Shown here: positions 1 through 45,901 of the stretch, piece after piece
How positions within the stretch are numbered: the first letter of the stretch is position 1
Layout of the letters: every line of letters begins with the position of its first letter
Virus record (IMG/VR): IMGVR_UViG_3300033420_000010
Location: 1 to 45,901 of that record
From: a virus
Lineage: Duplodnaviria; Caudoviricetes
DNA: 45,901 nt
Strand: one strand, 5' to 3'
The notes under the pieces: generated by a model
The model's database searches: none
What the model saw: the letters and a program-made list of their open reading frames with translations, nothing else
Told to the model about the DNA's origin: nothing
Translations under genes and position numbers: made by a program

Positions 1-83
1 GGTACATGCTACCAGTTGCCTGATAGTAGAGGTGAAGAACTCTCTATGGTCTGAACCTGAGTGTCCTCTCAGGCGTTGTTAGA
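1..83 (-). ncRNA. Partial TnpB omegaRNA scaffold of tnpB copy 1; right end lies outside the window
   Basis: 81/83 nt identical to 38281-38363, the region between the tnpB copy 2 stop codon and its right-end hairpin. Confidence 0.75.
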
Positions 84-1301
84 TTAGCCAGCTACGACGG
101 CTACTTCGCCGTGATGTGACTTCGAGACTGGCAGTGTAGCGTAGAGCTCCATAGCCTTATTCTCGATGTTGGCTGCTGCGTTAAGGTCTCTGTCATGTGT
201 GTTGCCACAGAACGGACAGTCCCAGGTGCGCTCAGATAGTGAGAGCTTCCTCTCAAGCTGCTTACCTGTTAGTGAACAGATATGGCTGCTTGGGAAGAAG
301 CGACTCATATAGATGAGGGTAGCATGTTGGGATTCCACCACCTTGTACTGTAACTTAGTGAAGAACGAAGACCAGGCTGCGTCTTGTATAGCTTTACTGA
401 GCTTGCGGTTACGTATCATGTTGGCGACAGCGAGGGCTTCTACACCGATTACGTGGCTATTGTTAACCAGTGTACGAGTTGCCTTGTGTTGCCAGTCATG
501 ACGGGCGTTGGTGACCTTTTGGTGTAGCTTGGCTACTTTGATGCGTGCTTTAGTGCGGTTCTTGCTTCCTTTGGTTTTACGGGAGAGGGATTGTTGGTGA
601 CGCTTAAGGGATTTAAGGTGGTTTTGGAGCCACCGTGGATTCTCTAGTTTGTCACCTGTGGAGAGAGTTGCATAGGTTTTAAGGCCTAGGTCTATACCTA
701 CGTTGGTTTGACCAATGGTCTTTTGAGGTGTGTAATCACACATGAAGGAAACATAGTACTCATTACTTGCATTCTTAGTAATGGTAATGGAGTTAGGCTC
801 ATTTGGCAACTCTCTGCTCCAGATGACTTTGAGAGGAGTATCGAGCTTAGCAATAAAGAGCTCTTTACCCTTAAGGCGAAAACCAACACTAGTTAAACGA
901 AAGCTTTGATAGTAAGAACGTTTCTTAAACTTAGGTCTGCCAACTCTGTTGTGGAGTTTATGGCCTCTGTAGAAGTTAGCATAAGCTCTACCAAGATTTA
1001 TGGCGGTCTGTTGGAATGCCACATTAGAGTAGAGATTCATCCAAGGGTGAGTCTCTTTGAGTAGTGTTATTTTTTTACATAAACCATAACCTGAGGTATT
1101 TGGAAACTCTATTTCCTCACGTGGGTTTTGCCCCTTTTTTAACTTATAAATTTCATAAGCCTCGTTGCTCTCTTTTAAAAGTTGATTCCAGAGAAATCGG
1201 TTAGCACCGAAGACTTCGGTTAAAAACTGCTTTTGAGTGTCTGTTGGGTAGATGCGGTATTTGTAACCCTTAACGAAGGGCTTTTTAGGAGACTGTTCCA
1301 T
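84..1301 (-). CDS. tnpB: TnpB RNA-guided endonuclease (IS200/IS605 family), copy 1
   Basis: N-terminal YKYRIYPT..Q..FL...FG..RFLWN; RuvC motifs GIDLG, GVEAL, HDRDLNAAANI; CPFCG zinc ribbon. Confidence 0.95.
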   Translation of the reverse strand: MEQSPKKPFVKGYKYRIYPTDTQKQFLTEVFGANRFLWNQLLKESNEAYEIYKLKKGQNPREEIEFPNTSGYGLCKKITLLKETHPWMNLYSNVAFQQTAINLGRAYANFYRGHKLHNRVGRPKFKKRSYYQSFRLTSVGFRLKGKELFIAKLDTPLKVIWSRELPNEPNSITITKNASNEYYVSFMCDYTPQKTIGQTNVGIDLGLKTYATLSTGDKLENPRWLQNHLKSLKRHQQSLSRKTKGSKNRTKARIKVAKLHQKVTNARHDWQHKATRTLVNNSHVIGVEALAVANMIRNRKLSKAIQDAAWSSFFTKLQYKVVESQHATLIYMSRFFPSSHICSLTGKQLERKLSLSERTWDCPFCGNTHDRDLNAAANIENKAMELYATLPVSKSHHGEVAVVAG

Positions 1302-1325
1302 GATGTAACCCTTTCATTTAAGTTG

Positions 1326-1392
1326 TGTTAATCATAAACCCATTTAATTACAGTGACAATTAGAAATATATTGAATGGGTTTATGATTAACA
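1326..1392. repeat. 19-bp perfect inverted repeat between the divergent tnpB and amidase genes
   Basis: tgttaatcataaacccatt (1326-1344) / aatgggtttatgattaaca (1374-1392). Confidence 0.85.
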
Positions 1393-1449
1393 GCGGTCTA
1401 AACTCCAAGGTTTACGTATATGCATTTTTAGTTAACGAAGGAGTTTTAA

Positions 1450-1977
1450 ATGACGATACTTTATTCAGAGATGCGAGAAAAAATAAGAACAGGAGATTTA
1501 GTTGCTTGGGATAAACCAACAGACCCAGGACTAACTGGTTTATTCTTAAAACTATATCAAAAAATTACAAAGGCTAGGTACACTCATGTTGGGGTGGCTG
1601 TTGTTTTGGGTGAAAGAGTTATGATGGTAGAAGCAACACCACCTGAAGTTAGACTATACCCTCTATCTATGTCAAGTGATTTTTACTTAATAAAAACAGA
1701 TATTAGTAGCGTTTCTAAGCACTTAGATATAGTTTTGTCAGAACTAGGTAAGCCATACAATCTATTAGATTTTTTTAAAAATGTAATAGGTTTCAGTGAC
1801 AGTAATCGTGACTATTATTGTTCACAATTAGTTAGTAGGTACTATAATGAAATTGGCTATATCAATAATGATCTTGCTGGTTTAACACCAGATAGTATTG
1901 TTGAAGAAGTCATTAAGGCATCTAGTAGTGATCCTATTTATGTTAATGTTGACCGGGGGAATTTAAATGCCATTTAA
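1450..1977 (+). CDS. Permuted papain-like NlpC/P60 amidase (YiiX/YaeF-like)
   Basis: TGDLV, YTHVGV (catalytic His) precedes YYCSQLV (catalytic Cys); GKPY motif; GGAG RBS. Confidence 0.8.
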   Translation: MTILYSEMREKIRTGDLVAWDKPTDPGLTGLFLKLYQKITKARYTHVGVAVVLGERVMMVEATPPEVRLYPLSMSSDFYLIKTDISSVSKHLDIVLSELGKPYNLLDFFKNVIGFSDSNRDYYCSQLVSRYYNEIGYINNDLAGLTPDSIVEEVIKASSSDPIYVNVDRGNLNAI

Positions 1978-1993
1978 TGTACTTAAATAGTTT

Positions 1994-2025
1994 TAAAGAC
2001 ATAGGAGATTTCTCCTATGTCTTTA
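1994..2025. terminator. Bidirectional hairpin terminator
   Basis: 15-bp inverted repeat taaagacataggaga/tctcctatgtcttta between convergent genes. Confidence 0.75.
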
Positions 2026-3360
2026 TTTATATTTAGCTAAATTCTTAATAATTAGAGTTTCAAACTCTTCCTTAGAGAGTTCTTTTAATTGTTTATAGTT
2101 AAACTCTAGGTATCTGTACTTAAAATACTTAGCGTTGTATCGTACCGCATCATCACGATTCTTTTGTACTAATAAATCATCTTCACCATTTCTATGAAAA
2201 TGTGGTATATATTCATAGTGTTGTTTACCGTGAAACTCTATCAACAAGTTGTGATCTGGTAAATAAAAGTCATAAAAAAGAATGTTATAAATTTCTGGTA
2301 TACGATATTCTTGTATATGTCGTATGTTGTGTTTATCTAGTATAGCTTTGATAGCTAATTCACCTTTAGATGCATTACAGATTGGACAACCTTTACCACT
2401 ATGATGGTTAGCTGGTGTTTGTTCAAACTCACCATGCATAGGGCAAACTATAACAACTTTAGTATGATTGTTAATATACACAACTTTATTATAATCATAT
2501 TTGTTACCATGAATAGCTCTAGCTTTTTTTAAAAATTTTTTTAAATTAGATCTACGGTCTAATGACATTTTATCAAAATTACATTTAGAACAGCTGTTAC
2601 CTTTTAAATGTGATTCCGGTATTTGATTAAACTCACCATGTATAGGGCATATAATAGTTACCTTTTTACGAATGCCTGTATAAATAACTTTGCTGTAGTC
2701 GTATTTATCACCGTGGATAAGTCTTGCTTTTCTAATGAATTCTTCTTTTGTTGACATCCTTAACAATCTTCTATTTTCCAATCCACATTTTAGACAACCA
2801 GACCCCCATATATGAGCTACAGGTGTTTGTTCAAACTCACCGTGTTTTTTACAAACTATAATTATTTTTTCAGTGGAATTTATATACTCAACTTTACTGT
2901 AATCGTATTTATCACCGTGGATAAGTCTTGCCTTAGATATGAATTCGGCATTATTATATTTAAATCTTAATCCTGTTTTTTCAGCACCACAATAAGGACA
3001 ACCATGATCTTGTAAATGATTATTAGGTGTTTGCTCAAATTCACCATGGATAGGACATATAATAATAAGTTTAGTTGTGCTGTTAACATACTCCACTTTA
3101 CTGTAGTCGTATTTATAACCATGGATAGCTCTAGCTTTTCTAATGAATTCTTCTTTTGTTAAAGGTACATTTCTATAACATTTAGGGCATCTTTGTCCTT
3201 TTAAATGATTATGTGGTGTTTGCTCAAAGTCCCCGTGAATAGGACATATAATAGTTACATTAGTTTTACTATTGACGTAATTTACTTTATCATAGAGATA
3301 GTTGTTTTTATGTACTTTAAAAGCTTTTTCTATAAATTGTTTAATTGTATTTTTAAACAT
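2023..3360 (-). CDS. Homing-endonuclease-like protein: five ~68-aa zinc-ribbon repeats (DUF723-like) plus a C-terminal PD-(D/E)XK/Vsr-like nuclease
   Basis: Five F..KA..IHG.KYDYSKV.Y....K..I.C..HGEF.Q.P..H....C..C units, then SKGE...YDFYLPDHNLLIEFHGKQHY. Confidence 0.8.
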   Translation of the reverse strand: MFKNTIKQFIEKAFKVHKNNYLYDKVNYVNSKTNVTIICPIHGDFEQTPHNHLKGQRCPKCYRNVPLTKEEFIRKARAIHGYKYDYSKVEYVNSTTKLIIICPIHGEFEQTPNNHLQDHGCPYCGAEKTGLRFKYNNAEFISKARLIHGDKYDYSKVEYINSTEKIIIVCKKHGEFEQTPVAHIWGSGCLKCGLENRRLLRMSTKEEFIRKARLIHGDKYDYSKVIYTGIRKKVTIICPIHGEFNQIPESHLKGNSCSKCNFDKMSLDRRSNLKKFLKKARAIHGNKYDYNKVVYINNHTKVVIVCPMHGEFEQTPANHHSGKGCPICNASKGELAIKAILDKHNIRHIQEYRIPEIYNILFYDFYLPDHNLLIEFHGKQHYEYIPHFHRNGEDDLLVQKNRDDAVRYNAKYFKYRYLEFNYKQLKELSKEEFETLIIKNLAKYK

Positions 3361-3397
3361 AGTTTGACTTAATATTTAAATTAAAAAAGGACAATGT

Positions 3398-4486
3398 ATG
3401 CCATTTAATATTCCCAAACTATGTCTAGATATTATAGGCACTAACCAAGATAATAAAATAGTAGATGAACCCCATACACTATCTAATAAACCAACAAGAA
3501 GCATAGCTTCAAGCTATGGTCCATTCTTTGCTGCATCACTCATTGTTAAAGATGGTGCTACGGTTTTACAAAGAGGTATGGATTATCAGATAGTAGAACT
3601 TCACCAAGAAGCTACACTAAAGTATGCTAAGGAAATTTCTTCTGTTATATTGATCATTAATCCTCAGGTTAGTGGTACAGTCAGTATAACATATCAAGCT
3701 TTAGGTGGTCACTATTGTTATGATGATACATCTATTGCTAATATGTACCAGTCTGTTATTAACGACAACAGACCAGTAGACTGGTCTAATGTTTTTAATA
3801 AACCAGATGAGTATCCACCAACTATACATAGACATTTGCTTGAAGATGTTTATGGTTTTGAGCCAGTTGTAGATTATCTAGAACGTATTAGAAGAGCTCT
3901 TACTTTAGGTCAAACTAGTGTTGTTGTTGCAATTGTTAATAGCTTACTAAGTAAGTGGAGAATTAGAGAATTACCTAAATGTCTACCTAATAGTAAAATA
4001 GTACAATATGATGCTATGCTTTACTTTTTAAGTAGAAGAAAAATCCTTAACAACATTTGGGTTGATACTGTAGATGACTATTGGATTAAAGGCAATAGCC
4101 ATGAAATTCAAGTTGATACTTCTGGCTATCCAGTAGGTACAACACTATACTGGGAATTCTGGAGACCAGAAGGTAATATTGGTTTATTTAGTCATATCAA
4201 TGAGCCATTTAAAACTAATGGTGGAATTAAGAACATTTCTATATATGTCCCATGCGAGACAAATGTTGTTATAGAACCTTTATACATAGGTATAAAAGAG
4301 AACTTAGACGACATTGACTATAAGGCAGTAACTTACCTTATAGAGATAAGAGAGAACGTCTCCACAAATACTAACTATAGTCAGTTGATGTTTAACAATC
4401 AAGATGAACATGATGACTCACTATTCTTCGGAGATTATTCTTCTGACGATGAACTCAGACTGTGGTATACTCTAAACTACTACTAA
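3398..4486 (+). CDS. Putative virion structural (baseplate/fibre-attachment) protein, phiKZ-like
   Basis: LD..G.N..N.I..E.H, GPFF, ITYQALGG, W..V.NKP.EYPP..H.H motifs; paralogous to the N-terminus of 10618-11634. Confidence 0.6.
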   Translation: MPFNIPKLCLDIIGTNQDNKIVDEPHTLSNKPTRSIASSYGPFFAASLIVKDGATVLQRGMDYQIVELHQEATLKYAKEISSVILIINPQVSGTVSITYQALGGHYCYDDTSIANMYQSVINDNRPVDWSNVFNKPDEYPPTIHRHLLEDVYGFEPVVDYLERIRRALTLGQTSVVVAIVNSLLSKWRIRELPKCLPNSKIVQYDAMLYFLSRRKILNNIWVDTVDDYWIKGNSHEIQVDTSGYPVGTTLYWEFWRPEGNIGLFSHINEPFKTNGGIKNISIYVPCETNVVIEPLYIGIKENLDDIDYKAVTYLIEIRENVSTNTNYSQLMFNNQDEHDDSLFFGDYSSDDELRLWYTLNYY

Positions 4487-4496
4487 ACCTAAATAC

Positions 4497-4527
4497 CCCA
4501 ACTAGTAGATTTAATCTACTAGTTGGG
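4497..4527 (+). terminator. Hairpin terminator
   Basis: cccaactagtagatt/aatctactagttggg just after the stop codon. Confidence 0.65.
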
Positions 4528-4565
4528 AAAATTGTTTGAATTTTAACCAAAAGGACTTTACTACC

Positions 4566-5417
4566 ATGAAACTTTACCACGACACTCCTAATTCTCCTAT
4601 TTCTTTTACATTAGAACAATACCATTATCTTATTAATTCTTCATCAGTTATATCAGAAGAATCACTATCAGATTACTTCTACAAACTAAAAGATATTTTC
4701 TCTACAGCTTTTAAAGCTTTAACTGTTAAAGATACTGATAAACTAGTCAGAGACGTAGAATCTAATAAGTTTGAAGTTCTTCATAAAGTTAAAGGTATTA
4801 AGTTCATTGATGCTAAAGCTTACATGACTTCTAAACCAGAAAACTTTAAAGGTAAATACGTAGACTATTCTTTAGACTTAATCAACTCTTCTAACATCAT
4901 ATTAGCTGACACTGAGTCTACTCTTAATAATCTAAAAATGGCAGTAGCTTCTTTCATTAATGAATATTCAGAAGATAAAGTTTTTACACTGTATGGTGCT
5001 ACTTATTTCTCTAAATCTTCTAAACTTATAGAAGAACATCGCAAAGATATTTCTAAGTATTTCCCTTACGATAATGGTTCAACTAAAGCTTATATCTCTG
5101 ACATTTTAAAAACTTTCAATGACTTAGATTCTATCTATAAGAACATTGACGTCTTAGGTACTACTCTAAACTTGACTAAGATTAATTTTATTGCTAAACT
5201 TACAACAGATACATCAGAACTTATTGATTCCTTAATTGATCAAAATACTAAAACTAATGTACTAGCAAGAAACAGTGAAGTTAAAAAAGAACTTATTAAC
5301 GCTATTCATACCACAGCGCGTGAAGTAGAGTTCCTGAGCTATCTCTACGCTAATGCCATTATGTTTTATGGAACGTTTAAAAGCCTCACAGACGATTTAA
5401 GTAAGATGCCTAGCTAA
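4566..5417 (+). CDS. Putative virion head protein of a phiKZ-like paralog family
   Basis: Long helical ORF; ISEES resembles an S-x-E prohead-protease site; ATG at 4566 follows AAGGA (ORF track starts at TTG 4536). Confidence 0.5.
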   Translation: MKLYHDTPNSPISFTLEQYHYLINSSSVISEESLSDYFYKLKDIFSTAFKALTVKDTDKLVRDVESNKFEVLHKVKGIKFIDAKAYMTSKPENFKGKYVDYSLDLINSSNIILADTESTLNNLKMAVASFINEYSEDKVFTLYGATYFSKSSKLIEEHRKDISKYFPYDNGSTKAYISDILKTFNDLDSIYKNIDVLGTTLNLTKINFIAKLTTDTSELIDSLIDQNTKTNVLARNSEVKKELINAIHTTAREVEFLSYLYANAIMFYGTFKSLTDDLSKMPS

Positions 5418-5439
5418 CGATATCAATCACTCTTTTTAA

Positions 5440-5555
5440 ATCGCTACAAGGGCATTTAAAGCCCTTGTAGCGATACTGTGGTCTGTCTTTTCACCACAGC
5501 ACTAAATACTATTGAAAGAATATACACCACTGCCCTTTTACAGGCAGTGGTGTAT
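5440..5555. terminator. Cluster of hairpins between convergent genes
   Basis: Stems 5440-5474 (14 bp), 5477-5499 (short) and 5522-5555 (13 bp). Confidence 0.7.
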
Positions 5556-5569
5556 TTCTATTTTAAGAA

Positions 5570-8500
5570 TTAGATTCTAGACATAACATAGAGATATAGA
5601 TCTGCTACTTCTTTACGCAGAGCATCGATTTGTTCGTTAACAAATGTGATTGTAGCTGCATCAATGAGACCCATATCAGCAACAGTGTTAGGATTAGTAC
5701 CAAGAGTTACACGACCCTTAGGATCAACAGTTACACGAGTGTAAGCACCAGCAACAACACCAGTATCATTTAGAGTTGCAACCAGATCAACACCAGCGCC
5801 ACCGTTGAAATTAACTGCAGGAGCAGTCATATCACCAGAGACACTAAAGTTACGACCAGTAGCTAAGGTAGTAGCAGTATCAGCATTACCAGCTAAAGCA
5901 GCAGTGATAACGTTAGCAGAGAAATTACCGCTTGTATCACGTGCAACAATTGCGCTAGCAGTGTTAGCAGAAGTAGCATTTGAAGTAACAGTGATGTTAC
6001 CTGTTGCTGCGCCGTTACCATTAGCGACAGTGATACCTACACCACTTGTAACGATTTCCTTAGTGGACATGTTATTGGCGTTGTCACGAACGACAATACC
6101 AAACGTGGATACACCAGACAAGCTAGTGAGATTAGCGTTAAGTAGCTGACCGTCAGCAATACCATAACCAGCAAGAGTGGTTGGGTTACTACCAGCAGTT
6201 GCGCGACCATAAGAGTCAACAGCAAGCTTAGTGTAAGTACCAGCGACAACACCTGTAGTTGCTAGATCAATAGCGTCAGAATTAACGACGATACGAGTAG
6301 AAGAAACAGTAGTAACTGCAAGAGTATTACCAGTTAAAGTCATACCATCGCCAGCGATGATGTTACCTTGACCAGAGAACTGATTAATATAGATAGGATC
6401 TGTACCAATAGCAAAAGTCATTGGAACGTCTACACCCATTACCCAACCTGTTCCCTTGAGTGTGGAACCGTCGTAGACATAGAAGTAGCTACCAGGAACT
6501 TCTGAAGATTCATCAATGGTAGAGACACGCTTAAGAATGAAAGGTGTTCCAGCATTACCAACTTGTTGAACGACATAGTCACCGTTCTCAGCTTTATTAG
6601 TTTGGTCTTTCAGTAGAACGCGATCACCTACGTTAGCAAGCATACCGTCAACTGATAGAGAACCATTGTTAGTGCCTGTCAGTGTAGAGTTAACACCAGA
6701 TACACCGTTAAAATAAGTACCAGTATAGTTCACTGTAGAAGCTAAGCGTACTTGTGGTTTAGTAACCAAACCTTGTGCTACTGCGTCAACATACTGTTTA
6801 GTTGTTGGATGCATAGCTTGCAGAGGATCTGCGTGCAGAACCAAATAACCGGTCATAGTGTCACCGGCTTTAGATACCTTCAATGAATCCTGAACGTCGA
6901 CATAGTTCTTTGTTGTTGGATCAGTGTTCAAAATACCAACAGTGCCTTGTAAGGTAGTGATTTGACCTTGTAGAACAGTGTCTTTACCATCAAGATAAGT
7001 TGTTAGGCTAACAATGCCATCATCAACATAACCCTTAGTAGCGGCATGTAGTGTAGCAGTTGGTGCGGCATTCAGGGTCAAGAACCCAGTCATGATATCA
7101 CCAGCTTTATCAACCTTCAGAGCCAGACCAGTTGTAGATGCAGAGTTAGCTGCAGTCACACTTGATTCAACAAACTGCTTGGTAGCTGCGCCAAGAGCAA
7201 CAACTGGATCAGCGTTAAGGATTAGAGCACCAGTCATGGTGTCGCCAGCCTTAGACACTTTCAGTGCGTCTTGAGCTTCAGTAAACTGCTTGGTAGCAGG
7301 TTGCATAGCTGCGATAGGATCAGCGCTGAGTGTAACAACACCAGTTAATGTCCCACCAGAGAGATTAAGTTTACTATCAAGTTGCACCTGAACCTCAGAT
7401 GTAACACCTGCTAGTTGGTTAACTTCAGTAGAAGTAACAGTCACTGCATCAAGGAAAGTATTTTGAGCGACTGTCATGTGAACAGCAGCGTCACTAACGT
7501 GATTAAACAAGTTAGTATCTGAATACTGCTTAGTAACAGCACCTAGTAATGCTGTTGGATCAGCATTCAAAATGAGTGCACCAGTCATGGTGTCACCAGT
7601 TTTAGCTACTTTTGCGGCATCGTTAGAGTCAACGTAGTACTTAGTTGCAGCGTCTAAATTAGCTACTGGATCACCGCTCAGCACCAAAGTGCCAGTCATT
7701 GTTCCACCAGCTAGAGCAACCTTACTGTTAAGCTGAGTTTGAACAGCGGCAGTTGTACCAGCAAGATAATTTGCTTCAATAGAAGAAATAGTGATTCCAT
7801 CTAGGAACGTATTTTGAGCAGGTGTAACGTGCAGTGAAGCGTCTGCTGCGTGTGTAGACAGATTTGTATCTGAGTATTGCTTAGTCACAGCGTGCATGAT
7901 AGAAGTAGGATCAGCACTCAGGGTCAAGAACCCAGTCATGGTATCACCAGCTTTATCAACCTTCAGTGCCAAACCAGTTGTAGACGCAGAGTTAGCTGCA
8001 GTCACACTTGATTCAACAAACTGTTTAGTAGCAGCACCAAGAGCAACAGTTGGGTCAGCGTTAAGAATCAGAGCACCAGTCATGGTGTCACCGGCTTTAG
8101 CGACTTTTAGTGCATCTTGCGCGCTAACTGTTGTAGCCAACGTAGAAATACTGGTATCAACAAACTGCTTAGTAGCTGCGCCAAGAGCAACAACTGGATC
8201 AGCGTTAAGAACTAGAGCACCCGTCATGGTGTCACCAGCTTTAGCAACTTTCAGTGCATCTTGTGCATCAATATAAGTCTTTGTAGCAGGATCTGCATTC
8301 AAGACAGAAACAGTGTTTTGTAGAGTAGTTACTTGACCTTGTAATACAACGTCAGCAGCATCTACATAACTCTTATTAGCAACGTCTGTACCAACAACTG
8401 GTGTATCCGTAACTTTAAGTTTAGCACTAGCTGCAAATGTTACACTAGCTGAAACAGTGCTGTCAATAGTTTTAGAAACACGATCAGCAATATCAGCAAT

Positions 8501-10537
8501 AACAGTAGGAGCAACAGCAATACCTGAGGCTTCTTTAACAAGAGTAGCATCTTTAAGTTGAACTGAAAGTTCAGCTGCATCAGTTGTGTTAGCTGTGACA
8601 CCATCGAGTGTAAAGAACAGACCAGCAGCGGAGTTAAGGTTAACAGCGATAGGTGCATTAGCACTTGAGCCATCAATCTCTAAACCCTTACCAAGCTTAG
8701 CACTTAAGATGCTGCCATCTAGAGAAACACCAGAACCAGGTACTAGGTTAACAGAAGTGTTGGTTGGAACCCAAACAAGTTCATCGGTATAGGTAAATGA
8801 AATACCAAAATTATGAGAATCTTGATCAAATACTAAAGTAGTTGATCCAGGAGTTAAAACTGAGTTAGTATAAGTAATAGCACCAGGTGTAGCTGATACA
8901 ATAGTTACGATCTTATCATTGTGAGCAGTTAAAGTAGCACCGACAACGGTATCAGTGTAAATACCAACACCAAAGCGATCTCCAGCAGCTACAGCACGTG
9001 ACTGTAAGAATACCCAAGAAGTTCCATCAAAGAACGTAGCATAACCAGCTTTACCAGCCCAAGCACCAGTAGGAGCTGCACCAACAATATACACGTCGTA
9101 ATTGACAGGAGAAGCTGGTGGTGTAGATAGTGAATCATCAACTAGATTAACATCTGTAACTGGATCTTTCCAGTCTAGACCATTAGCAATAGAATCAACA
9201 TAAGCTTTGTTGACAACTTCAGTTGAGCTAGCAGGAACTTTATCAACAAAAATTGTTTTACCAGCTGACAGTGATACGTCACCAGTGATAGTGCCACCTA
9301 CTTTATCAAACTTGGTATCAATTTGAGTTTGTACTGATGATGTAACACCAGCTAGACGATTAACTTCAGCAGAAGTAACAGTCACTGCATCAAGGAAAGT
9401 ATTTTGACCAGCAGTTAAGTGTAGTGCTTCGTCTGAGGTATGAGCTAATAGGTTAGTATCAACGTAACCTTTAGTTGCGGCACCAAGTGTAGCAACTGGA
9501 TCAGCGTTAAGAACTAGAGCACCAGTCATGGTGTCGCCAGCTTTAGCTACCTTAAATGCATCTTGTGCTTCAACAAACTGTTTAGTGGCAGCACCAAGAG
9601 CGGCAACTGGATCAGCGTTAAGAACCAAAGCACCAGTCATGGTGTCACCAGCCTTATTAACCTTCAGTGCTAGACCAGTTGTAGATGCAGTATTAGCCGC
9701 AGTAACACTTGATTCAACAAACTGTTTAGTAGCTGCGCCAAGAGCAACAACTGGATCAGCGTTAAGAACCAGAGCACCAGTCATGGTGTCACCGGCTTTA
9801 TCAACCTTCAGTGCCAGACCAGTTGTAGATGCAGAGTTAGCTGCAGTCACACTTGATTCAACAAACTGCTTGGTAGCTGCGCCAAGAGCAACGACTGGAT
9901 CAGCGTTAAGAACCAAAGCACCCGTCATGGTGTCACCAGACTTAGCTACTTTGCTATTAATTTGTGTCTGAATAGCAGAACTAACACCGACAAGATAATT
10001 AACTTCTGTTGATGTAGCATTAACCGCATCAAGGAAAGTATTTTGTTCTGATGTCATATGTAGTTCAACATTGCTTGTGTGAGCAAGCAAATTAGAATCA
10101 ACATACTGTTTGGTAGCTGCGCCAAGAGCTACAGCTGGATCAGCATGAAGCACCAAAGCACCAGTCATGGTGTCGCCAGACTTAGATACTTTCAGAGCAT
10201 CTCGTGTATCGACATAAGACTTAGTAGCAGCTTCTAAAGCGTTAATTGGATCAGCATTCAGGGTTAAGAACCCAGTCATCAAACCACCAGCTAAACTAAG
10301 TTTAGTACCGAATTGTGCTTGAATGTTTGATGTAATACCACTGAGAGAATTAACTTCTGTAGATGTAACTGTAAGAGCGTCTAAAAACGTATCTTGAGCA
10401 GGTGTTAAGTGTAAGCTAGAGTTACCAGCGTGTAGTCCATTGTGATAATCAACATAGTTCTTAGTCGCTGCTTCCATTGAGTTAACTGGATCGCGCGACA
10501 GTGTGACTGGCATATTGCCGTAAATGTTAAGCTTCAT
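5570..10537 (-). CDS. Long tail fibre protein (1655 aa) with many internal repeats
   Basis: More than a dozen KV.K.GDTMTG.L.L.ADP...L.AATKQ repeats; five H......LH.T..Q..FLD units; GDRVLLKDQT...ENG.Y domain; TGV.AG.YT...VD..GR.T fibre motifs. Confidence 0.85.
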   Translation of the reverse strand: MKLNIYGNMPVTLSRDPVNSMEAATKNYVDYHNGLHAGNSSLHLTPAQDTFLDALTVTSTEVNSLSGITSNIQAQFGTKLSLAGGLMTGFLTLNADPINALEAATKSYVDTRDALKVSKSGDTMTGALVLHADPAVALGAATKQYVDSNLLAHTSNVELHMTSEQNTFLDAVNATSTEVNYLVGVSSAIQTQINSKVAKSGDTMTGALVLNADPVVALGAATKQFVESSVTAANSASTTGLALKVDKAGDTMTGALVLNADPVVALGAATKQFVESSVTAANTASTTGLALKVNKAGDTMTGALVLNADPVAALGAATKQFVEAQDAFKVAKAGDTMTGALVLNADPVATLGAATKGYVDTNLLAHTSDEALHLTAGQNTFLDAVTVTSAEVNRLAGVTSSVQTQIDTKFDKVGGTITGDVSLSAGKTIFVDKVPASSTEVVNKAYVDSIANGLDWKDPVTDVNLVDDSLSTPPASPVNYDVYIVGAAPTGAWAGKAGYATFFDGTSWVFLQSRAVAAGDRFGVGIYTDTVVGATLTAHNDKIVTIVSATPGAITYTNSVLTPGSTTLVFDQDSHNFGISFTYTDELVWVPTNTSVNLVPGSGVSLDGSILSAKLGKGLEIDGSSANAPIAVNLNSAAGLFFTLDGVTANTTDAAELSVQLKDATLVKEASGIAVAPTVIADIADRVSKTIDSTVSASVTFAASAKLKVTDTPVVGTDVANKSYVDAADVVLQGQVTTLQNTVSVLNADPATKTYIDAQDALKVAKAGDTMTGALVLNADPVVALGAATKQFVDTSISTLATTVSAQDALKVAKAGDTMTGALILNADPTVALGAATKQFVESSVTAANSASTTGLALKVDKAGDTMTGFLTLSADPTSIMHAVTKQYSDTNLSTHAADASLHVTPAQNTFLDGITISSIEANYLAGTTAAVQTQLNSKVALAGGTMTGTLVLSGDPVANLDAATKYYVDSNDAAKVAKTGDTMTGALILNADPTALLGAVTKQYSDTNLFNHVSDAAVHMTVAQNTFLDAVTVTSTEVNQLAGVTSEVQVQLDSKLNLSGGTLTGVVTLSADPIAAMQPATKQFTEAQDALKVSKAGDTMTGALILNADPVVALGAATKQFVESSVTAANSASTTGLALKVDKAGDIMTGFLTLNAAPTATLHAATKGYVDDGIVSLTTYLDGKDTVLQGQITTLQGTVGILNTDPTTKNYVDVQDSLKVSKAGDTMTGYLVLHADPLQAMHPTTKQYVDAVAQGLVTKPQVRLASTVNYTGTYFNGVSGVNSTLTGTNNGSLSVDGMLANVGDRVLLKDQTNKAENGDYVVQQVGNAGTPFILKRVSTIDESSEVPGSYFYVYDGSTLKGTGWVMGVDVPMTFAIGTDPIYINQFSGQGNIIAGDGMTLTGNTLAVTTVSSTRIVVNSDAIDLATTGVVAGTYTKLAVDSYGRATAGSNPTTLAGYGIADGQLLNANLTSLSGVSTFGIVVRDNANNMSTKEIVTSGVGITVANGNGAATGNITVTSNATSANTASAIVARDTSGNFSANVITAALAGNADTATTLATGRNFSVSGDMTAPAVNFNGGAGVDLVATLNDTGVVAGAYTRVTVDPKGRVTLGTNPNTVADMGLIDAATITFVNEQIDALRKEVADLYLYVMSRI

Positions 10538-10617
10538 TAGAAACTCCTTTGTAGTGAAAAAAAGAAAAAGAAAACAACCCGAACTGTCATTGTATTTAAA
10601 AAACTAATATACTGTTT

Positions 10618-11634
10618 TCACCATCTACGCAAATGGTTAATATATGTCATAACTTCATTGATCCTTTCGTCAACATAAGTTGTGGTAGCAGGATTTATAC
10701 TTAAGTTATTAACAGAAGTTTGTAGTGAGTTTACTTGTAACTGTATTGTATTAGCTGCGGAATCTACATACTGTTTAGGTGCAGCCTGCATATCTTGAGT
10801 AGGAATACCATTAAGAATTAAAGGACCACCAACCGTATCACCCGCTTTATTAAGTTTTAATGCTAATGAATCAATAACATATTGCAGTGTAGCGTACATC
10901 GAGAGACTACTTGCTAGTTGTGCTGGAGATAGTGCAACAGAGTCTACGTAACCTTTAGTGGCAGCTTGATTAATATTAATAGGAGAACCACTAAGAGTTA
11001 ATGGTCCAGTCATTGTATCACCACTTCTTGATACATAATTAGCAAAATTTAAACCTTGAATAGTAGCTAAAAAGTTTTGAAGTTCAGCTTGTGTCAATGA
11101 AGAATTTTGAAGAATTGCGTCTCTAATTTGTCCTAACTTAAAAACAACTTCTTCTTGACCGTAGAATTGATCATAATCATTGTAGTGAGGCGTAGGTGGA
11201 AAAGCTGTAGGTAGATTTGTCAGAATATCAAAAATGACTGTTCTAGGGTTATATGCTTTGTCTGCAAGCATCGTTAGTACTTGTAGTCTATCAGCAACTT
11301 GGTCACCACCAAGCGTTTGGTAAGTTATTATTAGTATGCCATTGAGATTAAGATTATGTAGCGTTAATCCACCATAAACAGCTTTACCTGTTACACGTGT
11401 TCCTGTTACATATGGAAGAGCAAAAGAGAAATCTACATCCTCTGTTAATGGTGTCGTAATGTTATTGATTACAACAGACATTTGAAAGTTATCAACGAAG
11501 AACGGGGTAAAGTTTGGTACGATAAAGTAATAGTCTCGATAATGTGATTCTGCTACTGTATGTATTTCATTACTGATAAGATTAGTTGATGCGTTGCCTG
11601 ATGTATCAAGTGGATAAGTGATAGGAGTTGGCAT
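10618..11634 (-). CDS. Virion structural protein with C-terminal fibre-type repeats
   Basis: YPLD.SG....NLI..E.H, PFF, YQTLGG, P.AFPP..H motifs plus two GDT..GPL.L.G.P.....AA.K.YVD repeats; ATG at 11634 follows AAGGA (ORF track starts at 11664). Confidence 0.65.
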   Translation of the reverse strand: MPTPITYPLDTSGNASTNLISNEIHTVAESHYRDYYFIVPNFTPFFVDNFQMSVVINNITTPLTEDVDFSFALPYVTGTRVTGKAVYGGLTLHNLNLNGILIITYQTLGGDQVADRLQVLTMLADKAYNPRTVIFDILTNLPTAFPPTPHYNDYDQFYGQEEVVFKLGQIRDAILQNSSLTQAELQNFLATIQGLNFANYVSRSGDTMTGPLTLSGSPININQAATKGYVDSVALSPAQLASSLSMYATLQYVIDSLALKLNKAGDTVGGPLILNGIPTQDMQAAPKQYVDSAANTIQLQVNSLQTSVNNLSINPATTTYVDERINEVMTYINHLRRW

Positions 11635-11671
11635 AGTATATATTCCTTTGTTGCGATTATTCAAAAAATGA

Positions 11672-11711
11672 CAAACAAGCTGCCTTAGGTTATTCCTAGG
11701 CAGCTTGTTTG
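11672..11711 (-). terminator. Hairpin terminator
   Basis: caaacaagctgcct/aggcagcttgtttg, T-rich tail on the minus strand. Confidence 0.7.
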
Positions 11712-11721
11712 GTTTAGAAGT

Positions 11722-12561
11722 TTAAGCTTCTGTTTTTTCTTCTTCTTTTAGAACAATAGGTCCTTCAATTACAAATTTTGCAATTACTTTAACGTTGTCT
11801 TCTCCTGTGCCTTCATTTTCTTCAGTAGAAACTTTCCCTTCAAGTTCTTCTGACATTAAATCAGGTTCACTTGGCTCGTCTTCTTCAACAGGAACAGTTC
11901 CAGCTAGTTCAGACTCTTTCATAGCTTTAAGTTTAGCATGTGGTAGTACCTTACCTAAAACACCAGAAAGATATTTCAAAGAAGTATCTGTTCCTTTATC
12001 ACAGAAAGAATCAAAGTTAGGTTCTTCACCCTTCTTGATAGCATTTGTAATAACAGTCATAATGTCAATCATTAGACCAGCGTAGTTTGTGCAAAGACGT
12101 AGTTCACTAGAGCTCAAGATATGATAAGACAAAAACTTAAAGTCATCTGGGAATTTCTTAATTTCATTAATGACATTAGGATAACTCTTAATTTTTAGCC
12201 ATGTAGCGTAAGCAATAATAGCTTTAAAGTTAGTGACATACTTACCAAAGGTGCCATTAGCTTCAGCATACATCTTAAGACGACGACCTGTTAATCCACG
12301 GAAGTTATCATCCAGATCAGAGCTACGAACCCAATGCCACAAACTCATCACTGAACTAAATTTACCAATGTAAGGATAATGGATGGTACGAAGATAAGCT
12401 GGGTCAAATAGCATACCCAAATGAGTTTTACTCTGAATACTGATGTTCAAATGATCATCGCCTTCATCACCAAAGTTATTTGGGTGATTGTAGTATTCAT
12501 TGGGTTTAATTTGCTTTTTGAGATCTTTAAAGCTAGTTTTTTTGCGAGTGTTATCAGACAT
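11722..12561 (-). CDS. Conserved jumbo-phage hypothetical protein with acidic tail
   Basis: 279-aa ORF; G.DH.NI....KT.LG and G.F.SV...W.W motifs resemble jumbo-phage proteins. Confidence 0.6.
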   Translation of the reverse strand: MSDNTRKKTSFKDLKKQIKPNEYYNHPNNFGDEGDDHLNISIQSKTHLGMLFDPAYLRTIHYPYIGKFSSVMSLWHWVRSSDLDDNFRGLTGRRLKMYAEANGTFGKYVTNFKAIIAYATWLKIKSYPNVINEIKKFPDDFKFLSYHILSSSELRLCTNYAGLMIDIMTVITNAIKKGEEPNFDSFCDKGTDTSLKYLSGVLGKVLPHAKLKAMKESELAGTVPVEEDEPSEPDLMSEELEGKVSTEENEGTGEDNVKVIAKFVIEGPIVLKEEEKTEA

Positions 12562-12570
12562 GATGAACCT

Positions 12571-13083
12571 TTAGTTTTGTGTGAAAAAAATGAGTGAAAC
12601 AAGAGAAAAGAGATATATGGATAATAGTAGTTTATTGTTATCAAGAAATTCTAAAGCTTCCTCCTTAGATTTGAAAGTAAGATCATCTAAACTAGTTCTG
12701 CTTAACACATGACTAGAGTTATTAACGGTTCTGTTTTCTACAATTAAGTTTTTGATGTTAGAGAGAAAAGACTCTGGATCACCATATATAGTCATACTGT
12801 AAAATTTAACTATATCAAGATAATCTAAACATTCATAAACTAAGTTATTTCTAAAGTCAAACTCGTTATCAATGAGCTTTAATGTTTGAGGTAAGAATAA
12901 AACAGATGGCTTAATATCTTTACCTTTAACAAAAGCAGAGAGTTCTGGGAAGTTCTCTGTCTGTTGTTGTAGCAATAGTAAAATACTGTTGTCACTCAAT
13001 AACTGTGTTGATTGAATTGTTTCACTAGCATATCCCTGTATTGGTTTGTTGCTAAATCTTGAGTTTTCTGGTTGACTATACAT
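12571..13083 (-). CDS. Hypothetical protein
   Basis: 170-aa ORF tightly packed in the uvsX operon. Confidence 0.65.
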   Translation of the reverse strand: MYSQPENSRFSNKPIQGYASETIQSTQLLSDNSILLLLQQQTENFPELSAFVKGKDIKPSVLFLPQTLKLIDNEFDFRNNLVYECLDYLDIVKFYSMTIYGDPESFLSNIKNLIVENRTVNNSSHVLSRTSLDDLTFKSKEEALEFLDNNKLLLSIYLFSLVSLIFFTQN

Positions 13084-13085
13084 GG

Positions 13086-14528
13086 TTATTTAGCTTTCTT
13101 TGGTTTGTCTTCGGACTTAATCCAATAGGGGGTGTAGGCGTCATAATAACATTCTAAAAGATCTAGTGTACTTAAAAAAGGAACTTTGTGTTCATAGTTA
13201 TTAAAAGTCCAATAGTCTCTTGTTTGAAGAAGTTTATTCCAGCCGTATTGTTTATCTAGTTTTTCATAGAGAAGTTTTAAGTCAGGTACCTCTAACGGGA
13301 ATGCCTTATAAACCTCTTTAATCTGCGCCAGATCAGCTGTAATCTTAATAGCACGTCGCAGTAGTGGATCACTGTCAATTAAGCTTCTAACGGTCGTTCT
13401 ACTGAGTTTAACATCAGGATAAAGAATCATGTTATAACTCAGGTTACTACCTTCAATACCGTAACGGTTATTCTCTTTTAAATAGTGGAATTCTGTTAAA
13501 GTAGGAAGAACTCCTTGAGACTGAGAAATAATAATTTCCAATGTATTACCACTTGGTCCTGATTTATTACGAAGTTGTTTAATCGTAACTATATTTAAGT
13601 CTTGACCATCTTCTTCAATTGCACCACGATTTCTTGGATACTCTGGTCCTTTAGTAGCTTGGTTGTTAAGAGAGTGACTACTCACAGTCTGCCAAACATT
13701 ATTAGGAAGAAAGAAGAACTTATCTGTGACTCCTTTGATCTTCTCACCAACTCTCATATATTGTAAGTTTTTAGTAGGTGTGCTGTATGGTCCTTGACCA
13801 ATAGCTAAGTCTTGCCCTACATGAGCTGTGAGTAACATGTAGTGTGCAGCATTATTACACATTCCGGGAAGCTCCATCAGTAGTCTAGTTTTAGCAAGAC
13901 CAAGCCTCATATGAATAGTGTTACCACCACTCTCACCTAACTGATTCTTATTTTGAATATCCTCAATATCAGAAGTCTCAAATTCAGAAATACTATCGAT
14001 CTCACCAAAGGTAGGAAAAAGTGTCTTAATGACTTTACCTTCTTTATCCAAAAAAGGAGTATCAAAAGTATAGTCTTTGCGATTCTTTAGTTTTTCATTT
14101 TTAATGAATTCCTTTAGAATCTTATACCATTCATTTCCAATATGGTGTGTCTTATCAGTTACAGACCAGGCTCCTATTTGAAATAAGTCTTTATCTTTAA
14201 ACGCTTCAAACTGGTGAGCAAAATCAAGAAGACGCTCTAACTGAATATTCATTTCAGTATCATACGTATTCATATATGGCATGATACCAGAACTTGCTAC
14301 TTTACTTGCAGCTGAGAGCATCATGTAGTGTGAGATAGTACTCTTAAAAGTATTACCCTTACCAGCAATAGCTGTAAGTAATCCTAAGCCACCATTCATT
14401 ATGTTTTCGCCGTATCTTCCTTTAACATATTTCCCAGTAGGAATGTCAAACAAACAACCAACGTTGTAATAAAATTTGTATGGATCAACTTCTGTAAAAG
14501 CTGGTTTATTCTTAAAAAGCATTTGCAT
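13086..14528 (-). CDS. uvsX: UvsX/RecA-like recombinase
   Basis: Walker A GKGNTFKST, YDTE, Walker B EIDSIS, LRNKSG; 480 aa as in phiKZ-like UvsX. Confidence 0.8.
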   Translation of the reverse strand: MQMLFKNKPAFTEVDPYKFYYNVGCLFDIPTGKYVKGRYGENIMNGGLGLLTAIAGKGNTFKSTISHYMMLSAASKVASSGIMPYMNTYDTEMNIQLERLLDFAHQFEAFKDKDLFQIGAWSVTDKTHHIGNEWYKILKEFIKNEKLKNRKDYTFDTPFLDKEGKVIKTLFPTFGEIDSISEFETSDIEDIQNKNQLGESGGNTIHMRLGLAKTRLLMELPGMCNNAAHYMLLTAHVGQDLAIGQGPYSTPTKNLQYMRVGEKIKGVTDKFFFLPNNVWQTVSSHSLNNQATKGPEYPRNRGAIEEDGQDLNIVTIKQLRNKSGPSGNTLEIIISQSQGVLPTLTEFHYLKENNRYGIEGSNLSYNMILYPDVKLSRTTVRSLIDSDPLLRRAIKITADLAQIKEVYKAFPLEVPDLKLLYEKLDKQYGWNKLLQTRDYWTFNNYEHKVPFLSTLDLLECYYDAYTPYWIKSEDKPKKAK

Positions 14529-14584
14529 ATTTTTCCTTTAGTGGATACTGATTTCACAGTATCCAGATTGTATTTAAAAATAGA

Positions 14585-15295
14585 TTAGCACGCACAACTG
14601 CAGCATTTAGCTACAGTAAGATTACCAGTAATGTGTACATCTCCGTCAAGAATAATATTCGGTGCTACAACTTTTACAAGTGTGTTAGCTGTAATAGTCC
14701 AAGTGTCATTAAAGCTAGTCAATATGATACTATTATTTCTCTTATCTTTAATGGTTAGTCTTCCAACTTTAGTTTCAATGATTACATCATATTCAGTAAA
14801 TTCTCCATCATTATCACTTGTATGAAGTTTAACTGTTTTATTCCTTGTATCTACTTCAGTCCAATAACTAGTTGTTTTATCAAAAGCAACTAGACCCTTT
14901 GGAATATCACAATAAGCATAAAGAACAGTTTCTAACCTACGGATTTCTGGCTCTCTAAAAATAGTAGTCCAATAATATTCGTCAACATCTCCGTATTTGA
15001 ATAGAATAATAGTCTCATTTTTAACAACATCAGGAGCAGTCATTCTGTTGCTATGAGCAAAAGGAATCCATTTAGCTCTTAAATAATCACTAGCCTTGAT
15101 TTCGGTTTTAAAATTCTTACCATCTGGCTGTGGTAGAGTTCCTTCAAATGTTCTTTTATTATCTTTAATAAGCTTACTGTTTTGGATGTTAATAACTTCT
15201 AGAGGTGATACAACAACCCAATCAGTTCCTGGTGGTTTTGTCTCCACTACAATACCTAAAGAATACAATCTAAGTTCTGTTTTTTCACTGATCAT
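14585..15295 (-). CDS. Tail tip / baseplate central spike-like protein
   Basis: OB-fold-like N-terminus (A.W.P...NR.TAPDV..NE.I.L......YYW), beta-helix-like C-terminus (I.LDGDVHITGNLTV). Confidence 0.7.
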   Translation of the reverse strand: MISEKTELRLYSLGIVVETKPPGTDWVVVSPLEVINIQNSKLIKDNKRTFEGTLPQPDGKNFKTEIKASDYLRAKWIPFAHSNRMTAPDVVKNETIILFKYGDVDEYYWTTIFREPEIRRLETVLYAYCDIPKGLVAFDKTTSYWTEVDTRNKTVKLHTSDNDGEFTEYDVIIETKVGRLTIKDKRNNSIILTSFNDTWTITANTLVKVVAPNIILDGDVHITGNLTVAKCCSCAC

Positions 15296-15686
15296 GACTA
15301 TTCTCCAATTTAACTAAATATTCAAACGCCGTATACAACTCATTTAGATCCGATATTAAAAAGTTACTAACGGTATTTGTTTTAAGGTAATCTATTACTC
15401 TACTTATATTGTTAGTAATATCAAGGTTACTGTCTTTAAAATAACTATGTATATTAACAGCAATAAGATCAGCTTTAAAGTTTTTATTGGTTAGATTGTT
15501 AAGAAGAGATGTAATACTATCTGTATAAGTGTTAAGTACATATAGTTTATTAACTGGATTGATGAATAGCTTTTCTATATCCTTATAGTATAGAAGCATG
15601 TATAGTTTATCAATAATAAGACTATTGAGTATCTGAGTCTCTGTTGTTGGTTTTAACTTTATTAAGTTTTTTAGAAAGTGTAACAT
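15285..15686 (-). CDS. Hypothetical protein
   Basis: 133-aa ORF overlapping the spike gene start. Confidence 0.6.
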   Translation of the reverse strand: MLHFLKNLIKLKPTTETQILNSLIIDKLYMLLYYKDIEKLFINPVNKLYVLNTYTDSITSLLNNLTNKNFKADLIAVNIHSYFKDSNLDITNNISRVIDYLKTNTVSNFLISDLNELYTAFEYLVKLENSHDQ

Positions 15687-15754
15687 ATGTTGAGAGACGT
15701 ATATAGTTTTGTTCTAAAGAATGAACTGTTTTATTAATTTTGTTTTAAGGGTGG

Positions 15755-16078
15755 ATGATCATGCATATTGTTGAATTAAACTTATGTGATTTGTTATTGG
15801 ATGAGATGAAGAAATTAGAGTTTAGTCCTATTTGTATTGAATATATTAAACATAGTCAAATTTTTATAGATGCTTATAGTAAAGAGACGGTTATGCAAAG
15901 AAGTTTGTTGTCAGTTTTGCTGTATAAAACTATGATGTATAGCAATGTGACTGTTCCTAAAGAGATTAGGTTAGCATTGAATATGTCTAATGATAACATT
16001 GGGTGGCTAGATGATATTAAGTTAGTGATTTTGCCATACTTAAGAGCAAATGAAGAGGTGTTTTTTCCAATTGTTTAA
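15755..16078 (+). CDS. Hypothetical protein
   Basis: 107-aa ORF filling the gap, followed by a hairpin. Confidence 0.55.
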   Translation: MIMHIVELNLCDLLLDEMKKLEFSPICIEYIKHSQIFIDAYSKETVMQRSLLSVLLYKTMMYSNVTVPKEIRLALNMSNDNIGWLDDIKLVILPYLRANEEVFFPIV

Positions 16079-16094
16079 TATATGTATATACTTA

Positions 16095-16128
16095 AACTAC
16101 CTACAGAGTTTAAGCTCTGTAGGTAGTT
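16095..16128. terminator. Bidirectional hairpin terminator
   Basis: aactacctacagag/ctctgtaggtagtt between convergent genes. Confidence 0.75.
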
Positions 16129-16135
16129 AGTTTAA

Positions 16136-19100
16136 TTAGTATTTGATGTAGCTGTAGGAGTTTGAGTAGAGGGCGTCATCTACTGTGGTGTCAGGCAGAT
16201 CAAACACATTACTTGGAGTTGGTGTGTATGAGCCATCATAGTAGGGTGAGTAGTCATTTAGACCACCAGTGATAGGTGCGTTATAGGTCACAGAGGAGTA
16301 GGCGTTACTGATAACACCACCTAATAGATGAACCTTGTTAGCGGTTACTATAGCTTGTGAGTCATAGATGGTTGCAGGTAGCGATGACTGTGTAGTCCAA
16401 GCACCAAGAGTACCATCGGCGTTAATAGGAGCCGTGTAGACAGCAGAAGATGCCACACCACCCACCTTACCACCAAAGAGATACACTCTCTTCTTAGAGA
16501 CCATCACTTGAGCGTTAGAGATAGCCACAGGAAGAGATGCAGCAGCAGACCATGCACCCAGTGTACCATCAGTGTTAATAAAAGCAGTATGTACAGCAGC
16601 TGAAGGGTTACCACTGATGATACCACCAGCTACATAGACACGGTTACTTGTCACCACCAGAGCAGCAGCAGAAGTAGCCACAGGAAGTGATGTAGCAGTA
16701 GACCAAGCAGCCAGAGTACCATCACTGTTAACAGTAGCAGCATACACCGCTGAGGTATCAACTCCACCTAAAGTGTAGAGCTTGTTAGTAGTAAGAACAG
16801 CTTGCTCTTGAGCTATAGCACTAGGCAAGTCGCCTACGATGTTAGCGATGCCACCATCGATGTTAAAGTTCAGTGAACATGAACCACCAGAGGCCACTGA
16901 GTAAGTAGCGTTAACACTGCTGGTACCAGGCAATGCTGCTGTCTGTGTAGACTGAGCAGCCTCTCCACCGTAGCCACCAGCAAAGGTATAAGTCTGACCA
17001 TTCATAGTAAGAGTGGTTGCAGCACCTGTGGTATAAGTGTTATAAGCAGCCACGTAAGCCTGACCAGCGTTATACACAGGTAGACCGCTAGGGTAACTTG
17101 CGTTACCAGTAGGAGCTATATAAGGCTTGCCAGCGTTATAAACAGGTAATCCACTAGGATAGCTTGCATTACCTTGTTGAGGTATATTTATAGCTGCAAC
17201 ATTGTAGCTAGCAGTAACTGCTGATGAATTAACGTATGTAGGACTAACCTTAGTAGTTAAAGTAATATACTTTGTTGTCGTTGTGGCTGGACCATTAACA
17301 CCACCAGGGAAAGTATATGTAGTTCCAAGCATCGTAAGTGTGGAATTTGCACCAGTTTTTTCTATAGTTGGTACGTTAAAAACTCCCCAATTAAAAACAT
17401 AAACTCCAGTATTATTAGTTAATAAAAACACTGAGGCGGCCATAGACGTAGCCTTTAAATTACTAACTGGTAAATCAGAAACACCCTGATAACCATACTC
17501 AAGTGTCCATATGTGTTTTTTATTATAGGTGTATGCTATCCAAGACGTAACAGTAGCATGACTAGAAGATAAACCAATGTAAACATTTCCGGCTGGGTAA
17601 GTGTATATTAAATCACCTTGATCATTATAAAGTTTACCATCAGAGGTTAATCTGTAATGACCAGAACCATTAGGACCAGGAGTGACCGCCACATAGTTAC
17701 TATTAGCTATTTTAGGCATATATACACTATAGGTACCATATAAATAAATGTTGCCTGTATTAGTTAATGCCGCTGGGGAACCACCCGACGATCCTATTTG
17801 TACATAAGTATGCCCGGCTGGAAAATTAAAAGCAAAATTACCATCACTGCCATAAACTTTACCATTAGAAGCTAAAAAACTACCAGTTGTTGCTGACACA
17901 ATACTAACAGGAGCAACACCGTCTTCTCCTTTCATACTTACAGTTAATGTTGTAGCTCTACCACTTGGATTTAAGTTAGATAAAGTACCTGATCCTGTAT
18001 TTATACTTCCTGATACAGCTGCGTAATAAACACCTTCCACATAGACCGGCAGTCCACTAGGATAGCTTGCGTTACCAGTAGGAGCTATATAAGCTTGACC
18101 TGCGTTATACACTGGCAGTCCACTAGGATAGCTTGCGTTACCAGTAGGAGCTACATAAGGAACTTCTGGATGGTAGGTTGTTGTACCAGTGCCACCTTTA
18201 CCAGTGATAGCTACACTGATAACACCAGAAGGTATCGTCATGGTACCACTACCACTTAAGGCACTAGTTTGCAACTGTTTGGTGTTAGCCCATGCACCTA
18301 GTGTGCCATCAGAGTTAACAGCGGCTGTAAGCACGGATGCTAGCTTAACACCAGAGGCGTCATAGCCACCCAATAGAAATACACGGTTCTTGGTCACAAC
18401 AGCACGACTACCAGAGACAGCTAATGGCAGCGCACTAGACGTACTCCATGCACCTAAAGTACTATCTGAGTTAATAGGCGCTGTATACACAGCAGAGGAT
18501 GTGGCTCCAGCAGCAGTTTTACCACCGATTAAATACACACGGTTCTTAGTCACAACAGCGTGTGAGCTTGCCAGTGTCACTGGTAGAGCCACACCTGTCC
18601 CCCATCCCACAATATCAGCACTTTGAGTCTGATTGATGTAATACTGTTCTTGCCAAGGTGTGCCGTTATTAGGACTTAAGTAATCCGTGAAGGTGTCACT
18701 GAGCACACTGTAAAGAGCCATGTAAGTAGACTTACTGACAGTGGCACCATTACACTTTAGAAAACCAGCTGGAGTGGCACTATAAGGTTTACGGATGATG
18801 TCACCTACCACAAGACCAGTGGTAGCTCCAACAGCCATATCCACGTAACTCTTAGTAGCTATATGCATAGGCTCATAAGGGTTAGCGTTCACCGTTAAGA
18901 AACCACTCATTACACCACCACTAACAGCAACAGCATCACCCACCCCATAACCACTCAAAGTTGTAGGTTTACCACTACTGATCTTACTCCAATCTAGAGA
19001 TGGAATATCATCTCCTAACAAAGAAGCTGAGCCAGTTACACGACCTTTTTCATTGACATTTATTTTACTATAAGTTCCAGCACCAATACCTGTATTATTT

Positions 19101-19351
19101 AAATACAACTCACCGCTTTGAGCAACATTACTGACATCACCAGTAAATACTGGCAATCTTCCAACAGGAATCATACCTGAAACTAAATTGTTCGCATCAA
19201 TATGGTTAACAGAATCATCTATGTATTGTTTAGTAGAAGCTTCTAGTGGATTAACTGGATTGTTTGCTAAAATCAAAGACCCTATTACCAAACCAGAGGT
19301 TAAATCAAAACCATCCGTAATATCAGGATACCTATTAACATTAATTCTCAT
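16136..19351 (-). CDS. Tail fibre/receptor-binding protein with split tail-collar domain and Kelch-like repeats
   Basis: Fibre N-terminus; collar motif GD......TPAGFLKCNG..VSK.TY..LY and C-terminal F.LPD...YIKY; six KNRVY..GG......VY.A.IN.DG.LG.W repeats. Confidence 0.8.
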   Translation of the reverse strand: MRINVNRYPDITDGFDLTSGLVIGSLILANNPVNPLEASTKQYIDDSVNHIDANNLVSGMIPVGRLPVFTGDVSNVAQSGELYLNNTGIGAGTYSKINVNEKGRVTGSASLLGDDIPSLDWSKISSGKPTTLSGYGVGDAVAVSGGVMSGFLTVNANPYEPMHIATKSYVDMAVGATTGLVVGDIIRKPYSATPAGFLKCNGATVSKSTYMALYSVLSDTFTDYLSPNNGTPWQEQYYINQTQSADIVGWGTGVALPVTLASSHAVVTKNRVYLIGGKTAAGATSSAVYTAPINSDSTLGAWSTSSALPLAVSGSRAVVTKNRVFLLGGYDASGVKLASVLTAAVNSDGTLGAWANTKQLQTSALSGSGTMTIPSGVISVAITGKGGTGTTTYHPEVPYVAPTGNASYPSGLPVYNAGQAYIAPTGNASYPSGLPVYVEGVYYAAVSGSINTGSGTLSNLNPSGRATTLTVSMKGEDGVAPVSIVSATTGSFLASNGKVYGSDGNFAFNFPAGHTYVQIGSSGGSPAALTNTGNIYLYGTYSVYMPKIANSNYVAVTPGPNGSGHYRLTSDGKLYNDQGDLIYTYPAGNVYIGLSSSHATVTSWIAYTYNKKHIWTLEYGYQGVSDLPVSNLKATSMAASVFLLTNNTGVYVFNWGVFNVPTIEKTGANSTLTMLGTTYTFPGGVNGPATTTTKYITLTTKVSPTYVNSSAVTASYNVAAINIPQQGNASYPSGLPVYNAGKPYIAPTGNASYPSGLPVYNAGQAYVAAYNTYTTGAATTLTMNGQTYTFAGGYGGEAAQSTQTAALPGTSSVNATYSVASGGSCSLNFNIDGGIANIVGDLPSAIAQEQAVLTTNKLYTLGGVDTSAVYAATVNSDGTLAAWSTATSLPVATSAAALVVTSNRVYVAGGIISGNPSAAVHTAFINTDGTLGAWSAAASLPVAISNAQVMVSKKRVYLFGGKVGGVASSAVYTAPINADGTLGAWTTQSSLPATIYDSQAIVTANKVHLLGGVISNAYSSVTYNAPITGGLNDYSPYYDGSYTPTPSNVFDLPDTTVDDALYSNSYSYIKY

Positions 19352-19402
19352 ACTAAACTCCTTAGATAAAAGTTAAAAACCGAAAAGCTATCAAAGGATA
19401 AA
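19348..19402 (-). repeat. 55-bp leader/RBS repeat, copy A (inverted relative to 44443-44497)
   Basis: Reverse complement is identical to 44443-44497. Confidence 0.95.
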
Positions 19403-19429
19403 TGTTTTGCTACATAAAAGGAAATTATT

Positions 19430-20095
19430 ATGCCTAACAGAAAAGCAGCAGAAGCGTTCATACTACAATTTTTTAAAGATTTAGAAACTACAGGATATAA
19501 CGAATCGCAATGGAAAACTATATTTTCTAATATGTCGGATTCTGATTTTCATAAGTATATGACTAAGATAAGAGATGGTGAGCAGTTTATAGTTTGTTTT
19601 AAACCGATCTATAAAGCCACCGGTATATCGGTAGAGAATAATCTTAAAATAGCAACTAAGTATGGACTAGATTTCTTTCAAAAGTTAGTATTCACTAATG
19701 ATGCTAATATGCCAGATTATAAAACCCCAATCAAATACTTAATTGTAGATCTCCCCTATAGAAGACAATCTCAAAACTTAGTTAAGAAGATTAATATACC
19801 TGAGAATAATAAGGTTATTGATGAACTCACATATCAACCTACTGGTCCTAGTAAAGGTGCTAAAATAAGTTTTCCTGAACTTCAAGTTTTAATAGGTATG
19901 GGGTTAGAGAACACTATCTCTGAATTGATTCAGTTTAGAGGTGGAGACAGAGGTGGTTTTAATGCTTATAATTCTATGTTTCTTAGATACGGCAGTGCTA
20001 ACCTTAAAACACTTAACCAATACTCAACTGGAACAGAGTCTACTAAAACTCTAAAGAAATTCCTAGTAGGTATGCATATCAATACAACTTTATGA
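19430..20095 (+). CDS. rpoB: Split phage RNA polymerase, beta C-terminal piece (phiKZ gp149-like)
   Basis: ELTYQPTGPSKGAKISFPELQVL parallels bacterial beta [26 protein letters not shown]; followed by EL...RGGD. Confidence 0.7.
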   Translation: MPNRKAAEAFILQFFKDLETTGYNESQWKTIFSNMSDSDFHKYMTKIRDGEQFIVCFKPIYKATGISVENNLKIATKYGLDFFQKLVFTNDANMPDYKTPIKYLIVDLPYRRQSQNLVKKINIPENNKVIDELTYQPTGPSKGAKISFPELQVLIGMGLENTISELIQFRGGDRGGFNAYNSMFLRYGSANLKTLNQYSTGTESTKTLKKFLVGMHINTTL

Positions 20096-20886
20096 ACACT
20101 GACACCGCTCGAATTTACGTAGATATAGATTCTCTTTTAGATATAAGACAAGCTGTTTTAACACACCTTGTTACTCAGAATAAATTAGCAGAATTTCTTA
20201 ACACTGATGACTATAACTTCAGAGAAATAGATAAATTTTCTATTATAAATATGATTGAGTATTATAAAATAGACAATCAAAGAGACTCTGATCTTATCTC
20301 TAGGTCTACTATAACATACATATTAAACGTTCTTAAGTCAAAGATAAGTAACCTTGAAAAAAGAAATAACTTCTATGGTGAGACTAAGAAACCAGAAATT
20401 CTTCTCAACATTTATCCATTTATATTATCTACTCAAGAGCAAGAAGACATTCAAAATGCTTTATTTATTAAACTAGAATCTAATTGTATCATTAATATCA
20501 TTAACAAATCTATAGAAGAAATATCACCTTTTTTTATAAGGAGTAATGGTATTATATCTGCTTTCATTTATAATTTCAGTAAGTGGGGAAATTCTCACAC
20601 TGATTCTTTATCACAAGCACCACTTAAAGACACTTTATTATATTTCCCTTCTGTTTACTACGACACAAGAAAGAAAGACCAGTTAAACATCATCAGTAAG
20701 TTAGGTTTTAAAGATATATTTTCTTATTTAGAATACTTGTATTCTGCGGTAGCAAGTATTAACTTCCTTCCAACTGTATTTTATAGTAACATAGTTACAG
20801 CAAGTGCTATACTTGAAAAGTATAATAGAGAGTTAGTTAAGACACCCTTAGGAGAAGAAAATGGCAATATCAGCACAGAGGTTTAA
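20092..20886 (+). CDS. Conserved phiKZ-like hypothetical protein (HAD-like DxD start)
   Basis: IYVDIDSLLDIR motif; ATGA overlap with the upstream gene. Confidence 0.6.
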   Translation: MNTDTARIYVDIDSLLDIRQAVLTHLVTQNKLAEFLNTDDYNFREIDKFSIINMIEYYKIDNQRDSDLISRSTITYILNVLKSKISNLEKRNNFYGETKKPEILLNIYPFILSTQEQEDIQNALFIKLESNCIINIINKSIEEISPFFIRSNGIISAFIYNFSKWGNSHTDSLSQAPLKDTLLYFPSVYYDTRKKDQLNIISKLGFKDIFSYLEYLYSAVASINFLPTVFYSNIVTASAILEKYNRELVKTPLGEENGNISTEV

Positions 20887-22117
20887 TTATCTTGATAGGG
20901 AGACTAATGTAGGTGTAAGAGAGTTTAACAATTTAACAGACAACGTTGTTTATACAGCTGGACAAGATTTAGTAGAATCAGCTCTAGCTTTAGCTAAAGA
21001 TACTGAAGGTTTGCTAAATACGCTCGAAGGAAAAATGTCTGACATAGAATCTATGATTAACAGCACTTTAGAAGACGCAGGTAGTTTACTAAAAGACGCT
21101 CTTAATATAGCTATGGACGCTATTTCAAAAATAGAAATGCCTTCCTTTGTTAAAAAGATATTTAATTCTCTTAAATCTTTAGACTTAAGTGGTGTTAAAT
21201 CTTTTTTTAAAGAAGCTCTTCAACTAGGTAGTTCATTTCTTTGTCATAATTTAGATTTCTTAAAGAACTTTCTTTTAGGATTTTCTATTGACAAAAACAT
21301 ATTAAGTGGTTTAATTATTGGTCTATCTCTATCATGGATGGATAAATTCTGTAAAGAAGCCACTCAACAAGAATCTAGTAAAGCTAGTAATCGTGAAAAA
21401 ATAGACATGCAGTTTCCTCAGACTGGTGTTAATGTCACCTCTGATAATGCTTATGATCTTTATACAACCTATAAATCAGACTTTGTTAAATATAGTACTG
21501 GCCTAAGTCTTTCTTTACCACAAACTAGTGAAGACTTCTTATCTAGTGTAAAAAGTGGAAACGTGGATTATTCTATAACTAACTTACAAAATTCTGAAAT
21601 AGATGACGTCACAAGAGATAGCTATTTAGAAGATATAGATACAAGTTTAGAATACACTGATCCTGGATCTTATGAGTTTAATAATTTATTAGAAGCTAAA
21701 GGAAAACTATCAACTCTTGCTACAGTTAATCTAGATAGAAGAGAAAACAATCTTCAATATGAACATCTTAAAGATAAACTTGGGTCTTTTAGTAAAAATC
21801 TAATTAATGTAGATATTAAACCTTTGTCTATTTATACTGCTAATAAAGCTAATTTTTCTCAAGTGCAGGAAGATTTGTATTCTCAACTTACTGTTTTAAA
21901 AAATAATGCTACTAACTCAGAAGAACTTAACATAGCTTCACATGAAACTGGGTCTTTTGATAGGATAGACTTTAGTACAATATTACCTAGCTCTTCTAAC
22001 GAAGAGGTAACTTATTTAGAAGGGTTACCTAATACCTCTGATAGTCACAGACTATATGACGCTCACCCGACCACTGAAATGTTTATGGAAGATCAAGAAA
22101 ATGTCCAGTACGCTTAA
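20861..22117 (+). CDS. Hypothetical protein
   Basis: 418-aa ORF with AGGAG RBS. Confidence 0.7.
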   Translation: MAISAQRFNYLDRETNVGVREFNNLTDNVVYTAGQDLVESALALAKDTEGLLNTLEGKMSDIESMINSTLEDAGSLLKDALNIAMDAISKIEMPSFVKKIFNSLKSLDLSGVKSFFKEALQLGSSFLCHNLDFLKNFLLGFSIDKNILSGLIIGLSLSWMDKFCKEATQQESSKASNREKIDMQFPQTGVNVTSDNAYDLYTTYKSDFVKYSTGLSLSLPQTSEDFLSSVKSGNVDYSITNLQNSEIDDVTRDSYLEDIDTSLEYTDPGSYEFNNLLEAKGKLSTLATVNLDRRENNLQYEHLKDKLGSFSKNLINVDIKPLSIYTANKANFSQVQEDLYSQLTVLKNNATNSEELNIASHETGSFDRIDFSTILPSSSNEEVTYLEGLPNTSDSHRLYDAHPTTEMFMEDQENVQYA

Positions 22118-22349
22118 AGATTATATTTCTAAATTACCATTAACTACTATCAGCAAAGTAAGACTATATCCAAATAAGGTTAGTTTTCCTGTAGTTATTA
22201 ACTCTAAGAAGTTTTATGAAGATTTCGCTGACAAAATTAACTCTGATGAATTTACAAATGAGAAAGCTTTATATGTTGCTAGTAAGTATGAGATTAAAAA
22301 ATACTTAAACTCTATAGATCTCCTAAATTCAAGACTTCGATATACATAA
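22101..22349 (+). CDS. Hypothetical protein
   Basis: Probable start MSSTLK at 22101 (ORF track 22056); ends at a hairpin. Confidence 0.5.
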   Translation: MSSTLKDYISKLPLTTISKVRLYPNKVSFPVVINSKKFYEDFADKINSDEFTNEKALYVASKYEIKKYLNSIDLLNSRLRYT

Positions 22350-22353
22350 GTGT

Positions 22354-22389
22354 ATCCACACAGCAAGACCAAAATCTTGCTGTGTGGAT
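22354..22389. terminator. Bidirectional hairpin terminator
   Basis: atccacacagcaaga/tcttgctgtgtggat between convergent genes. Confidence 0.75.
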
Positions 22390-22390
22390 T

Positions 22391-22777
22391 TTAAAGGGCA
22401 TTAGCCATTGGGTTAAAGTTATCACATTTAGAAATAAGTTCACCATCACTTACCGGTATGTTAGTAGTTTTAAAAATTGGTGTTTCTCTTTGAGTTGTTG
22501 TAGTAACAACGGTTGAACCCATATGTAAGTTAAGTAAAAGTTCTTTAAGAACTTCTTTAGTTGCTTCGTTATTTTTAGCGTTAACGTCTTCTATATGTAT
22601 TTTAGCTTTACTAAAAATGCTTCTATCAACACTTTCTAGAAGATTAGTTAAAGCAAGAACATCTTTATCTCTAGTTGGTAGATCTCTGTTTGTAACTAGA
22701 CTATCTATTAATCTCTCTCTTAAACTTATAGTCTTATCTAATAACCTAACGTCATTGTCTGTAAATGTGGAAGCCAT
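22391..22777 (-). CDS. Hypothetical phiKZ-like protein
   Basis: AAGGAG RBS before MASTF at 22777 (ORF track 22801). Confidence 0.65.
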   Translation of the reverse strand: MASTFTDNDVRLLDKTISLRERLIDSLVTNRDLPTRDKDVLALTNLLESVDRSIFSKAKIHIEDVNAKNNEATKEVLKELLLNLHMGSTVVTTTTQRETPIFKTTNIPVSDGELISKCDNFNPMANAL

Positions 22778-22811
22778 TTTAATCTCCTTGTGAACAAGCA
22801 CTCACACAATT

Positions 22812-22843
22812 ACTCCCTAGAGCTCTGGTGAGCTCTAGGGAGT
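22812..22843 (-). terminator. Hairpin terminator
   Basis: actccctagagctc/gagctctagggagt. Confidence 0.65.
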
Positions 22844-22848
22844 GTGTA

Positions 22849-23493
22849 TCAACTAAGGACTATTCCTAGTTCTTGTAGTCTAGAACTCATACTGTTATAC
22901 TTGATATTTAACTCTTCTAACTGTGTAGCTAATGTTTTAAAAACAGTAACCATATTACCTCTAACAGTTTCACGTGTATCGTGTTCTTGTTGAGTTACAA
23001 GTTCAATATTACCAATACCAACTTCTTTAATCACTGGTGTAATTCCAGTTCTAGATGTAATAAAATCACTTAAGTCATCAAAATAAGAAGTCAGATCTAA
23101 CTCCATCGGTAACATATTTAAGTCAATCAGAACTAGTTTATTTATATACTCTTTAGAAGTTATACTGGAAACTGATGCTATATAGTTTAGAGGAACTCTA
23201 GCAAATCTCTCAACGCCAGAGTTATCTATAAAAGAAAAAGAAACAATAGGTACATTATCCTTTAGATCTATTTTATAGTCTACTTCACTAATAGCTGCTT
23301 TAGCATAAAGAGAAGTAAAGGGATCTTTAAGATCATTTCTGATCATATCCCTCATAGAGATAATACTAATAACTCTAAGTTTAATAGTTAAAGAATCTAG
23401 ATTATAAGCATTCTTTAGGTAAGTGTTTATTGGTTCCTTGAAAGTGAAGTAAGCGGTCATTCCAACTGACGGCACTGATATAGTAATTTGCAT
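22849..23493 (-). CDS. Putative virion protein, phiKZ-like
   Basis: 214-aa ORF with C-terminal coiled coil; co-oriented with 24480-25799. Confidence 0.6.
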   Translation of the reverse strand: MQITISVPSVGMTAYFTFKEPINTYLKNAYNLDSLTIKLRVISIISMRDMIRNDLKDPFTSLYAKAAISEVDYKIDLKDNVPIVSFSFIDNSGVERFARVPLNYIASVSSITSKEYINKLVLIDLNMLPMELDLTSYFDDLSDFITSRTGITPVIKEVGIGNIELVTQQEHDTRETVRGNMVTVFKTLATQLEELNIKYNSMSSRLQELGIVLS

Positions 23494-24420
23494 TTATTTT
23501 TCCTTTAAAATGTTAAAAAGTATTTTTTCGATTGTATTATCATTCATTTGCTTATAATTAAATTCAACTAATTTTATTTTAAGTTCTTTAGCTAATTCTC
23601 TTTTAAACATATCTCTTTCCCTCTGTACTGATAAACTATCATCACCACCAAAAAACTTTATAGATTCATAATGTTGTCTACCATGAAACTCTATCAGCAA
23701 GTTGTAATCTGGTAAGTAAAAATCATACCTAAATTTATAAATTTGATCTGGTATAGTGTATTCTCTTTTATAAATGATATTAAATTTATCTAATATGGAT
23801 GTTATATATTTTTCACCTTTAGAGTCACTACACCTAGCGCAACCGTGATTATACATATGATCATTAGCCGTTTGCCAAAATTCACCATGTATAGGACAAA
23901 TAATACAGACTTTAGTTTGTGAATTTACATATACTGATTTACTGTAATCATATTTGTCACCATGTATAGCTTTAGCTCTAGATATAAATTTTTCTGTATT
24001 TAATAGTCTATAAAACCTTTGCTTTTCGTTTCTACATTTAACACAACCTTGACCATTTAAATGGTTAGATGCGGTCTGTTCAAACTCACCATGGATAGGG
24101 CATATAATAATAACTTTATTAAGGGCTCCAGTGTATACCACTTTACTGTAGTCGTACCTGTTTCCATGAACTTTTCTTGCTTTTTCTATAAAAATATTTA
24201 AGTTATGTTTAAATAAAATACTTAATTTTTCATAAATACACACCTTACAACCTTGACCATTTAAATGATGATTAGGTTTTTGTTCAAACTCACCATGGAT
24301 AGGACAGATGATAATGACTTTAGTAGCGTTGTTAATATACACCACTTTACTGTAATCATATCTATCGCCATGTATAGCTCTAGCTTTTTTTATGAACTCT
24401 TCTTTGGTTAGTAATTTCAT
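23494..24420 (-). CDS. Homing-endonuclease-like protein: three zinc-ribbon repeats plus a PD-(D/E)XK/Vsr-like nuclease
   Basis: Three CPIHGEF.Q....H....C..C repeats; SKGE...RYDFYLPDYNLLIEFHGRQHY; paralog of 2023-3360. Confidence 0.8.
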   Translation of the reverse strand: MKLLTKEEFIKKARAIHGDRYDYSKVVYINNATKVIIICPIHGEFEQKPNHHLNGQGCKVCIYEKLSILFKHNLNIFIEKARKVHGNRYDYSKVVYTGALNKVIIICPIHGEFEQTASNHLNGQGCVKCRNEKQRFYRLLNTEKFISRAKAIHGDKYDYSKSVYVNSQTKVCIICPIHGEFWQTANDHMYNHGCARCSDSKGEKYITSILDKFNIIYKREYTIPDQIYKFRYDFYLPDYNLLIEFHGRQHYESIKFFGGDDSLSVQRERDMFKRELAKELKIKLVEFNYKQMNDNTIEKILFNILKEK

Positions 24421-24436
24421 TTTTATTATTTAGATT

Positions 24437-24469
24437 AATACTAGGAGCAGGTACTGTAATAGTTGGCAT
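24437..24469 (-). pseudogene. Vestigial 5' end of the 22849-23493 gene
   Basis: Same AAGGAAAAATAAATGC start as 23490-23505; reads MPTITVPAPSI versus MQITISVPSV. Confidence 0.55.
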
Positions 24470-24479
24470 TTATTTTTCC

Positions 24480-25799
24480 TTAAACTAATTTGTAGTACTC
24501 GTATTTAGGTAATAGGTAGTACTGATGTTGATTAGAAAATATAGACAGATAAGTTACACCGTTTCTCTCTATAACATTAAAGATATAGCTTTGATTTTGC
24601 ATAAGTTTATTGAAAAGTTCAGAAGAACTGTCACTGTTACATATCTGAATCATATTATCAATAAGCGTAATAAAATTCTGAGACCTTGTAGACATCCTAG
24701 CAAAATCAGGATGAATAGATGTCACAGTAATCATATCTCCGTAATAGTTTTTAAAGTCTTTAAGTTCTGGCTCAGTATAATAACCGTTAACAATATACAG
24801 CAATATATTGTTATAATCATAAGGTACAGAATAAGTATTTTCAACTAAATAGTTATTTTTATCAAATACAGGAATAAACTTATTAATGTTAAAAGGTTCA
24901 CTGTAAGCTAACTGAATTTGACTGTTAATGCTACTTTGTCCTACCTGTGAAGGTATTGCGATCTTACTCCACTGCGGGACAATAAAGAACTCATTGATGT
25001 TAAGTATAGTTGGAAATAACAATTCAATAGTTGGACCATCTAAACCAAGAGTATATACAAGATAGTTATATAGTTCTAATTTTAAAACATAATCATAATT
25101 GCCTTGTTTACCATAAATGTTAAAAGCAAAGTAACAGTTTTTCCTGATAGTTGTGTTAGGTACTCTATAAGGAATATTTAAAACCTTAGTGAAAGTTGTT
25201 GGGTACTGATTTTTATTTAGCTCTATGCTGTTATTAAAATCCACAAAACTAAAATTATCAAGAGCACTAATGAAAGAAGAAGGGTTATTAACAATACTAG
25301 TAAAATTACTAAACGGAAGAACTATGCTTATTTCATAGTGAGGGTAAAATGTTTTAAAATTACCATCAGACATCCATAAACTAACTATAACATCTCTAAC
25401 AATAAATGTAATAAAGTCATATCCTCTAACACTGTTATAATCAATCGTTGAGTTATAATTTAAATTAGTTACAGGAGAATCTGGGTTAGCTAGATTAAAC
25501 TCATTAATAAAGCTAATTATAAGTTGTTGCTTTATCGTAACTAGTGTAGAAGATAAAAAGGAAGAGAAATGGGTAGCTACTTTAATAACACTATCAACTT
25601 CTGGTTGTGTTAAAGAAGTTGAGTTAATTAGCTTGTAAACATATAAAGAATATTTACTATCATCAGTATAATAATACTGCTGTTTACTTTTACTATACGT
25701 GAGTGATATGTCTGACAACTCGTATAAAGGTGAAACAACACCTGTGTCGTTATTTACAAAATCATCTCTTGTGATAAATGCCTTAATCTCTTTTGCCAT
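24480..25799 (-). CDS. Putative virion structural protein, phiKZ-like
   Basis: 439 aa; N-terminal F.NN..G.VSP..ELS..S.TYS motif recalled from phiKZ-like virion proteins. Confidence 0.6.
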   Translation of the reverse strand: MAKEIKAFITRDDFVNNDTGVVSPLYELSDISLTYSKSKQQYYYTDDSKYSLYVYKLINSTSLTQPEVDSVIKVATHFSSFLSSTLVTIKQQLIISFINEFNLANPDSPVTNLNYNSTIDYNSVRGYDFITFIVRDVIVSLWMSDGNFKTFYPHYEISIVLPFSNFTSIVNNPSSFISALDNFSFVDFNNSIELNKNQYPTTFTKVLNIPYRVPNTTIRKNCYFAFNIYGKQGNYDYVLKLELYNYLVYTLGLDGPTIELLFPTILNINEFFIVPQWSKIAIPSQVGQSSINSQIQLAYSEPFNINKFIPVFDKNNYLVENTYSVPYDYNNILLYIVNGYYTEPELKDFKNYYGDMITVTSIHPDFARMSTRSQNFITLIDNMIQICNSDSSSELFNKLMQNQSYIFNVIERNGVTYLSIFSNQHQYYLLPKYEYYKLV

Positions 25800-25847
25800 A
25801 ATAACCTCTTTAGTTTAAAACCGTCTATTCAAAAAATCTAACCAAAA

Positions 25848-25893
25848 AAGAAAAACAACTCCAAAGGGTTTAATCCTTGGAGTTGTTTTTCTT
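25848..25893 (-). terminator. Hairpin terminator
   Basis: aagaaaaacaactccaa/ttggagttgtttttctt with T-rich tails. Confidence 0.75.
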
Positions 25894-25901
25894 ATTATTT
25901 T

Positions 25902-26408
25902 TTACAATTTAAAGATACTTAGCATGTAACTATCTGTGATATTGCTATAGCTTATATTAAAATATAAGGGTGAGTAATCTTCTATATTTGGTAAGGTTTT
26001 ACTTAACGTAAACTTGCCAGGTATATTAAAGAATCTCAACTCTTTTAAGTTCTCATTTATGTCTAGTATTTTGTTAACATATCCGTTAGTGATTACTGTG
26101 ATATACTGAATATCCGTAATAAGTTTTTGTGTCTTTATTCCATCTTTGAACTTCTTATACTGATAATATAATTCATTCATAAGCGCAGGAAATATAACTG
26201 GTTCTATATTTTTTTCCCTTATATGTGTATATATGTTGTCTTTTAAAGTTTTAAAGTCTATATCGTAGTTTTCTTTGATTAAGCTTAATGAGTAGTTGTA
26301 TGCCAGTAAGTGATTAACAAAGCATTTTTTAAGACACTCATCTAACTCTTTATCTGCTACTATTTCACCGTAGTAGATATTTTCCTTCATTTTAGTCTTG
26401 ACCATCAT
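25902..26408 (-). CDS. Probable TnpB-derived WED/REC-only protein with no RuvC domain
   Basis: Collinear similarity to the N-terminal half of the two TnpBs in this window; likely start at 26390, just after the upstream stop. Confidence 0.55.
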   Translation of the reverse strand: MMVKTKMKENIYYGEIVADKELDECLKKCFVNHLLAYNYSLSLIKENYDIDFKTLKDNIYTHIREKNIEPVIFPALMNELYYQYKKFKDGIKTQKLITDIQYITVITNGYVNKILDINENLKELRFFNIPGKFTLSKTLPNIEDYSPLYFNISYSNITDSYMLSIFKL

Positions 26409-26739
26409 CGTTATAACTCGTGAAGAGGTTGATGTCTTCAGTCACAGTTATCTCCTTGTCAGCAGCCGTTGTAATAGTGACAGATAGTTTCACATGTTTG
26501 ATGTTAATTACCTTTAGGAACCTAAAGAATATTTTAATACTCATTCTAGGTTTACTTATAGCGTTAAAGATATTAACTCTTGCAAAATGTGTCTGTGAGT
26601 TAACGACACCATTTGCGTTGCTTATTACAAACTTATCTATCAGTAATTTGAGTTTATAGGAGTCTATCTTGGCAGCTATAAGTATTTTAGTCTTAAGTCT
26701 AACAAGAACTCCTTCTGGTGTATTAGATACTTCGCTCAT
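26392..26739 (-). CDS. Conserved phiKZ-like small basic protein (possible HTH)
   Basis: G.L.RL...I ... N....I....M..K.F...L pattern; AGGAG RBS. Confidence 0.6.
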   Translation of the reverse strand: MSEVSNTPEGVLVRLKTKILIAAKIDSYKLKLLIDKFVISNANGVVNSQTHFARVNIFNAISKPRMSIKIFFRFLKVINIKHVKLSVTITTAADKEITVTEDINLFTSYNDDGQD

Positions 26740-26873
26740 CTCATGCTCCTTTGCCTTAAAAAGGCGGTTATGGTGGTTTAAACTAGTAGTCTAAATGACA
26801 TATAGCTTATCTTTTACAATCTCTAAGTATACAACAAAATACTCATAAGTTTAATAGGCACAAGAACTCCTAC

Positions 26874-27446
26874 TTAAGCCATAAATAAATACAACTTATC
26901 TTGAACTATTTCAAAGTACAATGCAAAATACTCAGAAGAGCTATCTGCACTTTCTTCTTCTTTAAGCAAGAAATGTAAAACGTTACACTCTATACTGTCA
27001 AAGAGAATCTCTACAGCAGTAAAGACATCGTCCATGTTATCATAGACTTCTTCTTGACCCATACATAAATGAAGTCTCTCATACAAATCATCATAGAAAT
27101 AACCATTAAACTTACTTAAAGACTCTGTAGTTGTCTTATTAAACAATACATCATAGTAAGAACCTATCAAGATATGCTCTTGTAAGTAATTAGGTTTACC
27201 TCTACAAACTTTATCAATACAATCTATATTTTTACCAATATCAATCATTTCTGATAAATTTAAGTCTTTAAGACAAGTATAAGAGTTAGCGTAAATACTA
27301 AACAAACTATATATAAAATTAATGTGACTATAGTCTCCTCTAAGGATAAGACTATTGAGTATATTTTTAATTTTATCAGTAACACAGATACTATCTATGA
27401 TATCTTTGATACTTGCGTTACTGATACTTATTATTTTTAGTTTCAT
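26874..27446 (-). CDS. Hypothetical protein
   Basis: 190-aa ORF in the operon downstream of dCMP deaminase. Confidence 0.65.
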   Translation of the reverse strand: MKLKIISISNASIKDIIDSICVTDKIKNILNSLILRGDYSHINFIYSLFSIYANSYTCLKDLNLSEMIDIGKNIDCIDKVCRGKPNYLQEHILIGSYYDVLFNKTTTESLSKFNGYFYDDLYERLHLCMGQEEVYDNMDDVFTAVEILFDSIECNVLHFLLKEEESADSSSEYFALYFEIVQDKLYLFMA

Positions 27447-27451
27447 GTAAA

Positions 27452-28015
27452 CTACCTTGTGAAAAGCATAATAGGCCTGTTACCAGGGGCTAATTCAAAT
27501 CTACATGTCTTAATGTTCAAAGAGATGCAGTGCGTGTAGAACATGTCCACTAACTTGATCAAGATATCGTTAAACTTGTCACTGTTACTACAATAGATTC
27601 TGTCAACGTAGTAACTCAACTTCTTTACAAAGATATTTTCTATAGACATGTAGTCAACGTTCATCTCATCTATACTAAATACCTCTCGAATAACTTCATT
27701 AATGTAATGTGGAAAGATGTACAAGTTCTTACTGTACTGTTTACTTTGTATCAAATTAATAATTCCATTTAGATTATTATACCCGACATACCTATAAACA
27801 TCGTTTAATATAATCTTATCGATTGTGTACATTAGTTTAATACCAAGCTTAGAGTATAACTCATCAGTACACACTGCATTAATGTACCTCTCCTCTATTA
27901 AGTCACTTACTAGTAACTGCATAAAGCTTAAGTAGTTATCGTTGATGTACTCACGACTGAGCTCTTTCATTAAGATATTATTTTCTTCTTTAGGTAAGTA
28001 TAATACATTTAGCAT
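27452..28015 (-). CDS. Hypothetical protein
   Basis: 187-aa ORF, AAGGA RBS. Confidence 0.65.
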   Translation of the reverse strand: MLNVLYLPKEENNILMKELSREYINDNYLSFMQLLVSDLIEERYINAVCTDELYSKLGIKLMYTIDKIILNDVYRYVGYNNLNGIINLIQSKQYSKNLYIFPHYINEVIREVFSIDEMNVDYMSIENIFVKKLSYYVDRIYCSNSDKFNDILIKLVDMFYTHCISLNIKTCRFELAPGNRPIMLFTR

Positions 28016-28049
28016 CGTATATCCTTTTCTAAAACTTCACAGCTAAGAA

Positions 28050-28445
28050 TTAACATATCTTTCTTATAGTTTTGTTGAACACATTAATATACCCATTATC
28101 GTCTATAGTAAGACTAAATAAGTTAAACTTCTTAGCATCATACTTCATATCTATAAATTCATCTATATATATGTTTAAATCAAGAAAGATATATGTATGA
28201 GTATCTAAAGCAATCTCCTGAAGTAACTCAGGTAAAGCACACTTCTTATTAATAAGATATGACAAGTACTGCTGATAAATACTATCTTCTACAATCACAT
28301 TTTCTAATATATCACCCTTAGTCATGTTGTACAAACACAAGTTTACAACTAAGCACTTATAGAAAATATCCTTATACTTAAAGTAGTTATTGTTAATCTC
28401 TCTTTTAAGGTTGTTTACATTAACCTTTAAAACATGAGTTCGCAC
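28050..28445 (-). CDS. Hypothetical protein
   Basis: 131-aa ORF, GTG start after AAGGAG. Confidence 0.6.
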   Translation of the reverse strand: MRTHVLKVNVNNLKREINNNYFKYKDIFYKCLVVNLCLYNMTKGDILENVIVEDSIYQQYLSYLINKKCALPELLQEIALDTHTYIFLDLNIYIDEFIDMKYDAKKFNLFSLTIDDNGYINVFNKTIRKIC

Positions 28446-28460
28446 TACGACTCTCCTTTT

Positions 28461-28889
28461 TTAAACGAACAAGACTTGTGTGTTAGATTGATTAAACAAG
28501 TCTGTAGCTATAGCTATTTCTTGAGACCATTTCCTGTTAAACTCACCTTGCATACAAGAGTGATCAACATAGACTTCTTTTATACCCACTTGAATGATCT
28601 TAGCAGCACACCTAGCACATGGGTGATGTGTCACATAGATCTTACATCCATTCAAATCTCTGTTAGCAAAGAGTAGACTATTTTCTTCAGCATGAATAAC
28701 TCGACTAAGTCTATCTTCTCTATCAGAGCTATATGTATCTACTACACCACTAGGCAGTCCATTAAACCCAACAGAGATAACTCTGTTTTTCTGATCAGTG
28801 ATAACAGAGCCAACTTTACTACCAGGGTACTTACTCCACAACCCAACCATAGTAGCCATTTCAATAAACCTTTTATTCCACTTAGACAT
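28461..28889 (-). CDS. dCMP deaminase
   Basis: KVGSVI, GFNG.P.G, HAEEN and PCARC zinc motifs. Confidence 0.92.
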   Translation of the reverse strand: MSKWNKRFIEMATMVGLWSKYPGSKVGSVITDQKNRVISVGFNGLPSGVVDTYSSDREDRLSRVIHAEENSLLFANRDLNGCKIYVTHHPCARCAAKIIQVGIKEVYVDHSCMQGEFNRKWSQEIAIATDLFNQSNTQVLFV

Positions 28890-28921
28890 AGCTCTCTCCT
28901 TTGAAAATAAACAGAGTGTAC

Positions 28922-28939
28922 ACAGTTACTATATATGTA
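28922..28939 (-). promoter_or_regulatory. Putative phage promoter TACATATATA-N5-TGT
   Basis: One of four intergenic copies, all on the minus strand upstream of an RBS and ATG. Confidence 0.65.
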
Positions 28940-29094
28940 GTTAACATACATTCAGAAGTAACTCTTAAACGCACTAGAACACTCTTAGAACGATTTAAAG
29001 TACTTCTTCCATACCATCTACTCATTTATTAAAATAAGTTGTTGTAGCGTGTTTTACTCAGTTGTCAACTTCTCTCTATTATATAGCTCTGACT

Positions 29095-29158
29095 AAAAAA
29101 GAAAAAGAGCACAAAGCTCTTTTTCCATCACTTCTACACCTAAGCGTAGAAGTGATGA
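29095..29158 (-). terminator. Two tandem hairpins, the last followed by a T-run on the minus strand
   Basis: catcacttctac/gtagaagtgatg and gaaaaagagc/gctctttttc, preceded by an A-run on the plus strand. Confidence 0.65.
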
Positions 29159-29167
29159 TCCCCAAAG

Positions 29168-29207
29168 TTGACATCCTCCCCGGCCTTCAGGCCGGGGAGG
29201 ATGTCAA
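29168..29207. mobile_element. Orphan palindrome made of two back-to-back IS200/IS605 right-end tips
   Basis: ttgacatcctccccggcc-ttca-ggccggggaggatgtcaa; the last 30 nt equal the reverse complement of 38213-38242. Confidence 0.8.
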
Positions 29208-29276
29208 TCATCTATACTCCTAATTAACAAACACTACCCACAATCGTTATGCTTGTGAAAAAAGCAGTGTATATAT

Positions 29277-29294
29277 ACAATAGATATATATGTA
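29277..29294 (-). promoter_or_regulatory. Putative phage promoter TACATATATA-N5-TGT
   Basis: Exact motif match; leader homologous to 39705-39790. Confidence 0.65.
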
Positions 29295-29379
29295 GCCCAG
29301 ATTAATTCCAACACTATCATTTTCTCTTTTTTACTAACACTTGGATAGTATGAAACAACCCACAAATAAGGATACCATC

Positions 29380-30009
29380 ATGCAATCCAGTAAAGTGCTC
29401 TACAGCGAACAAGATAACGTTGATCTCAATAACACCATCAGTGACTTTCAACCTCAAGTCATCAATGTCAATAACAATGACCTCTACGAGAGTATTAAAC
29501 GAGTTTTTAATGAAGGTCAATCCGTTAAACGAGAAGAGAAGTATTTCACACCTTTCTCTTCTAAGTATATCTATAACATCGATAACACTATCTTCTCACC
29601 TAATACACTTGTGATGCTCTCAGGTAAAAGGTTTGACGAGAAGTATTTAAAGCAGTTAGAGTCGATTATCTTCACTGATAAAGAAGAGTTAAACACTGAT
29701 CAGTTATTTTCCTTAGTGTATCTCTTTAGTTTTATTAATAAGAAACAGTATCCTATTAAGATCACTAGCAGTAAGTTTATTAGGATGCTTCCTAATGTTG
29801 TTAACGGTTTGAACTTTTTCTTCAATAAGAATTATTCAGTGGTCTATTCAATTTATACAATGTTTACGTCAATTAAGGATACAGAAAAAGAAGCAGCTGA
29901 AGCTAATGCTAAAGAACTTACAAAAAAAGACATTGAGTATAAAATGGCTGTAGATGCTTTAAGCAAATATCCACTACCAACTACTAGCTATTATCTAGAG
30001 GAAGAATGA
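29380..30009 (+). CDS. Hypothetical protein
   Basis: ATG at 29380 after AAGGA (ORF track 29341); first gene of the RNase H operon. Confidence 0.6.
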   Translation: MQSSKVLYSEQDNVDLNNTISDFQPQVINVNNNDLYESIKRVFNEGQSVKREEKYFTPFSSKYIYNIDNTIFSPNTLVMLSGKRFDEKYLKQLESIIFTDKEELNTDQLFSLVYLFSFINKKQYPIKITSSKFIRMLPNVVNGLNFFFNKNYSVVYSIYTMFTSIKDTEKEAAEANAKELTKKDIEYKMAVDALSKYPLPTTSYYLEEE

Positions 30010-30686
30010 TGTCCAGATTAATTAATACAGAAAAACCTATAGTAGAATTCTTGTGCACAGAAGTTGGATTAAATTGCGAAGAAGATACTTTAGATTATAT
30101 ATCAAAAAATCCAGATGTTATCTTCTTAGACTTCTATGAGTTCTTGAAAACTCAGTCTCCTAAATCTATATTTTCAGCTAAGGTTTTAGAAAACACTTCT
30201 TTAGAGTATAGGGATATTGGTGTGAAGTATATTGAACTTGTCAGAGTTGTTAATGAATACTACAAACATATATATCAAACAGCTACAACCCCTAGTAACT
30301 GGGGTAAGAAAATAGTGTGTAACTATAGCATAGCAAACACTTTAACCCTAGGTGTTTTTGTTAAATTAGCATGTAACCAAAACACAAACTTTAATCCTTT
30401 TAATTATAAAAACTTCAAAAAAGTAAACTTAGAAGCCGGTGATATAATTAATAAGTTTTTAGAGCTAACGCACACTAGATTGATTGTTTCTAACTATTGT
30501 GAAAGCTTTAGTCAATATGTTTTAAAAAGAAACTTTCTTGGTAAACCTACTATCAAGAGTCCTTTTGAAGAAATACTTTTAGCTAATAGTCTTCTTGGCA
30601 CAGCTGGTTTCATTGTAAAAAGAGAAGGTCTAATTCAAAACAACAGTATTTTGTATTGTTTTTTCGATGAGATCTCGGTAATTTAG
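30006..30686 (+). CDS. Hypothetical protein
   Basis: 226-aa ORF, ATGA overlap. Confidence 0.65.
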   Translation: MMSRLINTEKPIVEFLCTEVGLNCEEDTLDYISKNPDVIFLDFYEFLKTQSPKSIFSAKVLENTSLEYRDIGVKYIELVRVVNEYYKHIYQTATTPSNWGKKIVCNYSIANTLTLGVFVKLACNQNTNFNPFNYKNFKKVNLEAGDIINKFLELTHTRLIVSNYCESFSQYVLKRNFLGKPTIKSPFEEILLANSLLGTAGFIVKREGLIQNNSILYCFFDEISVI

Positions 30687-30699
30687 AAAGAAGGTTTTT

Positions 30700-32145
30700 G
30701 TGTCTAATAATAACAATGTAAATCATGCAGTTTATTATTGTGATGGTTCTTGTAGACCTAATCCAGGTTACTCTGGTTCAGGAGTTTTCGGTTATATTTA
30801 TAAAGAAGTTAAGAAGTCTAGAAGTTTTAAGCACCCCTTTCACGCAACTCTCTTCTTTACTGAAGAAGGTATACTACCAACAAGGGGTCAAGTAGAATTA
30901 GAAGTAACACATATTGTAGAGATTATTAAGTGTATTAATAACCCTACTAGCACCAATAACGAAGCAGAATTAGTAGCAACTCTAGAGGCTATTAAACACG
31001 CTTCAACTTTACCAGATCTTAAATCTATCACAATCTACACCGATAGTAATTATATCGTATCAGCTTACAATGAAAATATAGACAAATGGAAACTCAATAA
31101 TTGGCAAAGGATAGATAACAAACCAATAGTTCATATTAAAGAGTGGATGCTCATAGACGACTACAATAGAGTACTAAGTGAGTCTGGTATTGATCTTAAA
31201 ATTATCTGGGTTAAGGGTCATAGTGACTCTTACTGTAACAACATCTCTGACACCTATTCAGTTATAGCATCTAATGCATCAAGAATTCAGTTTGAAGAAA
31301 AAACAGAACCTTTTTGTGAGACTGTGCTGAATCAGTGTATCACCTTTGATGAGTTTAAGAAGTCTTTTGCTGACAAAGACTTTATTTATTTCTTTAGAGA
31401 CTTGTATTTCAGTTCTGGTGATATAGACGATACAAACTACTGTTTCCTTACTAACTCAGAGAACCCTCTTATGATCGGTAAGAAAAACACAGAGTCTATC
31501 TTTGTAGCCAACACTGGATATGTTCCTTCACTTATATCTTCTGTTAAAAAACTGTATAGAAACATACCTAGAAACTATGTTACAACTTGTTGTATAAAAC
31601 TCTCTAAATTAGATAACAAAGATTTCTTTAGGCTTACTAACTATATAGATATTAAGTATCTTGTTGTTAAGTCTAAATCTAGTCACTCTAATACGTATAG
31701 CATTGTTAATGATACTACACCTTTTATCTTAGAAAATAGAGCAGACTTTCCTTTTATTGTGAACGCAAGTAGTCTATTTAATAGGATGGCTGAGATTGAG
31801 TCAGACTTAACAGAGTTTAATAATAATTTATATGTGTATGACATTACAGATAAACTAATTAAAGACAATAAGTTTATACTTAGCAATAAAGATAAAAATT
31901 TAGATTTTAGCACAGTAGTAGAAAAAGATATTCGTTTTAAGCAAAAACTCATTGTCACTATTGGATATGATATACCAAGCTTTCTTGCTATGAAAAATAT
32001 TGAGAAAGAAATTGACAAGATATTAATGATTGTAGAGACTAAACCTGATAGCAACTTTTGTACAGTTTATTTTAACTTTGTTACCACCACAAGAAACATT
32101 TACACAGTAAATATAGAAAACAAGTATCTTCGACTAACGTACTAG
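30700..32145 (+). CDS. rnhA: Ribonuclease HI with C-terminal extension (phiKZ-like)
   Basis: YCDGSCRPNPG, TNNEAEL.A, TDSNY, WVKGHS, N..SD catalytic motifs. Confidence 0.9.
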   Translation: MSNNNNVNHAVYYCDGSCRPNPGYSGSGVFGYIYKEVKKSRSFKHPFHATLFFTEEGILPTRGQVELEVTHIVEIIKCINNPTSTNNEAELVATLEAIKHASTLPDLKSITIYTDSNYIVSAYNENIDKWKLNNWQRIDNKPIVHIKEWMLIDDYNRVLSESGIDLKIIWVKGHSDSYCNNISDTYSVIASNASRIQFEEKTEPFCETVLNQCITFDEFKKSFADKDFIYFFRDLYFSSGDIDDTNYCFLTNSENPLMIGKKNTESIFVANTGYVPSLISSVKKLYRNIPRNYVTTCCIKLSKLDNKDFFRLTNYIDIKYLVVKSKSSHSNTYSIVNDTTPFILENRADFPFIVNASSLFNRMAEIESDLTEFNNNLYVYDITDKLIKDNKFILSNKDKNLDFSTVVEKDIRFKQKLIVTIGYDIPSFLAMKNIEKEIDKILMIVETKPDSNFCTVYFNFVTTTRNIYTVNIENKYLRLTY

Positions 32146-32214
32146 TCACAACAGCACTTTGTAAAATAAATATACTGAGGTGCTCTTCTTTAACTCTTCC
32201 TAAAGGAATTTAAC

Positions 32215-32889
32215 ATGTCTATTTTGAATCCAATCGTCTCCAAGTTCAGCTTAACTGCTGGTGCTCCGCAAGAGGTTTATTTCTGCCCAGCAGGTAAAAC
32301 TCATGCCATTCTTGATCTTACCTTTTTTAAGGATAATAGCAATGGTGACTCTCTGATCGCTGTAGCTTTATCCTCAGAAGCTAACCCAGCTAATTTGACT
32401 AGTGTTGATTATTTCATTGACGATATTCAGCTTATTGGTATTGTTAATTCAGCTGAGCTTAATAAAGTTGTGGTTGGTGTCGGTGAGCGTCTGTACGTTA
32501 TGGTTATGTCTGGTCCAGATGTTGTTGCTCGTGTATCTGGTGTTGAGGAAAACAATCCTAAGGTTCTAAAAGCTGGTCGTCTTGCTGCTTTGAATATTCC
32601 TGGTACGTCTCAGATCCAAGTTTATTCTAACGCTATCCCTAATACAGCTTATATCTCTGCATCTATTACTATTTTCAACAACTCTACAACTCTACCCGCA
32701 GCTGTACAAGGTTGGATTGGTTCTAACGCAGTGCCAACAGCAAACGATAAAATCATGAATGTATCTATTCCTGCTAACGATACTACTATTATTGAAAACG
32801 TGTTGATGGCTCCTAATGAGAAAATTTTCATTCAGTCAGACACCGTTAACACAGAATGCTTTATTAATGGAACTTGTGTTGGTGTTTGA
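32215..32889 (+). CDS. Putative virion protein with two tandem beta-sandwich-like domains
   Basis: Internal duplication: QEVY..P...NKVVVGVGERLYV / QVY....ENVLMAPNEKIFI. Confidence 0.55.
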   Translation: MSILNPIVSKFSLTAGAPQEVYFCPAGKTHAILDLTFFKDNSNGDSLIAVALSSEANPANLTSVDYFIDDIQLIGIVNSAELNKVVVGVGERLYVMVMSGPDVVARVSGVEENNPKVLKAGRLAALNIPGTSQIQVYSNAIPNTAYISASITIFNNSTTLPAAVQGWIGSNAVPTANDKIMNVSIPANDTTIIENVLMAPNEKIFIQSDTVNTECFINGTCVGV

Positions 32890-32934
32890 AAATATGATTA
32901 ATTCTAAGGTATTACCCTAATACTTTAATAGAAT

Positions 32935-32982
32935 ATCCACCCTATCGCTTAATTGTGATAGGGTGGATTCTTTTTTTTTTTT
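32935..32982 (+). terminator. Rho-independent terminator
   Basis: atccaccctatc/gatagggtggat followed by a T12 run. Confidence 0.85.
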
Positions 32983-33036
32983 AATAGATATCAAATGTTT
33001 TAGATAAGGAATTCCCTTAAAAGTCAAGGACCTAAT

Positions 33037-33705
33037 ATGTTTGAAGATCTAGAACTAGATAACTCTTTTAAAGTTGACAGTGTAACTAAACCAGAACCAA
33101 CACAAAGTAACAGTTTTAAACCCAATAACGGCGATGATTACAATAAGAAATTTTTTAAACCTAAGGAAGATGTTGTACAAGATCCTTATGTACCTGTAGC
33201 TATTTTCTGTGATAGGGATTTTCCTGATGAAGTAAAAACAAGTCTATTTAATATAGCTAGTAAACTGTTAGCTAAAAAGATCACTATAAGAGTTAATGGT
33301 GATGATAAAGACTTTGTTGATAAACTAAAAGGTTTATCTGATACACATCTAGAACTCTATATTCCCTGGAAGAATTTTAACGACATTGAATCTAAGTTTT
33401 ATTTTAATAGTTTAACTAGTAAGCATATAGCTGAATTACACTTTTCTGCTTGGGAAAAAATACCTGATGCAGTTAAAGCATTATTAGCAAGAAACGTTAG
33501 ATTGATTTTTGGTGAGAAAAATAACAGCGTTGCTCTTTGTGTTATTACTTGGAGTAAAGATGGTGCTAGTCGTGTGCCAGAGATTAGTAAAGAAACTGGT
33601 CGAGCTTCTTTTATTATTAAGGTCGCTTCTAGTTACGGATTTCCTGTTGTCAATATTACTAAACAAACTGCTGGTAATATTCTGGAAAAAACCTTTGGTA
33701 TCTAG
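33037..33705 (+). CDS. DprA/SLOG-like nucleotide-binding protein (divergent)
   Basis: ELYIPWKNFN, L.ARNV..I.G, VITWSKDG, TG......A..YG.PV.NI. Confidence 0.55.
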   Translation: MFEDLELDNSFKVDSVTKPEPTQSNSFKPNNGDDYNKKFFKPKEDVVQDPYVPVAIFCDRDFPDEVKTSLFNIASKLLAKKITIRVNGDDKDFVDKLKGLSDTHLELYIPWKNFNDIESKFYFNSLTSKHIAELHFSAWEKIPDAVKALLARNVRLIFGEKNNSVALCVITWSKDGASRVPEISKETGRASFIIKVASSYGFPVVNITKQTAGNILEKTFGI

Positions 33706-33722
33706 TTTTTAGGAGTTTTAAA

Positions 33723-34424
33723 ATGGCGAAAGACAAATACAATCAGTTTAACAAATTTAGCAGTAATAAACAACCTGTGGAACAAGTTACTGATGAACCT
33801 CCTTTATATGAGTTGATTCAAGACCCAGACACTGTTGAAGAAGAATCAGTTTCTCAAGAATCAATTCAAGAAGTTATCCCTCAACCGCAACCTGAAAGTA
33901 AACCTCAAATGGCACAAGAACAAGCACCCCAAGTTACAGAGCCTTCTTATACAAAAGAAATTCCTGTACAACCTCAAATTAAGAAAACACCAGAGCCTGT
34001 TAAATTTCTAGCAGTTCATCGTGTAGAGATGGAACTAAACAACTATCTAGAAGTTATGGGGTTAGGAAAACCTATTACTCCAGAACTTGGTGGAACTTGG
34101 CAGTATAGCTTATATCAGACTCTTAAGGGTATTTTTGCTGCTAAAGACCAAGTAACGTTTAACGCAGAGTGGGGTACTTTGTTACACTTCTTTGGTCAAA
34201 ATCAAGATAATGTGTTTAATGATAAATTCATGTTCAGGTTCCCAGAATACTGGAGTGGAAGTGCTAACGAATTTACACTATTTCGTCGTTTGATTTATGT
34301 GGCGATGGAAACTACTAATATTAAAACTCGTAAAAATGATATTAAAAATCTTAACCTAGATAAGGCTACAGAAGGTCTTCCAGAAGAACAAAAAAATAAA
34401 CTAATTAACTTCTATTCAGCTTAA
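33723..34424 (+). CDS. Conserved phiKZ-like protein with E/P/Q-rich disordered N-terminus
   Basis: 233-aa ORF, AGGAG RBS, helical C-terminal domain. Confidence 0.6.
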   Translation: MAKDKYNQFNKFSSNKQPVEQVTDEPPLYELIQDPDTVEEESVSQESIQEVIPQPQPESKPQMAQEQAPQVTEPSYTKEIPVQPQIKKTPEPVKFLAVHRVEMELNNYLEVMGLGKPITPELGGTWQYSLYQTLKGIFAAKDQVTFNAEWGTLLHFFGQNQDNVFNDKFMFRFPEYWSGSANEFTLFRRLIYVAMETTNIKTRKNDIKNLNLDKATEGLPEEQKNKLINFYSA

Positions 34425-34427
34425 AAG

Positions 34428-34470
34428 AGAACACATCCTGAACGCACCAAAACGCGTCAGGATGTGTTCT
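34428..34470. terminator. Bidirectional hairpin terminator
   Basis: agaacacatcctga/tcaggatgtgttct between convergent genes. Confidence 0.75.
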
Positions 34471-34474
34471 TAAA

Positions 34475-34843
34475 CTATTCTAAAACTTCTAATATAGTGT
34501 TACCTAGATCGTCGTCTATATAGACTTTATTAACTTCAAAGCTTACATTCACTAACTTACCAATTGTCTTGAACTCTTTACTTTTAGCAAAGCCTGCAAT
34601 ACTGTAGCAAATGAATATTCTTTGCGCGATGGGGTAATAAACAACAGCTACAGTTTTACTATGGTTACTAAATACTTGCATTGATTTAGTAAGGTTTGAC
34701 TTCTTACTATTCTTCTCTGCAATGAATTCAATAACATCATTATCCCAATCTTCTACTGAGAATAATGGTTTTTGCTGATACCAGGCAAAGACATTGAATT
34801 TCCTTTTGATCAAAGGGGTAACTTCTTTTTGAATTACAACCAT
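34475..34843 (-). CDS. Hypothetical (probably early) protein
   Basis: AAGGAG RBS before MVVIQ at 34843 (ORF track 34903); promoter motif upstream. Confidence 0.65.
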   Translation of the reverse strand: MVVIQKEVTPLIKRKFNVFAWYQQKPLFSVEDWDNDVIEFIAEKNSKKSNLTKSMQVFSNHSKTVAVVYYPIAQRIFICYSIAGFAKSKEFKTIGKLVNVSFEVNKVYIDDDLGNTILEVLE

Positions 34844-34879
34844 TTTAAAACTCCTTTTGTGAAAAATAAACAAACTCTT

Positions 34880-34897
34880 ACATCTAATATATATGTA
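34880..34897 (-). promoter_or_regulatory. Putative phage promoter TACATATATA-N5-TGT
   Basis: Exact motif match upstream of the start at 34843. Confidence 0.65.
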
Positions 34898-34958
34898 ACT
34901 CAATCCATTTCTAATACTTCTACAATATAGTGAAACACTAAAACAATAGGAATGCGTT

Positions 34959-35369
34959 ATGGCTAAAAGGTTAAACTATAAATATCATTCAGATGGTGAA
35001 TCGCCCGATCCATCTAATAACTATATATATGTTTTTGGTAGTAATGAAGCTGGACTACACAAACACACTAATTCTATTATTGCTCATAAACAGTTTGGAG
35101 CTGAGTTACTTGTTGGTAAAGGATACACTGGTAATAGTTACGCTATAGCGATTAAAGACAAGTTTATTAACACATTAGGTGTGCATCAGATAGCCGCTAA
35201 CATATCTTCTTTTTGTGAATTTACTCACACTCAACCTAACAGAAAGTTTTGGGTAAGCAATATATGTGATGAATATAAGATGCATAACCCTTGGGATATT
35301 GTTCCTATGTTTAGAAAATGTAATAAGAACTGTATATTTCCAAGAGTGTGGAGAAAGTTCTTAAACTAA
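34959..35369 (+). CDS. Macro-like fold phage protein (A1S_2505-like), degenerate paralog
   Basis: YVFGSNEAGLH, G..GNSYAI, KFWV; glycine loops absent. Confidence 0.6.
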   Translation: MAKRLNYKYHSDGESPDPSNNYIYVFGSNEAGLHKHTNSIIAHKQFGAELLVGKGYTGNSYAIAIKDKFINTLGVHQIAANISSFCEFTHTQPNRKFWVSNICDEYKMHNPWDIVPMFRKCNKNCIFPRVWRKFLN

Positions 35370-35379
35370 GGAGTTTGGT

Positions 35380-35784
35380 ATGGCTAAGTATAAATACCAC
35401 AAAGACATGACACTACCACAAGTTCACAGAGATTATGTCTTTGTTTTCGGCAGTAATATTAGTGGGATACATGGCGCTGGAGCTGCGTTAGTGGCTAAGA
35501 AAGTATTTGGTGCTGAGCAATTTGTAGGTGTAGGTAAAACAGGTAACAGTTATGCCATACCCACTAAAGACAAACGTATTAAAGTATTGCCATTAAACAC
35601 TATAATTAAATATATAGAACAATTTAAAGAATTCACTCATAGTCAACCTAATTTAAAGTTTTGGATTACACGAGTAGGATGTGGTTTGGCAGGATATCAC
35701 GATACACAAATTGCAAGCCTATTTAAGGGTTGTAATACTAACTGTGTGTTTGCTCAGGAATGGAAACCATATCTAGAAGACTAA
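35380..35784 (+). CDS. Macro-like fold phage protein (A1S_2505-like)
   Basis: FVFGSN.SGIHGAGAA, G..GNSYAIPTK, TRVGCGLAGY. Confidence 0.7.
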   Translation: MAKYKYHKDMTLPQVHRDYVFVFGSNISGIHGAGAALVAKKVFGAEQFVGVGKTGNSYAIPTKDKRIKVLPLNTIIKYIEQFKEFTHSQPNLKFWITRVGCGLAGYHDTQIASLFKGCNTNCVFAQEWKPYLED

Positions 35785-35786
35785 TT

Positions 35787-35820
35787 CACACCACACTAGC
35801 TTTAAGACTAGTGTGGTGTG
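35787..35820. terminator. Bidirectional hairpin terminator
   Basis: cacaccacactag/ctagtgtggtgtg between convergent genes. Confidence 0.75.
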
Positions 35821-35827
35821 GTATTTC

Positions 35828-37141
35828 TTAAGTTGTTAGATCAGCAACATCGATTTGCATTGCTTCTATCTCTTTACCGTGTGTAAGTTTCAAGAAAGCG
35901 TTAAGTAAAACAGAACTCAACTCTGCTGCCATATTAGTAACACCAGAAGGACTCTCTTTATAAACCTCACTTAAGCACTGATAACAGATGCTGTTGCCTT
36001 CAGTCGTACAATAAGCTGCACTTCTCATCTCTACGACTTTATCTATGTACTTATTAGCTTGGTCTATACTCTCTATAAGAATCCATTTACCTTGCTCTTT
36101 CACATACCTGTTGATAAGCTTAGAAGCAGTAGATTTAAAGATCACTCGCTTAATACCTACTTTAGTATTACAAGGTGTTCTGTTGATAGTTAAATTAGAC
36201 AAAGACCTTTGTAAGATCTTGTAAGCATAACCAGCTAACTGAGTACTTGCACCACGAGCGTAAGAACCCATACGAAGATCGTTCATGTATTTCACAAAGT
36301 CATCAGGATCACTAGAAATACCTTCACTTAAAGAAGGCATAACAGCATTAGTTTTAGTGGAAGGCTCGAATGCTAAAGCTTCACCAAAAATAAGGTAGAG
36401 TTTCTTTCTAGCATTTTTTTGTTTCTTGCTGAAGATTTTAGTAGCTGAAGGGTCATCTGCTAAATACGCATCATCTGCGTCTGTGAGCTTCTTAGACATC
36501 TCAACGAGTTTAACTGGATCATCAAGTTGACCCTCATACTCTTTGAGTAAATCTTTCTTAAGTTTATCTATTCCTGGGGGAGGTGTAATAACTTTAGGAG
36601 TAGAAGCTATATTAACGATATCAGCTAGATTAGTAACAAAATAAAGTCTATCTATACATTCGATCATCTCTGGTACCAAGATATCTCCTGGCTTAGCTTC
36701 TTCTTCGTTTTTAACTCTGCTCGCTAGTATACCTTCTAATAACTTAACACTAATAGGTGTATTAATATAGTCTAATTTTGTTTTTAGACTAGGGTAAATT
36801 ACTAAAGCGTTGAGTATTAAATTACCTAGCTTGGTAGTAATCTTAGATTTAATGGAAGGCAGCCATGAACTATCAACTTCTATTAAGTCTTGAAAAGTAA
36901 ATAAAGGTGTATCTTTCTTATAATCAGAAATAGGAATAAGTGTAACTGATCCATCTTCAGCTAGATCAGTGTAAAACATACCTTCTGGTTTAACTACAAT
37001 AGTTAAAGGTGTAGAGTTGTTATTCCATTTATCTTGAGTAGAAGTAAGAGGTATACCTATGGTTGATACATACCAAGACTTATTAGAAATGATATTAGTA
37101 GTTGTAATAGACTTCTTTAAGTATTCTAATTTAGTTGCCAT
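35828..37141 (-). CDS. rpoC: Split phage RNA polymerase, beta-prime C-terminal piece (phiKZ gp80-like)
   Basis: Bridge-helix-like R.GSYARGASTQLAGY..K.L.R, C.T..G, zinc site MRS..YC......ICYQCL; start at 37141 after GAGG (ORF track 37156). Confidence 0.8.
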   Translation of the reverse strand: MATKLEYLKKSITTTNIISNKSWYVSTIGIPLTSTQDKWNNNSTPLTIVVKPEGMFYTDLAEDGSVTLIPISDYKKDTPLFTFQDLIEVDSSWLPSIKSKITTKLGNLILNALVIYPSLKTKLDYINTPISVKLLEGILASRVKNEEEAKPGDILVPEMIECIDRLYFVTNLADIVNIASTPKVITPPPGIDKLKKDLLKEYEGQLDDPVKLVEMSKKLTDADDAYLADDPSATKIFSKKQKNARKKLYLIFGEALAFEPSTKTNAVMPSLSEGISSDPDDFVKYMNDLRMGSYARGASTQLAGYAYKILQRSLSNLTINRTPCNTKVGIKRVIFKSTASKLINRYVKEQGKWILIESIDQANKYIDKVVEMRSAAYCTTEGNSICYQCLSEVYKESPSGVTNMAAELSSVLLNAFLKLTHGKEIEAMQIDVADLTT

Positions 37142-38027
37142 GAATATTGTCCTCACGAGTTTGTTGTTTTTGTACTTCTAAATAGATATTAAAGTCATTT
37201 AAAAGATCTAACATGATATTATTGATCTTGGTCACATTAATCAATGAAGAAGTAAAGTAACTATTAGACTGTTTAAATTTAAGAAGAGGAATCTCGTATG
37301 CATCTTTAGAGATGATGATAAGACTAAGAACATCTAAAGCTGCTTGAGGTGCGTCTGTTTGAATAAGATTGTCAATGTAAGTAGGAACATCTATATCAAT
37401 GAGATTAAGGAGTTCTTGTAAAGTCACATTGGTATAGCCTTCTTCAAAGAACTTCAAACCTAAACAGTTGTGCTTATCAATGAAATTAAAGAAGTGTTGG
37501 ACATGCTTTAAGTGAGGTTTATCAATAGCAGAAATTGTATCGTTGACTTTAAAGTATTCTTTTAATGAGTTAATGAAAGACTCTTCCACTGAATCAATGA
37601 GTTCTAAGAGTCTTGGTTTAGACAGAAGTGAGTAGTGCTCTATTAAGTCAACTAAGATACGACGAGGGGTGTCTTGAGCGTTAAGTCTATACGAGAGGTA
37701 GGAGTAATCATCTAGATTCTGGATGATGTAGAGAAACTGTGCAAGCTCGTTTAGTTCGTTTAAATCAATATTGATATCAGTAGATAGATTAATGAGATGA
37801 TCGTCTAGAATGGCCTTTATATCGCGCTCTAGAAGCATTATGAAACGATCACTCTTGTCTTCTGTTGAGAGTGTCACATCTCTTTGAATAAGATCACTGT
37901 ACTTCGTCTCGTAATCAGGAACGGTAAAGTTTTCTAAGATAGAAAAGGAAGTAAAGACTGTTTCCCTCTTTCCTTCTACAAAAGTGATGTTGATATAATA
38001 AGTTGTTAAATCTGTTAAATTAAGCAT
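37131..38027 (-). CDS. Conserved hypothetical protein upstream of the beta-prime piece
   Basis: 298-aa ORF, AAGGA RBS, overlaps the next start. Confidence 0.65.
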   Translation of the reverse strand: MLNLTDLTTYYINITFVEGKRETVFTSFSILENFTVPDYETKYSDLIQRDVTLSTEDKSDRFIMLLERDIKAILDDHLINLSTDINIDLNELNELAQFLYIIQNLDDYSYLSYRLNAQDTPRRILVDLIEHYSLLSKPRLLELIDSVEESFINSLKEYFKVNDTISAIDKPHLKHVQHFFNFIDKHNCLGLKFFEEGYTNVTLQELLNLIDIDVPTYIDNLIQTDAPQAALDVLSLIIISKDAYEIPLLKFKQSNSYFTSSLINVTKINNIMLDLLNDFNIYLEVQKQQTREDNIHGN

Positions 38028-38212
38028 GTAGGCATCCTTTTTTAGTACTCAAAGCATCTTGGAAAAAAGAAAAAAGAAAAAGGTATTAACCAGTTTCTTT
38101 CACATTCCTCTAAATACCTCAATCTTCACTACATCTCTTACACAAAGGTGAAGAATTTGTTGGATTGATTTCGATTTCTGACTCATCATACCAGTTCTTC
38201 CTAACGGTATTA

Positions 38213-38363
38213 TTGACATCCTCCCCGGCCTGAAGGCCGGGGATTCCTAAGGTTACCCTTAAGAGTTACCACTTCAAAGAGGTACATGCTACCAGTTGCC
38301 TGATAGTAGAGGTAAAGAACTCTCCATGGTCTGAACCTGAGTGTCCTCTCAGGCGTTGTTAGA
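38213..38363 (-). ncRNA. TnpB omegaRNA (reRNA) scaffold; guide predicted to continue into the flank TAATACCGTTAGGAAG
   Basis: Structured 150 nt between stop codon and TCAA end; internal TTGA could pair with terminal TCAA; conserved in copy 1; 5' boundary uncertain. Confidence 0.8.
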
Positions 38364-39596
38364 TTAGCCAGCTACAACGGCTACTTCGCCGTGGTGTGAC
38401 TTCGAGGCTGGCAGTGTAGCGTAGAGCTCCATAGCCTTATTCTCGATGTTAGCAGCTGCGTTTAGGTCTCTGTCGTGTGTGTTGCCACAGAACGGACACT
38501 CCCAAGTGCGCTCAGATAGTGAGAGCTTCCTCTCAAGCTGCTTACCTGTTAAGGAACAAATGTGGCTGCTTGGGTAGAAGGTGCTCATATAGATGAGGGT
38601 AGCATGTTGGGATTCCACCACCTTGTACTGAAGCTTTTGGAAGAACGAAGACCAGGCTGCGTCTTGTATAGCTTTACTGAGCTTGCGGTTACGTATCATG
38701 TTGGCAACAGCTAGGGCTTCTACACCGATGACGTGGCTATTGTTAACCAGTGTACGAGTTGCCTTGTGTTGCCAGTCATGACGGGCGTTGGTGACCTTTT
38801 GGTGTAGCTTAGCTACTTTGATTCTGGCTTTAGTGCGGTTCTTACTTCCTTTGGTTTTCCTTGAGAGGGATTGTTGGTGACGCTTAAGGGATTTAAGGTG
38901 GTTTTGAAGCCACCTGGGGTTCTCTAGTTTGTCACCTGTAGACAGAGTTGCATAGGTTTTGATGCCTAGGTCGATACCTACGTTGGTCTCACCGGCAGTC
39001 TTTTGAAGAGTGTACTCACAGGTGAAGGAGACGTAGTATTCCCCTGATGGTGTCTTGGAGATAGCTAGTGATGTAGGGTAGCTTGGCAACTCTCTGGACC
39101 AGATGACTTTAAGGGGAGTATCTAGCTTAGCGATATAGAGCTCTTTACCCTTAAGACGAAAGCCATTTCCCATCAGGTTAAACGACTGGCGCTCTACTTT
39201 CTTCTTGAAGGTTGGCTTAGAGAAACGGCCTTTACGCACACTCTTGAGTGACTTGAAGTAGCGGTCATAGGCACCACCTAAGTGTATAAGAGTTTGCTGT
39301 AGAGCCACAGCTGATGTTTCTTGGAGCCAAGCAGTCTCTGGGTTATTACGGTGTATGGCTACCCTACAAGAGAGTGCGTTAGAAGAGAGGTTAGGTTCTT
39401 TGATGGTATCAGTGATTGTGCCATTTTCTTTGGCAAAAACGTAGGCTTGATGTTCCCTTTGGGTGTCTGCCAGGACTTTGTTATAGAGGAAGCGACAAGC
39501 ACCGAAGGTTTTAGCTAAGAAGTGCTTTTGCTCGTCTGTAGGATAGATGCGGTATTTGTAACCCTTAACGAAGGGCTTTTTAGGAGACTGTTCCAT
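38364..39596 (-). CDS. tnpB: TnpB RNA-guided endonuclease, copy 2
   Basis: YKYRIYPTDEQ...FGACRFLYN; RuvC GIDLG / GVEAL / DRDLNAA intact. Confidence 0.95.
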   Translation of the reverse strand: MEQSPKKPFVKGYKYRIYPTDEQKHFLAKTFGACRFLYNKVLADTQREHQAYVFAKENGTITDTIKEPNLSSNALSCRVAIHRNNPETAWLQETSAVALQQTLIHLGGAYDRYFKSLKSVRKGRFSKPTFKKKVERQSFNLMGNGFRLKGKELYIAKLDTPLKVIWSRELPSYPTSLAISKTPSGEYYVSFTCEYTLQKTAGETNVGIDLGIKTYATLSTGDKLENPRWLQNHLKSLKRHQQSLSRKTKGSKNRTKARIKVAKLHQKVTNARHDWQHKATRTLVNNSHVIGVEALAVANMIRNRKLSKAIQDAAWSSFFQKLQYKVVESQHATLIYMSTFYPSSHICSLTGKQLERKLSLSERTWECPFCGNTHDRDLNAAANIENKAMELYATLPASKSHHGEVAVVAG

Positions 39597-39772
39597 GTTG
39601 TAACCCTTTCATTAAGTTGTGTTGTTAATGAGACTTTATGTAACCATAGTATTTACGTTTCATCCCCGGCCTGAAGACCGGGGCCTTCACTAACCTTTAG
39701 GTAACATTTCAATCTCCTATTAACAAACACTGCTTACTATCAACCGATAGCAAGAACAAACAGTATCCGTTT

Positions 39773-39790
39773 ACAATTAGTATATATGTA
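39773..39790 (-). promoter_or_regulatory. Putative phage promoter TACATATATA-N5-TGT reading into the IS
   Basis: Exact motif match; followed by AGGAG and an ATG at 39707. Confidence 0.65.
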
Positions 39791-39815
39791 ACCATAAAAA
39801 ATTTCAATGTCAAAT

Positions 39816-40259
39816 TTAGGAAACCTGTAAGTTTATAGAATAAGCTGCGTCTTTGAACATGTAGTCATCTATCATAACGTTTCTTCTATTCCAAGGAGAG
39901 ATGTCTTTATTAAAGGCTGAACGAGCAAACATACCCTTCATATTTGTAACCATAGAAACATTCCACTTAGATAAATCTCTATTAAAAAGACTACCATAGA
40001 ACATATACATCATGTTAGTGACTCGGCAAACATTCCAATTCGATATATCCCTATTAAATTCACTACAAACAAACATAGCTGACATATCTCTAACCTTAGA
40101 GACATTCCATTCAGAGATGTCTCCATTGAACTTAGACTTTTTAAAAAGATAAGACATATCTGTTATAACGCTAACATCAAGATGGTTTAGGTTAGCATAT
40201 ATGTCAGATGCGGCTATAATGTCGCTTAACTCTTTCTTGTTCTTTACCAAGTATCTCAT
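39816..40259 (-). CDS. DUF285/BspA-like repeat protein
   Basis: Repeated FN.DIS.WNVS.V..M..MF units. Confidence 0.85.
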   Translation of the reverse strand: MRYLVKNKKELSDIIAASDIYANLNHLDVSVITDMSYLFKKSKFNGDISEWNVSKVRDMSAMFVCSEFNRDISNWNVCRVTNMMYMFYGSLFNRDLSKWNVSMVTNMKGMFARSAFNKDISPWNRRNVMIDDYMFKDAAYSINLQVS

Positions 40260-40301
40260 TTAGTTAATCCCTTTCTATTATACTCAAGGAATTTCTAGAT
40301 T

Positions 40302-40343
40302 AACTACACCACTAGAGGAACTAAGCCCTCTAGTGGTGTAGTT
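40302..40343 (-). terminator. Hairpin terminator
   Basis: aactacaccactagagg/cctctagtggtgtagtt. Confidence 0.7.
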
Positions 40344-40350
40344 TAAATTA

Positions 40351-41826
40351 TCAAATTTTTAGTACACTAATTTGTTGTAGCATGTAATCAGTGATATACC
40401 TTATTGTACTATATAACGCAGCCTCCAAAGGCTCCGTCTTGTCGTCCATAGCCATGATCTCTTTCATTTCTCTCAGTAAAAACCATGCGTTGCTAAACCT
40501 AAAGCGATACTTAGATACTAGTTCTAAGCAGATGTCATCCAGACAATCAATCTCAGAGAGTTGTAACTCATCAATATACTTATTTGCTAACGCTAATGTC
40601 TCTTCAGTATAACGAGAAGAAGTGTTAAAAACTTCTTTTTCTTCATCAGTACAGTCAGCAATAGAGACTTCAAACTGTTGACGCAAAATCTGTTTAAAGA
40701 TATCGAGCTTACTTCTATTCAAAGTAATCAAATACAAGCTTCTGGTGTTTCTCCACTTATCAAGATAGTCACTAGCTTTAGCAACAATCTGATCAACTGT
40801 AACGTCGTTCTTATTATCACTAGAGATACAACCAAATACTGCATCAATCGTTACACCTTTTTCAGCTAAAACAGCAAAGCTCTCTTCATAGATCGTAATA
40901 TCTAACGAGTCATTGTTAAAGTAAGAGAACATCACATTAGAGTCAGTGGTCAAGAGTCTACCATTTCTGATATCTTTACCATAAGCTTCAACAGCAACAC
41001 TTAACTTATTACCAAAGTAGTCTCTGTTACCTGAGGATTTACCCTTCAGAGCAATAGAAGAATACCCTAAATTAATAGCACCTTCTCCAATAACAACTTC
41101 ACCTTTTTCAGTCAAGTTCCTAAAGAAGAGATAATTCACTAAAGAGTAATCAAGGAGTTTATTAGTAGCTAGACTATACTCAGCAACATTAGTCGTGATA
41201 TAAGACAAAGCTTGATCTCTACCAACTGTGTTAAACCAATCTACGATAGATTTATCTTGAGACTCATCACCAGTTAAAATGTACTTAAGTAAATCAAACT
41301 CTGGATTATTGAGAGTTTCTAAGCTTAAAGCTTCACAATAGAAATTACCAGAAGAATTAGCATAAGAAGAGATCTCGCTTGTAATGAGTTCAGACTTAAA
41401 AACATCACTGAGTTTAAAATAAGAGATCTTAAAGAAGTCTTCTGGTTCTCTATATTTATAGTTAGTCAGTGTGGTCTCTAAAGACTCTTTGAGTTTAACA
41501 ACTTCCTTATTAACAACATTCCTAGTAAAACTTAAATGTTTAGAAGTAAGTTCAGCTAAGTCTTCAATATAGTTGTCCATGATGGTATCATGGGTTGACT
41601 GACTGTAAGTCTTAACTGATTTAGAGGAAACTACACTACCAGTGCTAGCATTAACAATACCTGGCTCAATATACTCTTCCTTATCAGGATTGCTGAACAT
41701 ATTGTTCTTGACAGAGTTAGTGAGCTCTAATAAAAGTGTTGATTGTTTAGGAACAAGTGATAAACTTCTATCAGTGATGACTTTAGCTAGATTAGTTGCA
41801 ATAACAACTGATGAATTAGAAAGCAT
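40351..41826 (-). CDS. Hypothetical phiKZ-like protein next to the DNA polymerase
   Basis: 491-aa ORF, AAGGAG RBS. Confidence 0.7.
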   Translation of the reverse strand: MLSNSSVVIATNLAKVITDRSLSLVPKQSTLLLELTNSVKNNMFSNPDKEEYIEPGIVNASTGSVVSSKSVKTYSQSTHDTIMDNYIEDLAELTSKHLSFTRNVVNKEVVKLKESLETTLTNYKYREPEDFFKISYFKLSDVFKSELITSEISSYANSSGNFYCEALSLETLNNPEFDLLKYILTGDESQDKSIVDWFNTVGRDQALSYITTNVAEYSLATNKLLDYSLVNYLFFRNLTEKGEVVIGEGAINLGYSSIALKGKSSGNRDYFGNKLSVAVEAYGKDIRNGRLLTTDSNVMFSYFNNDSLDITIYEESFAVLAEKGVTIDAVFGCISSDNKNDVTVDQIVAKASDYLDKWRNTRSLYLITLNRSKLDIFKQILRQQFEVSIADCTDEEKEVFNTSSRYTEETLALANKYIDELQLSEIDCLDDICLELVSKYRFRFSNAWFLLREMKEIMAMDDKTEPLEAALYSTIRYITDYMLQQISVLKI

Positions 41827-41839
41827 GTCTGTATCTCCT

Positions 41840-42058
41840 TTAAGTTAATAGTTTTTCTTTGATACGATTAGCAACTAGTCCTGATAGAACAGATCTACTC
41901 AAAGACTCTTTACCAATGGTATCAGCGATATCTTTACCAGCGACACGAGTAACAACACTGGTGACTAATTCTACTACGTTAGATAATACAATAGCGTTAT
42001 CTGAAACTTTATTAACACGAACAACGGATTGTTGCTCTTCGATAGTTAAATCTGACAT
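41840..42058 (-). CDS. Small hypothetical protein
   Basis: AAGGAG RBS before MSDLT at 42058 (ORF track 42091). Confidence 0.6.
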   Translation of the reverse strand: MSDLTIEEQQSVVRVNKVSDNAIVLSNVVELVTSVVTRVAGKDIADTIGKESLSRSVLSGLVANRIKEKLLT

Positions 42059-42151
42059 GAGATCTCCTTTAAACAGTAGGCTAATAATCATAGTATTTTT
42101 TACTTACAAACGAATCAACTGATTGAGGAACAGTTAAAAAAGGAAATAATA

Positions 42152-44275
42152 ATGCAAGATATCTTCTTCTATGATAAAGAGAAGTACACAAATCAACTCA
42201 ACCCTGTTAAAGGTTATTTAGAACAACTTAGTCACTATATCTCTATTAAAAAAGGTATACCGCTAGATCAAGCTGCACCACTAGCAAGAACAGTTCTCAG
42301 AGAGCATTTCAAAGACAAGGCTGTCAAGTACTTTGATCGACAAGAAAATGGTGACAGAATCGTAGGAGAATCTACTCTTCTTCAGTATATCATTAACAAC
42401 ATCAAAGCTAAGAACATCCTTGTTCCAACATTCACTTCATATGTTAATACAAGTGTAAAGAAGTCTATCCTCTCAGAGTTCATTTTCGAGAACGTTAAAC
42501 GTCGAAGTATAGCTAAGAAAACTTCTCACAAAGCTAAAGCTCTAGGAGATATGAATCTCTTCACTGCTAAGAATAATGAACAAAACATGATGAAGATTTA
42601 TAACAATTCTTTATCAGGAGCTTTTGCACAAGAAGCTTGTATCCTTCATAACCCAACAGCACATAGTACTCTTACTTCTATCACAAGAACAATCACTTCT
42701 TTATCTAATGCTAGTAATGAAAAACTCATCGCAGGTAATCGCTACTATCCAAGAGGTATAGATATTTTCAACAATATAGTGTATATCTCCACATACGCTA
42801 ATATACCTCAAATAAAAGAAACTATAGAGCTATATAACTTATATGTTCCTACAATAGAAGATACTGTTAATGTTCTTCGTTATTCTTCTGATCTCTACTT
42901 TGTAGATAAGACTTACTACGATAAACATATTATCCCTTATCTTACTAAACTTTCACCTTACCATTTAGCTGCTATTTGTTACAGTGGAGATTTATATCAT
43001 TTAAGAAAATTTAACAGTAACTTTGTTAAGAATATTCTTGAAGAGATTATTACACCTATTCTTGTAGAAGACAACAGTGAAGACTTAGTTAGTAAAATCT
43101 ACAGTATCAACGAGAATGTACTAAGCTTTGTTCATGTTATTCTTTTCTCTTCTATGAAAGGTAAAGGAAAAAACTACGACGAGATGAAGAAGTTAGGTAT
43201 AGCTGGTAATATCTACCACACAGCTTTACATGTAATAGAGACTTTTAGAAAGTATAAACCTTTCTTTAGTTGTTTTTTTCTCAATGAGATTTTCCCTAAT
43301 AATAGTTACAGACTCAAAAACATGAGAAGGCGAGTTGTTGTTCTCAGTGATACTGATTCAACTTGTTTTACTTTAGATGAATGGGTTAAGTGGTATAACG
43401 GTAGTTTTAGTATTAACGATAAGACTTTAGCTCTTTCAGCTTGTATAGGTTTTATAGGAGCACAGTCTATTATTAATCAATTAGCGATAGTATCTAAGAT
43501 GATGAATGTAGATAAGAATGACCTAAATACCTTAGCGATGAAAACAGAATGGTTTTGGTTGAGTTTCTTCCCCCTGGAGGTAAGCAAACATTACTTTGCT
43601 AGTGCCTCAGTTCAAGAAGGTAATATCTTTAAAGAACCTGAATTGGAAGTAAAAGGTGTTCATATTAAGAACAGTGCTATTACTAAAGCAATTACTCAAA
43701 AAGGTAATGAGTTAGTTAAGTATATCTTTAACCGCATTTCTAAGGATGAAAAAGTCAAGTTTAACTATATTCTATCAGAGATGATAGCTGTAGAAAATGC
43801 TATTGAACTTAGTGTTTTAAAAGGTGAGAGTTCTTTTCTTAAGAAGTCAAAGATCAAGAACAAAGAGTCTTACGCACAAGATGAGACTAAATCTCCTTAC
43901 CAAAGACATCAGTTTTGGATAGATGTGTTTTCTCACAAGTATGGAACGATTGTAGAGCCTCCTTATGATGTTGTTAAGTTTCCTACTATCGTAGAGACTC
44001 GACCTGCTTTAAAAGAATGGGTAGAGTCTATTGAAGATATAGAGTTTAAAGACAGATTAAGTAACTGGATAGTGGTTAATAATAAGACTTCACTACCTAC
44101 TGTTTATTTAAATGAACAGTATGTAATAGGTAATGGTATTCCTAAGGAAATTGTTAGTATTATTGATATTAAGAGAATTATACTTGATATTACTTTACAG
44201 TATAGGATGATTTTAGAAGGATTAGGTGTAATGCTTCATGAAGATAAACTTATACGTGAGCAGTTTAATATATAA
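42152..44275 (+). CDS. Family-B DNA polymerase palm-containing subunit (phiKZ gp50-like)
   Basis: Q..MKI..NSLSG (motif B), LTSITR, SDTDST (motif C), KHYF, E.KGV. Confidence 0.8.
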   Translation: MQDIFFYDKEKYTNQLNPVKGYLEQLSHYISIKKGIPLDQAAPLARTVLREHFKDKAVKYFDRQENGDRIVGESTLLQYIINNIKAKNILVPTFTSYVNTSVKKSILSEFIFENVKRRSIAKKTSHKAKALGDMNLFTAKNNEQNMMKIYNNSLSGAFAQEACILHNPTAHSTLTSITRTITSLSNASNEKLIAGNRYYPRGIDIFNNIVYISTYANIPQIKETIELYNLYVPTIEDTVNVLRYSSDLYFVDKTYYDKHIIPYLTKLSPYHLAAICYSGDLYHLRKFNSNFVKNILEEIITPILVEDNSEDLVSKIYSINENVLSFVHVILFSSMKGKGKNYDEMKKLGIAGNIYHTALHVIETFRKYKPFFSCFFLNEIFPNNSYRLKNMRRRVVVLSDTDSTCFTLDEWVKWYNGSFSINDKTLALSACIGFIGAQSIINQLAIVSKMMNVDKNDLNTLAMKTEWFWLSFFPLEVSKHYFASASVQEGNIFKEPELEVKGVHIKNSAITKAITQKGNELVKYIFNRISKDEKVKFNYILSEMIAVENAIELSVLKGESSFLKKSKIKNKESYAQDETKSPYQRHQFWIDVFSHKYGTIVEPPYDVVKFPTIVETRPALKEWVESIEDIEFKDRLSNWIVVNNKTSLPTVYLNEQYVIGNGIPKEIVSIIDIKRIILDITLQYRMILEGLGVMLHEDKLIREQFNI

Positions 44276-44388
44276 TTATTTGGTTGAGATTTGGTTGAGG
44301 AATGTCGTTGGATCGCCATTTAAAATAAGAGACTTCTACCATAATAGAAATAGTCTCAGGTTAATCTTTAAAGAAGTTTAATTTTAAA

Positions 44389-44423
44389 AATACCTTAAGT
44401 AGTCAAAAGCTGCTTAAGGTATT
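44389..44423 (+). terminator. Hairpin terminator
   Basis: aataccttaagtag/ctgcttaaggtatt with one G-U pair. Confidence 0.55.
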
Positions 44424-44442
44424 CTTTAGTGTGTTAAATTTG

Positions 44443-44497
44443 TTTATCCTTTGATAGCTTTTCGGTTTTTAACTTTTATCTAAGGAGTTTAGTATGA
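44443..44497 (+). repeat. 55-bp leader/RBS repeat, copy B
   Basis: Identical to the reverse complement of 19348-19402. Confidence 0.95.
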
Positions 44498-45255
44498 AGA
44501 TTAAGTCTTTTAATGACGGTGGATATATCACTGGTGGGTTTACTTCAAGCGGGTTAATGTTAACTGGTCCCCTTTTTGTAACTAATGCCTTTTCTGATCC
44601 ACTTGAAGTTGTTAATAAACAGTATACTGATGGTAAGATGACATCATTAAATGCTGAGAATCTTAATAGTGGTACTATTGGAGCAGAGAGGCTGCCTTCT
44701 TTTTCTGGAGATTTCACTAAAGCAGCTGGTAGCAATGTTATTAGTCTAGTGGCAACTGGTGTATCACCAGGTGCACATAGTAAAGTAACAGTGGATGCAA
44801 AAGGTCGTGTAACTGAAGCTTCTGCTTTAGCTCAAACAGATATTCCATTTTTAAATTGGAATAAAATAACAACTAGTAAACCAACAACTTTAAGTGGATA
44901 TGGTATCAGTGATGGTGTTAATGTTAGTGGTGGAACATTAGTAGGATTTTTAACTTTAAGTGGTGATCCAACTGCAGCTTATCAAGCAGCCACAAAACGC
45001 TATGCTGATGAAACTATTCGTGTTAAAGCTGGACTATATACCGGAGACGTTGTCGTAAAACCTACAGCCGTCACTCCAGCTGGTTTTCTAAAGTGTAATG
45101 GTGCTTTCTTAAACAAAACTACTTATAATAAACTTTTCTCTGTTATAGGTAATAGTTTTGATGTCGGTAACCCTTCTCCTAGTACACAATTTATGTTACC
45201 TGATGCTACATCTAGAGATGCTCACACTAACATGTATCACTATATCAAGACTTAA
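44494..45255 (+). CDS. Short tail fibre / tail-collar protein, paralog of 16136-19351
   Basis: Same N-terminal fibre segment; uninterrupted collar TPAGFLKCNG...LFSVIG..F......F.LPD...YIK. Confidence 0.8.
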   Translation: MKIKSFNDGGYITGGFTSSGLMLTGPLFVTNAFSDPLEVVNKQYTDGKMTSLNAENLNSGTIGAERLPSFSGDFTKAAGSNVISLVATGVSPGAHSKVTVDAKGRVTEASALAQTDIPFLNWNKITTSKPTTLSGYGISDGVNVSGGTLVGFLTLSGDPTAAYQAATKRYADETIRVKAGLYTGDVVVKPTAVTPAGFLKCNGAFLNKTTYNKLFSVIGNSFDVGNPSPSTQFMLPDATSRDAHTNMYHYIKT

Positions 45256-45265
45256 TTTAATCAGA

Positions 45266-45307
45266 ACCACCTACAAGGGATAAGCCTTGTAGGTGGTGTA
45301 TCTTTTT
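45266..45307 (+). terminator. Rho-independent terminator
   Basis: accacctacaagg/ccttgtaggtggt followed by a T-rich tail. Confidence 0.75.
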
Positions 45308-45349
45308 CACTATTTTCAAAATGCTGTAGACTAACAAAAGAGAATAAAA

Positions 45350-45901
45350 ATGCTTATCACCTATATCAAACTCCAAGGTTACAAACGAATGCCTTTGAGA
45401 GAATCAGAAGACTTTGAATATTATTTTACCTCTAAACTTGTGATGATTGTTGGCGTCAATGGTAGTGGCAAGTCTAGTCTAATTAATGAGTTAACACCAC
45501 TACCAGCTAACAAAGACAATTTCAATAAGAATGGCTATAAAGAGATTCATATACAAAAAGACAATACACTTTATAAACTCATCTCAGACTTTACTAACGG
45601 CTCTCACTTCTCTTTTCTAGCTAACGATGTAGAACTCAACGCGTCAGCTAATATATCAACTCAAAGAGATCTTGTCTTTCAACACTTTCTCTTAACTCCT
45701 AATATCCACGAGATCTTAATAGGACGTGAAACCTTCACAGGTATGTCACTCCTGTCCAGAAAAAAACTCTTTAACTCTATCACTCATCTCAATATAGATT
45801 CTATTTTATCTAATTACAATACACTTAAAGAAGAACTAAAAAACAATGAGTACTCTCTTAAATCTCAACTTCAACTCTATACAGTAGAAGAACAAAGATT
45901 A
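45350..45901 (+). CDS. sbcC: SbcC/Rad50-like ATPase, 5' part (runs off the window; absent from the ORF track)
   Basis: MLITYIKLQGYKRM...MIVGVNGSGKSSLINELTP (Walker A); frame stays open to the window end. Confidence 0.8.
   Translation, partial: MLITYIKLQGYKRMPLRESEDFEYYFTSKLVMIVGVNGSGKSSLINELTPLPANKDNFNKNGYKEIHIQKDNTLYKLISDFTNGSHFSFLANDVELNASANISTQRDLVFQHFLLTPNIHEILIGRETFTGMSLLSRKKLFNSITHLNIDSILSNYNTLKEELKNNEYSLKSQLQLYTVEEQRL

Follow-up and report, generated by a model that had tools for sequence, protein, structure and literature searches.

TnpB nucleases cut the empty donor site of their element, and the TAM that they recognise must equal the insertion motif (PMC10055086, PMC13565253). The two are set by different molecules, the insertion motif by a DNA guide in the left end of the element and the TAM by residues of the REC and WED domains, and TnpB protects its element only if both agree. 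In a review, this matching is described as co-evolution, and its accessible parts give no route by which it could be switched (PMC13565253). In IS608, base pairing links the insertion motif, 19 bases upstream, to a tetranucleotide on the 5′ side of the left hairpin (PMC3201880). For TnpB of the IS200/IS605 element ISDra2 (PDB 8h1j), TAM contacts are described for Y52, S56, K76, F77, Q80, T123 and N124, the RNA is contacted by WED and RuvC, and the boundary of the REC and NUC lobes lies between the end of WED at residue 176 and the start of RuvC at 185 (PMC10097598). K76 contacts the -3 base, and its replacement by Ala, Cys or Ser shifts recognition toward, or allows, TTTAT (reviewed in PMC13639567). 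For one TldR, TAM reading has been placed in REC and WED (10.64898/2026.09.22.753285). TnpB also processes its own mRNA (PMC10278001); a term search of the accessible text of that paper found nothing on the loading of non-cognate RNA.

Two further systems are close in other respects. Geobacillus stearothermophilus harbors several co-resident tnpB elements without tnpA (ISGst1-5) and minimal palindromic elements (PATEs), and clade-specific TAMs co-vary with the left-end guides (PMC10055086). Natural swaps of the PAM-interacting domain of Cas9, in which the motif-reading module was replaced and the catalytic part kept, were found by conflicting domain trees (bioRxiv 10.1101/2021.05.01.442224); the terms “TnpB” and “Cas12” are absent from the text of this preprint. 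The literature searched, consisting of titles and opening lines of abstracts of mostly open-access papers, yielded no natural reader swap in TnpB.

Here, we describe two tnpB genes from a phage. The window, i.e. the whole stretch of DNA analysed, is an entire virus contig of 45.9 kb with a completeness of 23%. Its divergent family-B DNA polymerase has its top match in phage AgentSmith (53.6%), followed by large phages of 220-320 kb, and we take the phage to be a phiKZ-like jumbo phage. Probably, copy 1 is a recombinant which combines a REC that groups with a distant clade with a RuvC and scaffold matching those of copy 2, and which likely differs in its TAM, predicted as T-purine-A-pyrimidine and probably TAAC, from copy 2 with TTAC. 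That it represents a natural chimera within a known family, with the Cas9 reader swap as a known analogue, is well supported. In contrast to the Cas9 case, the protein is a TnpB, the exchanged module (REC/WED) is N-terminal, and it is linked to a transposon left end that must match the TAM. In contrast to ISGst1-5, for which the accessible parts of the paper (PMC10055086) describe no such arrangement, a recombinant REC is found on a shared RuvC and scaffold.

Both open reading frames were found on the minus strand where the initial annotation had located two TnpBs (Table 1). HTH_OrfB_IS605, OrfB_IS605 (RuvC) and Cas12f1-like_TNB (zinc ribbon) of Pfam match both copies above the cut-offs, and their RuvC D-E-D triads align to that of ISDra2. 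The model of copy 1 is a single TnpB fold (pLDDT 86.1), and its best Foldseek match is ISDra2 TnpB 8h1j with a TM of 0.76 (normalised to the query length). Judged from sequence, both are intact IS605-type TnpBs, for which TAM-dependent RNA-guided cleavage would be the family expectation. Y1 TnpA (PF01797) had no match in the window and three related virus contigs, all of them fragments, or in AgentSmith, and the copies are transposase-less IS605-type elements. A PF01797 match near L025, a tnpB copy on a fragment of a related phage, lies on a different contig of the bin and is unlinked to these elements. The contigs of the window's assembly contain seven distinct tnpB sites, which we infer to lie in one genome.

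With ISDra2-type elements, the two copies share the domain order, the catalytic triad and the predicted fold, as well as a right end in TCAA with a downstream guide and IS608-like hairpins and guide tetranucleotides at the left and right. They differ in that REC and RuvC of copy 1 are of different ancestry, in that copies with different predicted insertion motifs share one scaffold, and in their host, presumably a jumbo phage. In addition, the second Cys of the CCCC zinc finger is replaced by Thr in both copies, with the other three Cys and two His being invariant in 30 relatives. The 30 relatives also all have a His two positions ahead of the first Cys.

Table 1. Features of the two tnpB copies, their ends and their insertion motifs, in positions of the window.
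Feature	Position	Strand	Remarks
tnpB copy 1	84..1301	-	405 aa; A-type REC on shared RuvC; triad D204/E288/D372 intact
tnpB copy 2	38364..39596	-	410 aa; native B-type REC; triad D209/E293/D377 intact
Copy 1, codons 22-139	885..1238	-	REC and first WED strand; groups with outside TnpB clade
Copy 1, codons 161-185	747..821	-	Second divergent tract, common to L001 only; ends near REC/NUC lobe boundary
Copy 1, start-codon patch	1239..1329	-	21 codons plus about 28 leader bases; nearly the same in A- and B-type copies
Copy 1, omegaRNA scaffold, 5′ part	1..83	-	83 of about 151 bases on contig
Copy 1, decayed A-type left end	1391..1430	-	In register with the L001 and L025 left ends
Copy 1, broken subterminal hairpin	1391-1410	-	Not formed in fold
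Copy 1, guide tetranucleotide TAAA	1411-1414	-	Within decayed left end
Copy 1, candidate insertion motif TAAC	1431..1434	-	Putative; same motif at aligned place in L001, at another insertion site
Copy 1, AT-rich palindrome in leader	1326..1392	.	Missing from other copies
Copy 2, left end	39664..39700	-	Hairpin 39664-39683; guide AAGG 39684-39687; element boundary 39700
Copy 2, insertion motif and predicted TAM TTAC	39701..39704	-	Also at L003, at a different site
Copy 2, omegaRNA scaffold and right end	38213..38363	-	GAAT 38243-38246; hairpin 38223-38242; terminal TCAA 38213-38216
Copy 2, predicted 16-base guide	38197..38212	-	Flank downstream of TCAA; length by analogy with ISDra2 (PMC10097598)

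The division of the genes into alike and unlike parts agrees with the initial annotation. Amino acid identity between the copies is 100% over residues 1-21, 35% over 22-139, 75% over 140-200 and 97% over 201-405, and the previous count of 81 matches in 83 scaffold bases (1-83 versus 38281-38363) was obtained again. Homology detected by blastn covers 1-885/38281-39165 (89.8%) and 1190-1329/39485-39623 (86.4%), with nothing in between. The peptides quoted as examples of divergence, TSGYGLCKKIT/LSSNALSCRVA and RLTSVGF/NLMGNGF, are all present; the latter pair marks a WED strand that is indeed divergent but, other than described before, belongs to the margin of the divergent segment and is not separate from it. 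The second divergent tract (codons 161-185), with 61% nucleotide identity to copy 2, had been overlooked.

Among the five complete copies, copy 1 and L001 are united by 103 of the 118 informative sites in codons 22-139 and by all 16 in codons 161-185. P0003 has an A-type REC yet is B-like in codons 161-185. Codons 140-160 are mixed, with outgroup-like letters in L003 and L004 and a copy 2 that resembles the A-type. In RuvC, 26 informative sites show eight patterns and 205 of 325 site pairs are incompatible (five complete copies); this scrambled signal may partly result from assemblies threading a repeat. The identical first 21 codons appear to be a homogenised patch. We interpret the mosaic as the outcome of recurrent exchange between copies residing together, the crossovers falling in the stretch from the first WED strand to the RuvC start, close to the REC/NUC boundary.

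The guide and cleavage sequences of copy 2 pair as the IS605 rule expects, AAGG with TTAC on the left and GAAT with TCAA on the right. Its removal in silico at TTAC/TCAA restores a frame of 39 codons behind an AGGAG site, which supports the element boundary, and in sequencing run X2 three contigs track the left end to 39704, through TTAC, and diverge after it. All right ends seen terminate in TCAA, directly after which the copies diverge. Of the 48 pairs predicted for the omegaRNA, 16 show a compensatory change among seven sequences; a comparison of the scaffold with Rfam gave no match. Since the contig ends inside a repeat, 83 bases past the stop codon of copy 1, the right-end hairpin and guide of this copy lie off the contig, and its decayed left end suggests that transposition has been lost.

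The type of the left end tracks the type of REC in all six aligned ends. The motif predicted by the IS608 rule was found at 17 or 19 bases in six of eight left ends, namely TTAC at copy 2, L003 and L012, TTAT at L004 and at a mini-element in L014, and TGAT at L025, an A-type copy with an intact left end. The rule misses by one base at L001 (TAAC instead of the predicted TGnC) and at copy 1 (TAAC, at 20 bases, instead of the predicted TAnT); both exceptions are A-type ends, those of greatest weight for a changed motif. The second base of the motif is T in 5/5 B-type ends and a purine in 3/3 A-type ends; these sequences are related and not independent trials, so that the correlation between motif and residue has few independent points. 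At the base level, no empty site of copy 1 was found.

Several related structures were observed around these elements. A 40-base palindrome at 29168-29207 is built from a pair of right-end arms, both terminating in TCAA, around one hairpin, without a left end or open reading frame, and is a minimal palindromic relative of the elements. The mini-element of L014 (about 1191-1270, minus strand) has a single hairpin and no open reading frame, its L004-type left end, after TTAT, being fused to a right-end tail. At L014 445-790, a P-loop kinase-like frame that starts inside its Walker A motif directly adjoins the right end of the element, and the insertion appears to split a gene. The scaffold of the A-type L001 (4216-4392) is more divergent and carries a 27-base insertion, and an identical RNA is thus not common to every copy. 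With respect to copy 2, about 99 unseen letters replace the element in run X1 (38219-39701), the element is internally deleted in run X9 (38461-39526), and a related phage in run X7 is without the whole region (38075-39830).

Equivalents of the ISDra2 TAM contacts were assigned by sequence alignment. They are, in copy 1 and copy 2, respectively, G71/S72 for Y52, C75/S76 for S56, N93/A96 for K76, V94/V97 for F77, Q97/Q100 for Q80, and about T137-S138/M142-G143 for T123-N124, the last two positions being approximate because of a gap. Thus, five of the seven differ between the copies, and the equivalents of F77 (Val) and Q80 (Gln) are the same. The -3 base, contacted by K76 in ISDra2, is the base at which TAAC and TTAC differ. 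At the position of K76, all four A-type phage copies have Asn and the B-type copies Ala or Ser; the outside clade has Ser as well, which weakens a simple residue code. L004, which follows TTAT, differs from copy 2 at the positions of S56, T60 and K76.

Different histories of the gene parts are indicated by synonymous sites and by trees. The synonymous difference between the copies amounts to 0.16 in codons 1-21, 0.85 in 22-139, 0.53 in 140-200 and 0.22 in 201-405; it is hence not uniform along the gene, as the initial annotation would have expected without exchange, but saturated only in the middle. A change-point analysis on third positions of identical residues delimited codons 35-143, with 8 of 36 matching inside versus 219 of 261 outside, a result reached by none of 200 permutations. 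As a rate control, 703 pairs among 38 relatives were compared (seven locus proteins and the 31 homologues that exceed 370 aa, with three duplicates and as many short proteins removed). Where RuvC identity was at least 90%, pairs without an A-type member (n = 22) had REC identities of 75-96%, and A-by-B pairs (n = 9) of 33-36%. Separate trees of REC and RuvC, the check proposed initially, conflict. In the REC tree of the 38 relatives, copy 1, L001 and P0003 group with the outside proteins P0004, P0032, P0036 and P0037 (support 100/98), and copy 2, L003 and L004 with a resident clade (100/98). In the tree of RuvC, one clade (100/99) beside the resident clade comprises copies 1 and 2, L001, L003, L004 and P0003; the RuvC of the four outside proteins is just 53-56% identical to that of the window copies. 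Both forced cross-topologies were rejected by AU tests (p = 4.8e-4 and 7.6e-6, values which are optimistic since the groups were named once the trees had been inspected and the model is simple). A REC tree under a mixture model that included L025 gave the same grouping with a support of 98.

As the trees conflict and the REC of copy 2 lies in the resident clade, copy 2 represents the native arrangement and copy 1 is chimeric. The REC of copy 1 comes from a distant lineage by recombination, and the swap is not reciprocal. The initial claim that recombination exchanged the specificity module on a shared scaffold is supported by the synonymous divergence, the rate control, the conflicting trees with their AU tests and the unitigs bridging the junctions (see below), with two corrections: the module was not swapped between the two copies, and the exchanged block appears to include the left end and part of WED. 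Among outside proteins, the closest REC reaches just 47% identity to that of copy 1, which implies either an old event or a donor that is not among the sampled sequences.

Without recombination, a duplication within the phage would have been followed by fast divergence of REC, driven by diversifying selection; such a history is highly improbable. Within the family, REC does vary somewhat more than RuvC (median identity 84% where RuvC is at least 90% identical), but this does not account for synonymous sites that are saturated in REC and differ by 0.22 in RuvC, for a copy 1 REC that carries the two-residue gaps of the distant proteins with which it groups, or for the rejection of a single history. 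About equally improbable is an assembly artefact in which parts of two TnpB genes with no relation to each other were linked via a repeat. Such an artefact would fit the end of the contig inside a repeat and the many run letters that are unlike those of the window within 45-627. However, one unitig with zero differences spans 651-1268, i.e. codons 12-217 and thus beyond the first catalytic Asp, in four of four runs from three studies, and both junctions are bridged by unitigs of the copy 1 type and the L001 type in runs X1 and X2 (shorter side 48 letters, within a range of 40-61). Furthermore, the chimeric architecture recurs in L001/L002/L008, in P0003 and in L025. The differing letters in the repeat part of copy 1 (about 1-640) make its exact RuvC haplotype uncertain.

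Less easily dismissed, although still unlikely, is a real recombination without functional change. Both proteins would then have the same or a relaxed TAM, and copy 1 would be either an immobilised remnant or a gene kept by the phage, its mosaic being a by-product of gene conversion among repeats. The broken left-end hairpin of copy 1, the Val and Gln common to both copies at two contact positions, the single base that separates TAAC from TTAC, and the lack of a TnpA match in the window and the three related virus contigs would all be in keeping with this reading. On the other hand, the contact positions that differ include that of K76, which reads the differing base of the motif, and in a related phage, the left end of an A-type copy is intact and lies next to a TGAT that matches the rule. 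In addition, copy 1 and L001 differ in REC by a dN of 0.20 versus a dS of 1.58; the REC of copy 1 is therefore under purifying selection.

For a recombinant with a changed TAM, we propose the following history. Both copies would act, as known for the family, as RNA-guided homing nucleases that cleave their own insertion site in its empty form. In an older crossover 3′ of REC, an outside (A) 5′ block with left end and REC would have been joined to the RuvC, scaffold and right end of a resident (B) element, the left end and REC moving as one block; a donor origin of the left end is suggested by its co-variation with REC alone. Alternatively, a whole outside element could have entered and its 3′ half been overwritten, with the same product. 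Later exchange among co-resident copies may have kept the start-codon patch, RuvC and scaffold alike, with REC being spared from overwriting because it was too divergent. As RuvC and scaffold are shared, it is plausible from the sequences that the copies load each other's RNAs, though part of WED differs. Should the copies read different TAMs, a guide loaded onto the other protein would direct it to a site whose motif does not suit it, and would likely be unproductive.

The left-end guide and the TAM-reading residues of REC are part of one block, so that one crossover would be enough to alter insertion motif and TAM at once. We tentatively extend this to IS605 elements in general, a proposal that we rate as possible rather than probable: a crossover near the REC/NUC boundary would move left-end guide and REC onto a constant chassis of RuvC and omegaRNA, and TnpBs with TTAC, TTAT, TAAC and TGAT would form a natural panel sharing one scaffold in this group of jumbo phages. 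If true, it would explain how the target choice of the transposase and the TAM of the nuclease stay matched while both change, and the linked block would offer a one-step, testable route for switching. As natural chimeras with near-constant RuvC and scaffold, the copies also provide a ready set for studying whether REC is portable as a TAM module in compact genome editors.

Searches for the missing parts of this picture covered ends, donors and targets. The right end and guide of copy 1 were not found: a right-end pattern search of viruses returned five loci, all belonging to other copies, and the neighbouring peptidase as a query retrieved no virus contig. The equivalent site in AgentSmith, between gene 118 and a transglycosylase gene, has no annotated tnpB, and the gene that directly follows L005/L015 is located about 85 kb from it, which makes the L005/L015 locus an unlikely continuation. 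The transglycosylase gene is absent from the three related contigs, and its search gave one relative with 43% identity. For the outside clade, no left ends were obtained from a virus scan (known copies and one weak match), from a genome scan (35 loci, only L025 being of this group) or from a left-end pattern scan (five loci, one already known and four chance matches). A third homologue search gave no further A-type protein. Among the DNA compared, no credible second guide target was found; three 11-base seed matches did not extend. The contig of L025 carries a second, distant TnpB of about 40% identity (L075), which shows no right-end hairpin or TCAA within 300 bases 3′ of its stop codon and is possibly a non-mobile form kept by the phage.

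Beyond the tnpB genes, the window contains further repeated sequences. The genes at 2023-3360 and 23494-24420 are related to each other, carry tandem zinc-finger-like repeats (DUF4379, DUF723) and probably encode homing endonucleases; at the position of the former, AgentSmith has no gene between the orthologues 118 and 117. The tail-collar genes at 18744-19402 and 44443-45104 have about 660 bases in common with 66% identity, in inverted orientation. Finally, the gene at 5570-10537 contains many internal repeats.
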